From a virus (lineage: Duplodnaviria; Heunggongvirae; Uroviricota; Caudoviricetes), in IMG/VR virus record IMGVR_UViG_2724679539_000006, positions 1 through 31,897 of that record: a stretch of 31,897 nucleotides of DNA; one strand, written 5' to 3'. Numbering within the stretch: the first letter of the stretch is position 1; the number at the start of each line of letters is the position of its first letter. The notes beneath the pieces were generated by a model, which saw nothing but the letters and a program-made list of their open reading frames with translations, was not told where the DNA came from and ran no database searches. The translations under genes and the position numbers were made by a program. Positions 1 through 31,897 of the stretch are shown one piece after another.

Positions 1-192
1 TCAGGAGCATTTCTGATTAACGCCACCGTTAAGAATCCACCCTTCAACAGCTTCACGAAGGTATGATTTGGGGTGGGTTCTGACTGGCTTCGGAAATCCG
101 TGCCGTTTGGTATAGTTCCAGATTGTCTGACGTGATGAAACACCGAGCTTGTTCATCACTTCTTTCTCAGGAATCAGGCTGGTATCGGTCAT
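1..192 (-). CDS. xis: excisionase / AlpA-family DNA-binding protein (Xis-like)
   Basis: 63-aa ORF (LIPEKEVMNKLGVSSRQTIWNY...) resembling AlpA/Xis winged-helix proteins; GGAG about 8 nt upstream of ATG at 192; last gene of the leftward operon, integrase expected beyond the window edge. Confidence 0.6.
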   Translation of the reverse strand: MTDTSLIPEKEVMNKLGVSSRQTIWNYTKRHGFPKPVRTHPKSYLREAVEGWILNGGVNQKCS

Positions 193-204
193 CTTAATTC
201 TCCA

Positions 205-233
205 GGCAAAAATAAACCGCCATCAGGCGGCTT
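205..233 (-). terminator. putative intrinsic terminator just upstream of xis
   Basis: minus-strand RNA hairpin AAGCCGCC-UGAU-GGCGGUUU followed by AUUUUUGCC. Confidence 0.4.
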
Positions 234-477
234 GGTGTTCTTTCAGTTCTTCAATTCGAATATTGGTTACTTCTGCATGTGCTATCTGCGCCCACAGCAT
301 CCAGGGTCGTAGCAGTCGTTGATGTTCTCGGCTTCGATAACTCTGTTGAATGGTTCTCCATTCCATTCACCTGTGACTCGGAAGTGCATTTATCATCTCC
401 ATAAAACAAAACCCGCCGTAGCGAGTTCAGATAAAAGAAATCCCCGCGAGTGCGAGGATTGTTATGTAATATTTGGT

Positions 478-759
478 TTAATCATCTATATGTTTTGTAC
501 AGAGAGGGCAAGTATCGTTTCCACCGTACTCGTGATAATAATTTTGCACGGTATCAGTCATTTCTCGCACATTGCAGAATGGGGATTTGTCTTCATTAGA
601 CTTATAAACCTTCATGGAATATTTGTATGCCGACTCTATATCTATACCTTCATCTACATAAACACCTTCGTGATGTCTGCATGGAGACAAGACACCGGAT
701 CTGCACAACATTGATAACGCCCAATCTTTTTGCTCAGACTCTAACTCATTGATACTCAT
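478..759 (-). CDS. hypothetical Cys-rich small protein (93 aa)
   Basis: ATG at 759 preceded by AAGGAG at 8 nt spacing; two Cys pairs (C-x7-C and CPLC) suggest a zinc-ribbon-like fold; no family recognised. Confidence 0.5.
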   Translation of the reverse strand: MSINELESEQKDWALSMLCRSGVLSPCRHHEGVYVDEGIDIESAYKYSMKVYKSNEDKSPFCNVREMTDTVQNYYHEYGGNDTCPLCTKHIDD

Positions 760-961
760 TTATAAACTCCTTGCAATGTATGTCGTTTCAGCTAAACGGT
801 ATCAGCAATGTTTATGTAAAGAAACAGTAAGATAATACTCAACCCGATGTTTGAGTACGGTCATCATCTGACACTACAGACTCTGGCATCGCTGTGAAGA
901 CGACGCGAAATTCAGCATTTTCACAAGCGTTATCTTTTACAAACCCGTATTCCTGCTCATA

Positions 962-1654
962 TTACTCTCCTTTGATGCGAATGCCAGCAAGCCAGTTTCT
1001 TATGCCGATATATTCAGCGTTCCTGAAACCGCTTTTTACATATATAAATGGCAAGCGAAGATTGTGACCATTGACTGCCAGGTAATCTTTACAACCCTGT
1101 TCGGTGAAACAGCAGGTAACGAATTCATCAATATCTTTCACAGCAACGCGCCGCCATTTTTCTGGTGGCTCTCGAAAGTTTTCGTGAAGTAGTTCGAGAC
1201 GACGACTTTGGCGTTTATTGGCTTCATTGCCATCTTCATCAACCCAGACAATCCGGTCATAGTCATAATCAGCATCAACAACGATTTCGCGCTTTTGATA
1301 CACACAAAACATAGGGTCTGACGTTATTCGATTATCCTGTGTTCGAATATTTTCACCGATGATGCCAAACGAATCTGGTGCAGCTTTTTTCTCCAGCTCT
1401 GCAATGCGTTTGCTTTGAGCTTCCAGTTCATCAAGAAGCGCAAGCACGGTAGCCGGATTAGCCTTGGCAACAAAATCCCGGACTGGCTTACAATCAATCT
1501 CCGCAATGGGTTGATACGATGTGTAGCCATGCTGTCTTGTATAACTACCGTGACGAATAACGAAAAAATCACCATTTATTTTTTTAGCCTGCCACTTATC
1601 TTCACCGGCTTTCTCTGCCGCTTCACGCAGTGCCTGATAGTCAATCTTGTTCAT
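962..1654 (-). CDS. Ead/Ea22-like protein
   Basis: 230-aa ORF, N-terminus MNKIDYQALREAAEKA... and PATVLALLDELEAQ motif recalled from Ea22-like prophage proteins; ATG start. Confidence 0.55.
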   Translation of the reverse strand: MNKIDYQALREAAEKAGEDKWQAKKINGDFFVIRHGSYTRQHGYTSYQPIAEIDCKPVRDFVAKANPATVLALLDELEAQSKRIAELEKKAAPDSFGIIGENIRTQDNRITSDPMFCVYQKREIVVDADYDYDRIVWVDEDGNEANKRQSRRLELLHENFREPPEKWRRVAVKDIDEFVTCCFTEQGCKDYLAVNGHNLRLPFIYVKSGFRNAEYIGIRNWLAGIRIKGE

Positions 1655-1655
1655 G

Positions 1656-1955
1656 TCACATCACCCTGAAGCCGTTGCATTTACGTAAGAAATCGCAGAT
1701 ATAGCCCTTCATTTTTTCATGCCAATCTCGATCATTCCCATTGCACCACCCATCAGGTGGAGTCCAGTTTTCTATCAGAGCAGCCATTTTCTTTGCTTTC
1801 GCCGGAGTAGCTGTTGCGGTATCGCAGTAATGACGAGTGTCAACAAACTTATCCATGCCATCGATATCAAGTACGCAAAACCATGTGTGATTCGGAATTC
1901 CTACAGGTGGTATTTGTTGCCCACGTCGGCGTTTATCAATGAGATATACACTCAC
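1656..1955 (-). CDS. hypothetical protein (99 aa)
   Basis: ORF with GTG start overlapping the upstream stop (GTGA); same strand and tight packing with neighbours; no family recognised. Confidence 0.4.
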   Translation of the reverse strand: MSVYLIDKRRRGQQIPPVGIPNHTWFCVLDIDGMDKFVDTRHYCDTATATPAKAKKMAALIENWTPPDGWCNGNDRDWHEKMKGYICDFLRKCNGFRVM

Positions 1956-2401
1956 TGGTTACCTCCTTTGCGAAGCTCTGCGGCGAACTCGTTAAGTGAT
2001 ATGTAGCAATCTCCAAATGTTAACGAACCGCTCGACTGCATATGCTCCATAGCCATCTCCACGCCCTGCGCCCGTACTTCAGCCAGGAAAGCATCGGTGG
2101 CTGGGGTTTCAGTAACATCATCTTCCCATTCGCTAAACTCCTCACGACAAAAGTCATTAAATTCCTTCTCAGATTGCTTAAGCGAGGTATTTTCAGCAGC
2201 CATCTTCGCGCATTTAGCCTCAAGGTTATCAATCGTGATTCCAGCAGAACGACACTCCCGCAACGCCGTTTCTAGTTTTGATTCAAGTTCACCGAACTTA
2301 CGCACCAGATATTCAGCGTTTGTTTCGTTAACCTTTAAATCTCGGGGGATGCATTTACCTTTCAGAAAACCATCCATCTCAATTAGTGACATTTGTTTCA
2401 T
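1952..2401 (-). CDS. hypothetical acidic coiled-coil protein
   Basis: ORF 1952..2419 in track; ATG at 2401 forms an ATGA overlap with the stop of the upstream small ORF, so the start is taken at 2401 ([12 protein letters not shown]...). Confidence 0.5.
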
Positions 2402-2562
2402 TTCTTCCCACTCCGCCACATTGCATTCAGATATTTGTTGTCATTAACAGAGCCGAAACTATTTCTCTTAAGCAATTCCTCTCTCGATGGCATTGGCTTT
2501 ACGCGTTGGCGAATAATCATTTCTGCTGGAAGAATGCCGGGATTGTATGCAAGTCCTCTCAT
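2398..2562 (-). CDS. small hypothetical protein (54 aa, [15 protein letters not shown]...)
   Basis: not in the ORF track as a separate gene (part of ORF 2398..2715); ATG at 2562 preceded by GAGGAA at 6 nt; stop overlaps the downstream ATG (ATGA). Confidence 0.35.
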
Positions 2563-2572
2563 GGTAAATTCC

Positions 2573-2869
2573 TCAGTCATTACTGATAGCGCCATAACGT
2601 GATCGGTAATTACGCAGGCGCGGGTCGATATATTCAGGGAAGTGGGTATATGTGGCTTTGCGGAATGGTCGGATTGATGTCTGGTAAATTCGCTCGCGCT
2701 CTTCTTTCTCTGCAAGCCATATACAATGGCGAAATTCCTTTTCCTCTTTCGTTTCCTGCGGTAGAGACATTATCCGGTCGTAGTTTTTCCTGAATTTATC
2801 CAGCACCTCCGATACGGAATTGCCGGAACAGCGGCGCGGGTCATCCGCACCATACTGAGGCGCTGGCAT
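2573..2869 (-). CDS. hypothetical protein (99 aa), position of anti-RecBCD Abc genes in P22-like early operons
   Basis: internal ATG at 2869 with AGGA at 8 nt (track ORF 2573..2989 extends further 5'); directly downstream of erf-ssb; no sequence-level family assignment. Confidence 0.5.
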
Positions 2870-2891
2870 AATGGAATCCTTATTTGCTAAT

Positions 2892-3275
2892 TTAGAAGGG
2901 AATTGAATCGTCGTATTCAGGATGATTTTGATGATTGCTACTTTGTTGCTGTTGGCTGTTTCCTGAAGTTGCAAATCCAATCTTTGCATTCAGTAATTCA
3001 AGAGTGATTGATTGACCATTTTGCCCCTGATAAACATCAACCCTGATGTTTTCTCCGGTAATTTCCACAATGCCACCTTCAACCAGAACGCTACGATAGT
3101 AATCCGCTTGCGCTCCCGGCTTGGCAAATACAACGGCGCTGTAGTTTGTCCATTCTTTCTTTTTTGTCTGGCGATCGTAATACTGAACGCCAGCACGGAT
3201 GTTGAATCCGATATTTTCCCCGGCCTGAAACTCTCTTGCGGGTTTGTTTAGTCTTACAGTAATCGAATGTGCCAT
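2892..3275 (-). CDS. ssb: single-stranded DNA-binding protein (SSB family)
   Basis: OB-fold-like sequence ending in the SSB acidic tail motif DDSIPF; ATG at 3275 overlaps the erf stop (TAATG), implying translational coupling. Confidence 0.7.
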   Translation of the reverse strand: MAHSITVRLNKPAREFQAGENIGFNIRAGVQYYDRQTKKKEWTNYSAVVFAKPGAQADYYRSVLVEGGIVEITGENIRVDVYQGQNGQSITLELLNAKIGFATSGNSQQQQSSNHQNHPEYDDSIPF

Positions 3276-3880
3276 TAAGCAGCCGCTCCTTCTAATTCGT
3301 CTCGTCTGATGTTGTAAACGTCCTGCGCTTTGTGCTGCTCCGGTGTGCCTTCGAGCATCTTCCACGCTTTGGCGAACGCCTGTTTAAGCTCTTCTACGGT
3401 GTTTTTCTGCATTGCTGCGTCAGTGAATGCTTTTAGAACCTGTTCAGGTGTAGGTGATGGTTTTGATTGCTTTGCTGCTGCGTTCTGCTGATGTTTATGC
3501 TCGTCTGTATCTGCATCTTTCGCATCATCAATGCCGAACAAACCATTGAGGCAATACTTGCGTGCATAAGAGCTTGTAGCTCCTGTAACTTGTGCAGAAT
3601 CCATTCCTTTCTTGCTTTCTTCCTCTCGTGCAAGAGCGGTTGCCGTATGACTGTTTTCGCCATCGGTAATAGTTGCCGTGGCTTTCACGTAATACCGATC
3701 ACCAATCAACACAACTTCATCGCTGATTGATAAAAACAGGCCATTCAGTAACGGCTTAACGCCTTCAAGAATGTCTTCGCAGCTTCTGTATTTATATTTA
3801 CCGAATGAGTTGTACTGATTCTTTGGCGCGTTCAGATTCTCCTGAATAGCTGCCAGTCTTGCGTAAAATTCTTTGCTCAT
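3275..3880 (-). CDS. erf: Erf single-strand annealing recombinase
   Basis: MSKEFYARLAAIQENLNAPKNQYNSFGKYKYRSCEDILEG... matches P22 Erf as recalled; ATG start at 3880 (track start is an upstream TTG). Confidence 0.8.
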   Translation of the reverse strand: MSKEFYARLAAIQENLNAPKNQYNSFGKYKYRSCEDILEGVKPLLNGLFLSISDEVVLIGDRYYVKATATITDGENSHTATALAREEESKKGMDSAQVTGATSSYARKYCLNGLFGIDDAKDADTDEHKHQQNAAAKQSKPSPTPEQVLKAFTDAAMQKNTVEELKQAFAKAWKMLEGTPEQHKAQDVYNIRRDELEGAAA

Positions 3881-3969
3881 ATGTTTGTTCTCAGAATGGA
3901 CATGGCCCAAGGAAATAACGCTGATTTAATACTTCAGTCTTTGCCGCATTTAAAAATACGCGAACACCT

Positions 3970-4140
3970 TCACGATCTCCCTTCTGGCGATACATTAACG
4001 CCTGCTGCGTGTACATGCGTCTCTGTAACTTGCTCTCCTTCACTGTGGTTGCAAGTGACATGAATATCTCCTTCGTTACCGATTAATTCTTTCATCTGAC
4101 GAATGAATTCTTCGTCTGACCAGTTATCTGTAAAACTCAT
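3970..4140 (-). CDS. hypothetical small protein (56 aa) at the kil position
   Basis: ATG at 4140 forms an ATGA overlap with the cIII stop; identity as Kil not verifiable from sequence. Confidence 0.4.
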   Translation of the reverse strand: MSFTDNWSDEEFIRQMKELIGNEGDIHVTCNHSEGEQVTETHVHAAGVNVSPEGRS

Positions 4141-4307
4141 GGGCGGCCTTGTTGTTTCAAAATATCCCAAAGCTTTTCGAGCAAACTTTTCATTCTTGGT
4201 TGTTTAAAGTCCGCTCCGGTTAAAATATTTTTTCGTGAATGCTGTACCGATAAAATCGGGTTGAAAGGGCGAACCGATGCCGCCCCTGCAATAGCGAACT
4301 GTTGCAT
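4137..4307 (-). CDS. cIII: CIII regulator (FtsH inhibitor)
   Basis: MQQFAIAGAAS...KSLLEKLWDILKQQGRP resembles lambda CIII (MQYAIAG...SLLERI...LIDILNQPG); AAGGAG RBS before ATG at 4307. Confidence 0.7.
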   Translation of the reverse strand: MQQFAIAGAASVRPFNPILSVQHSRKNILTGADFKQPRMKSLLEKLWDILKQQGRP

Positions 4308-4371
4308 AGGATGCTCCTTCTGTTTGATTGCATAACGAAAACGCCTCGAGTGAAGCGTTATTGGTATGCAT

Positions 4372-4397
4372 ATAAAAAAGCCCTCACATTGGAGGGC
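4372..4397 (-). terminator. putative intrinsic terminator upstream of cIII
   Basis: stem GCCCTC/GAGGGC with 6-nt loop, followed on the minus strand by a U6 run. Confidence 0.4.
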
Positions 4398-4492
4398 AAA
4401 GAAGATTTCCAATAATCAGAACAAGTCGGCTCCTGTTTAGTTACGAGCGACATTGCTCCGTGTATTCACTCGTTGGAATGAATACACAGTGC

Positions 4493-4693
4493 TTATTCGC
4501 GAGCTTTGAGCATTGCGTCTGCAAACTTATATGCAGCGCTTGCTGCATAATTAACAGCTCCATCAGAATCATTATCGATAATCGATGGATTGCTAATCAT
4601 TGCTTGCATAGCCTTTGCCGCGAAGTAATCACGTAATGTCGCATCACTTGCCATTTCTGGGCGTTTGATATCTGCTTCATAAAACTCGCACAT
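4493..4693 (-). CDS. hypothetical protein (66 aa)
   Basis: ATG at 4693 overlaps the upstream stop (ATGA); followed by a 9-bp inverted repeat at 4460-4487. Confidence 0.45.
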   Translation of the reverse strand: MCEFYEADIKRPEMASDATLRDYFAAKAMQAMISNPSIIDNDSDGAVNYAASAAYKFADAMLKARE

Positions 4694-4989
4694 CACTCAC
4701 CTACCAGAGCCTTGCTGATTGCTGCAAGACCTTTATTAACAGCTCCATACCATTCTGGATATGTTGTCGTTGTTCTATTTTTGGATTGCTTAAGTAATAA
4801 CTGAAGTGCTTCGAGAAGGTCAGGTGCTGCCGCTATTAGATTGGCATCTTCAATGCATTGAACTTCCTCACAGATTGCAATATACGAACGCCAGCCTGCG
4901 CCATTTTCAAGAGAGTCTGCCTGGATGATTTTAATATCATCGCCATCCATCATTATTTCCCACTTACCTTCAGTACCTTTAAATCCCAT
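4693..4989 (-). CDS. hypothetical protein (98 aa)
   Basis: ATG at 4989 with GAGG at 6 nt; coupled to the downstream gene. Confidence 0.5.
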   Translation of the reverse strand: MGFKGTEGKWEIMMDGDDIKIIQADSLENGAGWRSYIAICEEVQCIEDANLIAAAPDLLEALQLLLKQSKNRTTTTYPEWYGAVNKGLAAISKALVGE

Positions 4990-5007
4990 GTTAGCCTCTG
5001 TTGTTTA

Positions 5008-5040
5008 TGCCAAAAATAAAGGCCACCATCAGGCAGCCTT
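5008..5040 (-). terminator. putative intrinsic terminator after ral
   Basis: minus-strand hairpin AAGGCUGCC-UGAU-GGUGGCCUU (two G-U pairs) followed by UAUUUUUGG; close sequence relative of the element at 205-233. Confidence 0.4.
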
Positions 5041-5229
5041 GTTGTTCTGTTTACCAATTTCTCTGGCAATCATTGCCGTCGTTCGTATTGCCCATTTATC
5101 GACATATTTCCCATCTTCCATCACAGGAAACATTTCTTCAGGCTTAACCATGCATTCCGATTGCAGCTTGCATCCATTGCATCGTTTGAATTGTCCACAC
5201 CATTGATTCTTATCAATAGTCGTAGTCAT
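5029..5229 (-). CDS. ral: Ral restriction-alleviation protein
   Basis: 66 aa, MTTTIDKNQWCGQFKRCNGCKLQSECMVKPEEMFPVMEDGKYVDKW... matches lambda Ral as recalled. Confidence 0.7.
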   Translation of the reverse strand: MTTTIDKNQWCGQFKRCNGCKLQSECMVKPEEMFPVMEDGKYVDKWAIRTTAMIAREIGKQNNKAA

Positions 5230-5299
5230 ACGGATAGTCCTGGTATTGTTCCATCACATCCTGCGGATGCTCTTCGAACTCTTCAAATTCTTCTTCCAT
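5213..5299 (-). CDS. small acidic peptide (28 aa, MEEEFEEFEEHPQDVMEQYQDYPYDYDY), at the position of lambda orf28
   Basis: not in ORF track (too short); GAGGTG RBS 5 nt upstream of ATG at 5299; 3' end overlaps the ral start. Confidence 0.3.
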   Translation of the reverse strand: MEEEFEEFEEHPQDVMEQYQDYPYDYDY

Positions 5300-5307
5300 A
5301 TCTCACC

Positions 5308-5472
5308 TCAAATAAGTGGTTTGCCGCGAAAATAAATACGTTCCCACCAAGTTCCGTATCTATCTATCCAGTTACACCAATCATCGACACTCCATTTTGT
5401 TGTGTCGCATTTTGGCAATTGGCATGAATATCTACCTTCTTTGTAAAGTCGGCGTTTGATTTTCTTGAGCAT
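5308..5472 (-). CDS. small Cys/Trp-rich protein (54 aa, MLKKIKRRLYKEGRYSCQLPKCD...)
   Basis: not in ORF track; ATG at 5472 lies 8 nt downstream of the N stop and is preceded by GAGGTGG. Confidence 0.3.
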   Translation of the reverse strand: MLKKIKRRLYKEGRYSCQLPKCDTTKWSVDDWCNWIDRYGTWWERIYFRGKPLI

Positions 5473-5479
5473 GACCACC

Positions 5480-5812
5480 TCAATAGTAATAAGCTGGAAT
5501 TGATTTTCCGCGTTGCTTCTGGCGGCCTGAGCAGGTCACACCCATTTCACTGCGTGGCTTGCTGTACCATGTGCGCTGATTCTTGCGCTCAATACGTTGC
5601 AGGTTGCTTTCAATCTGTTCGTGGTATTCAGCCAGCACTGTAAGGTCTATTGGATTCAGTGCGCTTTCTACTCGTGATTTCGGTTTGCGATTCAGCGAGA
5701 GAATAGGGCGGTTAACTGGTTTTGCGCTTACCCCAACCAACAGGGGATTTGCTGCTTTCCATTGAGCCTGTTTCTCTGCGCGACGTTCGCGGCGGCGTGC
5801 TTGTGCATCCAT
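5480..5812 (-). CDS. N: N transcription antiterminator
   Basis: MDAQARRRERRAEKQAQWKAANPLLVGVSAKPVNRPILSLNRKPKSRVESALNPIDLTVLAEY... matches lambda N, including the Arg-rich motif; AGGAG RBS before ATG at 5812. Confidence 0.85.
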   Translation of the reverse strand: MDAQARRRERRAEKQAQWKAANPLLVGVSAKPVNRPILSLNRKPKSRVESALNPIDLTVLAEYHEQIESNLQRIERKNQRTWYSKPRSEMGVTCSGRQKQRGKSIPAYYY

Positions 5813-5922
5813 CTGGATTCTCCTGTCAGTTAGCTTTGAGTAACGCGCCGTGATGCTTATCTCCACGGTTGCTGTCTTGCAGCTGCATTTCGCGCTACTC
5901 AAAGCCTTCTGCTTTGAATGCT

Positions 5923-5952
5923 GCCCTTCTTCAGGGCTTAATTTTTAAGAGC
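5923..5952 (-). promoter_or_regulatory. nutL (boxA GCTCTTAA + boxB GCCCTGAAGAAGGGC)
   Basis: minus-strand sequence GGCTCTTAAAAATTAAGCCCTGAAGAAGGGCAGC matches lambda nutL with one boxA mismatch. Confidence 0.75.
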
Positions 5953-5985
5953 CTCACCTTCATGGTGGTTAGTGCGTCCTGCTGA

Positions 5986-6021
5986 TGGCTAAATAGTACG
6001 ATTTGTACTTTATCGAGTCAA
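5986..6021 (-). promoter_or_regulatory. PL-like promoter with overlapping operator dyad
   Basis: minus-strand -35 TTGACT (6016-6021), 17-bp spacer, -10 TACTAT (5993-5998), leader starting ATCAGCAGGACG as in lambda PL; dyad AGTAC-N5-GTACT (5995-6009) overlaps the -10. Confidence 0.5.
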
Positions 6022-6082
6022 TACAAAATGTTCTAAACATAATTAGTTTTTTATAACGCTTTGTATTTAATGGGTTTATATT

Positions 6083-6116
6083 TTGGAAAAAGAAAACCCG
6101 ACGCTAAGGTCGGGTT
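6083..6116 (-). terminator. intrinsic terminator downstream of the repressor gene
   Basis: 8-bp stem AACCCGAC/GTCGGGTT with 6-nt loop; minus-strand RNA is followed by UUUUCUUUUUCC; weaker U-rich tract on the plus side as well. Confidence 0.5.
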
Positions 6117-6146
6117 ATTGTTGTGTGTTTTAGAGTTGTGAGGCTG

Positions 6147-6806
6147 TTAGCTAAATGTCTCTTCAGGCCACTGGCTGGCGATAACTTTCCCTACTACGGA
6201 ACAGCTATCATTGCATGGAATCATTGGATATTGCGGGTTTAGTGGCTGTAGGAACACCTGACCGCTATCCCTGATCAGTTTCTTGAAGGTAAACTCGTCA
6301 CCACCAAGTCTGGCTATGCAGAAATCACCTGGCTCAACAGCCTGCTCAGGGTCAACGAGAATTAACATCCCGTCAGGAAAGCTTGGCTTGGATCCTGTTG
6401 GCGCGGTCATGGAATTACCTTCAACTTCAAGCCAGAACGCACAATCACTGGCTTTTTTGGTTGTGCTGACCCATCTCTCCGCATCACCTTTGGTAAAGGT
6501 TCTAAGCTCAGGCGAGAACATCCCGGCCTGAACATGAGAAAAAACAGGGTACTCATATTGTTTTTTAACGGGGGCAGATGAGTATTCGCCAACAGGTGAA
6601 AATGTACCGTCGTGGTTGAATGAGACGTTATCAATACCAAGGTATTTAAACACCACACCAATCTCGTCAAGAGATGGATGACGAGATCCGCGCAACCAGT
6701 GACCAATTCCACCCTGCGTCATACCAAGCTCTTCAGCTAACTTCTCTTGAGTTATGCCGAGCTCTTTCATTCTGGATCTAGCCAGTTCATACCATTTCAT
6801 TTTCAT
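6147..6806 (-). CDS. cI: CI-type prophage repressor (XRE HTH + S24 LexA-like peptidase domain)
   Basis: N-terminal HTH ([22 protein letters not shown]); C-terminal GNSM...FKKL Ser/Lys dyad region resembling P22 C2; start could be ATG 6806 or 6800. Confidence 0.85.
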
Positions 6807-6862
6807 ACCCTTATTATTACGCTCTGTACTAAAACCATCCATGCACAAGATGTATTTTTTGT

Positions 6863-6891
6863 TTGCATTCTAAAAGTACATATCGTATTAT
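6863..6891 (+). promoter_or_regulatory. PR-like promoter with overlapping operator dyad
   Basis: -35 TTGCAT (6863-6868), 17-bp spacer, -10 TATTAT (6886-6891); dyad AGTAC-N5-GTATT (6875-6889) overlaps spacer and -10. Confidence 0.45.
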
Positions 6892-6917
6892 TATTTCATG
6901 GTTACTATGGAGGGCAT

Positions 6918-7133
6918 ATGAGCAACCTACGAAAATATCGAGAGTCACTGAATATCTCTCAAACAACACTTGCTAAGGCAGTTGGATGCACACAGGGAGC
7001 TATCGGACATTGGGAATCTGGTCGTCGCTTCCCAGACCTTAAAACATGCCGTGCTCTTGTTGAGTGCCTAAACAAGTTAGGCGCAAAAGTCAGTCTTGAT
7101 GACGTGTTCCCGCCGGAACACAAAGCCGCTTAA
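6918..7133 (+). CDS. cro: Cro-like HTH repressor (71 aa)
   Basis: MSNLRKYRESLNISQTTLAKAVGCTQGAIGHWESG... XRE-type HTH; GGAGGG RBS; divergent from the repressor gene. Confidence 0.65.
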   Translation: MSNLRKYRESLNISQTTLAKAVGCTQGAIGHWESGRRFPDLKTCRALVECLNKLGAKVSLDDVFPPEHKAA

Positions 7134-7141
7134 GACATTCC

Positions 7142-7173
7142 CGCTCTTACACATCCCAGCCCTGAAAAAGGGC
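7142..7173 (+). promoter_or_regulatory. nutR (boxA CGCTCTTA + boxB GCCCTGAAAAAGGGC)
   Basis: matches lambda nutR; followed by the lambda-like tR1/cII leader. Confidence 0.8.
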
Positions 7174-7234
7174 ATCAAATTAAACCACACCTATGGTGTA
7201 TGCATTTATTTGCATACATTCAATCAATTGTTAT

Positions 7235-7275
7235 CTAAGGAAATACTTACATATGGTTCGTGCAAACAAACGCAA
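7235..7275 (-). promoter_or_regulatory. PRE (CII-activated promoter) with TTGC-N6-TTGC CII site
   Basis: minus-strand TTGCGTTTGTTTGC spanning the cII start codon region, as in lambda. Confidence 0.55.
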
Positions 7276-7546
7276 CGAGGCTCTAAGAATCGAGAGTGCG
7301 TTGCTTAACAAAATCGCAATGCTTGGAACTGAGAAGACAGCGGAAGCTGTGGGAGTCGATAAGTCGCAGATCAGCAGGTGGAAGAGGGACTGGATTCCAA
7401 AGTTCTCAATGCTGCTTGCTGTTCTTGAATGGGGTGTCGTCGACGACGACATGGCTCGATTGGCACGACAAGTTGCTTCGATTCTCACCAATAAAAAACG
7501 CCCGGCGGCAACCGAGCGTTCTGAACAAATCCAGATGGAATTCTGA
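7253..7546 (+). CDS. cII: CII transcriptional activator
   Basis: 97 aa, [51 protein letters not shown]... essentially identical to lambda CII as recalled. Confidence 0.9.
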
Positions 7547-7578
7547 GGTCATTACTGGATCAATCCACAGGAGTAATT

Positions 7579-7725
7579 ATGACAAAACAACTCAGTCCTT
7601 ACCAGGACAAAATTCACAAACACATACTACGTGATCGCTTCCTGTCCAGCTTCAAGCAGCCTGGTCGATTCCGGGCTGAGTTGGAAAAAGTGAAGCTGAT
7701 GCAGAAGGAGAAAGGTCATGAGTAA
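7579..7725 (+). CDS. small hypothetical protein (48 aa, [21 protein letters not shown]...)
   Basis: not in ORF track; AGGAG 5 nt upstream of ATG at 7579; 3' end overlaps the O-like start by 8 nt. Confidence 0.35.
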
Positions 7726-8578
7726 TCTTGCAACCATAACACATTTAAGGCCTTCACAACGGCCTGTGGAGCGTCGTGTGGCAGAAGTTGAAGATGGTTA
7801 TACCCGTCTTGCAAATGCCCTGTATGAAGAGCTTATCGGCGCAGATTTAACGAAAAATCAGAGCAAGGTTGCCCACGCCATATGCCGTAAAACATACGGC
7901 TACGGTAAAAAGATGGATCGCATCTCTGATAGTCAGTTAGCTCAAATTACCAGGCTGCCAAGACAGAAGGTAAACAAGGCCAAGAATGAGCTTATCGCGA
8001 TGAAGGTTATCCTTCGCGAAGGCCAGCAAATCGGGCCTAACAAGAACATCGAAGAATGGCAAATCGAAGGGTGTCACTACTCTGGTGATAATGTCACTGC
8101 ATTGGTGACAAAAAGTGTCACCAAAACGGTGACAGCGCTGTCACCAAAACAGGGACACACAAAAGAAACTATTACAAAAGAAAAAAGAAATAATAAAAAC
8201 ACTATGTCCGAAAGTGTTCGGACGGAGTGTGAAAAATCACCTGACCGTCACGAAGAAATCGACAAGGCATTCGAGGAAATATTCTGGTGTGCAGGCATGC
8301 GGAAAGCCGGGAAGAAAAACGCAGCTTCGGCATTCAGAACACAGTTCAGGGAATGGCGTAAAACTACCAGGGGTACGGCAAGCGAGTTTGCCACGATGCT
8401 GGCAGAAGACATCGCATGCAGGAATGGTAAGCAGTTCGGATTCGACAGGTTGTTACCATCGAGCTACCTGAACGGTCAGCGCTGGAACGACGAGAAGCCA
8501 GAAACTATTCAACCACAATCCAAACCATCATCCGCAATCACCGTATCGAAAACTGGCTACGTGTTTTTCGACAGGTGA
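7718..8578 (+). CDS. O: replication initiator, lambda-O-like N-terminal domain with a different C-terminal domain
   Basis: N-terminus [14 protein letters not shown]...DLTKNQSKV...[25 protein letters not shown] resembles lambda O; AAGGAG RBS; iterons lie inside the gene. Confidence 0.75.
8071..8210 (+). repeat. candidate replication origin: palindromic iterons (GGTGACA-N4/5-TGTCACC) followed by an AT-rich tract
   Basis: at least three dyad iterons at 8084-8145 spaced by AAAAC, then about 50 bp A/T-rich (8160-8210); same layout as lambda ori inside O. Confidence 0.5.
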
Positions 8579-8685
8579 ACCATGAAATCAAAAATCAAAT
8601 CGCTACTGGTCGCTGGTTATAACCACGGCTGGTTAAGTATTTCGTTTGTCGATTTCTGGTTTAAAAATCTCAATCTGAGGGAATC

Positions 8686-9180
8686 ATGATGAGCCTTGAA
8701 GTTGGAGAATATATACCTGGTTATGAGGGTAAATACTCTGTAACCAAAGACGGTCGTGTTTATTCACATTTAAGAGGCAGGTTTTTGAATCCATCTCCGG
8801 ATAACAAGGGTTATCTAAGAGTCACTTTGTGTTCCGATGGGATTCAGAAGACGTTAAAAGTTCATCGTCTTGTAGCTCAATTATTTATCCCAAATCCGTA
8901 TTGCAAGCCAGAAGTAAATCATATCAACGGCGACAAATCGGATAACGCCATTTGGAACTTGGAATGGTGTACCTGCTCAGAGAATTTAAAACATGCTTTT
9001 AGCATCGGACTGAAAAGCGCAAAGGGAGTTTTTAATGGTAGGGCAAAACTATCTGAAACTGATGTGATTGATATCAGGAATTCTGTTGGTATGAAACTAA
9101 GCGAACTATCCACTAAATACGGAGTGAGTGAAATGCAAATTTCCACAATCCGCAGAGGAAACGCATGGAGGCACCTTTGA
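8686..9180 (+). CDS. HNH homing-endonuclease-like protein (NUMOD4-like N-terminus + HNH + C-terminal HTH)
   Basis: GYEGKYSVTKDGRVYS motif, then HRLVAQLF...NHINGDKSDNAIWNLEWCTCSEN (HNH); GAGGGAA RBS. Confidence 0.75.
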   Translation: MMSLEVGEYIPGYEGKYSVTKDGRVYSHLRGRFLNPSPDNKGYLRVTLCSDGIQKTLKVHRLVAQLFIPNPYCKPEVNHINGDKSDNAIWNLEWCTCSENLKHAFSIGLKSAKGVFNGRAKLSETDVIDIRNSVGMKLSELSTKYGVSEMQISTIRRGNAWRHL

Positions 9181-11057
9181 GTCCATCAGAACTCAGTGAC
9201 CTGCTTTGGGCGCAGGTTGACAGGGTGGCTCCGCACCTGTTGCCAAACGGCAAGAAAGAGGGGCATGAGTGGGTTGCCGGTAACGTCAACGGTGACAAGG
9301 GAAACAGCCTTAAGGTCAACCTTAGCGGCAAGAAAAAATGGGCTGATTTCGCTGAGGGAGACGGCGGTGACATGCTTGATTTGTGGATGGCATGTCGTGG
9401 AATTAACCTGCATCAGGCTATGCAGGAAGCGAAAGCCTTTCTCGGAATCAAGGATGACGATCACCATTTCGATGCCAAACGTGAGAAGAAATTCTCCAGA
9501 CCTGACCGCAAGAAAATCGCCCGCTACGTTACCAGAACAGAATCCCATCTTGAGTACCTGCAATCGCGTGGCATATCGCCAGAAATCGTAAAACGCTACG
9601 AGGTTGTCAGCGGCAAGGTGTGGAATGGAGAGCGAGAACTGGATGCTCTGGTGATTCCGTACAAACGCGATGGTGAGTTGTTGCAGGTAAAGCGAATCAG
9701 CACTGAGCGCCCGGACGGGAAGAAAGTCATTATGGCAGAAGGTGATTGCGAACCTTGTCTGTTCGGATGGCAGGCTCTGGACGCTGGCGTGAGGGCGGTT
9801 GTACTTTGCGAAGGCGAAATTGATTGTATGAGCTATGCGCAATACGGCATCTCGGCGTTATCCGTGCCGTTTGGTGGCGGGAAAGGCGCTAAGCAACAGT
9901 GGATTGAGTTTGAGTATCACAACCTCGACAGGTTTGAGGAGATATTCATCTCGATGGACGTTGATGATGTTGGTCGTGAAGCCGCAAGGGAAATCGCAAG
10001 CCGACTCGGTGAACATCGTTGCCGTCTTGTTACTCTGCCGTACAAAGACATCAACGAATGCCTGATGAACGGTGTTACCGAGGATGAAATCTGGCAGTAC
10101 ATCGGCACGGCATCCTACTTCGATCCTGAAGAACTCTACAGTGCGCGAGAGTTTTACCAGGACACTATCAACGCTTTCTACGGCAAGCAGCAGTATCTGT
10201 TTAATCCACCGTGGGAATCTCTGGCAGATAAATTCCAGTTCCGTGAGGCAGAGTTGACGCTGGTCAATGGTGTGAACGGTCACGGAAAAACGGAGGTTGT
10301 CGGGCATATGGCACTTGAGGCAATGCGTCAGGGTGTGAAGACGTGCATCGCGTCACTTGAGCTGAAGCCAGGCATTCTCCTTAAGCGACTTACCCGTCAG
10401 GCAACGTGCTGCAAGATGCCGCCAGTGCTGGAAATTGACTCTGCATTTAAATTTTATGACGAAAGACTTTGGGTGTTTGGCCTGACCGGAACGGCGAAAG
10501 CCGACAGGCTGATCGAAATATTCGACTACGCTCGCCGCCGATACGGTATCCAGTTATTCATCATCGACAGCCTGATGAAATGTGGCATAGGCGACGATGA
10601 CTATAACGGGCAGAAGGCGTTTGTTGACTCGATTTGCGACTTCAAAAACAAAACAAACTCCCACGTCATTCTCGTTACTCACTCGCGAAAAGGAGACAGC
10701 GAAGAAAAACCAACCGGGAAAATGGACGTAAAAGGCTCTGGAGCGATAACAGACCTGACAGACAACCTTTTCATCATCTGGCGTAACAAGGCTCGCGAGA
10801 GAGCGTTACAGAGAGTTCAGAGTGGTGAAAAGATGTCAGAGAAGGACGAACAGCTACTGGCATCTCCGGCATCTGTTTTGATGCTTGAAAAACAACGTAA
10901 CGGCGAAGGTTGGGAGGGTGGTGTCCCGTTGTTCCTTGACGAGCAATCGCACCAGTTCCTGCAACTTGAATCAGGATCGCCATATAGCTACATCGCCAAT
11001 ATGCCGAAATCGGAATATGACGAGGCGTGGCGACAGGAAAACGTGACGGAGTATTAA
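9165..11057 (+). CDS. bifunctional DNA primase-helicase (TOPRIM + RecA/DnaB-like helicase)
   Basis: TOPRIM acidic motifs (CEGEID, MDVDDVG); Walker A NGVNGHGKTE; Walker B LFIIDSLMK; 630 aa. Confidence 0.8.
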   Translation: MEAPLSPSELSDLLWAQVDRVAPHLLPNGKKEGHEWVAGNVNGDKGNSLKVNLSGKKKWADFAEGDGGDMLDLWMACRGINLHQAMQEAKAFLGIKDDDHHFDAKREKKFSRPDRKKIARYVTRTESHLEYLQSRGISPEIVKRYEVVSGKVWNGERELDALVIPYKRDGELLQVKRISTERPDGKKVIMAEGDCEPCLFGWQALDAGVRAVVLCEGEIDCMSYAQYGISALSVPFGGGKGAKQQWIEFEYHNLDRFEEIFISMDVDDVGREAAREIASRLGEHRCRLVTLPYKDINECLMNGVTEDEIWQYIGTASYFDPEELYSAREFYQDTINAFYGKQQYLFNPPWESLADKFQFREAELTLVNGVNGHGKTEVVGHMALEAMRQGVKTCIASLELKPGILLKRLTRQATCCKMPPVLEIDSAFKFYDERLWVFGLTGTAKADRLIEIFDYARRRYGIQLFIIDSLMKCGIGDDDYNGQKAFVDSICDFKNKTNSHVILVTHSRKGDSEEKPTGKMDVKGSGAITDLTDNLFIIWRNKARERALQRVQSGEKMSEKDEQLLASPASVLMLEKQRNGEGWEGGVPLFLDEQSHQFLQLESGSPYSYIANMPKSEYDEAWRQENVTEY

Positions 11058-11086
11058 ATGACCATCTACATCACTGAGCTAATAAC

Positions 11087-11118
11087 AGGCCTGCTGGTAA
11101 TCGCAGGCCTTTTTATTT
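11087..11118 (+). terminator. intrinsic terminator (tR2 position, upstream of ninB)
   Basis: stem AGGCCTGC/GCAGGCCT with 8-nt loop, followed by TTTTTATTT. Confidence 0.65.
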
Positions 11119-11134
11119 GGGGGAGAGGGAAGTC

Positions 11135-11575
11135 ATGAAAAAACTAACATTTGAAATTCGATCTCCGGCACATCAGCAAAACGCTATTCACGCAGTACAG
11201 CAAATCCTTCCAGACCCAACCAAACCAATCGTAGTAACCATTCAGGAACGCAACCGCAGCTTAGACCAGAATCGGAAGCTTTGGGCTTGCCTTGGTGACG
11301 TTTCGCGTCAGGTTGAATGGCATGGTCGCTGGCTGGATGCAGAAAGCTGGAAGTGTGTGTTTACCGCAGCATTAAAGCAGCAGGACGTTGTTCCTAACCT
11401 TGCCGGGAATGGCTTTGTGGTAATAGGCCTGTCAACCAGCAGGATGCGTGTAAGCGAATTTGCGGAGCTATTAGAGCTTATACAGGCATTCGGTACAGAG
11501 CGTGGCGTTAAGTGGTCAGACGAAGCGAGACTGGCTCTGGAGTGGAAAGCGAGATGGGGAGATCGGGCTGCATGA
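11135..11575 (+). CDS. ninB: NinB recombination protein
   Basis: 146 aa, MKKLTFEIRSPAHQQNAIHAVQQILPDPTKPIVVTIQERNRSLDQNRKLWACLGD... matches lambda NinB. Confidence 0.9.
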   Translation: MKKLTFEIRSPAHQQNAIHAVQQILPDPTKPIVVTIQERNRSLDQNRKLWACLGDVSRQVEWHGRWLDAESWKCVFTAALKQQDVVPNLAGNGFVVIGLSTSRMRVSEFAELLELIQAFGTERGVKWSDEARLALEWKARWGDRAA

Positions 11576-12099
11576 CTATCAAATCAAATACGCCAGCACA
11601 CGACAAGGACTGCTGGCAAACGCCGCTCTGGCTTTTTGATGCACTGGATATTGAGTTTGGATTCTGGCTGGATTCGGCAGCGAGCGACAAAAATGCTCTG
11701 TGTGCTCACTGGCTAACTGAGGCCGACGACGCGCTCAATTCTGAGTGGGTAAGCCACGGTGCAATCTGGAATAACCCACCGTACAGCAATATCAGGCCGT
11801 GGGTGGAAAAAGCCGCTGAGCAGTGCATACAACAGCGACAGACGGTAGTGATGCTTGTGCCAGAGGATATGTCAGTCGGATGGTTCAGCAAGGCTCTGGA
11901 GAGTGTCGACGAAGTTCGCATTATCACTGATGGACGGATTAATTTTATCGAACCATCGACGGGGCTGGAGAAGAAGGGAAACAGCAAAGGTTCCATGCTG
12001 CTGATTTGGCGACCGTTCATCAGTCCTCGACGGATGTTTACTACCGTATCCAAAGCGGCATTGATGGCGATCGGGCAGGGCGTCAGGAGGGCGGCATGA
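11572..12099 (+). CDS. dam: phage DNA N6-adenine methyltransferase (Dam-type)
   Basis: NPPY catalytic motif ([10 protein letters not shown]); occupies the ninC/ninD position; ATGA overlap with ninB. Confidence 0.8.
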
Positions 12100-12278
12100 G
12101 ACGACAGCGACGAAGTATCACCGACATCATCTGCGAAAACTGCAAATACCTTCCAACGAAACGCTCCAGAAATAAACGCAAGCCAATCCCAAAAGAATCT
12201 GACGTAAAAACCTTCAACTACACGGCTCACCTGTGGGATATCCGGTGGCTTAGAGAACGTGCGAGGAAAACAAGGTGA
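12096..12278 (+). CDS. ninE: NinE
   Basis: 60 aa, [54 protein letters not shown]... matches lambda NinE; ATGA overlap with dam. Confidence 0.8.
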
Positions 12279-12445
12279 TTGACCCAAATCGAAGTTACGA
12301 ACAAGAAAGCGTCGAGCGGGCTTTAACGTGCGCTAACTGCGGTCAGAAGCTGCATGTGCTGGAAGTTCACGTGTGCTCCGATTGCTGCGCAGAACTGATG
12401 AGCGATCCGAATAGCTCAATGTACGAGGAAGAAGACGATGGCTAA
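12275..12445 (+). CDS. ninF: NinF
   Basis: not in ORF track (56 aa); GTG start overlapping the ninE stop; ...[24 protein letters not shown]...[15 protein letters not shown] resembles lambda NinF. Confidence 0.55.
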
Positions 12446-13004
12446 ACCAGCGCGAAGACGATGTAACCGTAAAAGAGAAGATTTAACTGTTAAAAGGATA
12501 TTTGAGTTACTAAGTTTCGATAAATCTACCGGGGTATTTAGATGGAAAGTTCCCACTCAGGGAAGGATAGCATTAAATAGTATTGCTGGAACTTTTGATT
12601 CCAACGGTTATTCAATGATCATGATAGATGGGCGTAGATATAAAACTCACGTCTTAGTTTTTTACATAACTCATAATCGTTGGCCTGCTGGTCAAATTGA
12701 CCACGTCAATGGAATTAGGACCGACAATAGGCCAGAAAATTTAAGAGAATGCCTGCCAATAGAAAATTCAAGAAATATAAGGATCCGAAAGAATAGCAAA
12801 TCAGGTTGCAGAGGAGTTACTTGGCACAAACGACAGAAAAAATGGAATGTTAGGCTAGGTTTCCATGGCAAGAGTAAACACTTCGGATGCTTTGATGATC
12901 TGGAGTTAGCGGTACTAGTTGCTGAAGAAGCCCGAGATAAGTATTACGGTGATTTTTCCGGCAACGAAAGGAGCACTTATGCGAATCTATCGAAGGAAAT
13001 GTAA
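12438..13004 (+). CDS. HNH endonuclease with AP2 DNA-binding domain
   Basis: [34 protein letters not shown] (HNH) followed by [37 protein letters not shown] (AP2-like); first 9 codons MAKPARRRC equal the lambda NinG start as recalled. Confidence 0.75.
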
Positions 13005-13581
13005 ATGTTGCAATGAATGGTTTATACCAAAATATCAAAATCAATATTGGTGTAATGAGATTTGTGGAACCAAGATAGCACTCGAACGACGAAGCAAAGA
13101 ACGCGAAAAAGCGGAAAAGGCAGCAGAGAAGAAACGACGACGAGAGGAGCAGAAACAGAAAGATAAACTTAAGATTCGAAAACTCGCCTTAAAGCCCCGC
13201 AGTTACTGGATTAAACAAGCCCAACAAGCCGTAAACGCCTTCATCAGAGAAAGAGACCGCGACTTACCATGTATCTCGTGCGGAACGCTCACGTCTGCTC
13301 AGTGGGATGCCGGGCATTACCGGACAACTGCTGCGGCACCTCAACTCCGATTTGATGAACGCAATATTCACAAGCAATGCGTGGTGTGCAACCAGCACAA
13401 AAGCGGAAATCTCGTTCCGTATCGCGTCGAACTGATTAATCGCATTGGGCAGGAAGCAGTAGACGAAATCGAATCAAACCATAACCGCCATCGCTGGACT
13501 GTCGAAGAGTGCAGGGCCATCAAGGCGGAGTATCAGCAGAAACTCAAAGACCTGCGAAACAGCAGAAGTGAGGCCGCATGA
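12979..13581 (+). CDS. ninG: NinG (Rap-like recombination protein)
   Basis: matches lambda NinG from [29 protein letters not shown]... onward; N-terminal 30 aa diverged but keep the Cys pattern; AGGAG RBS before ATG at 12979. Confidence 0.85.
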
Positions 13582-13784
13582 CGTTCTCAGTAAAAACCAT
13601 TCCAGACATGCTCGTTGAAGCATACGGAAACCAGACAGAAGTAGCACGCAGACTGAAATGTAGTCGCGGTACGGTCAGAAAATACGTTGATGATAAAGAC
13701 GGGAAAATGCACGCCATCGTCAACGACGTTCTCATGGTTCATCGCGGATGGAGTGAAAGAGATGCGCTATTACGAAAGAATTGA
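13578..13784 (+). CDS. ninH: NinH
   Basis: 68 aa, [58 protein letters not shown]... matches lambda NinH. Confidence 0.85.
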
Positions 13785-14427
13785 TGGCAGCAAATACCGA
13801 AATATTTGGGTAGCTGGCGATCTGCACGGATGCTACACGAACCTGATGAACAAACTGGATACGATTGGATTCGACAACAAAAAAGACCTGCTTATCTCGG
13901 TGGGCGATTTGGTTGATCGTGGTGCAGAGAACGTTGAATGCCTGGAATTAATCACATTCCCCTGGTTCAGAGCTGTACGTGGAAACCATGAGCAAATGAT
14001 GATTGATGGCTTATCAGAGCGTGGAAACGTCAATCACTGGCTGCTTAATGGCGGTAGTTGGTTCTTTAATCTCGATTACGACAAAGAAATTCTGGCTAAA
14101 GCTCTTTCCCATAAAGCAGATGAACTTCCGTTAATCATCGAACTGGTGAGTAAAGGTAAAAAATATGTCATCTGCCACGCCGATTATCCTTGTGACGAAT
14201 ACGAGTTTGGAAAGCCAGTTGATCATCAGCAGGTAATCTGGAACCGAGAACGAATCAGCAACTCACAAGACGGGATCGTGAAAGAAATCAAAGGAGCGGA
14301 CACGTTCATCTTTGGTCATACGCCAGCAGTGAAACCACTCAAGTTTGCCAACCAGATGTATATCGATACCGGCGCAGTGTTCTGCGGAAACCTCACATTG
14401 ATTCAGGTACAGGGAGAAGGCGCATGA
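13762..14427 (+). CDS. ninI: NinI Ser/Thr protein phosphatase
   Basis: 221 aa from ATG 13762; GDLHGC...GDLVDRG...GNHE metallophosphatase motifs; matches the lambda phosphatase. Confidence 0.9.
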
Positions 14428-15047
14428 GACTCGAAAACGTAGCTAAATTTCATTCGCCAAAAAGCCCGATGATGAGCGACTCACCACGGGCTACGGCTTC
14501 TGACTCTCTTTCCGGTACTGATGTGATGGCTGCTATGGGGATGGCGCAATCACAAGCCGGATTCGGAATGGCTGCATTCTGTGGTAAGCACGAACTCAGC
14601 CAGAACGACAAACAAAAGGCTATCAACTATCTGATGCAATTTGCACACAAGGTATCGGGGAAATACCGTGGTGTGGCAAAGCTCGAAGGAAATACTAAGG
14701 CAAAGGTACTGCAAGTGCTCGCAACATTCGCTTATGCGGATTATTGCCGTAGCGCTGCGACGCCGGGAGCAAGATGCAGAGATTGCCACGGTACAGGCCG
14801 TGCGGTTGATATAGCAAAAACAGAGCAGTGGGGGAGAGTTGTCGAGAAAGAGTGCGGAAGATGCAAAGGCGTCGGCTATTCAAGGATGCCAGCAAGCGCC
14901 GCATATCGCGCTGTAACGATGCTAATCCCAAACCTTACCCAACCCACCTGGTCACGCACTGTTAAGCCGCTGTATGACGCTCTGGTGGTGCAATGCCACA
15001 AGGAAGAGTCAATCGCAGACAACATTTTGAATGCGGTCACACGTTAG
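14424..15047 (+). CDS. Q: Q late-gene antiterminator
   Basis: 207 aa, [47 protein letters not shown]... matches lambda Q. Confidence 0.9.
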
Positions 15048-15089
15048 CAGCATAATTGCCACGGATGGCAACATGTTAACGGCATGATA

Positions 15090-15125
15090 TTGACTTTTTG
15101 AATAAAGTTGGGTAAATTTGACCCA
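15090..15125 (+). promoter_or_regulatory. PR' late promoter with qut site
   Basis: -35 TTGACT (15090-15095), 17-bp spacer, -10 TAAATT (15113-15118); sequence context as in lambda PR'/qut. Confidence 0.7.
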
Positions 15126-15318
15126 ACGATGGGTTAATTCGCTCGTTGTGGTAGTGAGATAAAAAGAGGCGGCGCTTACTACCGATTCCGCCTAGTTGGT
15201 CACTTCGACGCATCGTCTGGAACTCCAACCATCGCAGGCTGAGAGGTCTGTAAAATGCAATCCCGAAACAGTTCGCAGGTAATAGTTAGAGCCTGCATAA
15301 CGGTTTCGGGATTTTTTA
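15125..15318 (+). ncRNA. 6S RNA (short PR' transcript ending at tR')
   Basis: predicted start about 7 nt after the -10 to the end of the tR' U-run gives about 194 nt, the lambda 6S RNA length. Confidence 0.5.
15262..15318 (+). terminator. tR' intrinsic terminator
   Basis: long hairpin CCCGAAAC...GGTTTCGGG followed by ATTTTTTAT, as in lambda. Confidence 0.75.
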
Positions 15319-16120
15319 TATCTGTGTAACAGGTAAGAGCATTCTCCCTTATGGGGCTTGGCTTAAATGCACCGAGTGCTCTTATCGTTGTGGCAGCACA
15401 ACGATAGTTTTCGTCAGAGTTGGCGACTTTGCGGTTTTTTAGAAACTGACCACAAAGATAAATGCAAACGATGATGTTGTTCTGATGGCGGCGTAATAGC
15501 CTGTAAGTCAGCAAGGTCTTCCGACTCCTTGTAAACAAATTCGGCGCACTGGCCCGGTGTGATTAATAATGGGCACACAACAGGTAAGAGCATTAAAGAA
15601 CTGGCAAAGAGCTTAACGGTCTGCGAAAGCATTTCTTAGTGGCACAACTGGCCGGTACAACTGAGTGCTCTTTCCGGTGTGGTGAATGCGCAGGCTGATG
15701 CGCGCAGGAGAGCTTCGGAAGAACAAGGTGCCTGTATACAAGCCGGAGATCAGCGCCGGCCACCACAGCCAAATCCACCCAGAGCAAAACCGTTGTTCAT
15801 CCTTACCATTCCCTCAGTATTTTGGGCTACAACCCTCAGCCCATTTTTTAAAGCGTACTTCCACCAAGAACCAGACCTAACCAACTCATTGCTGACACTC
15901 TGTGGATACGGTTGTCTAGTGCGCTTTAAAAAAGAAAACCCAGCATCAATGGCTGGGCTTCGTGATATGAGCGGCATGTATTGTTGGCGCAATCCACGCC
16001 TGATTTGCTCATGAATGCGGTCACGAACAAGCCCGTTACAAATAAACCGTAACCCGGATTTGTTCAAGCGACCATATCCATAATTCCTAATTTGAACAGA
16101 TCCCCTTCTGGGGGTAAGAC

Positions 16121-16444
16121 ATGAAGATGCCAGAAAAACATGACCTGTTAGCCGCCATTCTCGCGGCAAAGGAACAAGGCATCGGGGCAATCCTTGCGTT
16201 TGCAATGGCGTACCTTCGCGGCAGATACAATGGCGGTGCGTTTACAAAAACAGTAATCGACGCAACGATGTGCGCCATTATCGCCTGGTTCATTCGTGAC
16301 CTTCTCGACTTCGCCGGACTAAGTAGCAATCTCGCTTATATAACGAGCGTGTTCATCGGCTACATCGGTACTGACTCGATTGGTTCGCTTATCAAACGCT
16401 TCGCTGCTAAAAAAGCCGGAGTAGAAGATGGTGGAAATCAATAA
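16121..16444 (+). CDS. S: S holin/antiholin (dual-start S107/S105)
   Basis: [54 protein letters not shown]... matches lambda S; ATGAAGATG dual-start motif. Confidence 0.9.
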
Positions 16445-16904
16445 TCAACGTAAGGCGTTCCTCGATATGCTGGCGTGGTCAGAGGGAACTGATAACGGAC
16501 GTCAGAAAACCAGAAATCATGGTTATGACGTCATTGTTGGCGGAGAGCTATTCACTGATTACTCCGATCACCCTCGCAAACTTGTCACGCTAAACCCCAA
16601 ACTCAAATCAACAGCAGCCGGACGTTACCAGCTTCTTTCCCGTTGGTGGGATGCCTATCGTAAGCAGCTTGGCCTGAAAGACTTCTCTCCGAAAAGCCAG
16701 GACGCTGTGGCACTGCAGCAGATTAAAGAACGTGGCGCTTTACCGATGATTGATCGCGGTGATATTCGTCAGGCAATCGACCGTTGCAGCAATATCTGGG
16801 CTTCTCTGCCGGGGGCTGGTTATGGTCAGTTCGAGCATAAGGCTGACAGCCTGATTGCAAAATTCAAAGAAGCAGGCGGAACGGTCAGAGAGATTGAGGT
16901 ATGA
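16428..16904 (+). CDS. R: R endolysin (lytic transglycosylase)
   Basis: 158 aa, [51 protein letters not shown]... matches lambda R. Confidence 0.9.
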
Positions 16905-17338
16905 GCAGAGTAACCGCGATTATCTCCGCTCTGGTTATCTGCATCATCGTCTGCCTGTCATGGGCTGTTAATCATTACCGTGATAACGCCATGACCTACA
17001 AAGAGCAGCGCGATAAAGCCACATCCATCATCGCTGATATGCAGAAGCGTCAACGTGATGTAGCAGAACTCGACGCCAGATACACAAAGGAGCTTGCTGA
17101 TGCTAACGCGACTATCGAAAGCCTCCGTGCTGATGTTTCTGCTGGTCGTAAGCGCCTGCAAGTCGCCGCCACCTGTGCAAAGCCAACGACCGGAGCCAGC
17201 AGCATGGGCGATGGAGAAAGCCCAAGACTTACAGCAGATGCTGAACTCAATTATTACCGTCTCAGAAGTGGAATCGACAAGATAACCGCGCAGGTTAACT
17301 ACCTGCAGGAGTACATCAGGACGCAATGCCTTCGATGA
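16901..17338 (+). CDS. Rz: Rz i-spanin
   Basis: N-terminal transmembrane segment [30 protein letters not shown] as in lambda Rz; periplasmic part diverged. Confidence 0.8.
17100..17285 (+). CDS. Rz1: Rz1 o-spanin lipoprotein, embedded in the +1 frame of Rz
   Basis: AAGGAG 7 nt before ATG at 17100; signal peptide with lipobox VSAC, Pro-rich mature part. Confidence 0.65.
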
Positions 17339-17512
17339 TAGCGATAATTTTACTCATCATCCTTCACATCTGGCTCTGTAGACAGGGTGGTGATCACTTC
17401 TGGAGTGAATCCAGATTAAACATCTCATTGCTGATGCTTGATATTGAGCATCTTGCGCGCGGTAAGGGGCTGCGTTGAGATAAGAGCCAGTCATTACAAA
17501 TACCAGGATTTA

Positions 17513-17538
17513 GCCTCGCATTCGCGGGGCTTTTTATA
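17513..17538 (+). terminator. intrinsic terminator after the lysis cassette
   Basis: 7-bp stem GCCUCGC/GCGGGGC (one G-U pair), loop AUUC, then UUUUUAUAUC. Confidence 0.5.
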
Positions 17539-17679
17539 TCTGAATTTCACAGCGCATCTCACGCGCATATTAACGAGAGCCTTTCAGTAAGCGAGCCTGA
17601 GAAATGCCGTTATAGGTGGCGACCTCTCTCGGGCGGCTTTTCTGTGAGACAGGCTCACTTTCTAAAAGGTAAAGACGCT

Positions 17680-18198
17680 ATGAATCATCAATTGGCTAAT
17701 CTCGATTTCCGGGACATGGTGGTTGTTTCTGGTGATCGCGTGATCACAACCTCCCGCAAGGTAGCAGCTTACTTCGACAAGCAGCATCACCACATCATTC
17801 AGAAAATCGAAAAGCTAGACTGTTCGGATGAATTTCTAACCAGCAACTTTTCGCGGGTTACCTATGAACACAAGGGTAATCAGTATGTTGAATATGAAAT
17901 TTCCAAAGACGGTGCGATGTACATCATCATGTCGTTTACCGGCAAAAAAGCTGCCGCCATCAAAGAGGCGTTTATCAAAGCATTTAATTGGATGCGTGAC
18001 AGACTGATGGAGATGGCTCACTCATACCAAAGAGAGCACAACGAGTTAATGCTGGAGTTCATGAAGGAAAAGGATGTTGCCAGTATGTCAGGACGCTTGC
18101 TGAACCGCTGGGGCAGGATCAAAAAACCGCAACTCATAGCAAGAATCGAAAGGCTTGAGCAGCAGGCGCAAATATCGATCCCCGGACTGCCAAAGTGA
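17680..18198 (+). CDS. rha: Rha-family phage regulatory protein
   Basis: N-terminus NLDFRDMVVVSGDRVITTSRKVAAYFDKQHHHIIQKIEKL resembles the Rha family; ATG at 17680. Confidence 0.6.
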   Translation: MNHQLANLDFRDMVVVSGDRVITTSRKVAAYFDKQHHHIIQKIEKLDCSDEFLTSNFSRVTYEHKGNQYVEYEISKDGAMYIIMSFTGKKAAAIKEAFIKAFNWMRDRLMEMAHSYQREHNELMLEFMKEKDVASMSGRLLNRWGRIKKPQLIARIERLEQQAQISIPGLPK

Positions 18199-18492
18199 CC
18201 ATTCCAAAGCCCATCTACGGGTGGGCTTGATAATGAAACCGGAATTTATTCTGGGCAACCAGTTACGGCAGTACCGCGAAACAACCCAAGCCAGTAAGTG
18301 GGGAAATAACACTGGCAGCCACTGAAAGATGAACCTCCTGCCTTATGGCAAAAAAGATTCTTTGTGGTGGCGGACTGATGGAAAGACATCGGTTATTGCA
18401 GAGACCATTCAATGAGTGGTCTCGACAATGGCTTATACCCTACACGGGATAACTTAACTGATATCCCTTTTAACGGATAAACGGAGCCAACA

Positions 18493-18735
18493 ATGGCAGA
18501 GATTATTCCCATGACTGAAGAACAGAAATTCCAGTTAGAGATTTACAAGCTGGTCATGAACCAGAACGCAGCCGCAGAAGAAGCATTTCAATTCATTGGC
18601 ACTGACGAGTTGAAGCTTGAGCTATTCAAAATTCACTTCCAGTCAGGCGGCGCTAATTCAGATATCACGATCCGCACATTCGAAGCGGTGCGTAAATCGA
18701 AGGAAGCGTTAGACCTGTTCACTACCGGAGCATGA
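18493..18735 (+). CDS. hypothetical protein (80 aa)
   Basis: ORF with GGAG-containing RBS; immediately upstream of terS; no family recognised. Confidence 0.45.
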   Translation: MAEIIPMTEEQKFQLEIYKLVMNQNAAAEEAFQFIGTDELKLELFKIHFQSGGANSDITIRTFEAVRKSKEALDLFTTGA

Positions 18736-18770
18736 TGCTCAACCTGAAATAACAACTAAGTGAGATGAAT

Positions 18771-19259
18771 ATGGCAGCACCAAAGGGCAACCGATTTTGG
18801 GAGGCCCGCAGTAGTCATGGGCGAAATCCTAAATTCGAATCGCCTGAGGCGCTGTGGGCTGCTTGTTGTGAATACTTCGAGTGGGCTGATGATAACCCGC
18901 TATGGGAGGGTAAGGTATTTTCATATCAGGGAGAAATAATTAAGGCTAATGTCCCTAAGATGCGAGCCATGACTATTTCAGGATTGTGTACCTTCCTTGA
19001 TATCACCAGGCAAACATGGGGAACCTTCCGGTCAATGGAAGGTTTTTCTGACGTCACATCACGAGCGGAAGACATCATCTACGACCAGAAATTCTCTGGC
19101 GCAGCCGCTGACCTTCTCAACGCTAACATCATCGCCCGTGATTTGGGCCTCAAAGAGCAGTCGCAAGTTGAAGACGTGACACCTGATAAGGGAGATCGCG
19201 ATAAGCGACGCTCTCGTATCAAGGAGCTATTCAACCGTGGAACTGGACGCGATTCTTGA
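18771..19259 (+). CDS. 3: terminase small subunit (P22 gp3 type)
   Basis: [44 protein letters not shown]...; 162 aa from ATG 18771, the P22 gp3 length. Confidence 0.8.
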
Positions 19260-20736
19260 TAACCTGAGCGACGAAGAGCAAATCGAATTGCTCGAGCTAC
19301 TCGAAGAAGAAGAGAACTACCGGAACACACACCTGCTATATGAATTTACGCCATACAGCAAACAGCGTGAGTTCATCGACGCCGGGCATGACTATCCAGA
19401 GCGATGTTTTATGGCTGGTAACCAGCTTGGTAAGTCATTTACTGGTGCTGCTGAAGTCGCGTTTCACCTTACCGGGCGTTACCCGGGCACAAAAGGCTAT
19501 CCTGCTGATGGTAAATATGGCGGTGAGTGGAAAGGTAAGCGTTTCTATGAGCCTGTTGTCTTCTGGATTGGCGGCGAGACAAACGAGACGGTAACCAAAA
19601 CGACTCAACGCATCCTGTGCGGTCGTATCGAAGAGAATGATGAGCCTGGCTACGGTTCCATACCGAAAGAAGACATCATTAGCTGGAAGAAGTCTCCTTT
19701 CTTTCCGAACCTTGTTGATCATCTTCTGGTTAAGCATCACACGGCTGATGGCGTTGAAGATGGAATTTCAATCTGCTACTTCAAACCATACTCGCAAGGC
19801 CGTGCTCGCTGGCAGGGTGACACAATCCACGGCGTGTGGTTTGACGAAGAACCACCATACAGCATTTATGGTGAAGGCCTTACCCGTACCAACAAATACG
19901 GGCAATTCTCAATTCTGACGTTTACCCCGCTGATGGGGATGTCTGACGTTGTTACCAAGTTCCTGAAGAATCCCAGCAAGTCGCAGAAAGTGGTCAACAT
20001 GACCATCTATGACGCTGAGCACTACACAGACGAACAGAAAGAGCAAATCATCGCATCCTATCCCGAGCATGAGAGAGAGGCGCGTGCTCGCGGTATTCCT
20101 ACGATGGGTAGCGGGCGAATCTTCCAGATACCGGAAGAGACGATTAAGTGTCAGCCGTTCGAGTGTCCTGATCACTTCTACGTAATTGGCGGGATGGATT
20201 TCGGATGGGATCACCCACAGGCGCAGGTTCAGCTTTGGTGGGATAAGGACGCAGACACAATCTACGTTTCACGCGTGTGGAAGGCGAAAGAAAAAACAGC
20301 CGTTCAGGCATGGGGAGCCGTAAAATCATGGGCGCATAAAGTGCCAACCGCATGGCCTCATGACGGAAACCAGCATGAGAAGGGCGGCGGTGAGCAGCTC
20401 AAAGGGCAGTATGCCGACGCTGGTTTTATGATGTTGCAGGAGCATGCGACATGGCCTGATGGCGGTAACGCTGTGGAGCCTGGCATCACTGAATTGCGCG
20501 ACATGATGCTCGATGGTCGCTTCAAAGTATTCAACACCTGTGAGCCATTCTTTGAGGAGTTCCGCCTCTATCACCGTGATGAAAATGGGAAAATCGTCAA
20601 GCTTAACGACGACGTTCTCTCAGCCGTTCGCTATGCATACATGATGCGCCGCTTCGCCAAAATGATGCGCGACATCAAAAAACCAAAAGAGAAAAAGATA
20701 CCAGCCCCAATCAGGCCCATCGCACGGAGAACTTAA
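19237..20736 (+). CDS. 2: terminase large subunit (P22 gp2 type)
   Basis: 499 aa with GTG start after AAGGAG; ATPase and nuclease regions typical of P22-like TerL; overlaps terS 3' end. Confidence 0.9.
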
Positions 20737-22902
20737 ATGGCCGACGAAAACAGACTCAATTCCATTCTGTGTAAGTTTGACGCGGACTGGATGGCGAGCG
20801 ATGAAGCCAGAACCGAGGCGACAAATGACCTGTATTTTAGCCGAGTGTCGCAATGGGATGACTGGCTATCAAACTACACCACCCTGCAATATCGCGGACA
20901 ATTCGATGTTGTCCGCCCGGTGGTCAGGAAGTTGGTCGCAGAGATGCGCCGGAACCCTATCGACGTTCTCTTCCGACCAAAAGACGGTGCTAATCCTGAT
21001 GCAGCCGATGTGTTGATGGGGATGTATCGTACTGATATGCGCCATAACACGGCAAAAATTGCCGTTAACGTTGGCGTTCGTGAGCAGATAGAGTCCGGCG
21101 TTGGTGCATGGCGTCTGGTCACGCAGTACGAAGACAACGATCCAACAAGCAACAATCAGGTAATTCGACGCCTGCCAATTCATGAAGCCTGCTCACACGT
21201 CATATGGGACGCCAACAGCAAGCAGATGGATAAGAGCGACGCTAAGCACTGCACGGTGATTAACGCCTTGTCGCGCAATGGCTGGAAAGAGTTCGCAGAG
21301 GATTACGGTATTGATCCGGACACCTTGCCATCTTTCCAGAATCCGAACGATACATGGCTGTTTCCGTGGGTATCGAATGATGTCGTCTACGTCGCTGAGT
21401 ATTACGAGGTCGAAGAGAAGAAAGAGAAAGTCTTCATCTACCGCGACCCGCTGACAGGTGAGCCGGTCAGCTATTACCAGCAGGATATCAAAGACGTCAT
21501 CGACGACCTGGCTAATCGTGGATTCATTAAGGTAGCAGAGCGCAAGGTGAAGCGTCGTCGTGTGTATAAGTCGATCATCACCTGCACGCAGATACTGAAA
21601 GACCGAGAAAAGATAGCCGGAGAGCATATCCCAATCGTTCCAGTATATGGAGAATGGTCATTCGCTGGTGACAAGGAGTGCTACGAGGGAGTGGTAAGGC
21701 TGACGAAAGACGGTCAACGCCTTCGGAACATGATCATGTCGTTCAACGCCGATATTGTTGCTCGTTCACCGAAGAAGAAACCGACCTTCTTCCCTGAGCA
21801 AATCGAAGGCTACGAATACATGTACGGTGGAAATGATGACTATCCGTACTATCTGCAGAACAGGACCGATGAAAACGGTAACGACCTGCCGATTGGTCCA
21901 ATCTCCTACATGGAAAACCCTGAAGTGCCGCAAGCCAACGCTTACATGCTTGAGGCTGCCACCAACGCAGTGAAAGAGGTGGCTAGTCTTGGCGTGGATG
22001 CGCAGGCAGCAAACTCTCAGGTCGCTTTCGATACCGTCAATCAACTGAACATGCGGGCAGATCTTGAGACATACGTGTTTCAGGATAACCTGGCTACTGC
22101 AATGCGACGTGATGGCGAGATTTATGCCTCAATGGTCAACGATATTTATGACGTTCCTCGTCATGTAACGCTGACACTTGAAGATGGAAGCGAGAAAGAC
22201 GTTCAACTCTATGCGCAAGTTGTCGATTATCAGTCCGGCAATGTGGTCACACTCAACGACATTCGTGGTCGCTATGAGTGCTATACGGACGTTGGGCCAT
22301 CCTTCCAGAGCATGAAGGAACAGAATCGCGCAGAGATTCAGGAGTTGCTAACAAAGGTTCCGCAAGGTACTCCAGAGTTCCAGATGCTGATGTTGCAATA
22401 CTTCACGCTGCTTGACGGTAAAGGCGTCGAGATGATGCGAGAGTACGCGAACAAGCAACTGGTGATGATGGGGCTGAAGAAACCAGAAACACCTGAAGAG
22501 TTGGAGATGGTACAACAGGCGCAACAGCAGCCGCAGCAGCCATCAGCAGAGCAAATTCAGGCGCAGGGTATCCTTCTGCAAGGTCAGGCTGAATTGCTCA
22601 AGGCAGAGAACCAACAGGCGCAGATTCAGGTTGAAGCCGCCAAGGTTGAAGCCCAAAACCAACTCAACGCCGCGAAGATTGCAGAAATCTTCAACAATAT
22701 GGACCTCGACAAGCAGGCAGAACTGCGTGAGTACCTCAAGCTCGTAGGTCAATTCCAGCAACAGCGCAGCAAAGATGCTCGTGCTAACGCTGAGCTGCTT
22801 CTTAAAGATGCAGACCAGACTCATTCACAACGCATGGATTTCGCGAATCTTATGCGTCAAGTTCAAATCCCCTCCGGCGGAGTAGCCGAGACACCTCAAT
22901 AA
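20737..22902 (+). CDS. 1: portal protein (P22 gp1 type)
   Basis: 721 aa; Q/E-rich C-terminal coiled-coil region as in the P22 portal barrel. Confidence 0.9.
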
Positions 22903-22915
22903 GAGAGAGTTAACC

Positions 22916-23827
22916 ATGGACCAAACCACCGACATTCAGGCTTCTGAAGAATTAACCCTGCCCGGCAATCATGCAGCGGCATCTGCTGATGGCTTAGTTG
23001 TCGATAATGCCAACGACATCGCAGGTCAGGAAGAAGGCTTCGAGATTGTCCTGAAAGACGATGAGAAACCAAAACAAGACCCGGCAACTAATGCTGAATT
23101 TGCCCGTCGCCGCATCGAACGCAAACGCCAGCGTGAGCTTGAGCAGCAGATGGAAGCGGTTAAGCGTGGAGAGTTGCCGGAGCACCTGCGGGTGAACCCT
23201 GAGTTACCAAAACAACCAGACCCTAACGATTATCTTTCCGAAGATGCACTGGCTAAGTACGACTATGACCAGAGCCGCGCACTGGCTGCCTTCCAGCAGG
23301 CAAACAGTGAATGGCAGATCAAGGCTATGGACGCACGAAGCCAGGCTGTCGCCGAGCAGGGTCGCAAAACTCAGGAGTTCACCCAGCAATCAGCGCAATA
23401 CGTCGAGGCAGCCCGTAAGCACTACGACGCAGCGGAAAAGCTCAATATCCCTGACTATCAGGAGAAAGAGGATGCATTCATGCAACTGGTGCCGCCAGCA
23501 GTCGGTGCCGACATCATGCGCCTCTTCCCGGAGAAATCCGCTGCTCTCATGTATCACCTTGGTGCTAATCCTGAGAAAACACGCCAGTTGCTGGCGATGG
23601 ACGGGCAATCCGCGCTGATTGAACTCACTCGACTGTCAGAACGTTTAACTCTCAAGCCTCGAGCCAAGCCTGTTTCAGAAGCCCCGTTACCTGATGAACC
23701 AATTCAGGGACACGCTGTTGCTGCAAATATCTCTGCGATTGAAAAGCAGATGGAAGCGGCAGCAAACAAAGGGGATGTAGAGACATACCGCAAGCTCAAG
23801 GCGCAACTGAATAAAGGAATTCGATAA
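22916..23827 (+). CDS. 8: scaffolding protein (P22 gp8 type)
   Basis: 303 aa; C-terminus ...[13 protein letters not shown]...[18 protein letters not shown] resembles the P22 scaffold coat-binding helix-turn-helix. Confidence 0.85.
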
Positions 23828-25122
23828 TGGCATTAAATGAAGGTCAACTGGTCACGTATGCTCTGGATGAAATCATCGAAACCGTCCAGAACCTGACGCC
23901 AATGGCGTCCAAAGTGACAAAATACACCCCTCCGGCAGAATCCATGCAGCGTTCAAGCAACACCGTGTGGATGCCTGTTGAGCAGGAAGCGCCAACCCAG
24001 ACTGGCTGGGATTTAACTGGCAACGCAACCGGGATTCTGGAACTCTCCGTGAAATGCAACATGGGCGATCCGGATAACGATTTCTTCGAGCTTCGTGCAG
24101 ATGACCTGCGTGATGAGCGTTCTTACCGTCGCCGCATCCAGGCATCCGCCAAAAAACTGGCGAATAACATTGAGTCAGCGATTGCCAAACAGGCAACTGA
24201 AATGGGCTCGCTTGTTGTTCACGATACCCGCGCAATTGGTCCATCTACTGGCCTGTCTGGCTGGGATTTTGTGTCTGATGCAGAGCGCCTGATGTTCTCC
24301 CGTGAGCTAAACCGCGATATGGGCATCAGTTACTTCCTGAACCCTGACGATTACCGCAAAGCAGGCCGCAACCTGGTAGATGGCGACATCTTCGGGCGAG
24401 TTCCTGAAGAAGCGTATCGCAACGGTACTATTCAGCGTCAGATTGCTGGCTTTGATGAAATTCTTCGCTCACCGAAACTTCCGGCAGTTACCAAGTCAAC
24501 CGCTACTGGTGTAACTGTTTCTGGTGCGCAGAAGTTTAAGCCGCAGGCATACACCCTTGATACCGATGGTAACAAAGAGAACGTCGATAACCGTGTTGCA
24601 ACGGTGACCGTATCCTCCACCACCGGATTTAAGCGCGGCGACAAAATCAGCTTCACTGGTGTGAAATTCCTGTCTCAGATGGCGAAGAACGTGCTAACTG
24701 ATGATGCGACTTTCTCAATCACCCGTGTGATCGATAGTACTCACATCGAAATCACGCCGAAGCCGATTGCACTTGATGACGCGTCACTGACAAAAGAAGA
24801 GAAGGCTTACGCTAACGTAAACACCTCTCTTGCTGATACCACTCCGGTAAACGTTCTGAACGTGGCAACAACCACCGCTAACGTGTTCTGGGCTGATGAC
24901 TCAATCCGCCTGCTGTCTCAGCCGATCCCGGTAACCCATGAACTGTTTGCTGGTATGAAAACGTCTTCCTTCAGCATTCCTGGTATTGGTGTTAACGGCA
25001 TCTTCGCAACGCAGGGTGATATCAACACTCTGTCTGGTAAGTGCCGTATTGCTGTGTGGTATTCAGCATGTGCTGTACGACCAGAGGCAATTGGTGTTGG
25101 TCTGCCTAACCAGACCGCGTGA
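23827..25122 (+). CDS. 5: major coat protein (P22 gp5 type)
   Basis: 431 aa, [20 protein letters not shown]...; start overlaps the scaffold stop (TAATG). Confidence 0.9.
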
Positions 25123-25127
25123 TAACC

Positions 25128-25155
25128 AGAGGGAGCTTCGGCTCCCTTTTTTATC
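25128..25155 (+). terminator. intrinsic terminator after the coat gene
   Basis: stem AGGGAGC/GCUCCCU with UUCG tetraloop, then U6AU. Confidence 0.6.
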
Positions 25156-25166
25156 TGGAGACAAGC

Positions 25167-25415
25167 ATGACACACATGATCTTTCGTCATGGCGACATGA
25201 AGAAATGGAAAGGCGTTGGATACGACTTTGAAATCGTGAAAGCCGAAGAGCTTCAGGAATATCTGGATGCTGGCTGGTTTGCACATCCTGATGATCTTCT
25301 GAAGGATGTTGCAGAGCCAGAGCCAGAGCCAGAGCCAGAGCCAGAAGAAAAACAGCGTAAAAAGCCTGGTCGAAAACCTAAGGCGGCAGCAGATGAACCT
25401 GACAACGAAGGGTGA
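25167..25415 (+). CDS. hypothetical protein with (EP)5 repeat and basic C-terminal tail
   Basis: GGAG 6 nt before ATG at 25167; [72 protein letters not shown]... Confidence 0.45.
25314..25343 (+). repeat. perfect tandem hexanucleotide repeat (GAGCCA)x5
   Basis: direct reading of the sequence; encodes [10 protein letters not shown] in the ORF above. Confidence 0.9.
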
Positions 25416-25893
25416 TTTAGTTCTTGCGGCATTACGTAAGCTCGGTGTGGCATCAAATGCCACGTTAACCGATGTCGAACCGCAGTCCATGGAAGATGGC
25501 GTCAACGACCTTGAAATGATGATGGCTGAATGGCTTGGCGGTGATGTGTCACCTGGTATCAACGTTGGCTACATTTTTGCTGATGCAGATGTCGCTCCAG
25601 ATCCGGGAGATGAGCACGGATTATCAAATAACGCTATAAATGCCGTCATTTTCAACCTTGCCTGCCGCATTGCTCCAGATTATGCGCTGGAAGCGTCAGC
25701 AAAACTTATAACCACTGCCAGATACGGGAAAGAGCGACTCGTCAAACTGTCTGCAATGGACAGAGCAAAAGCCGCTAAATGTAAGTCCGGTTATCCAAAC
25801 CGTATGCCTGTTGGCAGTGGAAACCAGTTGGCGAAGTGGAACGGTTGGAATTACTTCCACCGAAAGGAACCTTGCGATAACGGGAGCGAATAA
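25393..25893 (+). CDS. 4: head completion / tail accessory protein (P22 gp4 type)
   Basis: 166 aa from ATG 25393, the P22 gp4 length; ...[28 protein letters not shown]... resembles gp4. Confidence 0.8.
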
Positions 25894-27311
25894 TGCCGAT
25901 TCAGCAACTTCCGCTTATGAAAGGTGTCGGCAAAGACTTTCGAAACGCCGACTATATCGACTATCTGCCAGTGAATATGCTGGCTACACCAAAAGAAATC
26001 CTTAACAGCAGCGGATATCTTCGCTCATTCCCGGGCATTGCCAAACGTTCTGATGTGAACGGTATATCGCGCGGCGTCGAGTACAACATGGCGCAGAGTG
26101 CCGTTTATCGCGTGTGTGGTGGCAAGCTGTACAAAGGCGAAAGCGAAGTCGGTGACGTCTCCGGAAGTGGTCGCGTATCAATGGCGCATGGTCGGACATC
26201 ACAGGCGGTAGGCGTTAATGGTCAACTGGTCGAGTATCGTTATGATGGCACGGTTAAAACAGTCTCAAACTGGCCTACAGACAGCGGATTCACGCAGTAT
26301 GAGTTAGGTTCTGTTCGTGACATTACGCGCTTACGCGGGCGTTATGCGTGGTCAAAAGACGGCACTGATTCATGGTTTATCACTGACCTTGAAGACGAAT
26401 CGCATCCTGACCGCTACAGCGCACAATATCGCGCAGAATCGCAGCCGGACGGTATCCTCGGCATCGGCACATGGCGAGACTTCATCGTCTGCTTTGGTTC
26501 ATCGACGATTGAATATTTCTCCCTGACTGGTGCAACCACCGTTGGTGCAGCTTTGTATGTCGCACAGCCATCACTGATGGTGCAAAAAGGCATCGCCGGG
26601 ACTTACTGCAAAACGCCATTCGCTGATTCTTATGCGTTCATCAGCAATCCGGCAACTGGTGCGCCGTCTGTATACATCATCGGCTCCGGTCAGGTATCAC
26701 CAATCGCTAGCGCGAGCATTGAGAAAATCCTCCGCTCCTACACTGCTGATGAACTGGCTGATGGCGTGATGGAATCGTTGCGATTTGATGCGCATGAGTT
26801 GCTGATTATCCACCTTCCGCGCCATGTTCTCGTGTACGACGCATCTTCAAGTGCCAATGGTCCGCAATGGTGTGTGCTGAAAACAGGCCTGTATGACGAT
26901 GTGTACCGCGCTATCGACTTCATTTACGAAGGCAATCAGATAACGTGCGGCGATAAGCTTGAATCGATGACAGGAAAATTGCAGTTCGATATCAGCAGCC
27001 AGTACGACAAGCAACAGGAACACCTGCTGTTTACTCCGTTGTTCAAAGCAGATAACGCCAGAGTTTTCGACCTTGAAGTTGAATCTTCAACTGGCGTTGC
27101 GCAGTACGCTGACCGCCTGTTCCTATCGGCAACCACTGACGGCATCAATTACGGACGTGAGCAGATGATTGAACAGAATGAACCGTTCGTTTACGACAAA
27201 CGCGTTTTGTGGAAGCGAGTAGGGCGCATCAGGAAAAATGTCGGCTTCAAATTGCGTGTTATCACTAAGTCACCTGTCACTCTGTCAGGCTGCCAGATAA
27301 GGATCGAGTAA
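25893..27311 (+). CDS. 10: tail accessory protein (P22 gp10 type)
   Basis: 472 aa, same length as P22 gp10; TAATG coupling with gp4. Confidence 0.85.
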
Positions 27312-28159
27312 TGGCTGATTCGAATCTCAATGTGCCGGTAATCATCCAAGCTACGCGGCTCGACACATCAGTCCTTCCACGCAATATCTTCTCGCAGTCA
27401 TATCTGCTGTACGTTATCGCACAGGGTACTGATGTTGGTAACGTGGCGAACAAGGCCAACGAGGCCGGGCAGGGCGCTTATGACGCACAAGCCAGGAACG
27501 ATGAGCAGGATGTGATTCTGGTCGATCACGAAATTCGACTGGCATCGGCTGAAGCGAAGATACAGGACCACGAAACAAGGATCACTAACGCAGAAGCGGC
27601 GATAGTCGGCCTTGATTCGCGATTAACGACAGCAGAAAACGATATTGATTATCTGACTGATGAAGTTGTCGCCATTCAAAACACGCTTTCAGACCATGAA
27701 GCGCGCATTGATGCTCTGGAGTATGCCACTACTCGCAAAAAGTCAGAGGTTGTTTACTCTGGCGTATCAGTAACAATCCCGACAGCGCCGACCAACCTTG
27801 TTAGCCTGCTGAAAACGCTCACGCCGTCATCCGGCACGTTGGCACCATTCTTCGACACTGTTAACAACAAGATGGTTGTGTTCAACGAGAACAAAACCTT
27901 GTTCTTCAAGCTGTCGATCGTCGGGACGTGGCCCAGCGGAACCGCCAACAGGTCAATGCAGCTAACATTCTCCGGCTCTGTTCCTGATACGCTGGTCAGC
28001 AGTCGTAATGCGGCGACAACAACCGACAACATCCTGTTAGCTACGTTCTTCAGCGTGGATAAAGACGGATTTCTTGCCACAAATGGCAGTACGTTAACCA
28101 TCCAGTCAAATGGTGCGGCGTTTACTGCCACAACCATCAAGATAATCGCGGAGCAGTGA
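27311..28159 (+). CDS. 26: tail needle (gp26 type) with C-terminal knob domain
   Basis: N-terminus [43 protein letters not shown] resembles P22 gp26; 282 aa with a non-coiled-coil C-terminal domain as in the Sf6-type needle. Confidence 0.8.
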
Positions 28160-28614
28160 TGATTCAGTTCAAACCAACGCGAAACATCGACCTGATCGAA
28201 GCAGTCGGAAATCACCCTGACATTATTGCCGGGAGCAACAACGGTGATGGATACGACTACAAGCCTGAATGCCGTTACTTTGAGGTTAACGTGCACGGTC
28301 AGTTTGGCGGCATTGTTTACTATCAGGAGATTCAGCCGCTGACATTCGATTGCCACGCCATGTACCTGCCAGAGATTCGCGGCTTCAGCAAGGAAATCGG
28401 GCTGGCGTTCTGGCGATACATTCTGACTAACACCACCGTTCAGTGCGTCACATCGTTCGCTGCGCGCAAATTCCGCCACGGTCAGATGTACTGCGCAATG
28501 ATTGGCCTTAAGCGTGTAGGAACCATCAAGAAATACTTCAAAGGCGTGGATGACGTGACTTTTTACAGCGCCACACGCGAAGAACTAATCGACTTCCTGA
28601 ATCACGGGAGATAG
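28159..28614 (+). CDS. 14: gp14-type assembly/ejection-associated protein
   Basis: assigned by synteny (between needle and gp7) and size; ATG 28159 overlaps the needle stop. Confidence 0.55.
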   Translation: MIQFKPTRNIDLIEAVGNHPDIIAGSNNGDGYDYKPECRYFEVNVHGQFGGIVYYQEIQPLTFDCHAMYLPEIRGFSKEIGLAFWRYILTNTTVQCVTSFAARKFRHGQMYCAMIGLKRVGTIKKYFKGVDDVTFYSATREELIDFLNHGR

Positions 28615-28616
28615 CC

Positions 28617-29309
28617 ATGTTATATGCATTTAAGCTGGGCAGAAAACTGAGCGGCGAGGAACCTTGGTGCCATGAAAAAGGCGGGAAAGGTGGTAGCTCT
28701 GATAAAAGCGCAAAGTATGCAGCAGAAGCTCAGAAGTATGCCGCAGACCTGCAAAATCAGCAGTGGCAGACGATCATGAAAAACCTTGCTCCGTTCACGC
28801 CTCTTGCGGAGCAGTATGTTAACCAGCTTCAGAACCTTTCCAGTTTAGAAGGTCAGGGGCAGGCACTTAATCAGTATTACAACTCTCAGCAGTATAAAGA
28901 CCTTGCAGGTCAGGCTCGTTACCAGAGTCTTGCTGCTGCGGAGGCTACGGGTGGACTTGGTTCGACAGCCACAAGCAATCAACTGGCTACGATCGCGCCG
29001 ACACTCGGTCAGTCTTGGTTATCAAACCAGATGAGCAATTACAACAATCTGGCAAACGTTGGGCTTGGTGCGCTGCAAGGTCAGGCAAACGCCGGGCAGA
29101 CGTACGCCAACAACATGAGCAGCATTGCACAGCAAAGCGCAGCTCTTGCCGCTGCTAATGCCAACAAACCATCAAGTCTTCAGACAGCAATTAGTGGCGG
29201 AACGTCTGGTGCGATTGCCGGTGCAGGTCTTGCCAGCCTTTTGGGGACATCAACACCTTGGGGCGCTGGCATTGGTGCTGGTATCGGATTGCTTGGCTCG
29301 TTGTTTTAA
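28617..29309 (+). CDS. 7: ejection protein (P22 gp7 type)
   Basis: 230 aa, MLYAFKLGRKLSGEEP...; Gly/Ala-rich C-terminus; GGGAGA RBS. Confidence 0.75.
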   Translation: MLYAFKLGRKLSGEEPWCHEKGGKGGSSDKSAKYAAEAQKYAADLQNQQWQTIMKNLAPFTPLAEQYVNQLQNLSSLEGQGQALNQYYNSQQYKDLAGQARYQSLAAAEATGGLGSTATSNQLATIAPTLGQSWLSNQMSNYNNLANVGLGALQGQANAGQTYANNMSSIAQQSAALAAANANKPSSLQTAISGGTSGAIAGAGLASLLGTSTPWGAGIGAGIGLLGSLF

Positions 29310-29318
29310 GGGGTAATC

Positions 29319-30725
29319 ATGGCTACTTGGCAAGGATCAAATGGCGGATTGTTAGCTGGTATCGGCGGCGTCAACTCAAACGCTCCGAGCGTAAATGACA
29401 TCGGCAATACGCTTCAGCTTATCAGGCAGAACAATGATATTGAGCGTTCAGGCGCTAACAATGTTGGGCTGACTGCTTTGCAAGGTCTTTCAGGTATTGC
29501 AGGGGTGTTTCAGCAGGAAAAGCAGGCTCAGCGGCAGAAAGAATTTCAGCAGGCATACGCTAATGCTTATGCGTCTGGTGATCGCGGTGCTTTGCGTCAG
29601 TTGGCTACTCAATATCCAGACCAGATTGAATCCGTTCGTAAAGGCATGGGATTCATTGATGAAGAGCAGCGTAATTCTATCGGCACCTTAGCGGCTGGCG
29701 CACGCCTTGCGTCATCGTCTCCAGAAGCAATGCAATCATGGCTGCAAAACAACGCCAAGGAACTGACTCGCGTCGGTGTTGACCCTAACAGCGTTGCTCA
29801 GATGTATCAGCAGAATCCTTCAGGATTTGGTGAGTTTGTTGATCACCTTGGGATGGCTGCTCTCGGTCCGATTGACTACTTCAATGTTCAGGACAAGATG
29901 GCTGGTCGTGAGATTGACCGCGGAAAACTTGCAGAGACAATCCGCAGCAATCAGGCTGGCGAGGCGCTTCAGGCGAGAGGGCAAAACCTTTCCTATCAGT
30001 CAGCAATGACTGGGCACAATATCGCAGCACAACGCTTGGCTCTGGATCAGCAAGAGTTCGGGTTTAAGATGCAGCAAGCGCAGGAAAAGGCTCAGCAGTT
30101 GATTAGCGAAGCACCTAAGCTGTCAGTAAACATGGAAAAAGGCATCGAGACGGCTGTAAACAATGCCACAGCATCATCAAACTCAGCCAATTCTATGAGT
30201 GCGCTTGCTCAACAGTTCAGAGCAGAAAAACCAACGACAGGTTTGTTCGGTAACGCACAGAACATGTTCGCAAAACTTACCGGAAGCGATACGACATTGC
30301 GTGATTTGCGCATTCGCCAAAATGCCCTTGTTAACAGTCAGGTTCTTAAATTCCTACCTCCCGGCCCCGCAACGGATAAAGACGTTGAGATCGTTCGTCA
30401 GGGTGCACCAACTGACATGGATAACCCTGAGACGGTCGCAAGATGGCTTGATGCTATGGCAAACCTTGAGCGACGAAACGCGCAGTTTAATGAGTTTAAA
30501 GCCGAGTGGATGAGCGCGAATGGCAACCCTGGACAATCGCGTAATGGCGGTCAGATATTGGGGTTGGATGTTAAAAAAGGTGAATCATTGGGGAGTGCCG
30601 TCAAGCGGTATATGTCAATGAATACTGACGCAGCGCCAGCACAAGATTCGACACCTTCAGGAGAACCACGGAATCAGGTTGGATCATATACCTCAAAATC
30701 AGGCATTCAATTTACGGTGGAATGA
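29319..30725 (+). CDS. 20: ejection protein (P22 gp20 type)
   Basis: 468 aa; synteny and size match P22 gp20; AAGGGG RBS. Confidence 0.8.
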
Positions 30726-31897
30726 TGAAAGTAACTGCAAACGGTAAGACATTTACCTTTCCTGATGGTACGAGCACCGAAGATATTGGCACCGCCATTG
30801 ACGAGTATTTTGCTGGTCAGGCTGTTCAGCAACAAACAGTTAATCAGGCCAATAATGCACCAACACGGGAAGAACCATCATTGATGCAACAAGCTGGCGA
30901 TTGGCTCACTGGTGGTCAAAGTGCAGGGCAAATTGCAGAACAGGCTGGTCGTGGTCTGGTAAACATACCATTTGACGTATTACAGGGCGGCGCAAGTCTG
31001 ATTAATGCAATCAGCCAGGGGCTTGGTGGACCCAAGGTTTTGGATGATGTTTATCGTCCAGTAGACAGACCGACAGACCCCTACGCGCAAGCCGGTGAAA
31101 CAATTGGTGGGTATTTAGTTCCAGGAGTTGGAACGGCAGGAAGCATGGCTATTGGATCACTGGCAGAGGCCGCAAATCAGAAAGGCGATTTCGCACAAAA
31201 TGCAGCTAAAAATGCCGGAGTTAACCTTGCCGCTCAGGGTGTTCTTTCCGCAGCAGCAAAGGGAATAGGGCGTGGAATAACGGCTATAAAAGGTGATATT
31301 GCGCCAGAAGTGGCGAAGAAAATTGCCACATCAGAATCGATGGGCGTGACACCAATGACATCTGATGTTATCCCGCCGAAAAATGCTTTCACTCGTGGCC
31401 TTACTCAGGATGCCGAGGGTGCTTTGCTCGGGACAGGCTCAAAGCGAGCGGAGCAATATGCAACGCGTAGTAAACTGGTAAGCAATTATTTTGACCGTTT
31501 TGGTGAGTATAACCCTGATGATGTGGTGAAATCTCTGACCACCACGTTAAGGGGGCGGAAGGATGCCGCTGGCGCTGTTATCAATGACGTCACCAATAAA
31601 ATGGGTAATGCCGCAGTTGATACCACAAATACCATGAATGCTCTGAATACAGCGATCGCAAGACAGGAACGGCTTGGGACGTCTGCCAATCAAAGCCTGC
31701 TTACATCCTTGCGTAACCTACGTGAAGAATTAGCAAACCCTGCAACTGATTTGGATGTTACGTTTGATCTCTTGCGTCAGCACAGAACAGCATTTAGATC
31801 TAATGTTCAGGGAGATGCTATGGTCTTCCCCAACCAGGCAAAAGCAGCTACCAATATGGTAGAGAATGCAATGTCAAAAGACCTTCGTAACGCAGTT
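30722..31897 (+). CDS. 16: ejection protein (P22 gp16 type), 3' end outside the window
   Basis: open frame from ATGATG at 30722 to the window end with no stop (392 codons); [33 protein letters not shown]...; not in ORF track because it is unterminated. Confidence 0.8.

Follow-up and report, generated by a model that had tools for sequence, protein, structure and literature searches.

Phage P22 Abc2 binds RecC, blocks the response of RecBCD to Chi and redirects RecBCD to phage Erf recombination; a cryo-EM structure exists for Abc2 bound to RecBCD (PDB 8B1T/8B1U), and in the RecBCD–Abc2–PpiB structure Pro68 of P22 Abc2 enters the PpiB active site (PMC9836394). Deletion of ea22 in lambda and Phi24B leads to faster induction and more progeny, indicating that Ea22 is pro-lysogenic (PMC7093339, PMC8614690). 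Ea8.5 has a homeodomain/zinc-finger fold, with NMR structures available for homologues (2M7A, 2M7B), and acts as a repressor of paQ and pI; yeast two-hybrid interactions with Ren, Q and MinE also appear in the Ea22/Ea8.5 literature (PMC7093339, PMC8614690). Published work on the Ea22 and Ea8.5 phenotypes connects these proteins to the lysis–lysogeny decision, not to defence (PMC7093339, PMC10834534, PMC8614690). HK446 gp27, reported in July 2026 as Oad2 (OLD anti-defence 2), is a direct inhibitor of the abortive nuclease P2 OLD, binding the OLD tetramer and preventing its activation; gp33 was reported as the trigger of P2 OLD (bioRxiv 10.64898/2026.07.10.737580). The function of Oad2 is known from this single preprint, in which rescue of OLD toxicity in recB-deficient cells was described for HK446 gp27 only, HK75 remained OLD-sensitive, for which the authors invoke highly specific interfaces, and Oad2 was related to EaE and Ea22 fusions (bioRxiv 10.64898/2026.07.10.737580).

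The window analysed here is a stretch of 31,897 nucleotides, positions 1 to 31,897 of IMG/VR virus record IMGVR_UViG_2724679539_000006. Six tightly packed genes had been predicted within 478–2869, as an uncharacterised block and a likely site of an undescribed counter-defence or host-modulation function. The features of this region and its flanks are as follows.

233–214, 428–409 and 460–439, minus strand: three terminator-like hairpins (terminator scan)
282–389, minus strand: orf35, truncated remnant of lambda orf55 (sequence match)
478–759, minus strand: ea8.5, homeodomain/zinc-finger hybrid protein, 93 aa (PF20735, PDB 2M7A)
760–961, minus strand: non-coding spacer, 202 nt, from the ea22-like gene to ea8.5, common to lambda
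962–1654, minus strand: Ea22-like gene, 230 aa (Ead/Ea22 family, PF13935)
962–1381, minus strand: Ea22-like C-terminal domain, residues 92–230, P27/HK022 type, with K/RGE tail
1382–1654, minus strand: Ea22-like N-terminal Ead/Ea22 head and short coiled-coil stalk (predicted), residues 1–91 (PF13935)
1656–1955, minus strand: DUF7739 protein, 99 aa, GTG start, equivalent of HK75 gp27 ('Sf6 gene 22'-like; PF24881, phrog_1239)
1952–2401, minus strand: p149, acidic mosaic protein, 149 aa, pI 4.6, predicted coiled coil (phrog_614)
2398–2562, minus strand: DUF2737, small basic protein, 54 aa, pI 10.7 (PF10930, phrog_1117)
2573–2869, minus strand: abc2, anti-RecBCD protein 2, 98 aa (PF11043, phrog_656, PDB 8B1T/8B1U)
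2892–3275, minus strand: SSB-like gene, equivalent of HK446 gp31 (phrog_155/phrog_44, with erf)
3275–3880, minus strand: erf (PF04404, E = 2.4e-44; phrog_155/phrog_44, with the SSB-like gene)
3970–4140, minus strand: homologue of HK446/HK75 gp33, 56 aa (sequence identity)

The six minus-strand reading frames were confirmed at the predicted coordinates within 478–2869, and all are real genes: each has a Pfam and/or PHROG family match at E ≤ 1e-18 and recurs across hundreds of phages and prophages. Every one is 97–100% identical to a gene in named phages, sequenced E. coli prophages or IMG/VR contigs, the DUF2737, p149 and DUF7739 genes being 97–100% identical to genes of HK446, HK75 and the IMG/VR locus L077. 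Structures have been solved for two of the six products, Abc2 and Ea8.5, or for close homologues of them. By sequence, Abc2, Ea8.5, the Ea22-type protein, the Oad2-family member and the two small DUF proteins all belong to catalogued families. The description of the block as uncharacterised had to be abandoned, because Abc2 has been visualized by cryo-EM, Ea8.5 is identical to that of lambda, the Ea22 family has deletion phenotypes and the other three proteins fall in named families; the statement that no family could be assigned beyond Ea22-like is likewise superseded by Pfam or PHROG families for all six. The original prediction was right that this PL-distal site carries host-takeover or counter-defence genes, as Abc2 (anti-RecBCD) and the Oad2 homologue illustrate, but Abc2, Ea8.5, the Ea22 family and the Oad2 family have already been described, which removes the case for a likely site of undescribed function. 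Homology to characterised proteins covers about half of the six and does not extend to DUF2737, DUF7739 and the Ea22 C-terminal domain. We conclude that the six genes are in all probability known lambdoid accessory genes in an ordinary region, and constitute no new counter-defence system.

The genes had been called mostly translationally coupled. The abc2 and DUF2737 genes are separated by 10 nt, the DUF2737 and p149 genes overlap by 4 nt (ATGA, 2398–2401), as do p149 and DUF7739 (GTGA), a single nucleotide separates DUF7739 from the Ea22-like gene, and 202 nt separate the latter from ea8.5. At three of the five junctions the genes are thus coupled or abut, and packing is uneven along the block. 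A consensus scan of positions 1–4300 gave 2 promoter-like sites, compared with 8.6 expected from shuffled sequence. Internal promoters were rejected, since consensus matches are rarer than in shuffled sequence. The reading frame at 5480–5902 is one that we take, from its N arginine-rich motif, to be a lambda-type N. Because promoter-like sites are scarce and this frame is present, we believe that the block, as the best explanation of the whole, is very probably the distal part of an early-left (pL) operon under N antitermination in a P22-like, lambdoid mosaic coliphage. Searches of the block and its 202-nt spacer found no non-coding RNA in Rfam and no tRNAs, and an NCBIfam scan of all proteins gave nothing useful.

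The abc2 product was assigned to phrog_656 ('abc2 anti-RecBCD') and matches PF11043 at E = 1.1e-60 (profile positions 1–97 of 97). It is 92% identical to P22 Abc2 over the full 98 aa, 96% identical to HK446 gp30 and 99% identical to CUS-3 HkaJ, and it matches PDB 8B1T/8B1U over its full length (E = 1e-55). Pro68 is present, residues 66–69 being I-R-P-F. The reading frame at 2573–2869 has 99 codons including the stop; the predicted sizes of 93, 230, 99, 149 and 54 aa held for the first five proteins, while the last, given as 99 aa, had included the stop and is 98 aa. The identity to P22 Abc2 suggests that the window protein is a RecBCD modulator that binds RecC and alters the response to Chi. 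It would function with the upstream erf and SSB-like genes, redirecting RecBCD to Erf recombination. These three genes together form a Rec module (2573–3880), in which erf and the SSB-like gene overlap at TAATG; Erf shares 99–100% protein identity with its counterparts in the HUE1 prophage, HK022 and CUS-3, and the SSB-like protein shares 99% with HK446 gp31. The window gp33 differs from HK446 gp33 at two of 56 aa, and in a survey of 73 related abc2 loci, on which the assortment data below are based, a gp33 gene was found in 67.

The DUF2737 gene, with GAGGA 8 nt upstream of its start, encodes a protein that matches PF10930 at E = 2.4e-29 (profile positions 1–52 of 53) and is 100% identical to HK446 gp28 and HK75 gp29 and 74% identical to P22 orf56; HK97 gp38 is a further equivalent. 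It lies directly after abc2 in 72 of the 73 loci, and full-length copies occur in 223 phage records, as against 224 for abc2, although the DUF2737 core is also found in virulent siphoviruses without abc2. DUF2737 is thus inherited nearly always with abc2. The co-occurrence analysis that had been proposed for the block revealed linkage for this pair, and independent assortment of the other genes. Such tight linkage could mean joint action, which would argue against independent cassettes for that pair. A literature search found no paper mentioning DUF2737 or DUF7739; a role of DUF2737, which is inherited nearly one-to-one with abc2, in RecBCD or DNA-end handling would be cheap to test.

The p149 protein, of 149 aa from its ATG (155 aa from an upstream GTG), matches phrog_614 at E = 2e-61. 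It is 74% identical to CUS-3/HK620 HkaH and 71% identical to HK75 gp28, and shares 65% identity with P22 EaE over 57 aa; BLASTP against HK446 gp27 (Oad2) gave 56% identity end to end (E = 5e-57). The identity of the Oad2 gene was checked by reproducing the 54% identity between HK446 gp27 and HK75 gp28 given in the preprint. The first 60 residues of p149 are identical to those of Oad2, and the motifs EAKCAxLAAEN, [15 protein letters not shown] and LRKGGNQ are common to p149 and the Oad2 family. The gene overlaps the DUF2737 gene at ATGA and is distal to abc2, an order that also holds in HK446, in HK75 and in 49 of the 73 abc2 loci. HK022 gp35 consists of the p149 N-terminal module fused to the Ea22 C-terminal domain found in the window. 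Oad1 was rejected as a relative, being an unrelated vibriophage protein.

Two variable cassettes of p149, residues ∼75–98 and ∼113–140, fail to align with those of Oad2, and the middle cassette is of the type found in HK75 gp28. An Oad2-family gene is present in 49 of the 73 abc2 loci, and the family is hypervariable, with 38 distinct proteins at 50 loci that share 98–100% identity in abc2; this hypervariability is limited to two segments, the N-terminal module being invariant and the joints conserved. The p149 allele is found at full length in 42 of 5426 E. coli genomes and in part in 1095. It could be argued that p149 is a working P2-type OLD inhibitor, equivalent to HK446 Oad2, which shields the phage from OLD provoked by its own gp33 and Abc2: the end-to-end identity, the shared N-terminal residues, the last two of the motifs above and the matching genomic slot fit such a role, and the window encodes the OLD trigger gp33 as well, but neither variable cassette matches its Oad2 counterpart, and the HK75 homologue, with which p149 shares 71% identity and the middle cassette, fails to protect HK75. 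We regard this equivalence as unlikely. Anti-OLD activity of the p149 allele is doubtful because it has neither variable cassette in common with active Oad2 and because HK75 is OLD-sensitive; its specificity probably differs from that of Oad2. We favour a reading in which p149 would bind and inhibit a sensor of the OLD type, or a similar one, that is set off when Abc2 and gp33 disturb RecBCD. Because the window combines two RecBCD manipulators, Abc2 and gp33, with an Oad2-family allele other than Oad2 itself, it offers a natural setting in which to ask how the specificity of anti-OLD-type inhibitors depends on the two hypervariable cassettes.

The designation of the 230-aa protein as Ea22-like was upheld by a PF13935 match to its head (E = 9.6e-19, residues 3–90). 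The protein ends in …IRIKGE, which fits the K/RGE ending rule of the Ea22 family (PMC7093339). By analogy with the family it would have a tripartite build of head, coiled coil and C-terminal domain. Different homologues combine many alternative heads with stalks of varying length, 223–345 aa in total, on a common C-terminal domain that is 91–100% identical in HK022 gp35 and 99–100% identical in Ea22 of the Stx phage P27. This domain, which differs in type from the lambda Ea22 domain whose structure was determined by NMR, occurs in 1473 clusters, has no Pfam family and has conserved polar motifs (TQDNRxT, CFTEQGC, GHNL, RNxE); it is widespread and confidently modelled, and comparison with solved folds gave zero matches. 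PDB sequence searches with the Ea22-like protein, p149 and DUF7739 returned chance coiled-coil matches only. [quoted passage not shown]

Some of the reading frames, the short-stalk Ea22-like gene among them, might be decaying and functionless remnants. PGAP splits a 99%-identical Ea22-like copy in E. coli HUE1 into two partial pseudogenes, and nearby orf35 is lambda orf55 in truncated form. Nevertheless, the 230-aa frame is intact in both the window and HUE1, this form heads a 114-member cluster within a natural length range of 223–345 aa, and all six frames retain a start codon, a ribosome-binding site and the residues conserved across their families. Decay is accordingly a very improbable explanation.

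Ea8.5 of the window is 100% identical to lambda Ea8.5 (PF20735, E = 1.1e-48) and matches PDB 2M7A at E = 2.5e-18. It had been described as having two Cys pairs; it contains five Cys, and the metal ligands indicated by the structural homologues are C27, H30, C84 and C87, all four aligning with 2M7A and the first three with 2M7B, where the alignment ends at residue 84. The gene is found in 5 of the 73 abc2 loci. The spacer at 760–961, within a stretch (203–988) that is 96.7% identical to lambda DNA, had zero Rfam matches and an RNA fold z-score of 0.09. Between ea8.5 and xis (214–460) lie the three hairpins and the orf55 remnant, orf35, which matches the first 28 aa of lambdap35 of lambda at 100%. 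The Ea22-like and Ea8.5 proteins would be the 'exo-xis' proteins of lambda and Stx phages.

The published phenotypes of these two families suggest a further alternative, that the genes other than abc2 (p149, Ea22-like, Ea8.5 and perhaps DUF2737 and DUF7739) modulate lysis–lysogeny or host physiology and are not defence inhibitors. Host physiology here means transcription and cell division. The ea22 deletion phenotypes, the repression of paQ and pI by a homeodomain/zinc-finger protein and the yeast two-hybrid links to Ren, Q and MinE (PMC7093339, PMC8614690) are consistent with such a role, as is a PADLOC-DB scan of eight proteins, including all those of the block, which gave zero defence-system matches at E ≤ 0.01. 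However, the phenotypes are mild, with no direct targets shown, and the EaE/Ea22-fusion family has a single activity defined by biochemistry, which is to inhibit a defence nuclease; moreover, hypervariability in the p149 family is localised, as would be expected from an arms race with a host protein and not from control of conserved phage circuitry. We consider a purely regulatory role somewhat unlikely, although less so than equivalence of p149 to Oad2.

The DUF7739 gene, whose GTG start lies 6 nt after AGGAGG, encodes a protein that is 97% identical to HK75 gp27 and matches PF24881 at E = 8.6e-19 (profile positions 3–92 of 98). Only 45 clusters were found among 5.8 billion proteins, the named ones being from Enterobacterales, and the gene is present in 430 of 5426 E. 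coli genomes and in 20 of the 73 abc2 loci; DUF7739 is a narrow-range protein. An alignment of 21 homologues has 19 invariant columns. The AF2 model (pLDDT 85.8) had zero corroborated matches among solved folds. A zinc protein was considered and rejected, since of its five Cys C93 alone is invariant.

At the DNA level the region is a patchwork, with 203–988 of lambda type, 954–1410 of HK022, 1623–2869 of HK75 and 2559–4140 of HK446, the last with 97.6% identity. In the 73 abc2 loci the genes reassort independently and the abc2–DUF2737 pair alone is fixed. Independent reassortment, together with the hypervariability of the Oad2 family, indicates that the block is a mosaic array of independent cassettes and not one system. 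A single co-functional, undescribed counter-defence or host-takeover system might be suspected from genes that are tightly packed, partly translationally coupled on one transcript and adjacent to anti-RecBCD and recombination genes. Such a system is highly improbable, given independent assortment in relatives, DNA derived from at least four phage lineages and membership of every gene in a separately catalogued family; furthermore, with positions 1–4200 as query, only one of 5426 E. coli genomes covers at least 80% (87% coverage), although 3068 carry parts. We therefore retain the reading of the block as what would be a string of independently exchangeable accessory cassettes from catalogued families, in which cassettes may be swapped at joints formed by short conserved termini of the genes (…LRKGGNQ*, …KGE*), where start and stop codons overlap.

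A more speculative proposal is that EaE/Oad2 and Ead/Ea22 form a combinatorial 'inhibitor scaffold', with the Ea22 C-terminal domain, DUF2737 and DUF7739 as undescribed anti-defence modules. We think this unlikely; if true, swappable heads and tails, each able to neutralise a different immune sensor of the host, would be presented on a coiled-coil stalk with invariant joints. The discovery value of the region is little, and its worth lies in sharper testable questions.

The locus can be compared with described systems gene by gene. As in P22, where orf56 comes after abc2, abc2 lies between erf and the DUF2737 gene, directly downstream of the former; in P22, however, abc1 sits between erf and abc2, where the window has an SSB-like gene of the HK446 gp31 type. 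p149 resembles Oad2 in its slot, its ATGA coupling to DUF2737, its N-terminal module and its common motifs, but differs in both hypervariable cassettes, and its nearest tested relative (HK75) is unprotected against P2 OLD. The Ea22-like protein shares with P27 and HK022 an architecture of head, coiled coil and C-terminal domain with K/RGE end, the domain being 99–100% identical to those of both phages, whereas its head is unlike either and its stalk is among the shortest (230 as against 223–345 aa); the C-terminal domain of lambda Ea22, of known NMR structure, is unrelated. Ea8.5 shows no difference from the lambda protein and has the same neighbours, namely the ea22 3′ end, the 202-nt spacer and the orf55 remnant, although downstream orf55 is truncated in the window and the xis gene is of AlpA type, unlike that of lambda. 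Like the lambda exo-xis region (orf60a, orf63, orf61, orf73, ea22, ea8.5), the block lies in the pL operon between recombination genes and xis, has non-essential accessory content and includes ea22-type and ea8.5 genes. In place of orf60a, orf63, orf61 and orf73 it carries DUF2737, an Oad2-family gene and DUF7739, a content typical of Rec modules of the erf/abc2 type (P22, HK97, HK75).

Profile searches against Pfam and PHROG placed all six minus-strand genes between positions 478 and 2869 in families. The six-gene observation itself was confirmed, and the coordinates and sizes originally predicted were correct apart from the last protein, which is of 98 rather than 99 aa. The accompanying view that no family beyond Ea22-like could be assigned was not upheld.

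Genes of the block and its flanks, upstream to downstream
3275-3880 (-): erf, 201 aa, most upstream of the series
2892-3275 (-): SSB-like gene, 127 aa, between erf and abc2
2573-2869 (-): abc2, 98 aa, first gene of the block
2398-2562 (-): DUF2737 gene, 54 aa
1952-2401 (-): p149, 149 aa, Oad2-family gene
1656-1955 (-): DUF7739 gene, 99 aa, GTG start
962-1654 (-): Ea22-like gene, 230 aa
478-759 (-): ea8.5, 93 aa, last gene of the block
282-389 (-): orf35, remnant ORF, 35 aa, after the block
1-192 (-): AlpA-type xis, 63 aa, after the block, beyond orf35

The product of 2573-2869 is Abc2 (PF11043, E=1e-60; phrog_656, 'abc2 anti-RecBCD'). It shares 92% identity with P22 Abc2, matches the RecBCD-Abc2 cryo-EM entry 8B1T in a PDB sequence search (E=1e-55) and retains Pro68, the proline engaged by PpiB (PMC9836394). 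The 478-759 product is 100% identical to lambda Ea8.5; as C27, H30, C84 and C87 are conserved in its alignment to the NMR homologues 2M7A and 2M7B, its metal site is C-H-C-C rather than two Cys pairs. The Ea22-like protein joins a PF13935 Ead/Ea22 N-terminal domain (residues 3-90) to a phrog_3205 C-terminal domain; published genetics shows that Ea22 and Ea8.5 sway the choice between lysis and lysogeny (PMC7093339, PMC10834534, PMC8614690). Profile searches assigned 1656-1955 to DUF7739, 2398-2562 to DUF2737 and p149 to phrog_614, while NCBIfam and PADLOC scans of the block proteins gave no further information. Outside the block, the 127-aa SSB-like protein is 99% identical to HK446 gp31; its SSB function is tentative, since phrog_44 is the sole assignment, there is no Pfam match and its TIGR00621 score is sub-threshold (16 bits against a 54-bit cutoff).

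Spacers at the block's junctions are, upstream to downstream, +10, -4 (ATGA), -4 (GTGA), +1 and +202 nt, so that tight packing, mostly with coupling, holds for the first five genes but not for ea8.5. The 202-nt spacer (760-961, -) is conserved with lambda; it gave no Rfam match, its RNA structure is unremarkable (z=0.09) and its sole ORF is of 7 codons. Positions 1-4300 contain only two promoter-like sites where shuffled sequence would give 8.6, and upstream, at 5480-5902, there is what we take to be an N ORF of lambda type. Both features fit the lambdoid paradigm, in which a single N-antiterminated pL transcript would cover the block. The coding strand of the ea8.5-xis interval carries three serial terminator-like hairpins with T-runs (439-460, 409-428 and 214-233, -), the stem of the last (GCCGCC…GGCGG) scoring on the plus strand too; the N-modified transcript presumably reads through all three. 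In this interval orf35 is identical to lambda orf55 (lambdap35, 55 aa) over its first 28 residues and then diverges; it is a truncated remnant of that gene.

Nucleotide comparison revealed the region to be a patchwork of several phages, set in a window that is otherwise a P22-like podovirus near APC_JM3.2 and IME10.

Best DNA matches across the region
203-988: lambda, 96.7%; orf55 remnant, ea8.5, 202-nt spacer, last codons of ea22
954-1410: HK022, 97.6%; Ea22 C-terminal domain
1623-2869: HK75, 90%; DUF7739 to abc2
2559-4140: HK446, 97.6%; abc2 to gp33

Pieces of 1-4200 were matched in 503 phage records. Of 5426 complete E. coli genomes, 3068 carry pieces too, but HUE1 (87%) alone has most of the stretch in the window's arrangement. 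Of the 73 loci that extend 1.5 kb or more past the downstream end of abc2, 72 had DUF2737 after it: with a 10-nt gap in 40, with an HK446 gp29-like insert in 20 and truncated in 12. An Oad2-family gene began at the DUF2737 stop in 49 of the 73, and gp33 was present at 67; DUF7739 (20), any Ea22 head (25), ea8.5 (5) and the window's Ea22 C-terminal domain (2) were less frequent. Among the collected phage records, 223 have full-length DUF2737 and 224 have abc2. From these counts, the block is an array of independently assorting cassettes, with abc2-DUF2737 the sole fixed pair.

The DUF2737 protein (54 aa) has a pI of 10.7. Its core (residues 23-49) recurs at ~54-70% identity in ~470 records, of ~41-44 kb, of virulent Salmonella and E. 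coli phages that lack abc2 (e.g. f18SE, NC_028698; Kagunavirus), which argues that its role is not tied to Abc2. DUF7739 is a conserved unit, nearly always full-length at ≥90% identity in 430 E. coli genomes. It directly follows DUF2737 at two related loci (L011 and L016), and three database proteins of 153-154 aa (P0124, P0126, P0127) carry both Pfam domains; loss of the Oad2-family gene may occasionally yield in-frame fusions or gene-call mergers.

The Ea22 C-terminal domain (residues 92-230) is 99-100% identical to those of HK022 gp35 and Ea22 of Stx-phage P27, and is unrelated to the solved C-terminal domain of lambda Ea22 (PDB sequence search). Stx phages make up most of the 90 phage records that contain it, and as a conserved unit, nearly always full-length at ≥90% identity, it is present in 473 E. 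coli genomes. Although no Pfam model covers it, as a lone query it retrieved 1473 clusters (50% identity level). The proteins that contain it have 141-640 aa; in them it lies N-terminally, centrally or C-terminally, fused to further 'ea' modules of phages (DUF551, DUF550, Lar, Ead_Ea22). In HUE1 (NZ_AP023427.1; L001 2443-3135) PGAP splits a 99%-identical, uninterrupted 230-aa ORF into two partial pseudogenes; this looks like an annotation artefact, apparently due to a coiled-coil stalk that falls short of the reference model in length.

Gene ends are kept among otherwise unrelated alleles: …QLRKGGNQ* in Oad2/EaE (1952-1975, -), which runs over the ribosome-binding site and the start codon of the gene that follows, and …KGE* in Ea22 (962-988, -). 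The pro-lysogeny study, which included P27 Ea22, noted a common K/RGE end (PMC7093339). This 'motif of unknown significance' falls at a recombination joint, as identity to lambda DNA continues for 27 nt into the unrelated C-terminal domain. The exchange joints are such conserved ends of genes, together with the overlaps between stop and start codons.

In a July 2026 preprint, HK446 gp27, named Oad2, rescued recB-deficient cells from P2 OLD toxicity and abolished OLD defence, binding OLD and blocking tetramer activation; gp33 of HK75 and HK446 triggers OLD and was proposed as a new RecBCD manipulator, and a 54%-identical HK75 homologue did not protect HK75 (bioRxiv 10.64898/2026.07.10.737580). 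HK446 gp27 and HK75 gp28 are exactly 54% identical, identifying them as the genes of the preprint. As p149 does in the window, gp27 lies directly downstream of the DUF2737 gene. End to end, p149 is 56% identical to Oad2; it shares 71% with HK75 gp28, 74% with CUS-3 HkaH and 65% over 57 aa with P22 EaE. A gp33 homologue (3970-4140, -; 56 aa) differs from HK446 gp33 by two residues.

The Oad2 slot of 80 IMG/VR loci with abc2 98-100% identical yielded 50 ORFs (38 distinct proteins). A 36-residue N-terminal module, EAKCAxLAAEN, a 15-residue stretch and the tail FAxQLRKGGNQ are conserved; two intervening segments exist in many unrelated versions. The middle cassette of p149 is that of HK75 gp28, its C-terminal cassette is common to few loci (e.g. 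L077, 100%), and complete E. coli genomes hold pieces of the gene in 1095 cases and the full allele in only 42. Kinship of Oad2 with EaE, and occasional fusions to HNH or EaD/Ea22, are described in the preprint. HK022 gp35 combines the p149 N-terminal module, a coiled coil and the window's Ea22 C-terminal domain, indicating that EaE/Oad2 and Ead/Ea22 proteins exchange parts.

The kind of function expected at this PL-distal position was rightly foreseen, with Abc2 (anti-RecBCD) and the Oad2 homologue p149 as its likely instances, but the genes can be assigned and are unlikely to hide an undescribed system. By sequence and family the block is already known. Of lasting interest are p149 as an Oad2-family allele, the linkage of abc2 with DUF2737, and the Ea22 C-terminal domain, which matched none of the solved folds. 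In P22, Abc2 docks on RecC close to the Chi-recognition domains and puts RecBCD at the service of Erf recombination (PMC9836394); by identity, the window's Abc2 should do the same. Oad2 acts by binding OLD, a sensor set off by compromised RecBCD, and keeping it silent (bioRxiv 10.64898/2026.07.10.737580). Since its cassettes differ from those of Oad2, p149 probably has a target other than P2 OLD, which itself is an unlikely candidate. We suggest that p149 is a binding inhibitor of Oad2's general kind, present because the phage's own Abc2 and gp33 would provoke OLD-like sensors.

Follow-up and report, generated by a model that had tools for sequence, protein, structure and literature searches.

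The described immunity regions closest to the one considered here are those of VT2-Sakai (Sp5; NC_000902), of the Morioka V526 Stx1 and Stx2-II phages (AP005153, AP005154), of Nil2 (AJ413274) and of 2851. A 2023 paper (PMC10742460) credits Fattah et al. (2000) with having reported that the C-terminus of the VT2-Sakai repressor is lambda-like, and attributes to the same authors a 'cross immunity' between lambda and VT2-Sakai; in its Table S1, the six VT2-Sakai operators appear as the oligonucleotides that were used (PMC10742460). Here, we analysed a window of 31,897 nucleotides, which is the whole stretch of DNA available to us (positions 1 to 31,897 of IMG/VR record IMGVR_UViG_2724679539_000006). 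We consider it highly probable that this DNA, from a P22-like/HK620-like Escherichia coli podophage, contains a lambdoid immunity region of the VT2-Sakai type that is complete, probably functional and flanked by lambda-like sequence. The features of the region, in window coordinates, are as follows:

5480 to 5812, minus strand: N antiterminator gene, 110 aa (Pfam N36, E = 3e-25).
5900 to 5987, minus strand: lambda-like PL leader, 97.7% identical to lambda, with the PL +1 at about 5986.
5923 to 5937, minus strand: nutL boxB (reverse complement GCCCTGAAGAAGGGC), within the lambda-like leader, from the junction alignment.
5945 to 5953, minus strand: nutL boxA (reverse complement GGCTCTTAA), also within the lambda-like leader, from the junction alignment.
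5993 to 6021, minus strand: PL promoter, TTGACT-17-TACTAT, from a promoter scan; placed with respect to the conserved +1 block as PL is in lambda.
5994 to 6010: OL1, TAGTACGATTTGTACTT, 16/17 to the published VT2-Sakai OL1; lies across the -10 and the spacer of PL.
6019 to 6035: OL2, CAATACAAAATGTTCTA, 15/17 to the published VT2-Sakai OL2; a conserved block; overlaps the PL -35.
6052 to 6068: OL3, TATAACGCTTTGTATTT, 16/17 to the published VT2-Sakai OL3; a conserved block.
6085 to 6124, minus strand: intrinsic terminator for leftward cI transcription, a stem-loop at 6095-6116 followed by a T-run, from a terminator scan.
6147 to 6557, minus strand: 3′ part of cI, residues 84-219, corresponding to lambda cI mature residues 101-236 (Pfam Peptidase_S24, E = 9e-29).
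6558 to 6806, minus strand: 5′ part of cI, the HTH_3 N-terminal domain, residues 1-83 (Pfam HTH_3, E = 8e-11), of the VT2-Sakai type.
6813 to 6841, minus strand: inferred PRM, TGGATG-17-AATAAT, read from the sequence; AP005153 has a -35 annotated at the same place.
6815 to 6831: OR3, TATTACGCTCTGTACTA, 16/17 to the published VT2-Sakai OR3; an operator in AP005153; overlaps the PRM -10.
6841 to 6857: OR2, ATGCACAAGATGTATTT, 15/17 to the published VT2-Sakai OR2; an operator in AP005153.
6862 to 6891, plus strand: PR promoter, TTTGCA-18-TATTAT or TTGCAT-17-TATTAT, from the promoter scan; the rightward promoter of AP005153 is in the same place.
6874 to 6890: OR1, AAGTACATATCGTATTA, 15/17 to the published VT2-Sakai OR1; lies across the -10 and the spacer of PR.
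6918 to 7133, plus strand: cro-like gene, 71 aa, an all-helical HTH_3 protein (Pfam HTH_3, E = 1e-12).
7142 to 7173, plus strand: nutR, with boxA (CGCTCTTA) at 7142-7149 and boxB (GCCCTGAAAAAGGGC) at 7159-7173; 97.3% to lambda and from the junction alignment.
7253 to 7546, plus strand: lambda-like cII gene, 97 aa (Pfam Phage_CII, E = 2e-48; blastn).
5′ end of cII: PRE, placed by homology with lambda.

As expected of lambdoid cI/Cro regions, the immunity region is bordered by N and nutL on the left and by nutR and cII on the right. A blastn comparison of the whole window with lambda (NC_001416) aligned the nutL and PL leader segment (5900-5987) with lambda 35496-35583 at 97.7% identity, the N region (5556-5838) with lambda 35104-35386 at 98.6% and the nutR and cII segment (7140-7586) with lambda 38247-38693 at 97.3%; the 3′ end of N (5480-5555) is non-lambda. 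In the junction alignments, the lambda homology on the left stops at 5987, 1-4 nt from the PL +1 (reverse complement ATCAGCAGGACGCACT), and on the right it restarts at about 7140, 7-9 nt past the cro stop codon (TAA, 7131-7133) and just 5′ of boxA. A preliminary description had placed an immunity module between the PL leader of lambda and nutR, with N, nutL, nutR and cII all lambda-like; the blastn and junction alignments, together with the Pfam matches for N and cII, uphold this arrangement, and both outer junctions had been placed accurately to within a few bases. The block at the PL +1 (CATCAGCAGGACGC) is unchanged in the window, lambda, P22 and VT2-Sakai, that is, in four phages representing three immunity types, and in the GenBank record of P22 a boundary is annotated at this same place. 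An Rfam scan of positions 4500-9000 gave no match at E <= 0.1.

Everything between the outer junctions had been described as unrelated to lambda cI/cro. This was right for OL/PL (5988-6088) and for the segment comprising the N-terminal domain of cI, OR and cro (6558-7139), in which blastn found no lambda homology, but not for the C-terminal part of cI, where 6149-6557 aligns with lambda 37229-37637 at 93.6% nucleotide identity over 409 bp, nor for the terminator, where 6089-6124 aligns at 88.9% with lambda 35799-35834, just downstream of rexB. In the terminator stem, a compensatory change places an A-T pair in the window where lambda has G-C. From left to right, OL/PL is foreign, the terminator is lambda-like, the C-terminal domain and hinge of cI are those of lambda, and the N-terminal domain, OR and cro are again foreign. 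An extra junction falls within cI, at codon 84 of the window repressor, the equivalent of lambda mature Tyr101. The swap is a mosaic and not a single unbroken foreign block. The junctions at the PL +1 block and at nutR boxA are short sequences common to many lambdoid phages, and the junction internal to cI adjoins a long stretch of homology in the C-terminal domain; all three junction sequences could have been used as recombination substrates, or may have been kept by selection. With its junctions at the PL +1 block, the cI hinge and nutR boxA, the region is a textbook case of modular exchange at conserved linkers.

The repressor gene, cI (219 aa; 6147-6806, minus strand), and cro (plus strand) are divergent, with 111 bp between them. 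The start codon of cI is ambiguous; the one at 6806 is used here, with alternatives at 6800 and at 6842, the last being that taken in public annotations. Of the 136 residues in the C-terminal part, 133 are identical to lambda cI mature residues 101-236, and of the 27 nucleotide differences from lambda in this part 24 are silent and three change a residue. A resemblance to lambda arising by chance, or one at the level of the protein family, is ruled out by this degree of DNA identity over 409 bp, with differences that are mostly silent. The part spans both the hinge, where the Ala-Gly cleavage site lies, and the S24 domain, which has the equivalents of Ser149 and Lys192; the motifs AGMF, GNSMT and FKKL are conserved between the window repressor and lambda cI. 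A search of the PDB returned the lambda repressor 3bdn as the best solved structure (E = 2e-96), and 8gmu was also matched. The C-terminal domain had previously been likened to that of P22 C2, which was wrong in degree: P22 C2 is 37% identical to the window repressor overall, lambda cI is 98% identical over the C-terminal 136 residues, and the best PDB match is lambda. The C-terminal domain is lambda cI's own. Because this part of the protein is 98% identical to lambda cI, it should mediate dimerisation, pairwise cooperativity and, through its Ala-Gly site and Ser/Lys dyad, self-cleavage stimulated by RecA; it probably also supports OL-OR looping.

The N-terminal domain has a different affiliation. 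It had been regarded as an HTH domain that could not be assigned to a named immunity type, yet 80 of its 83 residues are identical to those of the VT2-Sakai and Stx1-phage repressors, the HTH segment, recognition helix included, is identical to the VT2-Sakai type, and the domain belongs to the immunity type shared by VT2-Sakai, Nil2, 2851 and the two Morioka phages (Stx1 and Stx2-II). Domains with at least 95% identity to it occur in 63 phage records, VT2-type Stx phages among them. Its similarity to the lambda N-terminal domain is weak (E = 7e-4) and that to P22 C2 is not significant (E = 0.35). When the N-terminal domain alone was used to search the PDB the matches were also weak, the best (E = 1e-4) being to a designed or unnamed protein; on this basis, the DNA-binding domain is not defined by any solved structure. 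These comparisons show the repressor to be a natural two-domain mosaic, in which an HTH_3 head is joined at hinge residue 84 to a lambda cI tail; the head would set the operator specificity, with the core A-x-x-A-C-N5-G-T-x-x-T.

Six related and partly palindromic 17-mers form two clusters, one overlapping PL and the other PR and the inferred PRM, and constitute a tripartite OL and a tripartite OR. OL1 shows dyad symmetry at 6/7 positions, is a conserved block in the alignment with the OL of the Stx1 phage, and has a 90% inverted match in OR1. OR2 borders the PRM -35 and does not overlap the PR -35, being 5 bp upstream of it. The centre-to-centre distances are 25 and 33 bp in OL, and 33 bp (OR1-OR2) and 26 bp (OR2-OR3) in OR, against 24/20 and 24/23 bp in lambda. 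In the OL alignment, the operators are conserved and the spacers between them diverge. A pattern derived from the operators matches all six sites and two other places in the 31.9 kb; since the pattern was derived from the same six sites, it is the clustering and the two other matches that are informative. The promoter scan gave three promoter-like matches, compared with a mean of 2.9 in shuffled sequence; this number is not above chance, and the scan is not taken as independent evidence, the support for PL coming from its position and from homology. PRM, too weak, was below detection in the scan and was inferred by hand; its predicted +1 is the A of the ATG at 6806, which would give a leaderless cI mRNA, as in lambda. 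Finally, the Cro protein is 70/71 identical to VT2-Sakai Cro, and a comparison with lambda Cro, which belongs to an alpha+beta fold family, gave no BLASTP alignment at E <= 100. Cro is also 35% identical to the N-terminal domain of the repressor, including the sequence TQGxIGHW in the HTH.

The immunity type is thereby one already characterised, and the swap, although real, is not novel. The DNA of cI, OR and cro is 92.8-93% identical to that of VT2-Sakai over 987 bp, a stretch bounded precisely by the stop codons of cI and cro, and the six published 17-bp VT2-Sakai operators are all present, with 15-16 of 17 positions matching in each, at positions annotated as putative operators in GenBank AP005153. 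The alignment of OR shows no conservation with the imm lambda operators (TATCACCGCCAGTGGTA-like 17-mers); by its operators, its N-terminal domain and its Cro the region is not imm lambda, and only the C-terminal domain is that of lambda. Nor is the repressor of the P22 C2 type, for which close identity in the C-terminal domain would be expected, the two proteins being 37% identical overall. The module is 99.2-99.6% identical in the isolated phages Dewey, Louie, vB_EcoP-720R6 and vB_EcoP-683R2, and, of 5426 complete E. coli genomes, 205 contain the arrangement. It is a known and common swap, and its immunity type has been deposited and discussed before, for Shiga-toxin phages; what should be recorded in the annotation is that the C-terminal domain is lambda cI's and the immunity type VT2-Sakai, and the significance beyond annotation is small.

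From the sequence, the window phage is predicted to be homoimmune with VT2-Sakai, despite the three residues that differ in the N-terminal domain. These residues, the one or two of 17 positions that differ in each operator, the 73-78% overall identity of the OL region and an OR1-OR2 distance of 33 bp, compared with 32 bp in the Stx1 phage, could be taken to indicate that changes in the N-terminal domain and in the operators have created a new specificity, derived from the VT2-Sakai type and heteroimmune to it. We think this unlikely. The substitutions (D/S, E/D and V/I) all fall after the HTH recognition helix, which is itself identical; the differences from the VT2-Sakai oligonucleotides all lie outside the ACN5GT core, mostly in the central N5 or at the outermost position, and a half-site base is changed at a single operator, OL3; and the one difference in Cro is outside the HTH. 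Homoimmunity with VT2-Sakai, as predicted from its immunity type, would extend to a major class of Stx prophages, even though the window phage lacks stx and is a P22-like podophage. A resident phage of this kind could then block superinfection by Stx phages of the VT2-Sakai type, or a resident Stx phage of that type could exclude it.

A second alternative, still less likely, is that the region is a remnant, decaying within a cryptic prophage, in which the switch is dead and the loss of rexAB is part of the decay. Both rexA and rexB are absent between OL and cI, the adjoining terminator alone remaining; some genomic copies of the region adjoin IS elements (for example, ISEc52 is beside N in Ecol_AZ159), and the deposited VT2-Sakai cI has a stop codon. 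Against this, the reading frames of cI, cro, N and cII are all intact, the substitutions in the C-terminal domain are almost all silent, and the six operators, both lytic promoters and the terminator have been kept. Moreover, the rex-less module is at least 99% identical in the four phages named above, which were isolated as viruses, and in relatives the rex slot holds other genes (Orf11 in phi458; ORF b63 in the Stx1 phage), which argues for a variable cargo slot and not for decay. The least probable reading, that one unbroken, novel and unnamed immunity block, wholly unlike lambda cI/cro and with a P22-C2-like C-terminal domain, has replaced that of lambda, has in its favour the correct outer junctions, the non-lambda N-terminal domain, operators and cro, and the detection of P22 C2 as an S24-family homologue (37%), but it is refuted by the blastn comparison with lambda, the repressor alignment, the comparison with VT2-Sakai and the best PDB match, the C-terminal 136 residues being 98% lambda cI, the terminator lambda-like, and the N-terminal domain, OR and cro 93-98% identical to VT2-Sakai and to its relatives, a type with GenBank-annotated operators.

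An intact VT2-Sakai-type switch would work much as in lambda. Judging from the positions of the operators and the geometry known for lambda, repressor bound at OL1 and OL2 would block PL, and repressor bound at OR1 would block PR. The predicted geometry of PRM is lambda-like, with OR2 about 43 bp (to its centre) and OR3 about 17 bp upstream of the leaderless ATG; repressor at OR2 would activate the weak PRM, yielding the leaderless cI mRNA, and occupancy of OR3, over the PRM -10, would allow negative autoregulation. Cro, which carries the recognition-helix motif of the repressor (TQGxIGHW), may bind the same operators and shut PRM. Activated by cII, PRE would transcribe back through cro into cI, establishing lysogeny, and the terminator at 6095-6116 would halt cI transcripts ahead of OL/PL. 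With rexA and rexB missing, looping between OL and OR would have to span just about 0.88 kb, compared with about 2.4 kb in lambda. Operator occupancy, activation of PRM, the leaderless start and cooperativity are all proposed here by analogy with lambda.

The hinge and C-terminal domain, 98% identical to lambda cI's but carrying a different head, raise the possibility of interference between heteroimmune prophages. Tentatively, and as a proposal that we would not favour at present, prophages sharing the lambda cI C-terminal domain could interfere with one another in polylysogens or upon superinfection, and this could underlie the 'cross immunity' mentioned above. Dimers formed between the two repressors would carry two different heads, larger mixed assemblies (tetramers or octamers) could link operators of the two phages, and lambda cI and the window repressor would have an equal threshold for RecA cleavage. 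If so, the compact, rex-less module would lend itself naturally to testing crosstalk between the repressors of heteroimmune prophages.

Several known systems share part of this organisation. P22 C2 belongs to the same HTH and S24 family and P22 shares the conserved PL +1 block, the resemblance not extending at a significant level to the N-terminal domain. The C1 repressor of the Salmonella phage g341c, which has relatives in SPN9CC and ST64T, is homologous to the window repressor over its full length (222 aa, 69% identity), with about 55% identity in the N-terminal domain and clearly stronger conservation in the C-terminal domain; it is a divergent orthologue, probably of different operator specificity. 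Its existence implies that the pairing of these two kinds of domain, VT2-type at the N-terminus and lambda-like at the C-terminus, is old. The VT2-type repressor might be a recent lambda-derived hybrid, but with a full-length homologue of this kind lambda could equally be the recombinant. Phages of the VT2-Sakai group have the same lambda-like C-terminal domain and six operators in the same order and at nearly the same spacing, the OR1-OR2 difference in the Stx1 phage resulting from a 1-nt indel. They differ from the window phage in virion type, in having an HK97-like N and an HK022-like cII where the window has lambda-like N, nutL, nutR and cII, and in having about 1.5 kb with ORFs between OL and cI, where the window has no gene. 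With lambda, the window shares the overall architecture as well as the cI hinge and C-terminal domain, the terminator 3′ of rexB, the PL leader, nutL, nutR, cII and N; unlike lambda are the operators, the N-terminal domain, with its weak, family-level similarity, and the all-helical HTH_3 Cro. Lambda imm434 and lambda imm21 are laboratory hybrids in which a foreign immunity region is set in a lambda-like early region, and the region described here can be seen as a natural counterpart of lambda imm434, a 'lambda imm-VT2-Sakai'. In its repressor, as in engineered domain-swap repressors, the DNA-binding and the oligomerisation/cleavage domains behave as separable modules; a lambda-186 hybrid repressor provides a precedent (PMC8053113). 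Compared with such hybrids, and with engineered domain-swap repressors, the combination found in the window is natural and widespread, and its two parts are joined in the hinge, at lambda Tyr101.

Judged by its sequence, the region between N and cII is an immunity region of the type found in the Shiga-toxin phage VT2-Sakai (NC_000902). The DNA on either side is lambda-like, and the repressor has the hinge and C-terminal domain of lambda cI. The closest relatives of the window are P22-like/HK620-like E. coli podophages, with APC_JM3.2, Dewey, IME10 and Sf101 as best matches (97% over 47-62% of the first 25 kb). The early region is lambdoid, and the ORF list and Pfam domains identify its genes as follows:

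Genes around the switch
5480-5812, minus strand: N (N36 domain)
6147-6806, minus strand: repressor, 219 aa (HTH_3 plus Peptidase_S24)
6918-7133, plus strand: Cro-like protein, 71 aa (HTH_3)
7253-7546, plus strand: cII

Comparison of window 4001-9500 with lambda (NC_001416) by blastn, together with alignments at the junctions, revealed five lambda-like segments:

Lambda-like segments in window 4001-9500
5556-5838: N, 98.6%
5900-5987 (lambda 35496-35583): nutL and PL leader, 97.7%
6089-6124 (lambda 35799-35834): end of rexB and downstream hairpin, 88.9%
6149-6557 (lambda 37229-37637): within the repressor gene, 93.6%
7140-7586 (lambda 38247-38693): nutR and cII, 97.3%

On the left, lambda identity ends at the PL transcript start (reverse complement ATCAGCAGGACGCACT); on the right it restarts between the cro stop (TAA, 7131-7133) and the adjoining nutR boxA (CGCTCTTA, 7142-7149). 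Both outer junctions had been placed correctly, within a few bases, in the preliminary description; its claim that the whole interior is foreign to lambda fails for the two inner segments. Between them, the window, lambda, P22 and VT2-Sakai cover three types of immunity and three of N. Alignment of their PL regions shows that the block CATCAGCAGGACGC, located at the PL start, does not vary among the four; upstream of it the sequence tracks the immunity type, and downstream the N type. The P22 GenBank record annotates a boundary at the same point ([quoted passage not shown]). Thus, the left boundary appears to be recurrent among lambdoid phages rather than specific to the window; this applies to the PL start, the boundary at boxA being seen in the window-lambda comparison.

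N has a mosaic junction of its own (window 5480-5560): the 98.6% identity to lambda ends at about 5556, after which the final ~25 codons specify a C-terminus unlike that of lambda (…PRSEMGVTCSGRQKQRGKSIPAYYY), giving 110 aa vs 107 aa in lambda. The nutL boxA (5945-5953) reads GGCTCTTAA on the transcribed strand vs CGCTCTTAA in lambda; the two differ at one base, the first of boxA (5953). In the neighbouring part of the window (4997-5324 and 5308-5478), both ral (5029-5229, Pfam Ral) and the surrounding DNA are lambda-like and lambda sieB is absent; ral and N are separated by a DUF5484 ORF of 56 aa (minus strand, 5308-5478). To the right, the Phage_rep_O replication gene (7718-8578), otherwise non-lambda, contains a short island (8145-8190) 93% identical to lambda 39107-39152, which comprises ori iteron 4 and adjacent DNA. 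A free-standing homing-endonuclease-like gene (NUMOD4 plus HNH_3, 164 aa, 8686-9180) directly follows Phage_rep_O, whereas in phage Dewey an HNH endonuclease precedes the replication initiation gene.

The translated repressor was aligned with lambda cI and with the CI of the Stx1-converting phage of O157:H7 Morioka V526 (AP005153), and the three are collinear from the junction to the C-terminus. Residues 84-219 correspond to lambda mature residues 101-236 and are identical at 133 of 136 positions, the exceptions being S139C, E217D and G236S; in the alignment the Ala111-Gly112 cleavage site and the motifs containing Ser149 and Lys192 are kept. Only three of the 27 nucleotide differences from lambda in this part (411 nt) alter a residue, which indicates purifying selection. 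Among solved structures the best hit was 3bdn, the intact lambda repressor (E = 2e-96); fragments of the lambda C-terminal domain came next. The earlier label "P22-C2-like" for this domain therefore holds at most at family level, identity to P22 C2 being 37% overall. The junction is within the hinge and precedes the cleavage site by ten residues, so that the exchanged unit comprises the hinge cleavage site together with the domain responsible for oligomerisation and self-cleavage.

A megablast search of phage records with 5953-7141 gave full-length matches to Dewey, Louie, vB_EcoP-720R6 and vB_EcoP-683R2 (99.2-99.6%) and to phi458 (97.8%). Matches at 93%, spanning exactly 6147-7133 (cI stop to cro stop), were found in the Stx1-converting and Stx2-II phages of O157:H7 Morioka V526, Nil2, 2851 and many O157 Stx phages. 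Compared directly, the window and VT2-Sakai are 92.8% identical over 987 bp, with Cro identical at 70/71 aa. The repressor N-terminal domain matches the Stx1-phage sequence at 80/83 aa, and that of VT2-Sakai equals the Stx1-phage domain bar a stop codon in the deposited cI. This in-frame stop (within 10900-11595 of the VT2-Sakai record L005) falls in the recognition-helix codon (…LGMT*GGIGHW…), which specifies Gln in the window and in the Stx1 Morioka phage, and RefSeq divides the gene into two CDSs. Searched alone by tblastn, the N-terminal domain was found at >=95% in 63 phage records; the next nearest were those of Salmonella phages g341c, SPN9CC and ST64T (~54%), and lambda, 434, 21, HK97, HK022 and P22 were absent among the matches listed (best 40 of 156 records). 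The domain, which the preliminary description could not assign to a named immunity type, is thus assigned to the VT2-Sakai type by these identities and by the six operators.

Three putative operators are annotated at OR and three at OL in AP005153, and the six VT2-Sakai 17-mers are given as oligonucleotides in PMC10742460. All six were found in the window as predicted sites:

Predicted operators, with match to VT2-Sakai
5994-6010: OL1, 16/17
6019-6035: OL2, 15/17
6052-6068: OL3, 16/17
6815-6831: OR3, 16/17
6841-6857: OR2, 15/17
6874-6890: OR1, 15/17

The ACN5GT core is free of differences in all six; most of the differences affect the central N5 or the outermost position, and one (OL3) lies within a half-site. 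OL as a whole is 73-78% identical to VT2-Sakai/Stx1-type OL, and alignment with the Stx1 phage shows the three operators and the PL -35 and -10 conserved and the spacers diverged. The operator pattern WDHACNNNNNGTWYT has just two matches outside OL/OR, both on the minus strand (1877-1891, and 7041-7055 inside cro), which are probably due to chance. An extra operator downstream of OR is reported for HK022 in PMC8053113.

The promoter scan placed a predicted PL (TTGACT-17-TACTAT) at 6021 to 5993, minus strand, where OL1 covers the -10 and spacer and OL2 the -35, and a predicted PR (TTGCAT-17-TATTAT) at 6863-6891, where OR1 covers the -10 and spacer. A candidate weak PRM (TGGATG-17-AATAAT, 6841 to 6813, minus strand) was read by hand; its -35 adjoins OR2, centred ~43 bp upstream of the start (42 bp in lambda), and its -10 overlaps OR3. 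From these parts and positions we infer the workings of the switch by analogy with lambda. Transcription from PRM would begin at the A of the ATG at 6806, yielding a leaderless cI mRNA as in lambda, and the geometry suggests that repressor at OR2 activates PRM, with autorepression from OR3. Public annotations place the repressor start at 6842, inside OR2; we prefer 6806 or 6800, since the conserved MKM(K/N)WY run, common with the Salmonella phage repressor g341c C1, begins there and such a start also fits the PRM geometry. The g341c alignment reaches a few residues upstream of this run. Cro is 35% identical to the N-terminal domain of the repressor, and TQGxIGHW occurs in the HTH of each, as expected if they read the same operators. 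The lambda-type C-terminal part would let the repressor dimerise, bind cooperatively, undergo RecA-stimulated cleavage and loop OL to OR as lambda cI does; OL and OR are ~0.88 kb apart, and looping at ~0.7 kb is described as demonstrated for HK022 CI in PMC8053113. Neither the spacing of the OL operators (25/33 bp) nor that of the OR operators (33/26 bp) is that of lambda, and OR2, instead of overlapping the PR -35, is 5 bp upstream of it.

The repressor and g341c C1 are 69% identical over their full length (~55% in the N-terminal domain, the C-terminal domain being more conserved), so the pairing of a VT2-type N-terminal lineage with a lambda-like C-terminal domain is old. The C-terminal-domain DNA identities are near-equal (window-lambda 93.4%, window-VT2-Sakai 91.5%, lambda-VT2-Sakai 92.9%), and the lambda and VT2-type lineages are both candidates for the recombinant. 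High homology of VT2-Sakai CI to lambda CI in the C-terminal dimerisation region, and cross immunity with lambda, are mentioned in PMC10742460 (citing Fattah et al. 2000, Genes Genet Syst 75:223). Eight clades of Stx-phage CI proteins are distinguished in PMC8951638, where Clade I is 61% identical overall to lambda CI, a figure that, compared as a number alone, fits the kind of repressor seen here. Of 5426 complete E. coli genomes, 205 contain the exact arrangement (window 5900-7200) with coverage of >=80%, and 49 records contain it at >=99%. In E. coli Ecol_AZ159 (L007, 1-852), which has an identical module, an ISEc52 transposase lies directly left of N, so this prophage copy is disrupted. 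The precisely bounded immunity swap stands as a real mosaic by sequence comparison, and it is an ordinary one: the immunity type and the lambda-like C-terminus are both already described, and the arrangement is common.

A variable cargo slot separates the cI stop from the terminator/OL (window 6085-6148; 2675-3721 and 1034-2159 in compared records L004 and L002). On the minus strand, a terminator scan picked out a stem of 8 bp (6095-6116) with a T-run after it; the stem has a compensatory A-T in place of a lambda G-C. Whereas lambda has rexA-rexB here, both genes are missing from the window, in which the slot is empty, with ~24 nt between the terminator homology and the cI stop; phi458 carries a 348-aa hypothetical ORF in the slot, and the Stx1 phage and VT2-Sakai carry ~1.5 kb with other ORFs, those of the Stx1-converting phage being b63 and B55-B57.

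Follow-up and report, generated by a model that had tools for sequence, protein, structure and literature searches.

Six predicted repressor operators of the VT2-Sakai type around the cI-type repressor gene of a P22-like phage

Operators around a cI-type repressor gene are annotated in VT2-Sakai (AP000422) and in a Stx1-converting phage (AP005153), with three "putative operator" features at OR and three at OL in each record, together with PL, PR and PRM. Sites of the VT2-Sakai type have been listed as "predicted operator sequences", after Fattah et al. 2000 (PMC4587872). All six VT2-Sakai operators were shifted by lambda CI with an apparent KD of 3.7-6.4 μM, compared with 0.2-0.35 μM for lambda CI on lambda OL1/OR1 in the same assay (PMC10742460). 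This was the only EMSA found on VT2-Sakai operators, and lambda CI was used in it at micromolar concentrations. Cross-immunity between VT2-Sakai and lambda is attributed to Fattah et al. 2000 in PMC10742460. Binding of a cognate repressor was not found for the VT2-Sakai type or for phage L in the literature searched, which did not include Fattah et al. 2000 and Makino et al. 1999, and no operator data were found in the phage L genome paper (PMC8022706). The operators of 933W have been defined experimentally as 15-bp dyads with the half-site N-G-(T/A)-A-C, in which A4 and C5 are invariant (PMC3317979).

The window analysed here is the whole stretch of 31,897 nucleotides. It is a P22-like podovirus genome, with APC_JM3.2, Dewey and IME10 as closest relatives. 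A consensus scan of 5700-7300 returned three sigma-70-like promoters, of which two are relevant (PL and PR). Coordinates of OL2, OL3, OR3 and OR2 were obtained by transferring the GenBank operator features to the window by alignment. The features of the region, with operators and promoters as predicted, are:

5812 to 5483, minus strand: N, lambda-type (Pfam N36).
5923 to 5937, minus strand: nutL boxB, GCCCTGAAGAAGGGC, lambda-type.
5993 to 6021, minus strand: PL, with -35 TTGACT (6021-6016), a 17-nt spacer and -10 TACTAT (5998-5993); predicted start A5986.
5995 to 6009: OL1, AGTACGATTTGTACT, a perfect dyad over the PL spacer and 4 nt of the -10; homologue annotated in AP000422 and AP005153.
6020 to 6034: OL2, AATACAAAATGTTCT, 25 bp from OL1 and with a 2-nt overlap with the PL -35; annotated homologue.
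6053 to 6067: OL3, ATAACGCTTTGTATT, 33 bp from OL2, with the weakest left half-site; annotated homologue.
6095 to 6116, minus strand: intrinsic terminator, between the cI stop codon and OL.
6147 to 6806, minus strand: cI-type repressor, 219 aa from ATG 6806, with HTH_3 (residues 11-58) and Peptidase_S24 (87-209).
6813 to 6841, minus strand: putative PRM, with -35 TGGATG (6841-6836), a 17-nt spacer and -10 AATAAT (6818-6813).
6816 to 6830: OR3, ATTACGCTCTGTACT, over the spacer and -10 of the putative PRM; annotated homologue.
6842 to 6856: OR2, TGCACAAGATGTATT, abutting the -35 of the putative PRM; annotated homologue.
6862 to 6891, plus strand: PR, with -35 TTTGCA (6862-6867), 18 nt and -10 TATTAT (6886-6891); predicted start ~6898.
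6875 to 6889: OR1, AGTACATATCGTATT, over the PR spacer and 4 nt of the -10; annotated homologue.
6918 to 7133, plus strand: cro, 71 aa, HTH_3.
7142 to 7173, plus strand: nutR, lambda-type, with boxA CGCTCTTA (7142-7149) and boxB GCCCTGAAAAAGGGC (7159-7173).
7253 to 7546: cII, lambda-type (Phage_CII).

A sequence-only reading of the window had pointed to a candidate operator dyad, AGTAC-N5-GTAYT, at 5995-6009 and at 6875-6889, and both coordinates were verified in the sequence. A motif search of the whole window with AGTACNNNNNGTAYT returned these two sites only, against 0.04 expected from dinucleotide-preserving shuffles. The search gave 3 strand-matches from 2 sites because 5995-6009 is a perfect palindrome, and this number was reached in 0 of 100 dinucleotide shuffles. 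The placement over PL and PR was borne out by the consensus promoter scan, each dyad spanning 11 nt of spacer and 4 nt of -10. Position, statistics, conservation and gene context all support reading the two dyads as candidate operators of the adjacent repressor. They are very probably OL1 and OR1 of a lambda-style immunity switch, in which six 15-bp predicted sites flank the repressor gene and lie upstream of cro.

The operator set as first read was incomplete, holding two of the six candidate sites. Nearby GTAC motifs and a palindrome at 6028-6040, ATGTTctaAACAT, had been put forward as possible additional half-sites. One of the GTAC motifs is OR3. The palindrome is present, and was rejected as an independent site since it overlaps the right half of OL2, its left arm belonging to that operator, and is unconserved: a C-to-T change disrupts it in Dewey, the closest relative, and it is also disrupted in Stx phages including the Stx1 phage. 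The tetranucleotide GTAC is rarer in the whole window than expected from base composition (68 against ~124), and 4 of its occurrences sit inside the six predicted operators.

The six sites give the consensus ARTAC-N5-GTAYT. Every one of the 12 half-sites has A at position 4 and C at position 5, while A at position 1 is shared by 11 of them and T at position 3 by 9. Matrix scores were 17-18 bits for OL1 and OR1 and 12-15 bits for OL2, OL3, OR2 and OR3, with poor left halves in OR2 (TGCAC) and OL3 (ATAAC); all six top-scoring positions of the scan lay within 5995-6067 and 6816-6889. As a matrix built from all six sites is circular, the set was checked with a symmetric matrix derived from OL1 and OR1 only, with leave-one-out matrices and with a motif-blind repeat search. 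With the matrix from OL1 and OR1 only, the top five of 31,883 positions were OL1, OR1, OL2, OR3 and OR2 (OL2 third, OR2 fifth), and OL3 ranked eighth. When each site was left out in turn and ranked among the non-training positions, OR2 came third and each of the other five came first. The motif-blind repeat search tied together five of the six sites through an inverted repeat between OL1 and OR1 (I2; 20 nt, 90% complementary, -10 hexamers included), direct repeats between OL1 and OR3 (D3) and between OL1 and OL3 (D6), and further pairs between OL1 and OL2 and between OL2 and OL3 (inverted repeat I3).

Two other matches were rejected as operators. The match at 7041-7055 inside cro (AAAACATGCCGTGCT) scores ~10 and is coding sequence; it occurs in every E. 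coli lineage examined, probably conserved as coding sequence. The match at 5658-5672 inside N scores 10 or less and is likewise coding sequence. When the entire window was scanned against Rfam, all families stayed below the gathering threshold.

The repressor and Cro place the region in the VT2-Sakai/Sp5 immunity group. VT2-Sakai cI and the window repressor are 97% identical, without any difference in residues 1-46, which include the HTH, and Cro is identical at 70 of 71 residues (99%); the specificity should equal that of VT2-Sakai. The DNA-reading residues are the same, and the six operators are homologous in position and in half-sites. Spacings in the window are 25 and 33 bp at OL and 26 and 33 bp at OR (OR3-OR2 26, OR2-OR1 33), like the 25/33 and 26/33 of VT2-Sakai (Sp5), the Stx1-converting phage and the Stx2 II region (AP000422, AP005153, AP005154; Fattah et al. 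2000). The window differs from VT2-Sakai in its central spacers and inter-operator DNA, and in that the podovirus genome carrying the module is P22-like and has N/nut and cII of the lambda type. The edge of OL3 at 6067 lies 80 bp from the cI stop codon (6147), and OL1 and OR1 are 880 bp apart, compared with ~2.3 kb in VT2-Sakai, where two extra ORFs intervene. The immunity type is an ordinary one, already predicted and annotated in VT2-Sakai; what is gained in practice is a full map of predicted operators and promoters in a P22-like relative that had no annotation. The VT2-Sakai/Sp5 group controls induction of a major Shiga-toxin 2 prophage, and from these sequences the window phage would be predicted to be homo-immune with Sakai-type Stx phages.

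OL and OR were aligned across six lineages (the window, VT2-Sakai, E212, YYZ-2008, 2B8 and Salmonella phage L). Invariant columns made up 48 of 60 in the half-sites (80%), compared with 11 of 30 in the central five-base spacers and 30 of 77 in the remaining non-coding DNA, that is 41 of 107 (38%) outside the half-sites (Fisher p = 1.7e-7); the phages compared share descent, and part of this conservation is common ancestry. At OR2 the relatives keep the half-sites and vary in the spacer. Repressors with a related N-terminal domain occur in Vibrio phage Cla and Pseudomonas phage phiPSA1, where ATTAC-N5-GTAAT dyads stand beside the repressor gene and a 25-bp pair of dyads on its other side; Proteus phage Pm34 has ATAC-N5-GTAT. 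The dyads of these three phages indicate that the TAC-N5-GTA core tracks this HTH family across genera.

The repressor matches the lambda cI structure 3bdn at E = 2e-96. From YEYPVF (about residue 84) onwards it is identical to lambda cI at 133 of 135 residues, and its C-terminal domain has the Ala-Gly cleavage site, the GNSM serine and the FKK lysine. With a C-terminal domain nearly that of lambda, RecA-stimulated self-cleavage, dimerisation and dimer-dimer contacts are expected as in lambda. The N-terminal domain aligns with that of lambda, with distant similarity only, and is without the lambda N-terminal arm; the recognition helix is TQGGIGHW, compared with GQSGVGALFNG in lambda cI. The window cI and Cro are 35% identical across the HTH and have the helices TQGGIGHW and TQGAIGHW. 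Such near-identical helices are the expected signature of two proteins that would compete for the same sites.

Homology to lambda is lost in two patches only, 5988-6088 (OL1-3) and 6558-7139 (the HTH domain, OR and cro); the terminator, the repressor C-terminal domain, nutR and cII are lambda-like. The two patches indicate that the operator clusters were inherited with the DNA-reading parts of the repressor and Cro. Co-inheritance of operators with the DNA-reading parts of the proteins is the classical definition of an immunity module. As in lambdoid operator sets generally, the dyads are repeated and varied, lie in flanking clusters over divergent early promoters, accompany a repressor with an HTH and a LexA-like self-cleaving domain and a divergent Cro, and are co-inherited with the specificity parts. 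The module at 6558-7139 (N-terminal domain, OR and cro) is present in 786 of 5426 complete E. coli genomes at an identity of at least 90%. Nearly every copy lies on the chromosome, and in 105 records the identity is 99% or higher. Membership of imm lambda, which is marked by 17-bp operators of the TATCACCGCCAGTGGTA type and the lambda cI N-terminal domain, was rejected: lambda homology is absent across OL, the HTH domain, OR and cro, and the N-terminal domains share distant similarity only.

On the minus strand PL reads TACTAT-ttagcc-ATCAGCAGGACGCACT. The 16 bases from 5986 match those past the lambda PL -10, and lambda homology (98%) reaches 5987 and then ends. The 5' end of the lambda PL mRNA is AUCAGCAGG. 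For PR, an alternative -35 is TTGCAT with a 17-nt spacer. The patterns TTGAC(T/C/G)-N17-TA(C/T)T(A/G)T for PL and TTG(C/T)(A/T)T-N17-TATT(A/T)T for PR are retained in VT2-Sakai and phage L. PRM fell under the threshold of the consensus scan, with a weak -35 that adjoins OR2 and is the PRM -35 annotated in AP005153. Transcription from it would begin at the A of ATG 6806 and yield a cI mRNA without a leader. The terminator at 6095-6116, which presumably ends PRM and PRE transcripts, is 89% identical to lambda at the corresponding place, and an analogous feature is annotated in AP000422. In the scans the nut sites surfaced as inverted repeat I1 and as a hairpin resembling a terminator.

The layout resembles that of lambda in having three plus three dyad operators around cI, probably in a leaderless cI mRNA, and in the PL leader, nutL, nutR and cII, which are the same. 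Distances of the operator centres are given below, window and then lambda; the lambda distances from transcription starts use what we take to be the lambda start sites.

OL1 centre from the PL start: window -16, lambda -17.
OL2 centre from the PL start: window -41, lambda -41.
OL3 centre from the PL start: window -74, lambda -61.
OR1 centre from the PR start (~6898, as predicted, in the window): window -16, lambda -17.
OR3 centre upstream of the cI ATG: window 17 bp, lambda 19 bp.
OR2 centre upstream of the cI ATG: window 43 bp, lambda 42 bp.
OR1 centre upstream of the cI ATG: window 76 bp, lambda 66 bp.

The differences from lambda lie in the operators, which are 17 bp and of another sequence in lambda and 15 bp here, and in the HTH domain, which is not the same and has 13 fewer residues at its N-terminal end. 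The OR1-OR2 and OL2-OL3 spacings are both 33 bp in the window and 24 and 20 bp in lambda. OR2 overlaps the PR -35 in lambda and does not in the window. Unlike in lambda, Cro of the window belongs to HTH_3, as does the N-terminal domain of cI.

In the proposed switch a dimer of the cI-type repressor would place one HTH, through its TQGGIGHW helix, on each half-site. Occupied OL1/OL2 would block RNA polymerase at PL and occupied OR1 would block it at PR, and the prophage would then stay silent and confer immunity to superinfection by phages of its own type. OR2, at -43 from the cI start and beside the weak PRM -35, has the position from which lambda cI activates PRM, and OR3, over PRM, would shut the promoter off when the repressor concentration is high. 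In lytic growth Cro would be expected to bind the same sites through almost the same recognition helix. What the sequences show is the sites with their statistics and conservation, the overlap with promoters as judged from consensus and from lambda homology, and the domains of the proteins; binding, the sequence in which sites are occupied, activation of PRM and a cI mRNA without leader are what we infer from them.

A simpler switch than that of lambda would result if OL1 and OR1 alone were functional and OL2, OL3, OR2 and OR3 were look-alikes. The lower scores of these four sites (12-15 bits against 17-18) and the poor left halves of OR2 and OL3 speak for such a switch, as does 933W, which operates with two OL sites only (PMC3064807). 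Against it, the weak sites keep A4/C5, the GTA cores and their exact positions out to phage L while the intervening DNA diverges; they rank at the top in the window when left out of the matrix; and OR2 and OR3 lie within 2 bp of the lambda positions relative to the cI start. We regard the look-alike reading as improbable. Still less probable is that the likeness of the two regions is a by-product of two AT-rich promoters that share -10 and spacer bases, with no protein-binding dyad: the OL1-OR1 match (I2) does run over 20 nt including the -10 hexamers, and both regions are AT-rich, but internal twofold symmetry is not a property of promoters, the dyad recurs at four places outside -10 elements, and the motif tracks the repressor HTH type across genera and occurs at 2 sites where 0.04 are expected. 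This by-product reading is extremely improbable.

Recognition of the sites by a heterologous repressor, for instance lambda cI, has been suggested for the VT2-Sakai operators and would mean immunity shared with lambda. It would accord with the shift of the six VT2-Sakai operators by lambda CI (PMC10742460) and with the cross-immunity ascribed to Fattah et al. 2000 in that paper. The KD values for these operators, 3.7-6.4 μM as opposed to 0.2-0.35 μM on lambda OL1/OR1 (PMC10742460), are however near the non-specific range, the 933W repressor binding non-specific DNA at 6.1 μM (PMC3317979), and the operators and HTH domain are without lambda homology. Cross-talk would be explained more simply by mixed dimers formed through the near-identical C-terminal domains, and we judge recognition by lambda cI to be very improbable.

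Within the reading of six sites bound by the phage's own repressor, lambda-type pairwise cooperativity cannot simply be assumed, given the spacing of 33 bp compared with 20-24 bp in lambda. It is conceivable, although we think it rather unlikely, that the cooperative pairs are unlike those of lambda or that the repressor interferes with lambda cI through mixed dimers in double lysogens. Altered pairs might be, for example, OL1-OL2 and OR2-OR3, whose spacing is lambda-like, with OR1 occupied alone or by way of an OL-OR loop of 880 bp. If the pairs were altered, PRM autoregulation would be wired differently; if mixed dimers form, they would account for the 'cross-immunity' that PMC10742460 credits to Fattah et al. 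2000. The 25/33-bp spacing, retained across the E. coli phages and in phage L, combined with a lambda C-terminal domain offers a test case for spacing setting cooperativity.

The 933W operators, CGTACTGAAAGTACG (oR1), AAAACTTTCAGTTCA and TGAACCATGAGTACG, share with those of the window a 15-bp dyad about a central base pair and a GTAC core, and the recognition helices align as xxxG(V/I)xxW. The 933W residues S41, K42 and K46 read positions 2-5, and the aligned window residues are Q31, G32 and H36. The two repressors are, however, 20% identical, position 1 is C in 933W and A here, and the flanking bases and the spacings are not the same. Only two OL sites are present in 933W, and its repressor binds without cooperativity. 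That the window belongs to the 933W immunity group was rejected on this repressor identity and on the poor scores of the CG(T/A)AC-N5-GT(A/T)CG operators with the window matrix. As judged from the sequences, the resemblance to 933W is one of how the site is read and not of immunity-group membership. The BAA2326 operators were also compared and are unrelated.

Phage L, the informative outgroup, has the same motif in the same order in its immC (cII repressor and Cro). Its sites are AATACAAAATGTACT twice at OL and AGTACGAAATGTATT, CACACATATTGTATT and ATTACGAGATGTATT at OR, with spacings of 25/30 and 26/34; the OL2-OL3 spacing is 30 in phage L and 33 in the window. In Cro the two phages are 70% identical and share the recognition helix; their repressors have homologous N-termini. 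The DNA is ~72% identical in the HTH-coding part only, and the C-terminal domain is another one.

The repressor start is annotated inconsistently among relatives, some having a 696-nt ORF from an ATG at 6842, inside OR2, and others a 654-nt ORF from MKWYEL. In phages of Vibrio, Proteus and Pseudomonas the homologous proteins start at MKMKW/MKKW or align from there, which favours ATG 6806 (or 6800) and a leaderless PRM transcript.

Klebsiella phage phiKp_30 (LC768498, 2400-2660) carries the same immunity module with cI reduced to ~20 codons and OL3 lost. Operator positions that are conserved elsewhere are altered in it: OR3 is changed at A4 to G, OR2 at C5 to A, and OL2 at T3 to C and C13 to G; the base changes in this phage show no statistical concentration in half-sites. 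From its sequence phiKp_30 looks like a clear-plaque or virulent derivative. A further motif-like site lies ~115 bp past OL3 in VT2-Sakai, YYZ-2008 and 2B8 (AATACAATTGGTTAT), in E212 (AATACATTTGGTTAT) and also in 933W; the matching DNA is missing from the window. The lambda cII binding motif of PRE, TTGC-N6-TTGC, occurs as TTGCGTTTGTTTGC at 7262-7275 on the minus strand, at the start of the lambda-like cII. By analogy with lambda, establishment transcription would run antisense across cro and OR into cI.

Follow-up and report, generated by a model that had tools for sequence, protein, structure and literature searches.

The 31,897-nucleotide viral DNA analysed here, referred to below as the window, carries a region that homology and gene order identify as the replication module of a P22-like lambdoid (pro)phage, of the type first annotated in Salmonella phage ES18. 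The genes of the ES18-type module appear in the order O-like initiator, 35-residue open reading frame (ORF) and primase-helicase, with lambda P replaced. The O-type initiator, positioned on an origin within its own gene, probably recruits the phage gp4-like primase-helicase, so that DnaB, the DnaC or P loader and possibly DnaG would be unneeded. Independence from the host helicase, DnaC and DnaG is plausible from the gene content.

The module is an already known and widespread type and is not new. The GenBank record of ES18 (AY736146) has a "rep_origin similar to lambda ori" annotated inside gene 59 and describes gp61 as a "putative primase/helicase similar to T7 gene 4", and the same reading of the module is given in PMC2629481 and PMC10307801. 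The ES18-type module (ES18 genes 59-60-61) is also found in epsilon34, mEp043, Sf101, SEN22 and the Stx2 phages 24B, Min27, F403 and F451. It is common in E. coli and Salmonella, being present in 298 of 5,426 complete E. coli genomes (about 5%), with Stx2-converting prophages among the carriers. The searched literature contains no experiment on the ES18-type module, and no Eru type matching it is identifiable from PMC8044961 and PMC8951638, so no Eru label is assigned.

An earlier reading made from the sequence alone (the sequence-only reading) described features that domain searches and sequence comparison find in place throughout. Its interpretation holds for the architecture of the module and needs correction in the iteron register and the gene order. 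It also presented the module as a noteworthy hybrid; since the type has been annotated since the ES18 record and the variant occurs in the published phages mEp043 and Sf101, with 98.5% DNA identity to the window over the whole module, there is little discovery value in it. The interest lies in the handover from the O-some to a gp4-type helicase and in the coupling of that helicase to host DNA polymerase III (Pol III).

Table 1. Features of the replication module, with positions in the window
Feature	Position	Strand	Evidence
O-type replication initiator gene, 286 aa	7718..8578	+	Pfam Phage_rep_O, TIGR01610, BLASTP
Four 19-bp dyad iterons, TGTCACC-N5-GGTGACA	8072-8090, 8092-8110, 8116-8134, 8139-8157	.	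Repeat family, covariation
A-rich low-GC tract, putative DNA-unwinding element	8158..8200	.	GC content, alignment with ori-lambda
Imperfect palindrome ACACTATGTCCGAA / TTCGGACGGAGTGT, directly right of the A-rich tract	8199..8230	.	Inverted repeat, single-stranded DNA fold
Coding region of the initiator C-terminal domain (residues 163-286), putative primase-helicase docking domain	8204..8578	+	phrog_33384, BLASTP
Conserved 35-codon ORF, ES18 gp60 homologue	8582..8689	+	phrog_21848, 9-locus comparison
NUMOD4/HNH endonuclease gene, 164 aa	8686..9180	+	Pfam NUMOD4 / HNH_3, phrog_59
Bifunctional primase-helicase, T7 gp4/Twinkle family	9165..11057 (630 aa, ATG) or from TTG 9177 (626 aa)	+	Pfam, phrog_239, PDB
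Intrinsic-terminator-like hairpin, closing the module before ninB	11087..11110	+	Terminator scan

Domain organization of the initiator

Domain matches indicate that the initiator consists of an N-terminal winged-helix origin-binding domain, a disordered linker with the origin in its coding sequence, and a C-terminal domain different from that of lambda O. Residues 20-114 match Pfam Phage_rep_O (PF04492) with an E-value of 1.1e-37 (128.8 bits against a cutoff of 28.7), and TIGR01610 (phage_O_Nterm) matches with an E-value of 1.6e-30 (105.4 bits against a cutoff of 45.5), so the proposed lambda-O-like N-terminal DNA-binding domain is borne out above both curated cutoffs. BLASTP aligns residues 1-157 with residues 1-155 of lambda O at 50% identity and finds nothing beyond residue 157. 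The initiator is 99% identical to mEp043 O and 68% identical to ES18 gp59. A low-confidence AlphaFold2 model built from a 14-sequence alignment (mean pLDDT 50.5, pTM 0.33) places helices and strands within residues 21-107 and three helices within residues 177-234, with nothing confident at residues 110-175. A sequence search of the PDB with the initiator gave no match at E <= 1.

The C-terminal half of the initiator has no BLASTP similarity to lambda O, the C-terminus of which binds P, in agreement with the sequence-only reading that this domain is a different one. A forced MAFFT alignment of the two C-termini leaves only a few scattered shared residues. The C-terminal domain matches phrog_33384 with an E-value of 9e-88, and although mEp043, ES18 and 24B have three different N-terminal domains, their C-terminal domains are 86-99% identical to it; for ES18 gp59 the figure over the last 124 residues is 96%. 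A search for homologues of the C-terminal domain on its own returned mostly truncated, near-identical proteins, and the best 120 of 1,259 matches in a profile search are all close relatives.

The putative origin inside the initiator gene

The start-to-start spacing of the four iterons is 20/24/23, the same as that of the four iterons of lambda and ES18. A search for TGTCAC-N7-GTGACA with up to two mismatches gave six matches in the window against 1.38 expected, a number reached in none of 100 shuffles, and four of the six are the iteron cluster at 8072-8157. The strings GGTGACA-N5-TGTCACC (8104-8122) and GGTGACA-N4-TGTCACC (8128-8145), which had been taken as the dyad iterons, do exist, but they are junctions of neighbouring repeats; the natural unit is TGTCACC-N5-GGTGACA, so the register proposed for them was off by half a repeat.

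The iteron sequence switches with the type of N-terminal domain while the spacing stays at 24/23. TGTCACC/GGTGACA iterons are present in the window, mEp043 and loci L005 and L006, and ATCCCTC/GAGGGAT iterons in lambda, ES18, L008 and L013. TTAGCGG..CTGCTAA iterons are present in L007 and L009, and 24B combines GGGGTGGGGCAGGAGCTGCCC iterons with an HTH_36 N-terminus. Since the iteron sequence covaries with the N-terminal domain type, the iterons are predicted to be the binding sites of the initiator N-terminal domain. In these comparisons four N-terminal/iteron specificities appear joined to the same C-terminal domain, 35-residue ORF and primase-helicase.

The tract following the iterons has a GC content of 0.19 against 0.48 for the window, with 70% A on the plus strand, and includes part of the 43-mer that is lowest in GC across all 31.9 kb. 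In the alignment with ori-lambda it falls opposite the A/T-rich region, and the AT-rich tract that the sequence-only reading placed within 8071-8210 can thus be identified with it. The repeats are themselves coding sequence for a peptide of 21 residues that is repetitive and probably disordered, so they could be a by-product of the repetitive coding sequence of a VT-K-VT-K linker, the real origin being elsewhere. We consider such a by-product highly improbable, because the number and spacing of the repeats match the four annotated iteron sites of ori-lambda, because dyad symmetry is a property of DNA and not of protein, because the repeat sequence switches with the DNA-binding domain in four independent types and because the lowest-GC stretch of the window directly follows the repeats.

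As single-stranded DNA, the palindrome to the right of the tract folds into a hairpin of -11.9 kcal/mol (z -5.6). The hairpin is kept in seven diverged loci, with 85.7% of cells paired and three pairs changed on both sides, and only 3 of 500 shuffles are as good; it may be an entry or priming site. DnaA boxes occur at the expected number (three matches in the scan against 2.9), so there is no sign of DnaA involvement. A promoter scan revealed no enrichment, and no Rfam family reaches its gathering score within the window.

Small ORF, HNH insertion and putative terminator

The 35-residue ORF carries the motif LL(I/V)AGYNHG(W/L)(L/I)S in all nine loci compared, matches phrog_21848 with an E-value of 4e-26 and is about 94% identical to ES18 gp60. 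Its stop codon overlaps the start of the downstream gene (ATGA). The downstream gene matches Pfam NUMOD4 (E 1.6e-10) and HNH_3 (E 2.3e-9) as well as phrog_59 (E 1e-56). It is absent from mEp043, ES18 and 24B, and the alignment reveals a clean insertion together with a recoded copy of the opening codons of the primase-helicase. It occurs in only five E. coli genomes among those listed, and no sequenced phage matches it at high identity. By these comparisons the HNH gene is a free-standing homing-endonuclease-type selfish insertion on the start codon of the primase-helicase and not part of the replication machinery. Both the 35-codon gene and the HNH gene had been missed in the sequence-only reading. 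At the other end of the module, the hairpin before ninB has an 8-bp stem with six GC pairs followed by a T run in the terminator scan, and may correspond to lambda tR2.

The primase-helicase

The large protein gives Pfam matches to Toprim_2 (E 3e-12), AAA_25 and DnaB_C, and matches phrog_239 (DNA primase/helicase) with an E-value of 2e-171. Among PDB entries it matches T7 gp4 (E 3e-23 over residues 196-543) and Twinkle (E 6e-14), and it is 94% identical to ES18 gp61. These matches bear out the identity of the 630-residue TOPRIM primase-helicase of the sequence-only reading but not its place as the gene next to the initiator, since the 35-residue ORF and the HNH gene intervene. Homologues have 626 residues, and translation may in fact begin at the TTG at 9177; a GGAGG lies 5 nt before this TTG, and NCBI PGAP selected the same codon in a related genome.

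TOPRIM occupies residues 213-300 (9801-10064), and its motifs EGEID, DVDD and KDINE are retained and align with their T7 gp4 equivalents. The superfamily-4 (SF4) helicase core covers residues 359-598 (10239-10958), with Walker A GHGKT at 10278-10292, and the motifs GHGKT, ASLE, IIDS, THSRK and KGSGA align with T7 gp4. By manual reading, KQRNG corresponds to T7 KCRFTG as the arginine finger, in a stretch that MAFFT misaligned. The acidic C-terminal tail ends in Tyr. The N-terminal region matches positions 27-155 of the DnaG model TIGR01391 with an E-value of 1.3e-9. A Cys4 zinc ribbon is missing from this region: residues 1-120 contain a single Cys, at position 77. The zinc ribbon of T7 gp4 is needed for template recognition, and human Twinkle, without a zinc ribbon, is not known to prime. 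Because the primase-helicase is without a Cys4 zinc ribbon, host DnaG may still do the priming.

This raises the question of whether the large protein is a replicative helicase only, with a primase half that is inactive or has another role, so that initiation would be independent of DnaB and DnaC but dependent on priming by host DnaG. In the alignment to T7 gp4 the DnaG-like N-terminal region has lost all four zinc ligands, and a distant Paenalcaligenes prophage (L010) pairs a helicase-only relative with a related initiator C-terminus, suggesting that no fused primase is needed for the helicase half to work. However, the TOPRIM acidic residues in the three motifs are intact, and conservation of the primase half across genera is 78-99%, pointing to selection for an activity. 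A role as helicase only is therefore rather unlikely, and a bifunctional primase-helicase remains the preferred reading.

Predicted recruitment of the primase-helicase

In all eight fetched loci of relatives with a full-length C-terminal domain, a primase-helicase gene follows it, with identities of 64-99% for the C-terminal domain and 78-99% for the primase-helicase. In L009 the values are 64% for the C-terminal domain against 92% for the primase-helicase; since divergence is not strictly in step, any co-adaptation of the two would be loose. In the Paenalcaligenes prophage, the initiator C-terminus bears the same motif (FDIFWSAYPKK..., with 10 further residues not shown) and is followed by the helicase-only relative, which is 38% identical to residues 349-598 of the primase-helicase. 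This pairing points to the helicase domain as the partner of the C-terminal domain. A Massilia locus (L011) from the genome scan was rejected as a spurious match in a GC-rich non-phage region. Recruitment of the primase-helicase is thus predicted to proceed via the C-terminal domain.

A tblastn search of the window with lambda P gave a best E-value of 0.86, and no P homologue was found. Neither P, a DnaC-like gene nor a DnaB-like gene turned up, whether in tblastn searches (E > 0.8) or in Pfam scans covering 28 ORFs of the window, among them the main early-operon ORFs; the window covers part of the prophage, and a loader gene could in principle lie outside it. Within the window, a primase-helicase rather than a DnaB loader is consequently what the module provides, as had been proposed, and because no P, DnaC-like or DnaB-like gene is found there, a P-binding C-terminus served by a P-like gene elsewhere is not seen in it.

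The origin layout is almost superimposable on ori-lambda, the conserved 35-residue ORF has no assigned role, and the contact between initiator and primase-helicase is a prediction from gene linkage. It could be, then, that replication follows the lambda route, in which host DnaB would be brought by the C-terminal domain, by the 35-residue protein as a minimal loader or by both, and the primase-helicase would serve a later step such as rolling-circle replication or fork restart, or an unrelated function. We regard the lambda route as improbable, because tblastn and the Pfam scans of 28 ORFs turned up nothing in the window resembling lambda P, DnaC or other loaders and because lambda O binds P through a C-terminus to which the C-terminal domain of the window shows no likeness. 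Moreover, all relatives examined have that domain linked to the primase-helicase, which occupies exactly the place of P, with the small ORF providing translational coupling, and the distant relative retains the pairing of the C-terminal motif with a helicase.

These observations lead to a probable scheme for initiation. Dimers of the winged-helix N-terminal domain would bind the four dyad iterons in their own gene and build a lambda-like O-some, the number and spacing of the iterons being as in lambda. Binding would destabilize the adjoining A-rich tract, and the non-lambda C-terminal domain would recruit the phage gp4-like hexameric helicase-primase to the opened DNA. The primase-helicase would then unwind the DNA and probably prime it, dispensing with host DnaB and with loading by DnaC or P, and possibly also with DnaG. 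Since there is no DNA polymerase gene among the ORFs scanned, synthesis would be carried out by host Pol III. It is possible, although somewhat doubtful, that the hairpin, the C-terminal domain and the 35-residue protein act as a dedicated system for loading the gp4-type helicase-primase onto an O-some of lambda type and for fixing the first priming site. If so, the module would represent a hybrid replisome, natural and very common, whose T7-like helicase-primase drives host Pol III; no account of loading or of polymerase coupling in such a replisome is known.

Comparison with known systems

The primase-helicase is homologous to T7 gp4 and Twinkle over the TOPRIM and helicase regions and shares with them its set of motifs and an acidic tail that terminates in an aromatic residue, but T7 gp4 has the Cys4 zinc ribbon that the window's protein is without. 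T7 initiates from promoter-primed origins, whereas in the window a separate iteron-binding initiator would target the primase-helicase to the origin, and the enzyme, belonging to a temperate phage with no DNA polymerase gene among the ORFs scanned, would have to work with host Pol III. RSF1010 RepC/RepA/RepB' and P4 alpha provide their own origin recognition, helicase and primase and do without host DnaA, DnaB, DnaC and DnaG, relying on host Pol III for synthesis. Iterons, an A/T-rich tract and hairpin priming signals are also present in RSF1010, and P4 alpha is a superfamily-3 helicase that recognizes the origin itself. Both are likened to the window from this background description as functional analogues only, with no claim of membership.

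Lambda shares with the window a homologous N-terminal domain, and an origin inside the initiator gene with four 19-bp dyad iterons of AAAAC-type centre, then an A/T-rich tract and a palindrome; in both, the module lies between cII and ninB in the pR operon. In contrast, the two have different half-site sequences, BLASTP detects no relationship between the C-terminal domains, P is replaced by the gp4-type primase-helicase, and lambda has a different palindrome at the position of that of the window. In P22, a further lambdoid solution, gene 18 and gene 12 pair an O-like initiator with a phage-encoded helicase in place of a loader (PMC10307801). P22 gp12 is a DnaB-type helicase without a primase domain. 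The ES18-type primase-helicase is described as nonhomologous to the DnaB-like helicases of P22-type modules (PMC10307801).

ES18 has the same gene order as the window, where the HNH insertion alone interrupts it, with the origin inside the initiator gene. ES18 and epsilon34 carry the lambda-specificity N-terminal domain with lambda iterons, whereas the N-terminal domain in the window is of the mEp043 type (about 50% identity). The HNH gene at the start of the primase-helicase belongs to the window, whereas the 24B/Min27 group has an intein in the primase-helicase instead. What the present comparison adds is that four origin specificities sit on one unit of C-terminal domain and primase-helicase. 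Replication of Shiga-toxin phages is tied to toxin output (PMC8044961), and these natural domain swaps offer a ready-made map of domain function that could guide experiments on their replication.

Genomic setting of the replication module

The window represents a P22-like lambdoid (pro)phage. Genes for Erf, Abc2 (anti-RecBCD) and an N-type antiterminator lie leftward from the immunity region. Rightward, cro, cII and a DUF2740 ORF precede the replication module, and NinB, Dam, a second HNH gene, NinG, phosphatase, Q, lysis genes and Rha follow it, with the small and large terminase subunits and more large ORFs beyond. Because of this flanking gene order (cI, cro, cII ... NinB), the module occupies exactly the position of O, P and ren in lambda. 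Two strong terminator-like hairpins are found (Table), which we take to resemble the oop terminator (7495-7522) and tR2 (11087-11110) of lambda. An Rfam search of the whole window gave no match. The second HNH gene lies in the nin region, with ninE/ninF-size ORFs before it and ninG after it, and overlaps the start of the NinG ORF.

Table. Coordinates of the replication module and its surroundings
Feature	Position	Strand	Remarks
cI-type repressor gene	6147-6848	minus	
Strong terminator-like hairpin	7495-7522	minus	antisense, end of cII
Initiator gene	7718-8578		286 aa
Iteron 1	start 8072		TGTCACTACTCTGGTGATA
Iteron 2	start 8092		TGTCACTGCATTGGTGACA
Iteron 3	start 8116		TGTCACCAAAACGGTGACA
Iteron 4	start 8139		TGTCACCAAAACAGGGACA
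A-rich tract	8158-8200		43 bases, 70% A, GC 0.19
Imperfect palindrome	8199-8230		13-pair stem
35-codon ORF	8582-8689		MKSKIKSLLVAGYNHGWLSISFVDFWFKNLNLRES
NUMOD4/HNH endonuclease gene	8686-9180		164 aa; insertion borders about 8686 and 9200
Primase-helicase gene	9165-11057		possible start TTG 9177
Acidic tail of primase-helicase	11025-11057		...SEYDEAWRQENVTEY
Strong terminator-like hairpin	11087-11110	plus	after the primase-helicase gene
Second HNH endonuclease gene	12438-13004		HNH_3 match, weak AP2 domain match

The initiator and its predicted internal origin

The initiator matches Pfam Phage_rep_O (residues 20-114, E 1.1e-37) and TIGR01610 phage_O_Nterm (E 1.6e-30). Its residues 1-157 are 50% identical to residues 1-155 of lambda O, and no alignment to lambda O is found past residue 157. 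Thus, the lambda-O-like N-terminal domain and the different C-terminal domain proposed by the sequence-only reading are both borne out, and the protein appears to belong to the lambda O family through its N-terminal domain only.

A repeat search identified four 19-bp units inside the initiator gene, each an internal dyad TGTCACC-N5-GGTGACA, with a start-to-start spacing of 20/24/23. The strings GGTGACA-N4/5-TGTCACC previously quoted as dyad iterons do occur, as the joints where adjacent units meet. Under the identical search, the four iterons annotated in lambda and those of Salmonella phage ES18 are also spaced 20/24/23. With up to two mismatches the iteron pattern occurs six times in 31.9 kb against 1.38 expected, four of the six being the cluster itself, and none of 100 shuffles reached six matches. 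The AT-rich tract noted earlier in this gene follows the iterons directly and overlaps the lowest-GC 43-mer of the window, and the palindrome adjoins it on the right. Since iterons, A/T-rich tract and palindrome come in that order, the origin has the layout of ori-lambda, which it follows point for point in the alignment, half-site sequence aside. An origin located elsewhere is very unlikely.

Exchange of N-terminal domains and iterons

In a megablast search of sequenced phages, mEp043, Sf101 and vB_EcoP-720R6 (98.4-98.6% identity) and SEN22 (91%) match all of the module but the HNH gene. ES18, epsilon34, GE_vB_TR and others, and the Stx2 phages 24B, Min27, F403/F451 and Xuzhou21, match at 87.9-98.4% only from query position ~428-477 on, and so share the right half of the origin, the initiator C-terminal domain, the small ORF and the primase-helicase. 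Scanning one genome for each species brought in further loci, from Shimwellia, Pseudescherichia, [Erwinia] mediterraneensis, Leclercia and Pseudocitrobacter. In all eight fetched relatives' loci with a full C-terminal domain, this domain (64-99% identity) is followed by the primase-helicase gene (78-99%), which starts ~100-120 nt past the domain end. The module is present in 298 of 5,426 complete E. coli genomes, and in Salmonella individual clusters of initiator proteins reach at least about 1,000 contigs.

Four types of N-terminal domain are joined to this block. The mEp043 type (the window, mEp043 and the relatives' loci L005 and L006) goes with the iteron TGTCACC/GGTGACA, and the lambda type (lambda, ES18, L008 and the E. 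coli TUM1880 locus L013) with ATCCCTC/GAGGGAT. A domain 42-43% identical to that of the window (L007, L009) goes with TTAGCGGAACCTGCTAA, and the HTH_36 domain of 24B, which is not Phage_rep_O, with GGGGTGGGGCAGGAGCTGCCC. The 24/23 spacing is kept in all four types. This covariation of N-terminal domain and iterons is the best evidence here that the repeats are the predicted binding sites of the N-terminal domain, and also that it is the C-terminal rather than the N-terminal domain that would be matched to the primase-helicase. A distant prophage locus of Paenalcaligenes niemegkensis (NZ_JAKGCT010000003, 3521-5540) encodes an initiator that shares the C-terminal motif FDIFWSAYPKK... with that of the window and has no Pfam match at its N-terminus. 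Downstream of this initiator come a 114-aa ORF and a helicase-only SF4 protein 38% identical to the helicase half (residues 349-598) of the primase-helicase, a pairing that supports the predicted match between C-terminal domain and primase-helicase. In a low-confidence AlphaFold2 model of the initiator (pLDDT 50.5), a winged-helix N-domain is connected to a small helical C-domain by a disordered linker (residues 110-175) whose codons lie in the iterons and A-rich tract. The model is consistent with binding of iterons by the N-domain and matching of the C-domain to the primase-helicase.

The hairpin and the 35-aa ORF

Folded as single-stranded DNA, the palindrome gives -11.9 kcal/mol (z = -5.6). 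Across seven distinct sequences its stem is 85.7% paired, and in three pairs both partners are altered (T-A to C-G at columns 16/31, for instance). Of 500 column shuffles only 3 equalled it, slid controls gave 18-53% pairing, and the peptide encoded across the stem varies among the seven sequences. For seven related sequences this pattern is suggestive, short of proof, of a role at the DNA level. Such a role would fit a place beside the unwinding element, for example as helicase entry or first priming site; the origin of RSF1010 has hairpin priming signals. The palindrome at the corresponding position of lambda is a different, unrelated one. In a three-way alignment the shared block starts within or just past the A-rich tract, and therefore the palindrome is part of the block travelling with the primase-helicase, not with the iterons.

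The 35-codon ORF encodes a homologue of ES18 gp60 and phrog_21848 (E 4e-26). All nine loci compared, which range from Escherichia through Leclercia and Pseudocitrobacter to [Erwinia] mediterraneensis, have an ORF of this length here with the core LL(I/V)AGYNHG(W/L)(L/I)S. In the window, its stop and the following start codon share the sequence ATGA; in the relatives, the stop extends as far as the start of the primase-helicase match. The ORF is taken to be a genuine third gene of the module.

The primase-helicase and the absence of a P-like gene

The domain search that had been proposed as a check detects, besides Phage_rep_O in the initiator, Toprim_2 (E 3e-12) and AAA_25/DnaB_C in the ORF 9165-11057, which also matches phrog_239 'DNA primase/helicase' (E 1.7e-171), T7 gp4 structures (residues 196-543, E 3e-23) and Twinkle (E 6.5e-14). 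In alignments with T7 gp4 and Twinkle the TOPRIM residues EGEID, DVDD and KDINE are kept, as are the SF4 motifs Walker A GHGKT, ASLE, Walker B IIDS, THSRK and KGSGA and, by manual reading, the arginine finger (KQRNG vs T7 KCRFTG). Over its first ~150 residues the protein matches the DnaG model in its N-terminal part (TIGR01391 positions 27-155, E 1.3e-9), and since this stretch contains a single cysteine, the Cys4 zinc ribbon is absent. By homology, the protein is thus assigned to the gp4/Twinkle family as a member without a zinc finger. Because the zinc ribbon is missing, host DnaG might do the priming within an otherwise identical scheme, which is the main alternative although a considerably less probable one than priming by the phage protein, in which the TOPRIM residues are intact. 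An acidic tail with tyrosine as its last residue closes the protein; T7 gp4 likewise has an acidic tail, which ends in phenylalanine. The tail is similar to that of T7 gp4, which binds the polymerase, and to those of single-stranded-DNA-binding proteins, and by analogy could contact host replisome proteins.

The length of 630 aa given previously may be four residues too long because homologues have 626 aa, TTG 9177 is preceded at 5 nt by GGAGG and overlaps the HNH stop as TTGA, and PGAP chose the equivalent start in TUM1880.

A tblastn search with lambda P found no homologue in the window (best E 0.86), and Pfam searches of 28 ORFs found no Phage_lambda_P, DnaC/IstB or DnaB-type domain beyond the primase-helicase itself. 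The 31.9 kb covered are part of the prophage only; within them, therefore, there is no P-like gene to speak against the sequence-only reading. Its statement that a primase-helicase rather than a loader comes next holds as to the loader, but overlooked two intervening ORFs, the 35-aa ORF and the HNH gene. A lambda-like route through DnaB, in which the primase-helicase would have some other task, is unlikely.

Selfish elements in the primase-helicase gene

Alignment with mEp043, ES18 and 24B shows that the HNH gene is a clean insertion beginning exactly at the start codon of the primase-helicase gene, whose ribosome-binding site and ATG it takes over. The cassette supplies a substitute 5' end with recoded first codons (CCATCAGAACTCAGTGAC vs CCAAGTGAACTTAGCGAC). 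Both versions encode PSELSD, the first six conserved codons, and the 6 of 18 bases changed are all synonymous. By analogy with the known behaviour of free-standing homing endonucleases, this recoding would be expected if the endonuclease target were at this site and the occupied allele immune. The insertion is rare: it is present in five E. coli genomes among the matches listed (four over the whole query, plus TUM1880), and no INPHARED phage carries it at high identity. Since the TUM1880 copy (NZ_CP135706) sits with a lambda-type N-terminal domain, the insertion has moved between module variants. In TUM1880 an IS4-like ISVsa5 transposase gene (L013, 4423-5631) directly follows the primase-helicase gene in place of the usual ninB side.

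In 24B (HM208303) the gene annotated as 'P' is this primase-helicase with a ~330-aa insert (about 4112-5098 of the locus) at Walker A, corresponding to 10278-10292 of the window. With its Hint and LAGLIDADG homing-endonuclease domains, the insert is an intein. In Min27, F403 and F451 the match to the primase-helicase gene is broken into several pieces and covers a similarly enlarged stretch, which suggests the same insert. Therefore, the primase-helicase gene is a target of two different selfish elements, the HNH insertion and the 24B intein.

Proposed mechanism and relation to known replication modules

The module has all these parts, with intact motifs and conserved linkage. Dimers of the initiator would bind to all four iterons, distorting the origin, and the A-rich tract would then open. 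The C-terminal domain would dock the phage's own gp4-type hexamer, possibly helped by the 35-aa protein and the hairpin, and the hexamer would unwind the DNA and probably prime for host Pol III, so that DnaB and a P/DnaC-type loader would not be needed. We consider this whole scheme, from iteron binding to priming, probable. As a reading of module architecture the earlier proposal is sound; the contacts and the independence from host factors are inferred.

The module belongs to the ES18 type of replication module, which is already known. The ES18 record (AY736146) describes gp59 as 'similar to phage lambda gpO', with a rep_origin 'similar to lambda ori' within gene 59, followed by gp60 and by gp61, a 'putative primase/helicase; similar to phage T7 gene 4'. 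The origin-binding protein of epsilon34 has a lambda-like N-terminal domain joined to an ES18-type remainder (PMC2629481). No experimental work on the module was found in the literature searched. RSF1010 (RepC, RepA, RepB') and P4 alpha also bring their own helicase and primase, and in this respect the module resembles them by analogy, not by membership.

Follow-up and report, generated by a model that had tools for sequence, protein, structure and literature searches.

The stretch of DNA that was analysed (the window, 31,897 nucleotides) comes from an E. coli-type lambdoid phage with packaging genes of the P22 type, and the gene considered here lies within its replication module, with the terminase genes some 9.6 kb downstream. 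The features of the locus were found to be the following.

7718–8578, O-type initiator (Phage_rep_O, E = 1e-37), the left neighbour in the early-right operon
8582–8689, plus strand, conserved 35-codon gene of the ES18 gp60 type (phrog_21848, E = 4e-26), the left flank, outside the mobile unit
8686–9180, plus strand, I-HmuI-like HNH endonuclease ORF of 164 aa with an ATG start (NUMOD4, HNH_3 and a C-terminal three-helix helix-turn-helix)
8690–9188, no strand assigned, mobile cassette of 499 nt
8710–8829, plus strand, NUMOD4 DNA-binding region (residues 9–48)
8857–8988, plus strand, HNH_3 catalytic region (residues 58–101), including N78, H79 (CAT at 8920–8922), N91 and N100
9055–9153, plus strand, predicted C-terminal helix-turn-helix (helices 124–132, 138–145 and 149–156)
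9165–9179, plus strand, replacement translation start of the primase-helicase inside the 3' end of the HNH ORF (ATG 9165–9167, GGAGG 9167–9171, TTG 9177–9179)
9183–9188, plus strand, cassette-linked CCATCA (Pro-Ser codons), delimited by junction comparison
9165 (or 9177)–11057, plus strand, primase-helicase gene (Toprim_2 and AAA_25, with DnaB_C below the cut-off; phrog_239)

The original prediction of an HNH ORF between an initiator and a primase-helicase gene was borne out by Pfam matches to all three genes and by PHROG matches to the HNH and primase-helicase genes, and the 35-codon frame that it had described upstream does exist, its TGA overlapping the ATG of the HNH ORF (ATGA at 8686–8689). 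This small frame was regarded as a real gene and not as a chance frame, since it matches phrog_21848, corresponds to ES18 gp60 and is found beside the primase gene in Escherichia, Salmonella, Citrobacter, Enterobacter, Pantoea, Xenorhabdus and Providencia, with 54–100% amino acid identity. The primase-helicase ORF comprises 630 aa when read from position 9165, and its 5' end is the presumed target of the endonuclease. The headful terminase of the P22 type, which had been invoked to set the gene apart from HNH proteins involved in packaging, was also recovered, with GP3_package, Terminase_6N/6C and P22_portal at 18765–22902.

The HNH protein matched NUMOD4 over residues 9–48 (E = 1.6e-10, 41.5 bits against a cut-off of 23.4) and HNH_3 over residues 58–101 (E = 2.3e-9, above the curated Pfam cut-off), and its PHROG match was phrog_59, 'HNH endonuclease' (E = 1e-56); the RefSeq name for the protein is 'NUMOD4 motif-containing HNH endonuclease'. 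The only sequence match in the PDB was I-HmuI (1u3e; E = 7e-14, residues 10–151). An AlphaFold model built from 36 homologues (mean pLDDT 92.6) displayed N-terminal beta strands, an HNH core, a long helix and three C-terminal helices (residues 124–156). When this model was compared with the PDB by Foldseek, 1u3e was the sole significant match (E = 4e-9, 168 columns, TM 0.58), with 26% identity in the structural alignment and an rmsd of 8.3 Å that goes with a different domain orientation. The next scores, none of them significant, belonged to I-PpoI, which has the same His-Me finger core, and to assorted helix-turn-helix proteins. Residues H60, N78, H79, N91, N100 and H103 were invariant in the alignment of the 36 homologues and, by the offset of the sequence alignment, H79 corresponds to the catalytic His75 of I-HmuI and the invariant N78 to Asp74. 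The HNH/beta-beta-alpha-metal motif, the NUMOD4 region, the C-terminal helix-turn-helix and the elongated three-part fold were all present; by sequence and modelled structure the protein is of the I-HmuI type, and nuclease activity is predicted for it.

The distribution of the gene was evaluated by a megablast search of positions 7718–11057 against 50,697 phage records. The same module of O gene, small ORF and primase gene was detected in mEp043, Sf101, vB_EcoP-720R6, SEN22, ES18, epsilon34, g341c, several Stx2a phages and others, and the HNH segment was absent from every module-bearing phage matched in that search. In Stx2a phages, a LAGLIDADG intein has separately invaded the same primase-helicase gene. 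In mEp043, Sf101, SEN22, ES18 and epsilon34 the two flanks are adjacent and the site is empty. A nucleotide search with the HNH region, against the same 50,697 records, matched only the 108-nt left flank and returned no copy of the gene. As no cultured phage record carried the gene, occupied alleles were taken from E. coli chromosomes and from IMG/VR. The gene was found in five of the 293 module-bearing genomes among 5,426 complete E. coli genomes, in four of the 80 IMG/VR loci with the closest primases, and in none of the 27 species-representative genomes, from several genera, that contain the module, so that about 95–98% of otherwise near-identical modules of O gene, 35-codon ORF and primase-helicase lack it. 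The alignment of the O–primase interval that had been proposed as a check thus reveals a clear polymorphism in which empty sites form the large majority, and universal presence of the gene, named beforehand as the observation that would count against mobility, was not seen.

The exact limits of the mobile unit were set by pairwise BLAST and direct reading, and differ from those of the ORF (8686–9180). Unoccupied alleles read GGGAATCATGA-CGCCAAGT-GAACTTAGCGACCTG, where the ATG is the primase start and overlaps the TGA of the small ORF; the junction in mEp043 or Sf101 is GGGAATCATGACGCCAAGTGAACTTAGCGACCTG. In the window, GGGAATCATGA is followed by the cassette, which begins with TGAGCC and ends with GAGTCCATCA, and then by GAACTCAGTGACCTG. 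The 499 nt at 8690–9188 therefore replace the 8 nt CGCCAAGT of the unoccupied allele, with a net gain of 491 nt. Because 499 nt stand in place of 8 nt, plain deletion of the cassette could not restore the empty sequence, and the two states must consequently interconvert by recombination with a template. The GC content is 0.40 over 8690–9182, versus 0.51 in the primase gene and 48% in the whole window, a composition that is foreign to its surroundings. No group I intron encodes the gene: no intron model was matched in Rfam, with no family of any kind at E ≤ 1 in 8000–9800, and both neighbouring genes are intact and simply adjoin each other where the site is empty.

The junction was identical in nine of ten occupied alleles. 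All ten occupied E. coli-type alleles have the hexanucleotide CCATCA at 9183–9188, and each of the 76 unoccupied alleles in which the junction pattern was matched has CCAAGT there. At the sites that vary next, 9194 and 9197, the occupied alleles already differ from one another, and the six nucleotides CCATCA are the only flanking ones that are always linked to the cassette; a flank divergence of about 1% gives little resolution. CCATCA also follows the primase start in four of the five occupied lineages, while unoccupied alleles across genera vary at this codon (AGT, AGC, GGC, GGA, GCC, GCT, TCT and, once, TCA). CCATCA is therefore treated as probably carried with the cassette, either as a co-converted donor marker or as a variant of the target site with a putative role in immunity. 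The idea that five synonymous changes to the right of the insert form an immunity patch was rejected, since two of them (9194 and 9197) proved to be common variation that unoccupied alleles also show; linkage to the cassette is confined to the AGT>TCA codon change, and TCA and TCT also occur in some unoccupied alleles of other genera.

The exceptional junction is that of the elppa4 prophage (L005), in which an additional CGCC, identical to the first half of the empty-site octamer, lies between ATGA and the cassette. The HNH frame is thereby shifted, so that it no longer matches that of the ATG but matches that of the stop of the small ORF, and a shortened ORF is annotated in RefSeq. This junction was taken to be derived, because the orthologues of three of four other lineages have ATGATG. 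The L005 copy may be inactive, and may be either decaying or the product of imprecise repair; in the latter case, one might speculate that the end of the recipient reached at least 4 nt past ATGA. The allele L012 holds an unrelated 125-nt filler at the junction; MAFFT had aligned this filler onto the HNH gene, but the alignment was forced and on reading the sequence the filler proved unrelated.

Four occupied E. coli prophages were found to differ in their integrases, immunity regions and head modules: TUM1880 lies beside ybhC and has a lambda-type packaging/head module, VREC0864 lies beside ybhC and has a PBSX-type terminase, elppa4 occupies a tRNA-Thr site and 19AR1321 lies beside torS, the last two with P22-type packaging/head modules. 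Taken alone, these differences could also be produced by shuffling of whole replication modules, and for this reason the immediate flanks were compared in 85 E. coli-type alleles (10 occupied and 75 unoccupied). Among nine distinct occupied alleles, the cassette showed a single segregating site in 499 nt (pi = 0.0004), whereas 27 such sites were counted over the 540 nt of the left flank (pi = 0.014) and 36 over the 1100 nt of the right flank (pi = 0.010), the diversity of the cassette being about 25–35 times below that of its flanks. All nine left and all nine right haplotypes were distinct, and the nearest flank to that of nearly every occupied allele belonged to an unoccupied one. With the occupied allele named first in each pair, zero differences were counted in the left flank between L005 and L010, and between L128 and L009, L057, L064 and L091, and in the 1100 nt of the right flank between L004 and L084, L006 and L062, and L007 and L083, whereas occupied alleles differ from each other at 5–21 right-flank sites. 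The occupied elppa4 and an unoccupied Cambodian isolate in L010 further share identical O, repressor and Cro proteins. A nearly invariant cassette on varied flanks indicates recent entry into many pre-existing haplotypes, and by sequence comparison the exchange points fall within a few nucleotides of the cassette ends.

Orthologues occupy the identical site in Cronobacter sakazakii, a metagenomic prophage, Enterobacter roggenkampii and Pantoea, with amino acid identities of 81, 75, 73 and 62%, respectively. The closest protein relatives outside E. coli all share the site and the ATGA coupling on the left, and unoccupied alleles were also found within the same genera. Pairwise dN/dS values among the orthologues ranged from 0.10 to 0.17, which indicates that the protein has been kept functional by purifying selection. 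The dS values of the HNH gene (0.66–1.2, window versus three lineages) were lower than those computed for the adjacent primase gene over its first 400 codons (1.9 or saturated), which suggests transfer between lineages after the primases had diverged, although dS is a rough measure here given the difference in composition.

The cassette appears to be adapted to its position upstream of an essential gene. The HNH ORF uses the GAGGG Shine-Dalgarno sequence and the ATG that serve the primase in empty alleles, and a sequence scan in and around the cassette returned no terminator and no promoter-like sites beyond chance expectation. The codons for the conserved C-terminal residues A-W-R-H-L (GCATGGAGGCACCTTTGA) contain the ATG at 9165, the GGAGG at 9167–9171 and a TTG at 9177 that overlaps the stop codon. 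The TTG is in frame with the primase, is preceded at 5 nt by the GGAGG, overlaps the HNH stop (9178–9180) as TTGA, and would initiate a 626-aa primase-helicase colinear with the empty-site allele; it is also the start chosen in the RefSeq annotation of occupied prophages. The corresponding primase start is GTG in the Cronobacter and metagenomic orthologues and TTG in Enterobacter, and in Pantoea the HNH ORF ends earlier and is followed by a separate AGGAGG-ATG. The start of the primase in occupied alleles is accordingly ambiguous between ATG 9165 and TTG 9177, either of which is predicted to give an intact primase-helicase. The 16-nt overlap of the HNH and primase genes given in the original prediction holds with the former start, and with the latter it gives way to the 4-nt TTGA overlap. 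As judged from these signals, the cassette avoids polar effects on the essential downstream gene, and the primase would be left without its start signals if the ORF were simply deleted.

Taken together, positions 8690–9188 probably constitute a free-standing homing endonuclease gene cassette that is active or was so until recently, its activity and cleavage being predicted. The gene lies between host genes and outside any intron or intein, it occurs sporadically and has precise empty sites, and it has moved independently of its flanks. The earlier suggestion of a mobile homing endonuclease, as opposed to a packaging HNH, is thereby supported by the empty sites, the precise insertion at one site, the low diversity of the cassette, the orthologues and the I-HmuI type of the protein. 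In the proposed mechanism, the cassette would encode an I-HmuI-type HNH enzyme with a NUMOD4 region, a beta-beta-alpha-metal core and a C-terminal helix-turn-helix. Its expression would come from the early-right operon, through translational coupling to the upstream 35-codon gene. When an occupied and an unoccupied phage meet in one cell, by co-infection or by infection of a lysogen, the enzyme would introduce a nick or a cut into the unoccupied allele, at the junction of the 35-codon gene and the primase gene or close to it, or in the 5' end of the latter, and repair through homologous recombination would copy the cassette from the occupied genome. The occupied allele would be protected because the insertion splits the site and adds the variant CCATCA codons, and the downstream essential gene would remain unharmed because the primase ATG that is taken over is replaced by a Shine-Dalgarno sequence and start in the 3' end of the cassette. 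Homing is well established for the nicking HNH enzymes of the I-HmuI group, whose members nick a few nucleotides from their own insertion sites (PMC3428280), and homing endonuclease genes are known to cluster beside essential phage genes (PMC10448857). Against this reading, the frequency of about 2–5% shows that the cassette is not sweeping the population, and co-conversion can be detected over no more than the 6 nt of CCATCA.

The alternative that survives best, though it is considered improbable, is that the cassette is a passenger ('moron') moved only by general lambdoid recombination, with the HNH protein serving the phage in some other way, for instance in marker exclusion or in DNA processing during replication. 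Lambdoid phages recombine freely, highly conserved flanks would support ordinary recombination and an inert cassette could also move in this manner; the L012 filler shows that the junction tolerates unrelated insertions, and the low frequency of the cassette and its retention at the same site over large evolutionary distances are compatible with such a passenger, as is purifying selection, which is equally expected of any useful gene. Against it, the protein is of the I-HmuI homing type along its whole length, and the far lower diversity of the cassette, combined with exchange points close to both of its ends on numerous independent haplotypes, agrees with the prediction of break-stimulated gene conversion at that spot and not with that of random crossovers. 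Competition between phages and homing are, moreover, not mutually exclusive for enzymes of the I-HmuI group. Ordinary recombination accounts less well for the contrast in diversity and the exchange points than the proposed endonuclease-driven spread.

A role of the HNH protein as a working part of the replication module, for example as a nickase that works together with the O protein and the primase-helicase at the origin or close to it, was judged highly improbable. Its location between initiator and primase-helicase, with translational coupling on both sides, and the same-position orthologues under purifying selection in several genera would agree with such a role, but the great majority of near-identical modules do without the gene, including those of the viable cultured phages mEp043, Sf101, ES18 and epsilon34, unoccupied alleles exist with flanks identical to occupied ones, and the composition of the cassette is foreign. 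A packaging-associated HNH of the HK97 gp74 type that assists the terminase, a function that some phage HNH proteins do have (discussed in PMC10448857), is effectively refuted by position and distribution, since the gene sits in the replication module far from the terminase genes of a phage with P22-type headful packaging, the identical cassette occurs alongside P22-type, lambda-type and PBSX-type terminases and is thus tied to no single packaging system, and the NUMOD4 and helix-turn-helix architecture is that of I-HmuI.

Under the preferred reading of a homing cassette, a broader proposal, considered rather unlikely, can be put forward tentatively. The HNH lineage might be more than a plain parasite: a specialist of a single junction in the ES18/mEp043-type replication module across Enterobacterales, hard to lose because the primase start was appropriated and its substitute, with a new Shine-Dalgarno sequence, lies in the HNH coding sequence, and also a weapon against rival lambdoid phages and prophages, the primase-helicase gene of the rival being nicked and the replication module of the donor inherited (marker exclusion). 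In view of the LAGLIDADG intein of Stx2a phages, the primase-helicase gene would then be a repeated target of homing elements in temperate coliphages. Occupied and unoccupied alleles can be paired such that one flank is identical and the other nearly so, and mEp043, Sf101 and ES18 are possible recipients; such pairs could be used to gauge the share of nuclease-driven gene conversion in the mosaic boundaries of lambdoid genomes, and the protein might yield a new site-specific nicking enzyme. In annotation, the HNH gene should not be taken for a packaging or replication component, and the start of the downstream primase should be regarded as ambiguous.

Free-standing HNH homing endonuclease genes are already well known, and the cassette is no new kind of system. 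A literature search found no description of this site-specific HNH element; a paper on lambdoid recombination modules mentions sporadic HNH genes in general terms only. The same three-part architecture is found in I-HmuI (Bacillus phage SPO1, PDB 1U3E), I-HmuII, I-BasI, I-TwoI and I-PfoP3I. I-HmuI is of similar size (174 aa, versus 164 aa here), its catalytic His and Asn residues are conserved in the present protein, and both are associated with an essential phage replication gene, but Asp74 of I-HmuI is replaced by the invariant N78, and the genes for enzymes of this group reside in group I introns that interrupt DNA polymerase or nrdE genes (PMC3428280), whereas the present gene is free-standing and intronless. 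HNH genes of T5-like phages, annotated as 'DNA endonuclease I-HmuI', 'HNH endonuclease IV' or 'HNH homing endonuclease', are also free-standing and encode proteins with about 42–44% amino acid identity over about 95% of the length, but they occupy other genomic sites, in lytic phages. Packaging HNH proteins of the HK97 gp74 type are likewise HNH-superfamily nucleases of a lambdoid phage, and differ in position, domain architecture and distribution.

The seg and mob genes of T-even phages are optional and inserted at essential genes, as exemplified by mobE between nrdA and nrdB. In this 'intronless homing', as at the locus described here, a nuclease gene lies between or at the edge of essential genes, is optional among close relatives with precise empty sites, and presumably spreads by cleavage in the neighbouring gene of the empty allele and copying by recombinational repair, a general mechanism that is set out, in outline, in PMC2790892. 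Free-standing homing endonuclease genes have their classical model in the lytic phage T4 (PMC10448857), whereas the host here is a temperate lambdoid phage or prophage and the DNA-binding modules are of the I-HmuI type instead of the zinc-finger Mob type. Unlike the T-even genes, the present one is without a promoter of its own, overlaps both neighbours at stop and start codons and supplies the start signals of the downstream essential gene, and it would offer a clear-cut natural case of intronless homing among temperate lambdoid phages and prophages.

The insertion site of the studied HNH cassette was found to occur in forms other than plainly occupied or empty. The allele of E. coli RMDEC465 (NZ_CM177019.1, about 2273-2415) carries neither an HNH gene nor a simple empty site; the final codons of the small ORF on its left flank are replaced and followed by an unrelated, non-coding-looking filler of ~125 nt, which includes the palindrome GGCGTTTAAACGCC. 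After this filler the primase gene starts as ATGAGTCCATCA, with the codons Ser-Pro-Ser that the HNH cassette also has at its right end. In the occupied allele of E. coli elppa4 (L005; NZ_CP083512.1, about 19990-20030), the left junction reads ATGA+CGCC+TGAGCC, a variant by which the HNH ORF loses its ATG and a mini-ORF of five codons (MTPEP*) is created, the RefSeq HNH protein being shortened to 155 aa. This copy is possibly inactivated or the product of imprecise repair.

The small ORF itself (window 8582-8689), whose 35-aa product is MKSKIKSLLVAGYNHGWLSISFVDFWFKNLNLRES, was also found in a second allelic form just 5' of the primase start in seven IMG/VR loci (L050, L110, L111, L120, L122, L125 and L126). 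This form presents about 70% amino acid identity to that of the window and ends 3 nt short of the primase start, without overlap. The primase genes paired with it are 97.5-99% identical to that of the window, and six of these seven loci have an O gene that reaches only about 85%, a combination of second form, near-identical primase and diverged O that indicates another mosaic boundary at the insertion junction. The 35-aa product and the Toprim primase-helicase are conserved together and translationally coupled in many Enterobacterales prophages, and the small protein may work as a partner of the enzyme.

The primase-helicase of the Stx2a-converting phage Stx2_16002 (L003) carries an in-frame insertion in its Walker A loop:

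about 3105-4128 of LC645439.1, insertion of ~341 aa, at the point equivalent to that between window 10287 and 10288

The product is a single 968-aa ORF (...GVNGHGK[ACPL...THN]TEVVGH...). The insertion gave weak matches to Hint (under the Pfam cut-off) and LAGLIDADG_3 and therefore probably represents an intein that contains a homing endonuclease. Similarly, Stx2a_F403, F451, 24B, Min27, phiXuzhou21 and phiKp_30 seem to share this interruption, as read from a three-piece BLAST pattern. With the HNH cassette and a putative intein at one primase-helicase gene, this gene would thus be the target of two unrelated homing elements.

The E. coli TUM1880 prophage (L004; NZ_CP135706.1, 20001-28879) is a lambdoid prophage unusually rich in HNH genes. 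In addition to the studied gene, one HNH fragment and an ISVsa5 insertion immediately 3' of the primase-helicase gene, it carries three further intact HNH endonuclease genes by annotation:

23788-24375 of NZ_CP135706.1, HNH gene
25668-26234 of NZ_CP135706.1, HNH gene
28367-28879 of NZ_CP135706.1, HNH gene

A second HNH gene is also present in the window, in the nin region 3' of ninF:

window 12438-13004, + strand, free-standing HNH gene for a 188-aa protein (HNH_3, E 4e-11; phrog_99)

Its GC content is 0.39, and its product shares only about 29% identity with the first HNH protein. It is probably a further optional homing-type gene, because the same position is occupied in TUM1880 by a 567-bp gene, 'HNH endonuclease' by annotation alone, and in L005-L007, other alleles with the first cassette, by a KilAC antirepressor gene. 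The second HNH gene also gave a weak AP2 match, and the combination of HNH and AP2 is a homing endonuclease architecture already described (PMC10448857).

Follow-up and report, generated by a model that had tools for sequence, protein, structure and literature searches.

A putative HNH-AP2 homing-type endonuclease cassette nested in the 5′ end of ninG in a lambdoid nin operon

The seg and mob genes of T-even phages have been described to spread by "intronless homing" (PMC2988022), and for the mob genes this involves cutting of an endonuclease-free allele followed by co-conversion of the flanking DNA (PMC2988022, PMC2790892). The combination of an HNH with an AP2 domain is likewise a recognised homing-endonuclease architecture (PMC10448857), and the IPA-HNH genes of vibriophage ICP1 are often located near or within important phage genes (PMC10448857). 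In this study, we describe a locus in which the 5′ end of the lambdoid ninG (rap) gene harbours a nested cassette that probably encodes a free-standing homing-type endonuclease of this HNH-AP2 kind. Judged from its sequence, the insert looks like a typical selfish "homing" nuclease, an element of a known kind whose arrangement is unusually tidy. Its gene has already been annotated as "HNH endonuclease" in hundreds of genomes, and no description of the cassette or of its nested, start-capturing design was encountered in a literature search of incomplete coverage.

The locus was analysed in a window of 31,897 nucleotides (i.e., the whole stretch of DNA under study, IMG/VR record IMGVR_UViG_2724679539_000006), which comprises a lambdoid early-right (nin) operon with the gene order O, NUMOD4-HNH gene, primase-helicase, ninB, dam, ninE, ninF, HNH ORF, ninG, ninH, phosphatase, and Q. 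The part from 8438 to 17004 is 100% identical to a contig of an E. coli draft assembly (GCA_000968905.2, JZWQ02000012.1). Around the ninF/ninG boundary, the following features were delineated (coordinates refer to the window):

12275–12445, + strand: ninF (56 aa), the upstream gene and a homologue of lambda ninF (Pfam NinF, 7.7e-14), of which the stop codon overlaps the captured ninG/HNH start codon
12425–12429, + strand: original ninG Shine-Dalgarno sequence GAGGA, 8 nt before the ATG and now serving the HNH ORF (from sequence; same motif in lambda)
12438–12466, + strand: retained 5′ end of the original ninG (29 nt), providing the HNH start codon and leader (29/29 identity to lambda)
12438–13004, + strand: HNH-AP2 endonuclease ORF (188 aa; from profiles, homologues, and a structural model)
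12467–13062, + strand: low-GC block of 596 nt (junctions mapped to lambda; GC content; near-invariant in 52 loci)
12699–12767, + strand: HNH catalytic motif D88 H89 ... N101 L102 R103 ... N110 (invariant columns in 13 homologues; HNH_3 at residues 68–107)
12804–12950, + strand: predicted AP2-type DNA-binding domain (residues 123–171)
12967–12973, + strand: new Shine-Dalgarno sequence AAAGGAG for the rebuilt ninG, 5 nt before the ATG at 12979 and inside the 3′ end of the HNH ORF
12979–13062, + strand: replacement ninG 5′ end (28 codons; Cys pattern kept, 58% nucleotide identity to lambda)
12979–13581, + strand: rebuilt full-length ninG (rap; 200 aa; Pfam NinG, phrog_171)
13063–13581, + strand: lambda-type rest of ninG, i.e., the right homology arm (polymorphic among cassette-bearing loci)

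The HNH ORF opens with ATGGCTAAACCAGCGCGAAGACGATGTAA, and its first 29 nt (encoding MAKPARRRC plus 2 nt) match lambda 42432–42460 at 29 of 29 positions. The initial annotation had put this shared stretch at 9 codons or about 28 nt, and the lambda ninG 5′ sequence on which it relied proved correct upon alignment to lambda. Since the match continues the ninE-ninF homology upstream, and since the remaining ninG is ~96–97% identical to lambda, it is not a chance resemblance. Divergence begins at 12467, and identity to lambda returns from 13063 onward (TGTGGAACC...; TGTGGAACCAAGATAGC...), instead of near 13055 as had been estimated. The 596-nt block in between stands in place of 64 nt of lambda ninG (lambda 42461–42524), i.e., the codons for NinG residues 10–31, which hold a C..C...C...C motif. 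This block is compositionally foreign and AT-rich, with a GC content of 38.9% in its HNH part and 28.2% in its last 85 nt (the 5′ part of the rebuilt gene, further referred to as ninG′), vs. 47–52% in ninE, ninF, and the remaining ninG (flanks of ~50%). An assembly artefact can be dismissed, as hundreds of independent complete genomes display the same arrangement.

The start of the HNH ORF overlaps the ninF stop codon exactly as that of lambda ninG does, while its 3′ end overlaps the rebuilt ninG by 26 nt. Its only in-frame ATG, GTG, or TTG codons are codons 1, 60, 62, and 188, and a conserved N-terminal motif (LL.YD..TG.F.WK, residues 24–37) precedes codon 60, so that the protein should only be makeable from the captured ninG ATG and the GAGGA upstream of it. 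As read from the DNA, the endonuclease gene is thus devoid of a start codon of its own and is predicted to use the original ninG Shine-Dalgarno sequence and ATG. As homologues start 3–8 residues ahead of the conserved motif, MAKPARRRC(NRKRED) appears to be an added leader. An AlphaFold model of the 188-aa protein (pLDDT of 83) shows both residues 1–12 and the C-terminal tail (residues 178–188) as disordered, with a pLDDT of ~49 for the leader and with the tail being encoded by the ribosome-binding region of ninG′. No + strand promoter or terminator was found within the block, suggesting that both genes ride on the delayed-early pR transcript.

The HNH plus AP2 composition that had been proposed for this ORF was recovered, with the HNH part scoring above and the AP2 part below the curated profile thresholds. 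More specifically, residues 68–107 match Pfam HNH_3 (PF13392) with 42.7 bits vs. a curated cut-off of 24.8 (E-value of 4.3e-11), and the protein matches the HNH endonuclease family phrog_99 in PHROGs (2e-71). An alignment with 13 homologues (30–98% identity) shows residues D88, H89, N101, and N110 to be invariant, and the catalytic residues are intact in the window copy. The AP2 profile (PF00847) scores 22.1 bits vs. a cut-off of 33.3 (E-value of 1.8e-4), while the three-stranded antiparallel sheet packed on one helix, i.e., the AP2-type fold, is present in this putative domain. In the predicted model, the strands and helix of residues 86–113 superpose on the homing endonuclease I-HmuI, which by fold is the closest solved structure, together with AP2 domains. 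In terms of sequence, a search of the PDB returned no solved structure as a relative, the only match being a weak one to the AP2 domain of WRI1 (E-value of 0.19), and a database of 5.8 billion protein clusters contained no relative between 47% and 98% identity.

Downstream, ninG restarts at the ATG at 12979 with its own ribosome-binding site, as the initial annotation had indicated, the AAAGGAG being located at 12967–12973. The rebuilt NinG of 200 aa matches Pfam NinG (PF05766) with 284.9 bits (4.2e-85; residues 4–194 vs. positions 5–192 of the 193-position profile) and phrog_171 (3e-120). Its N-terminus is indeed divergent but homologous and Cys-rich, as the Cys pattern is kept in the first 28 codons (...WCNEIC) while nucleotide identity to lambda is only 58% there; from 13063 onward, the gene is 97–99% identical to lambda and SfI. 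Since the 28 diverged codons join the rest of ninG in frame, a full-length NinG should still be made. RNA structure at the ninG′ start was not unusual (z = 0.07).

Alternatively, the insert could be of the intron or intein type, with splicing restoring ninG. An imperfect direct repeat flanks it (CGAAGACGATGTAA at the left junction and CGAAGGAAATGTAA before 13005), which makes an in-frame join from 12466 to 13005 (continuing as CCNEWF) formally possible. Nevertheless, no Rfam family (including the group I and II introns) matches the region from 12200 to 13300 on either strand at an E-value of 1 or lower, and the ORF takes up nearly the entire insert, so that a ribozyme core would not fit. Moreover, ninG has a strong Shine-Dalgarno sequence and ATG of its own, intein blocks are absent, and the HNH sequence is in another frame than ninG′ and ends in a stop codon. 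Splicing of either kind is therefore considered extremely improbable.

The block was retrieved from 538 of 5426 complete E. coli genomes, a count inflated by the clonal sampling of Shiga-toxin-producing (STEC) lineages, and occupied 571 places that were all chromosomal, with at least 99% identity in 514 cases. Most copies reside in such STEC lineages (O157, O145, O111), and in this type of context homology to the window begins only 13 nt upstream of the ATG, the original Shine-Dalgarno sequence being the sole upstream sequence kept. A query covering little more than the divergent ninG 5′ end likewise returned 538 genomes (569 places), with an HNH annotation always alongside among the matches listed, so that nothing suggests the divergent 5′ end to occur without the HNH gene. 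An apparent HNH copy without ninG′ (H74) was rejected as such, as an IS3 insertion separates the two genes. Among isolated phages, only the Stx1 phages AU6Stx1 and SH2026Stx1 carry the block (each present as a GenBank and a RefSeq record among the 50,697 phage records searched via blastn). The exact 188-aa protein is encoded in 346 blocks of a contig collection, in at least 10 gene neighbourhoods that differ in their replication, nin, Q, and lysis modules, and a cluster representative that is 99% identical to it stems from Salmonella Infantis. IMG/VR contains 56 full copies of the cassette, and none of the GTDB species representatives carries it.

Insertion-free alleles, on which the initial annotation depended, are abundant. 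Cassette-free ninF-ninG junctions occur in lambda, SfI, phage 21, 434, many other phages, and many E. coli prophages. Cassette-free ninG alleles even share chromosomes with the cassette (e.g., in strain 7_26_9A), as would be anticipated with a nin region that stays silent in lysogens. Furthermore, the same ninF/ninG boundary has received unrelated insertions, such as a KilAC antirepressor gene, NinX, and hypothetical genes. Such a general insertion hot spot, with its highly conserved flanks, also suits a second explanation, in which the block is a passive mosaic module that entered once, through illegitimate recombination with a low-GC phage as its source, and was subsequently spread only by Red- or RecA-mediated homologous recombination via the ninF/ninG flanks. 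The nuclease would then either bring the phage some other benefit (e.g., cutting of competitor or host DNA, or anti-defence) or merely be tolerated. Lambdoid phages recombine readily and have these flanks in common at 96–98% conservation, so that ordinary homologous recombination would spread any insertion at this site and create the same step in diversity. In addition, HNH and the ninG′ 5′ end would be strictly linked whatever the mode of spread, as the divergence of the 84-nt segment is too great for recombination.

The diversity around the cassette was determined in 52 cassette-bearing loci, i.e., 51 from IMG/VR and the window itself. Diversity (pi) amounts to 0.001–0.006 within the cassette (12438–13062), 0.022 from 13063 to 13112, and climbs to ~0.09–0.11 at the ninG 3′ end, while reaching 0.12 in the 16 nt upstream of the ATG and 0.29 further left. 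It thus jumps 5- to 10-fold within 50 nt outside the block. Both junctions (12466|12467 and 13062|13063) are identical in all loci examined, and polymorphism restarts at a distance of 4 nt on the left and 8 nt on the right side of the block. At least three left contexts surround the cassette, together with many different replication, Q, and lysis modules, and the first 200 nt of the right flank comprise 25 haplotypes, two of which are common to cassette-bearing and cassette-free alleles, and no fixed difference separates these two groups of alleles. Between the window and the STEC copies, the block is 99.2% identical and the adjoining ninG ~95%. The block is therefore young and near-uniform on many old and diverged backgrounds, with exchange end-points only a few bases from its borders.

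Part of this pattern would equally fit the passive module, in that no extended shared haplotype (i.e., a co-conversion tract) was seen beyond the block in the 52 loci. A hitchhiking or co-conversion gradient along the right flank was considered as a sign of homing and rejected: it is not diagnostic, because diversity rises similarly with distance in cassette-free alleles and because the right flanks of the HNH-bearing loci are not less diverse than those of the cassette-free alleles, a control limited by a comparison set dominated by so-called type-2 alleles. Nevertheless, a block that is 5- to 10-fold less diverse than its flanks, yet sits on at least 25 flank haplotypes and in three left contexts, suggests fast spread rather than drift. 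The characterised members of the protein's family and fold are homing enzymes as well, and a second, unrelated copy of the same design in ninF (see below) further argues against mere passivity. On balance, passive spread is judged rather unlikely, while remaining the most serious competitor of homing.

The HNH ORF is intact in 54 of 55 IMG/VR loci, the exception being a copy frameshifted by a 1-nt deletion (L158). Leaving out the loci that were picked by identical protein, its pN/pS is 0.32 (10 synonymous and 12 non-synonymous changes, binomial p = 0.009), whereas it is 0.25 with all loci, both estimates being based on only 22–25 changes. The HNH ORF is hence under purifying selection, with a pN/pS of ~0.3 drawn from few changes, which would fit any useful function equally well and as such also agrees with a passive module. 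It agrees less with a decaying relic, in which the enzyme has lost its activity, the rebuilt ninG is all that counts, and the ORF is still present merely because it is young. The frameshifted copy, rare singleton changes at conserved residues (N101S, P83T), and a truncated 104-aa variant that is also present in the database (P0003) could hint at such decay. Given that 54 of the 55 IMG/VR copies are intact, that synonymous changes significantly exceed the neutral prediction, and that the window copy has kept its catalytic residues, we deem it very unlikely. Homing is favoured instead because of the foreign low-GC composition of the block, its presence or absence at one site, its near-invariance on diverged flanks, the purifying selection, and the I-HmuI-like fold.

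The initial annotation had gone one step further, by interpreting the arrangement as the footprint of a homing-endonuclease insertion with co-conversion of flanking ninG sequence from a donor allele. The nested HNH-AP2 gene fused to 9 ninG codons and the reconstituted ninG start stand, while an HNH-free ninG with the divergent 5′ end was not found in any of the collections searched (phages, E. coli genomes, protein clusters, GTDB, and IMG/VR). In phages, tblastn with the NinG′ N-terminus gave a best identity of ~65%, mostly in the conserved GTKIALERR part. When the 44-aa N-terminus was used in a word-indexed protein search, an approach that is uninformative for short queries, nothing but fragments of this same allele came back. 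The scan of GTDB species representatives yielded one unrelated match in Planctomycetota (39%), and IMG/VR contained the same cassette and other NinG 5′ alleles (type 2; MRIARRRC... in L102), none of which is AT-rich. With neither a donor allele nor a protein relative at intermediate (47–98%) identity at hand, the "co-conversion from donor" step is a reconstruction.

If the element homes, its cycle might run as follows. Upon co-infection or co-induction, the enzyme would recognise a cassette-free ninG through its AP2 and N-terminal DNA-binding modules, and would nick or cut it in or near the 64-nt segment (lambda ~42461–42524). The carrier allele should be immune, as it is only 58% identical at this segment; the presumed target region indeed opposes 64 nt of lambda to an 84-nt cassette segment at 58% identity, which is compatible with immunity for what is a predicted target only. 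Repair by Red, Orf, Rap, or RecA, with ninF and the 29-nt ninG leader as left arm and ninG from 13063 onward as right arm, would then copy the HNH gene and the replacement ninG 5′ end together into the cut genome. The diverged replacement end would thereby serve both to protect the carrier and to keep NinG functional. The cassette itself probably originated from a one-off illegitimate or homeologous event involving a low-GC phage in which an HNH gene directly preceded a diverged ninG.

In 45 E. coli genomes (e.g., JEB8, strain 875, and EPEC E2348/69), ninF was found to contain another HNH-AP2 gene (37% identical, 36% GC). This ninF-type cassette is situated just after ...HVCE, ~130 nt upstream of the ninG site, and the rebuilt ninF has received a new low-GC 3′ end, by which the fourth Cys is restored (HVCERCIYEC...), while the old ninF tail persists as a remnant ORF downstream. 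Both cassettes belong to the same family, are low in GC, lie in the same operon, and interrupt a Cys-motif segment of a host gene that is rebuilt with foreign sequence. The ninF-type is a mirror image of the ninG-type, in that the 3′ end is replaced and the old 3′ end left downstream; unlike the ninG-type, its HNH gene has its own ATG, and it is rarer (45 vs. 538 genomes). In one locus (L009), the last codons of a ninF-type HNH gene lie directly upstream of the ninG-type cassette, indicating that both cassettes once stood in tandem. Related HNH genes are also found in the DUF1364-rusA, Q-holin gene, and O-primase gene intervals of the same operon. The window has its own HNH gene at this last position (8686–9180), where related prophages display clean empty sites.

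The replacement-end design is thus seen twice independently, once at the 5′ end of ninG and once at the 3′ end of ninF, with the ninG case also taking the host translation start. This leads us to propose, tentatively and with somewhat less than even confidence, that a guild of HNH-AP2 homing endonucleases exists in lambdoid phages, Shiga-toxin phages among them, and enters small Cys-motif nin genes without an intron or intein, using a diverged replacement end as both self-immunity and functional repair. If these enzymes are active, they could be weapons, for drive or interference, among prophages induced together and help set the recombination breakpoints in Stx-phage mosaicism. An active homing nuclease in ninG would also offer a readily testable case of intronless homing in lambda, for which the tools for crosses and marker co-conversion already exist. 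Such a nuclease would also be relevant to pathogens, the cassette being present in about one-tenth of complete E. coli genomes and mostly in Shiga-toxin-producing lineages. In phage AU6Stx1, stx1 is located ~2.5 kb downstream of the HNH-ninG unit, with ninG, ninH, and Q in between, and recombination between Stx prophages could be affected if the nuclease is active. Conceptually, start-codon capture combined with a replacement gene end would let a selfish gene insert into a coding sequence and yet preserve it, with no intron or intein involved. If the nuclease is inactive or passive, the cassette is one more mosaic module of the nin region.

When compared with described systems, the ninG-cassette protein shares only 19% identity with I-HmuI, the HNH nicking homing endonuclease encoded in an intron of Bacillus phage SPO1 (PDB 1u3e). 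Unlike this intron-encoded enzyme, which ends in helical/HTH modules, it ends in an AP2 domain. An N-terminal HNH and a C-terminal AP2 domain are shared with the HNH-AP2 family of Magnani et al. (2004; cited in PMC10448857), including the IPA-HNH homing endonuclease genes of vibriophage ICP1. The HNH domains of the latter are too diverged to match Pfam HNH_3, whereas the ninG-cassette protein does so clearly. In gene 31 of the P22-like/lambdoid Salmonella phage epsilon34, the eaE N-terminus is fused in frame to a putative HNH homing endonuclease, as is the case with ninG (PMC2629481). This fusion concerns another operon (early left) and another host gene, and no rebuilt downstream copy of the host gene was reported for it (PMC2629481).

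The free-standing HNH genes of T-even phages (i.e., T4 mobA–E, Aeh1 mobE in nrdA, and mobA in the gene 39/60 topoisomerase) likewise combine an HNH with a C-terminal DNA-binding region and reside, without intron or intein, beside or within a conserved phage gene. Both the mob genes and the ninG cassette are inserted into a functionally critical coding region (PMC2988022, PMC2790892), although the mob hosts are T4-like phages and the host of the ninG cassette is a temperate lambdoid phage. While the mob insertions in nrdA and the topoisomerase gene split their host gene into two reassembling polypeptides, ninG stays in one piece because the cassette brings along a substitute 5′ end. Finally, in contrast to the mob genes, the nuclease gene of the ninG cassette appears to have lost its own start and to use that of its host gene.

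A second HNH-AP2 cassette was found in other E. coli prophages, residing in ninF rather than in ninG:

L006 1315-1821 and L007 1615-2121 (loci of E. coli JEB8 and strain 875): ninF-type HNH-AP2 gene, 168 aa

This gene (GC content 36%) shares 37% identity with the HNH-AP2 protein of the window, and its cassette is present in 45 of 5426 E. coli genomes. The insertion lies within ninF, right after ...HVCE, where ninF acquires a new 3′ end that retains the fourth Cys, while the former ninF tail persists as a small remnant ORF. The ninF-type and ninG-type cassettes are mirror images of each other.

Both cassettes meet at a single locus, L009 (GCA_022977155.1), where at about 3900-4000 the final codons of the ninF-type HNH gene (..LGFHENHGRP*) and the ninF remnant are located directly 5′ of the ninG-type cassette, and are fused to a truncated PAPS-reductase (ninC) gene. 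At this locus the ninF-type and ninG-type cassettes were formerly in tandem, most of the first being later lost by deletion.

The window itself carries a second, free-standing endonuclease gene, situated between the O and primase-helicase genes:

7718-8578: O gene, upstream neighbour
8686-9180, plus strand: endonuclease gene, 164 aa (NUMOD4, 1.6e-10; HNH_3, 2.3e-9)
9165-11057: primase-helicase gene, downstream neighbour, overlapping the endonuclease gene by 16 nt

In three related prophages (L009, L013, and L014), the match to the window runs to 8689 and picks up again at 9189, a clean empty site for the endonuclease gene.

Cassette-free ninG genes fall into two or more additional 5′ allele types (from position 736 in L019 and 1201 in L021, and in L068-L101; from 2501 in L102). 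The 5′ end of the "type 2" allele reads MAKPARRKCKICKEWF...CCPEHGT and is two codons shorter, as in the ninG allele of the cassette. The third type (L102) starts with MRIARRRCKNEEC. The O26 strain 7_26_9A contains the cassette and a type 2 ninG allele together.

Cassette-bearing loci vary as well. In E. coli PK8241, an IS3-family element (L004 3549-4762) has inserted with the HNH stop region immediately on one side and the rebuilt ninG on the other, parting the two genes and slightly lengthening the HNH ORF. The ninG of the STEC copies (L002, i.e., phage AU6Stx1, and the STEC loci) carries a 9-nt in-frame duplication (GAAAAGGCA) in a Lys/Glu-rich linker, at the position of window 13113, that is absent from the window and lambda. 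Stx1 phages (e.g., AU6Stx1, 2479-6021) have lost ninF from the cassette locus and kept merely 13-16 nt 5′ of the ATG, adjoined by a divergently oriented 590-aa gene; stxA1 follows about 2.5 kb downstream of the HNH-ninG unit.

Further HNH_3-AP2 genes (170-174 aa, 36-39% identity to the HNH-AP2 of the window) were located in two other intervals:

6435-6947 in L012, L013, and L017: between Q and the holin gene
L007 2667-3191: between rusA and a DUF1364 gene

A whole guild of HNH_3-AP2 genes resides in the region of the lambdoid early-right/late boundary. In many other E. coli prophages, the ninF/ninG boundary holds a KilAC antirepressor (roi-like) gene or hypothetical genes, and is a general hot spot of module insertion.

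Follow-up and report, generated by a model that had tools for sequence, protein, structure and literature searches.

We attribute the unusual length of the late leader between tR′ and S of this prophage, twice that of lambda, to a horizontally mobile cassette of non-coding RNA inside it, which includes a 176-nt element, module A, that is well supported as a selected, tmRNA-derived RNA gene. Taken as a whole, the explanation in which the leader holds a mobile tmRNA-related RNA cassette, with module A serving as an ssrA-like tag template, is in our judgement modestly probable.

Architecture of the late leader

The interval from tR′ to S measures 802 bp here versus 405 bp in lambda (44781–45185), about the doubling estimated in a first-pass annotation of this DNA, and its limits are given by the end of Q (15047), the end of the tR′ hairpin and U-run (15318) and the start of S (16121). 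The same annotation saw no convincing ORFs, in agreement with our searches, in which five ORFs of 64–151 aa had no Pfam match and no credible PHROG match, and neither strand of the interval gave protein family matches. The parts of the leader are listed below, with positions counted in the window, that is, the whole 31,897-nt stretch of viral DNA that was analysed.

15259–15318, + strand: lambda-type tR′ (6S RNA terminator hairpin and U-run), an inverted repeat of 15259–15273 with 15299–15313, near-identical to lambda; left edge of the leader.
15323–15395, + strand: hairpin H1, with the first ACAGGTAAGAGCATT copy in its 5′ arm and GAGTGCTCTTATCGTTGTG as its 3′ arm; fold −26.9 kcal/mol, z = −3.0.
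15382–15407, + strand: perfect 11-bp mini-hairpin UAUCGUUGUGG-CAG-CACAACGAUA, abutting module A; −14.2 kcal/mol, z = −6.9.
15404–15579, + strand: module A, a conserved structured RNA of 176 nt, recognised by sub-threshold Rfam matches (tmRNA_permuted and beta_tmRNA), phage homologues, covariation and coding constraint.
15576–15681, + strand: hairpin H2, CACAAC-AGGU-AAGAGCA (with the second ACAGGTAAGAGCATT), a 68-nt loop and UGCUCUU-UCC-GGUGUG.
15677–15771, + strand: module B, by folding a cloverleaf tRNA-like RNA, with acceptor UGUGGUG (15677–15683) paired to CACCACA (15761–15767).
15824–15849, + strand: second intrinsic terminator by folding, GGGCU...AGCCC with a six-T run; its counterpart in the HK620 record is labelled late terminator tQ.
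15850–16014, no strand assigned: HK620-type segment, with a 16-nt-arm inverted repeat (15844–15859 with 15918–15933) and a minus-strand terminator-like hairpin (15961–15925).
16015–16120, + strand: S-proximal leader, from CGGTCACGAACAA to the S ribosome-binding site, homologous to lambda.

The cassette is ordered H1, mini-hairpin, module A, H2, module B and second terminator. Exact matches to ACAGGTAAGAGCATT occur twice in the 31.9-kb window, at 15329–15343 (first noted as starting at 15330) and 15580–15594, where 0.08 matches with up to two mismatches are expected by chance and two or more were seen in 1 of 100 shuffles; the exact repeat is 16 nt long (AACAGGTAAGAGCATT). Each copy is followed, as had also been noticed, by a second repeat (ACYGAGTGCTCTT..GTGTGG, at 15371 and 15660, 83% identical). 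The two repeats are inverted complements of each other, and each pair makes a hairpin. The repeated ACAGGTAAGAGCATT is therefore the 5′ arm of two homologous spacer hairpins, H1 and H2, bracketing module A. The internal duplication proposed at first pass stands in that a repeated segment enlarges the leader, but what is repeated is a pair of conserved spacer hairpins flanking an inserted RNA gene, and the leader segment itself is not duplicated. Compensatory variants of H2 are found elsewhere (AAGGGUA/UGCCCUU in cp21 and AAUGGCA/UGCCAUU in locus L208), and the H1 loop CTCCCTTATGGGGCTTGGCTTAAATGCA is common to the equivalent hairpin of Felix O1. The mini-hairpin is an ‘empty’ GTTGTGG/CCACAAC closing helix that also matches a terminator pattern.

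Identity with lambda runs from Q through pR′, 6S and tR′ to 15343 and returns about 105 bp before S, colinearity of the two leaders being confined to the part that ends at 15343 and the part that begins at about 16015. Only the second ACAGGTAAGAGCATT copy had been thought to continue like lambda; this holds for about 25 nt (AGTGCTCTTTCCGKTGTGSTGAAT) and fails beyond them, the lambda identity reaching the 5′ arm of the first copy. Colinearity with the leader of a well-studied phage is found for part of the interval, 15423–16120 matching HK620 at 95%, in a leader that is itself little characterised (nothing beyond a predicted terminator). Locus L204 has H1, module A and H2 as here, followed by a canonical module B and then lambda sequence, and a segment related to 15850–16014 occurs with compensatory changes in locus L096. 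The present leader is pieced together as a mosaic from segments of lambda, L204 and HK620 type.

Module B folds with a D-like arm, a long anticodon-like arm with a 21-nt interior and a T-like arm (15742–15760), followed by G and CCA (15768–15771). Canonical tRNAs have a 7-bp acceptor stem, a D arm, a 7-nt anticodon loop and a T arm with a TΨCRA loop, and module B is not one of them: its T-loop AGAUCAGCG is non-canonical and degenerate, and ARAGORN and Rfam are negative despite the four-arm fold. The earlier impression that the interval has no tRNA-like sequence is borne out by ARAGORN and by Rfam at the gathering score, but not by the cloverleaf at 15677–15771 or the tmRNA-like frame within 15404–15579. 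Relatives of module B have canonical D and T arms and a 75–125-nt insert, with the canonical T-loop UUCGAUU in loci L204, L208, L143 and L182, and compensatory acceptor changes are seen in lambda (UGUGCUG/CAGCACA) and locus L183 (UGCGGUG/CACCGCA). The 3′ part of the L204 copy gives a sub-threshold match to Rfam tmRNA, and in Ackermannviridae module B lies upstream of what appears, by eye, to be a separate promoter.

The tag frame and fold of module A

Tag frames of tmRNAs begin at a resume codon, usually GCA, with no ribosome-binding site or AUG, and encode a short peptide with hydrophobic residues and Ala-Ala at its end before a stop, as in the E. coli ssrA tag, ANDENYALAA. Module A contains such a frame, embedded in the following elements.

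15406–15415, + strand: AGUUUUCGUC motif, shared by all enteric copies, at the 5′ edge of module A.
15427–15457, + strand: 5′ hairpin CUUUGCGG/CCACAAAG, whose loop UUUUUUAGAAACUGA is conserved, lying before the resume codon; 90% of cells paired.
15464–15499, + strand: tag reading frame, with the GCA resume codon at 15464–15466, the peptide ANDDVVLMAA at 15464–15493 and the stops TAA TAG at 15494–15499.
15482–15511, + strand: helix-5-like hairpin (CUGA...UCAG, 15482–15485 with 15508–15511) with the stops in its loop; 99.6% paired, one pair being GC 34 / AU 25.
15512–15544, + strand: pseudoknot PK-I, with stem 1 pairing 15512–15516 to 15527–15531 and loop CCGA (15521–15524) pairing with UCGG (15541–15544).
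15545–15574, + strand: pseudoknot PK-II, with CGCAC (15545–15549) pairing with GUGUG (15557–15561), and a hairpin GCCC (15552–15555)/GGGC (15571–15574); conserved loop AUUAAUAA.

The GCA resume codon has neither a start codon nor a ribosome-binding site, and the frame opened by an AUG that overlaps it is not conserved. A first tally of tags gave 26 variants, 25 with 10 codons and one with 12, the sole exception being a permuted tmRNA that ARAGORN called on an environmental contig. The 41 unique enteric sequences of module A encode 16 tag peptides (ANEEMYLAVA in HK620, where H1 also differs), and codon 11 is a stop in all 41 (TAA in 38, TAG in 2 and TGA in 1). The search pattern itself imposed part of this invariance, and six relatives found by BLAST alone, free of that bias, have the same 10-codon frame; the frame is intact in every copy examined.

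Entropy in the tag frame is 5.4, 4.4 and 9.5 at codon positions 1, 2 and 3, and synonymous and non-synonymous differences stand at 1116:2911 in the GCA frame versus 49:3825 and 245:3491 in the other two, a synonymous excess of roughly 5- to 30-fold. This pattern of substitution indicates that the GCA frame is under coding constraint and that the other two frames are not.

The fold is supported by covariation across 59 distinct copies, in which 91.2% of cells in 32 proposed pairs are paired, versus 38–46% when the partners are slid. Changes on both sides occur in 18 of the 32 pairs (168 cells), both pseudoknots included, and none of 500 shuffles reached any of these measures. Upstream of the tag, covariation supports the hairpin only, with a few compensatory changes (for example, a UUAUGUGG/CCAAUAA variant); downstream, the two pseudoknots are strongly supported (UA 29 / CG 26, GC 36 / AU 15 and AU 42 / GC 10 in PK-I; CG 47 / GC 8 / UA 3 and CG 43 / GC 7 / UA 5 in PK-II). 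Minimum free energy folding of module A gave z = −0.27, a measure that the pseudoknots make uninformative. In tmRNAs, PK1 lies upstream of the message-like domain and PK2–4 downstream.

Distribution of module A and its relationship to tmRNA

Module A has relatives in no fewer than 757 phage records, spread over about ten lineages that include Ackermannviridae, Felixounavirus, Schitoviridae, Chaseviridae, Drexlerviridae, Punavirus (P1), Lederbergvirus (HK620), Deseoctovirus and Klebsiella phage-plasmids. Among complete E. coli genomes, 137 of 5,426 contain a relative, and prophages of EHEC O26 carry it as well. Felix O1 and Det7 have module A in or beside their tRNA cluster and on the strand of its genes, and in IME11 and P1 it lies beside tRNA genes. 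Phage C1 has it as a stand-alone unit, with a sigma-70 promoter match ending a few nucleotides before the AGUUUUCG motif, and locus L135 shows a similar arrangement when read by eye; in this prophage module A has no promoter match of its own and lies behind tR′. None of the records examined annotates an RNA at module A, a few place a ‘hypothetical protein’ CDS there, and a full-text literature search that included the tag peptides found no description of the element.

The Rfam search suggested at first pass returned no match in the window at the gathering score, and a permissive E-value scan returned tmRNA families only, over 15442–15545 (tmRNA_permuted, 26.3 bits, E = 0.0046; beta_tmRNA, E = 0.0062); the best relatives, the IME11 and L135 copies, score 33.1 and 39 bits, still below the gathering threshold of 47. 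ARAGORN called no tRNA or tmRNA in the window and a tmRNA in 0 of 116 enteric-type loci; of 17 environmental loci sharing the resume and tag pattern, 11 were called as permuted tmRNAs. The permuted tmRNAs on environmental viral contigs are complete and have the tags ANDERFLMAA, ANDNAFLMAA and ANDSRFLMVA together with a D-loop analogue, AGUUUCGAC, and it is to the coding piece of these two-piece molecules that module A is closest. The D-loop analogue of tmRNAs (GGNUUCGAC) adjoins the 5′ acceptor strand. AGUUUUCGUC resembles AGUUUCGAC in the loci compared (L159, L018 and L151), although no acceptor strand adjoins it and MAFFT left the two motifs unaligned, and the resemblance suggests that they may be homologous.

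The tRNA-like domain of a tmRNA comprises a 7-bp acceptor stem with G3:U70, a T-arm with a TΨC-type loop and a 3′ (A)CCA. No alanine-type acceptor stem or T-arm is recognisable in module A or anywhere in the window. Scanning the window for T-arms gave no canonical one and a single chance site within a CDS; the 7 nt preceding the AGUUUUCG motif lack both conservation and a G3:U70, and C1-type copies are predicted to be transcribed from a start too close for a 5′ acceptor strand to fit. Set against what defines one-piece (RF00023) and two-piece tmRNAs alike, module A has the tag frame and a helix 5 with stops; the tRNA-like domain is absent and the Rfam gathering score is not reached.

Several ways of supplying the missing domain were considered, and the first two given here were rejected. 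A standard topology, with the 3′ strand of H1 and the 5′ strand of H2 as acceptor stem, is contradicted by Det7, cp21 and Felix O1, where the two flanking hairpins are unlike each other in sequence, and an acceptor stem around module A is also excluded by the C1-type copies, which start a few nucleotides before the AGUUUUCG motif. A permuted topology, with H1 as an acceptor hairpin whose loop is excised, finds no T-arm before H1 and no CCA after its 5′ arm. Module B as an alanine acceptor is not supported either, having U3-A70 and not G3:U70, a CCA that is not conserved and a position that is not always next to module A; an RNAduplex search for a docking site between A and B gave only duplexes that are meaningless given the sequence length. 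The search for a tRNA-like partner with G3:U70 succeeded in Felix O1-type phages alone. Of 87 distinct contexts, no more than 47 have a tRNA-like closure after module A, and in about 25 it is of the B type.

Candidate functions and known systems

We propose that in this prophage the cassette, placed behind tR′, would be made only when Q antiterminates late transcription, and that its hairpins may act as processing or insulating elements releasing A and B. Ribosomes would then read module A as a template and append a short ssrA-like tag in a reaction of the trans-translation type; this is the weakest step of the scheme, with the acceptor function perhaps coming from another RNA, either a B-type tRNA-like module or the host Ala-tmRNA–SmpB machinery. 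To our knowledge, no mechanism is known for decoding a tmRNA frame without a linked, charged tRNA-like domain. A more specific form of the proposal, which we offer only tentatively, is that enterobacterial phages have split tmRNA to leave a free-standing tag template without a linked tRNA-like domain, working either in a new two-piece layout with a B-type RNA or by capture of ribosomes already entered by host Ala-tmRNA–SmpB, such that infection would rewrite the degradation tag on stalled host or phage proteins.

Module A could instead be a decoy, mimicking the message and the SmpB- or S1-binding parts of tmRNA, titrating trans-translation factors or a tmRNA-targeting nuclease and never being decoded, which we regard as rather unlikely. 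Module A keeps the AGUUUUCG motif and the stretch directly before its resume codon, regions that contact SmpB in tmRNA, and has no acceptor or T-arm. Its placement in phage tRNA clusters would fit a counter-defence role such as has been proposed for phage tRNAs. The passages on DS6A in PMC4131195 and PMC11915505 provide a precedent in a tmRNA inhibitor consisting of a tRNA-like domain (TLD) only. Yet a decoy needs no intact frame, and module A has kept the ten-codon length, one or other of the three stops at codon 11 and the synonymous excess described above.

Less probable still is a role as processing scaffold or source of small RNAs, in which the hairpins and tRNA-like modules would be RNase P/III/E punctuation, the loops or module A would be base-pairing sRNAs or sponges, and the likeness to tmRNA would be ancestral. 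Prophage late regions are known sources of sRNAs; moreover, the H loops and the module B insert are hypervariable within conserved stems, an H-type hairpin also follows trnT in P1, and CA-rich CACAAC motifs are repeated at the module junctions. This leaves the codon-level constraint and the invariant context of the resume codon unexplained, and no target has been identified.

Decay would account for other features: lambda keeps only H and a decayed module B, the T-loop of module B in the window is degenerate, IME11 and C1 hold apparent relics of the tmRNA P2 region, and the leader is a mosaic. That the cassette is an inert remnant of a tRNA/tmRNA cluster, hitch-hiking by recombination at conserved hairpins, is nevertheless very improbable, as module A is 90–97% identical between unrelated phage families, its four helices and two pseudoknots are upheld by compensatory changes, its frame is intact throughout and some copies have promoter matches of their own. 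A cis-acting structure tuning Q-dependent read-through, mRNA stability or S translation, and hence lysis timing, is suggested by the position between tR′ and S, the second terminator (15824–15849) and several strong hairpins, but is the least credible reading, the same module lying far from lysis genes in the Felix O1 tRNA cluster, the P1 ban operon leader and N4-like tRNA regions, and standing alone with a promoter match in C1. Where the first-pass annotation had left cargo and regulatory structure as alternatives, RNA cargo in the Q-dependent slot is favoured, and cis-regulation is disfavoured by the occurrence of the module elsewhere (tRNA clusters, lytic phages and P1).

A conserved RNA gene has been missed by current annotation in the model phages P1, Felix O1 and HK620, in EHEC O26 prophages, and in Ackermannviridae, Felixounavirus and N4-like phages, groups that are considered for therapy. 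Decoding of the tag frame would make module A the first tmRNA-type template with no tRNA-like domain of its own and would represent a new phage action on ribosome rescue and proteolysis; as a decoy, module A would instead be the counterpart to the TLD-only inhibitor of DS6A. P1, HK620 and the inducible O26 prophages are genetically tractable. The tmRNA surveys consulted relied for detection on ARAGORN and on tools based on Rfam, and the phage tmRNAs they list come from mycobacteriophages and Bacillus phage G alone; the blindness of ARAGORN, and of Rfam at the gathering score, to module A would explain how the class went unseen.

The closest known system is the two-piece (circularly permuted) tmRNA (RF04321, RF01849, RF01850), a phage-borne example of which is known from a marine methylophage (PMC9004378). 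Module A shares with these RNAs the UAAAU-GCA-AAC-GA resume context, a 10-residue AND...L(M/A)(A/V)A tag, stops in a helix-5-like loop, downstream pseudoknots, an upstream AGUUU(U)CGNC motif and carriage by phages. It differs in lacking a 5′ acceptor strand with G3:U70 and an acceptor piece (T-arm, 3′ strand, CCA) next to it, in being ARAGORN-negative and below Rfam gathering, and in its shorter distance from the AGUUUUCG motif to the tag and the spacer hairpins around it.

Mycobacteriophage DS6A encodes a TLD-only tmRNA (Mao et al. 2009) that, in the passages of PMC4131195 and PMC11915505 citing that work, inhibits tmRNA, perhaps via SmpB titration. Both are phage-borne half tmRNAs, raising the prospect that phages manipulate trans-translation by partial tmRNAs, but the halves are opposite: DS6A keeps the tRNA-like domain without a tag frame, whereas module A keeps the tag frame and pseudoknots without a tRNA-like domain.

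The Stx phage 933W has the tRNA genes ileZ-argN-argO in its Q-dependent late leader, and like these and the tRNA clusters of lytic phages the present cassette would be translation-related RNA cargo co-transcribed with late or tRNA genes, although neither A nor B is a canonical tRNA. The species 1 and 2 RNAs of T4 are stable tRNA-like RNAs of a phage tRNA cluster; module B and its relatives resemble them, by description only, in being 95–153 nt long, in having an acceptor stem, D and T arms and a large insert, and in lying in tRNA regions.

The lambda late leader occupies the same slot and shares pR′, 6S, tR′, the 5′ arm of H and the S-proximal ~105 bp. Module A is missing from it, as are a second hairpin, an intact module B and a second terminator, and it contains one H hairpin and a decayed B-type helix, GUUGUGCUG...CAGCACAAC; in the light of the present cassette, it may be recast as the decayed remnant of a tRNA-like array.

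The late leader between tR' and S

The window belongs to a lambda-like phage and is nearly the same as lambda from Q (14424–15047) to the tR' hairpin, whose U-run ends at 15318, a stretch that takes in pR' and the 6S region. With S beginning at 16121, the tR'-to-S interval is 802 bp, compared with 405 bp in lambda (44781–45185). There are exactly two copies of ACAGGTAAGAGCATT, at 15329 and 15580, against a chance expectation of 0.08 matches with up to two mismatches. Downstream of each copy lies a second repeat, ACYGAGTGCTCTT..GTGTGG, which is the inverted complement of ACAGGTAAGAGCATT, so that each pair forms a hairpin (H1 and H2, on either side of module A). The five longest open reading frames of the interval gave no protein-family match. 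These results bear out the first-pass annotation of an enlarged, repeat-bearing, non-coding leader, including its second motif position; the first, given as 15330, was one base off. The leader is not an oddity specific to lambda: the window has one copy of a widespread element. The finding is real, and of more interest than originally proposed.

Features of the leader
15323–15395: H1 hairpin (inverted repeat and fold)
15404–15579: module A, a structured tmRNA-like RNA with a tag frame
15576–15681: H2 hairpin (inverted repeat and fold)
15677–15771: module B, 3' of H2 (predicted cloverleaf fold)
15824–15849: second terminator, counterpart of the tQ annotated in HK620

The second terminator is followed by a segment of HK620 type, which contains a long inverted repeat and, on the minus strand, a terminator-like hairpin; the final ~105 bp before S are lambda-homologous. 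The inverted repeat, also present in HK620, lies directly 3' of the terminator, its 16-nt arms (15844–15859 and 15918–15933; 94% complementary) enclosing 58 nt. The minus-strand hairpin at 15925–15961 reads GAAGCCCAGC-CAUUGAU-GCUGGGUUUUC, has a U-run after it and folds at −14.4 kcal/mol (z = −3.4). It is kept with compensatory changes (CCCGCC...GGCGGG) in a related prophage contig (L096), which suggests an antisense transcript beginning near the S start and ending at this hairpin. The 13-nt sequence TGAATGCGGTCAC is repeated exactly, in direct orientation, at 15028–15040 (the 3' end of Q) and 16012–16024 (where lambda homology resumes before S), and may mark a recombination junction. Overall, the leader is a mosaic, lambda-type to 15343, then with H1 and module A of the type seen in loci L204 and L026, and HK620-type from H2 on, which points to the conserved hairpin and module A's 3' end as sites of recombination.

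A conserved, structured RNA with a tmRNA-type frame

Conserved and structured, module A is an RNA that moves horizontally and carries a tmRNA-type frame under coding selection. Neither Rfam at gathering score nor ARAGORN gave a match in the window; in a permissive Rfam scan of 14900–16300, the two best matches were tmRNA families, both over 15442–15545 (tmRNA_permuted, E = 0.0046; beta_tmRNA, E = 0.0062). The aligned stretch, AUAAAU GCA AAC GAU GAU GUU GUU CUG AUG GCG GCG UAA UAG, reads as a resume-codon context, the tag ANDDVVLMAA and two stops; the ssrA tag of E. coli is ANDENYALAA. Without exception, the enteric copies (those of enterobacterial-phage type) have ten codons and then a stop, with 16 distinct peptides among 41 unique sequences and codon 11 spelled TAA in 38, TAG in two and TGA in one. 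A first tally gave 26 tag variants, including a 12-codon tag from an environmental contig. The search pattern imposed parts of codons 1–3 and 7–10, leaving stop, length and middle codons free, and six relatives retrieved by BLAST alone share this layout, among them those of Erwinia phage Faunus (ANDSEMRMVA) and P1 (ANDDLMMVAA). Entropy at the third codon position (9.5) is about double that at the first and second (5.4 and 4.4), and synonymous to non-synonymous pairwise differences stand at 1116:2911 in the GCA frame versus 49:3825 and 245:3491 in the other two. The frame opened by an AUG overlapping the resume codon is not conserved.

For the structural test, 59 distinct copies were aligned and the model was read from the sequences: a 5' hairpin, a helix-5-like hairpin enclosing the stop codons, and two pseudoknots, of which PK-I is H-type and PK-II has the conserved loop AUUAAUAA. 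Paired cells reached 91.2%, compared with 38–46% for slid partners, both-sided changes occurred in 18 of 32 pairs (168 cells), and none of 500 shuffles attained any pairing or covariation measure. The stems of both pseudoknots alternate between GC, AU and CG; minimum-free-energy folding alone was uninformative on module A, as expected for pseudoknots.

Distribution and tRNA-like neighbours

By megablast of the leader, HK620 and HK633 are colinear with 15423–16120 at 95%, and ~270 phage records match only ~15423–15594 (80–97% identity); sensitive blastn extended this to 757 records. The loci inspected include HK620 (Lederbergvirus), C1 (Deseoctovirus), IME11, KKP 3715 and Shigella B2 (Schitoviridae), Felix O1 (Ounavirinae), Det7, cp21, selz and IME250 (Ackermannviridae), Faunus (Chaseviridae), Cronobacter SG01 (Drexlerviridae), P1 and relatives (Punavirus) and Klebsiella phage-plasmids of ~110 kb. 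The Felix O1 copy sits within a tRNA cluster, on the same strand as the tRNAs, that of Det7 upstream of tRNA genes, and that of IME11 in a tRNA region. In P1 (L231, NC_005856), module A lies at ~905–1090 of the locus (record ~68,893–69,080), in the leader of the ban operon, which is under C1 control, with the annotated 'dicF-like region' on one side and trnA/trnT on the other; one H-type hairpin stands 3' of it and another 3' of trnT. None of the records examined has an annotated RNA feature at module A: mostly nothing is annotated there, as in P1, and a few records have a 'hypothetical protein' CDS.

Among 5,426 complete E. coli genomes, module A alone is present in 137, always on the chromosome and never on a plasmid; 84 E. 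coli genomes, mostly O26:H11 EHEC, have the entire 802 bp at ≥99%. Parts of the leader match at 516 places in complete E. coli genomes, 264 of them on plasmids, so another leader segment must be common on plasmids, presumably phage-plasmids.

The predicted fold of module B has an acceptor of 7 bp (UGUGGUG/CACCACA), D-like and T-like arms, the latter stacked on the acceptor, and between them a long anticodon-like arm; G-CCA follows. Its relatives in L204, L208, L143 and L182 have canonical D arms, UUCGAUU T-loops and a ~75-nt insert, and the 3' part of the L204 copy gives a sub-threshold Rfam tmRNA match (20.2 bits; local E = 3e-6). Compensatory acceptor changes are found in lambda (UGUGCUG/CAGCACA), whose leader consists of an H hairpin and a decayed module B, and in an Ackermannviridae contig (UGCGGUG/CACCGCA). 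Module B lacks G3:U70 and a conserved CCA, and in the window its T-loop is degenerate. A tRNA-like closure follows module A in 47 of 87 distinct contexts versus 23 of 135 control stretches, the B-type closure in only ~25 of the 87; in Ackermannviridae, B precedes A and stands behind an apparent separate promoter (read by eye). Module B is a plausible but unproven partner for module A.

Other RNA elements were seen nearby. In Felix O1 (L004, 2194–2272), an unannotated tRNA-like gene directly 3' of module A and its hairpin has the acceptor CGGGGCG/CGCCUCG with G3:U70, then A73 and CCA. With an Rfam tRNA score of 31.7 bits (gathering 29) but no ARAGORN call, this gene is common to seven Felix-type contexts. 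A conserved module 3' of module A in L026 and L182, UAACAACGGGCAUGUYGCCUUAGUAAAUCCCUCAAGGGUGC, is a repeated feature of lambdoid late leaders, where it separates A from the next H hairpin; it matches no Rfam family. Klebsiella phage cp21 (L006; Ackermannviridae, genome without annotation) has an Rfam STnc100 match at 3668–3881 (50.7 bits, gathering 47), ~1.5 kb downstream of module A.

Relation to tmRNA and possible function

The same resume and tag pattern also retrieves environmental viral contigs, in 11 of 17 of which ARAGORN calls a permuted (two-piece) tmRNA, with the tags ANDERFLMAA, ANDNAFLMAA and ANDSRFLMVA. Their architecture is complete: a T-arm, then a 3' acceptor strand with ACCA at its end; an excised loop; and a 5' acceptor strand (GGGxxxx, with G3:U70) leading into the D-loop analogue, AAAU-AGUUUCGAC-AGGG. 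Every enteric copy starts with a similar motif, AGUUUUCG(U/G/A), in the window GAU-AGUUUUCGUC-AG; no acceptor strand or T-arm adjoins it in any enteric copy, ARAGORN called no tmRNA in 116 enteric loci, and the window has no canonical T-arm anywhere. In C1, a strong match to a sigma-70 promoter stops 7–10 nt short of the motif, too close for a 5' acceptor strand to fit; L182, L135 and L051 appear similarly arranged by eye. Module A thus resembles a coding piece whose tRNA-like partner was lost or never present and, since the defining tRNA-like domain is missing, is classed as a tmRNA-related variant, not a tmRNA.

IME11 (L003, 2426–2490) and C1 (L002, ~2870–2915) share a conserved segment, GCGGAGCUGGA(C/U)...CCAG. 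It lines up with the P2/'GGAC' portion of Rfam's permuted-tmRNA model, lacks the T-arm and acceptor, and has the appearance of a remnant acceptor piece from a tmRNA. Five metagenome-assembled genomes (L128–L132; Oscillospiraceae, Ruminococcaceae and one gammaproteobacterium) matching AAATGCAAACGA-N12-YTGRYNGYNGC may hold ordinary tmRNA genes with 11-codon tags.

In this phage, module A has no promoter match of its own and lies behind tR', so it should be made only under Q antitermination. The flanking hairpins, one of which also follows trnT in P1, could act as processing or insulating elements. The tag frame would be decoded in a trans-translation-type reaction, with B-type RNAs or the host Ala-tmRNA–SmpB machinery as candidate sources of the charged tRNA-like function. 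The main rival, a non-decoded decoy titrating SmpB, S1 or a nuclease, accounts for the missing tRNA-like domain but leaves the codon-level constraint unexplained; a relic, a cis-regulator or an sRNA scaffold is less well supported.

Two-piece tmRNAs carried by phages are already known (PMC9004378), and two reports describe a form in phage DS6A, consisting of the tRNA-like domain only, that inhibits tmRNA (PMC4131195, PMC11915505). We found no literature report of the converse, a tmRNA form without this domain. Module A is one copy of a widespread, apparently undescribed tmRNA variant without the tRNA-like domain, set within a modular array of tRNA-like RNAs.
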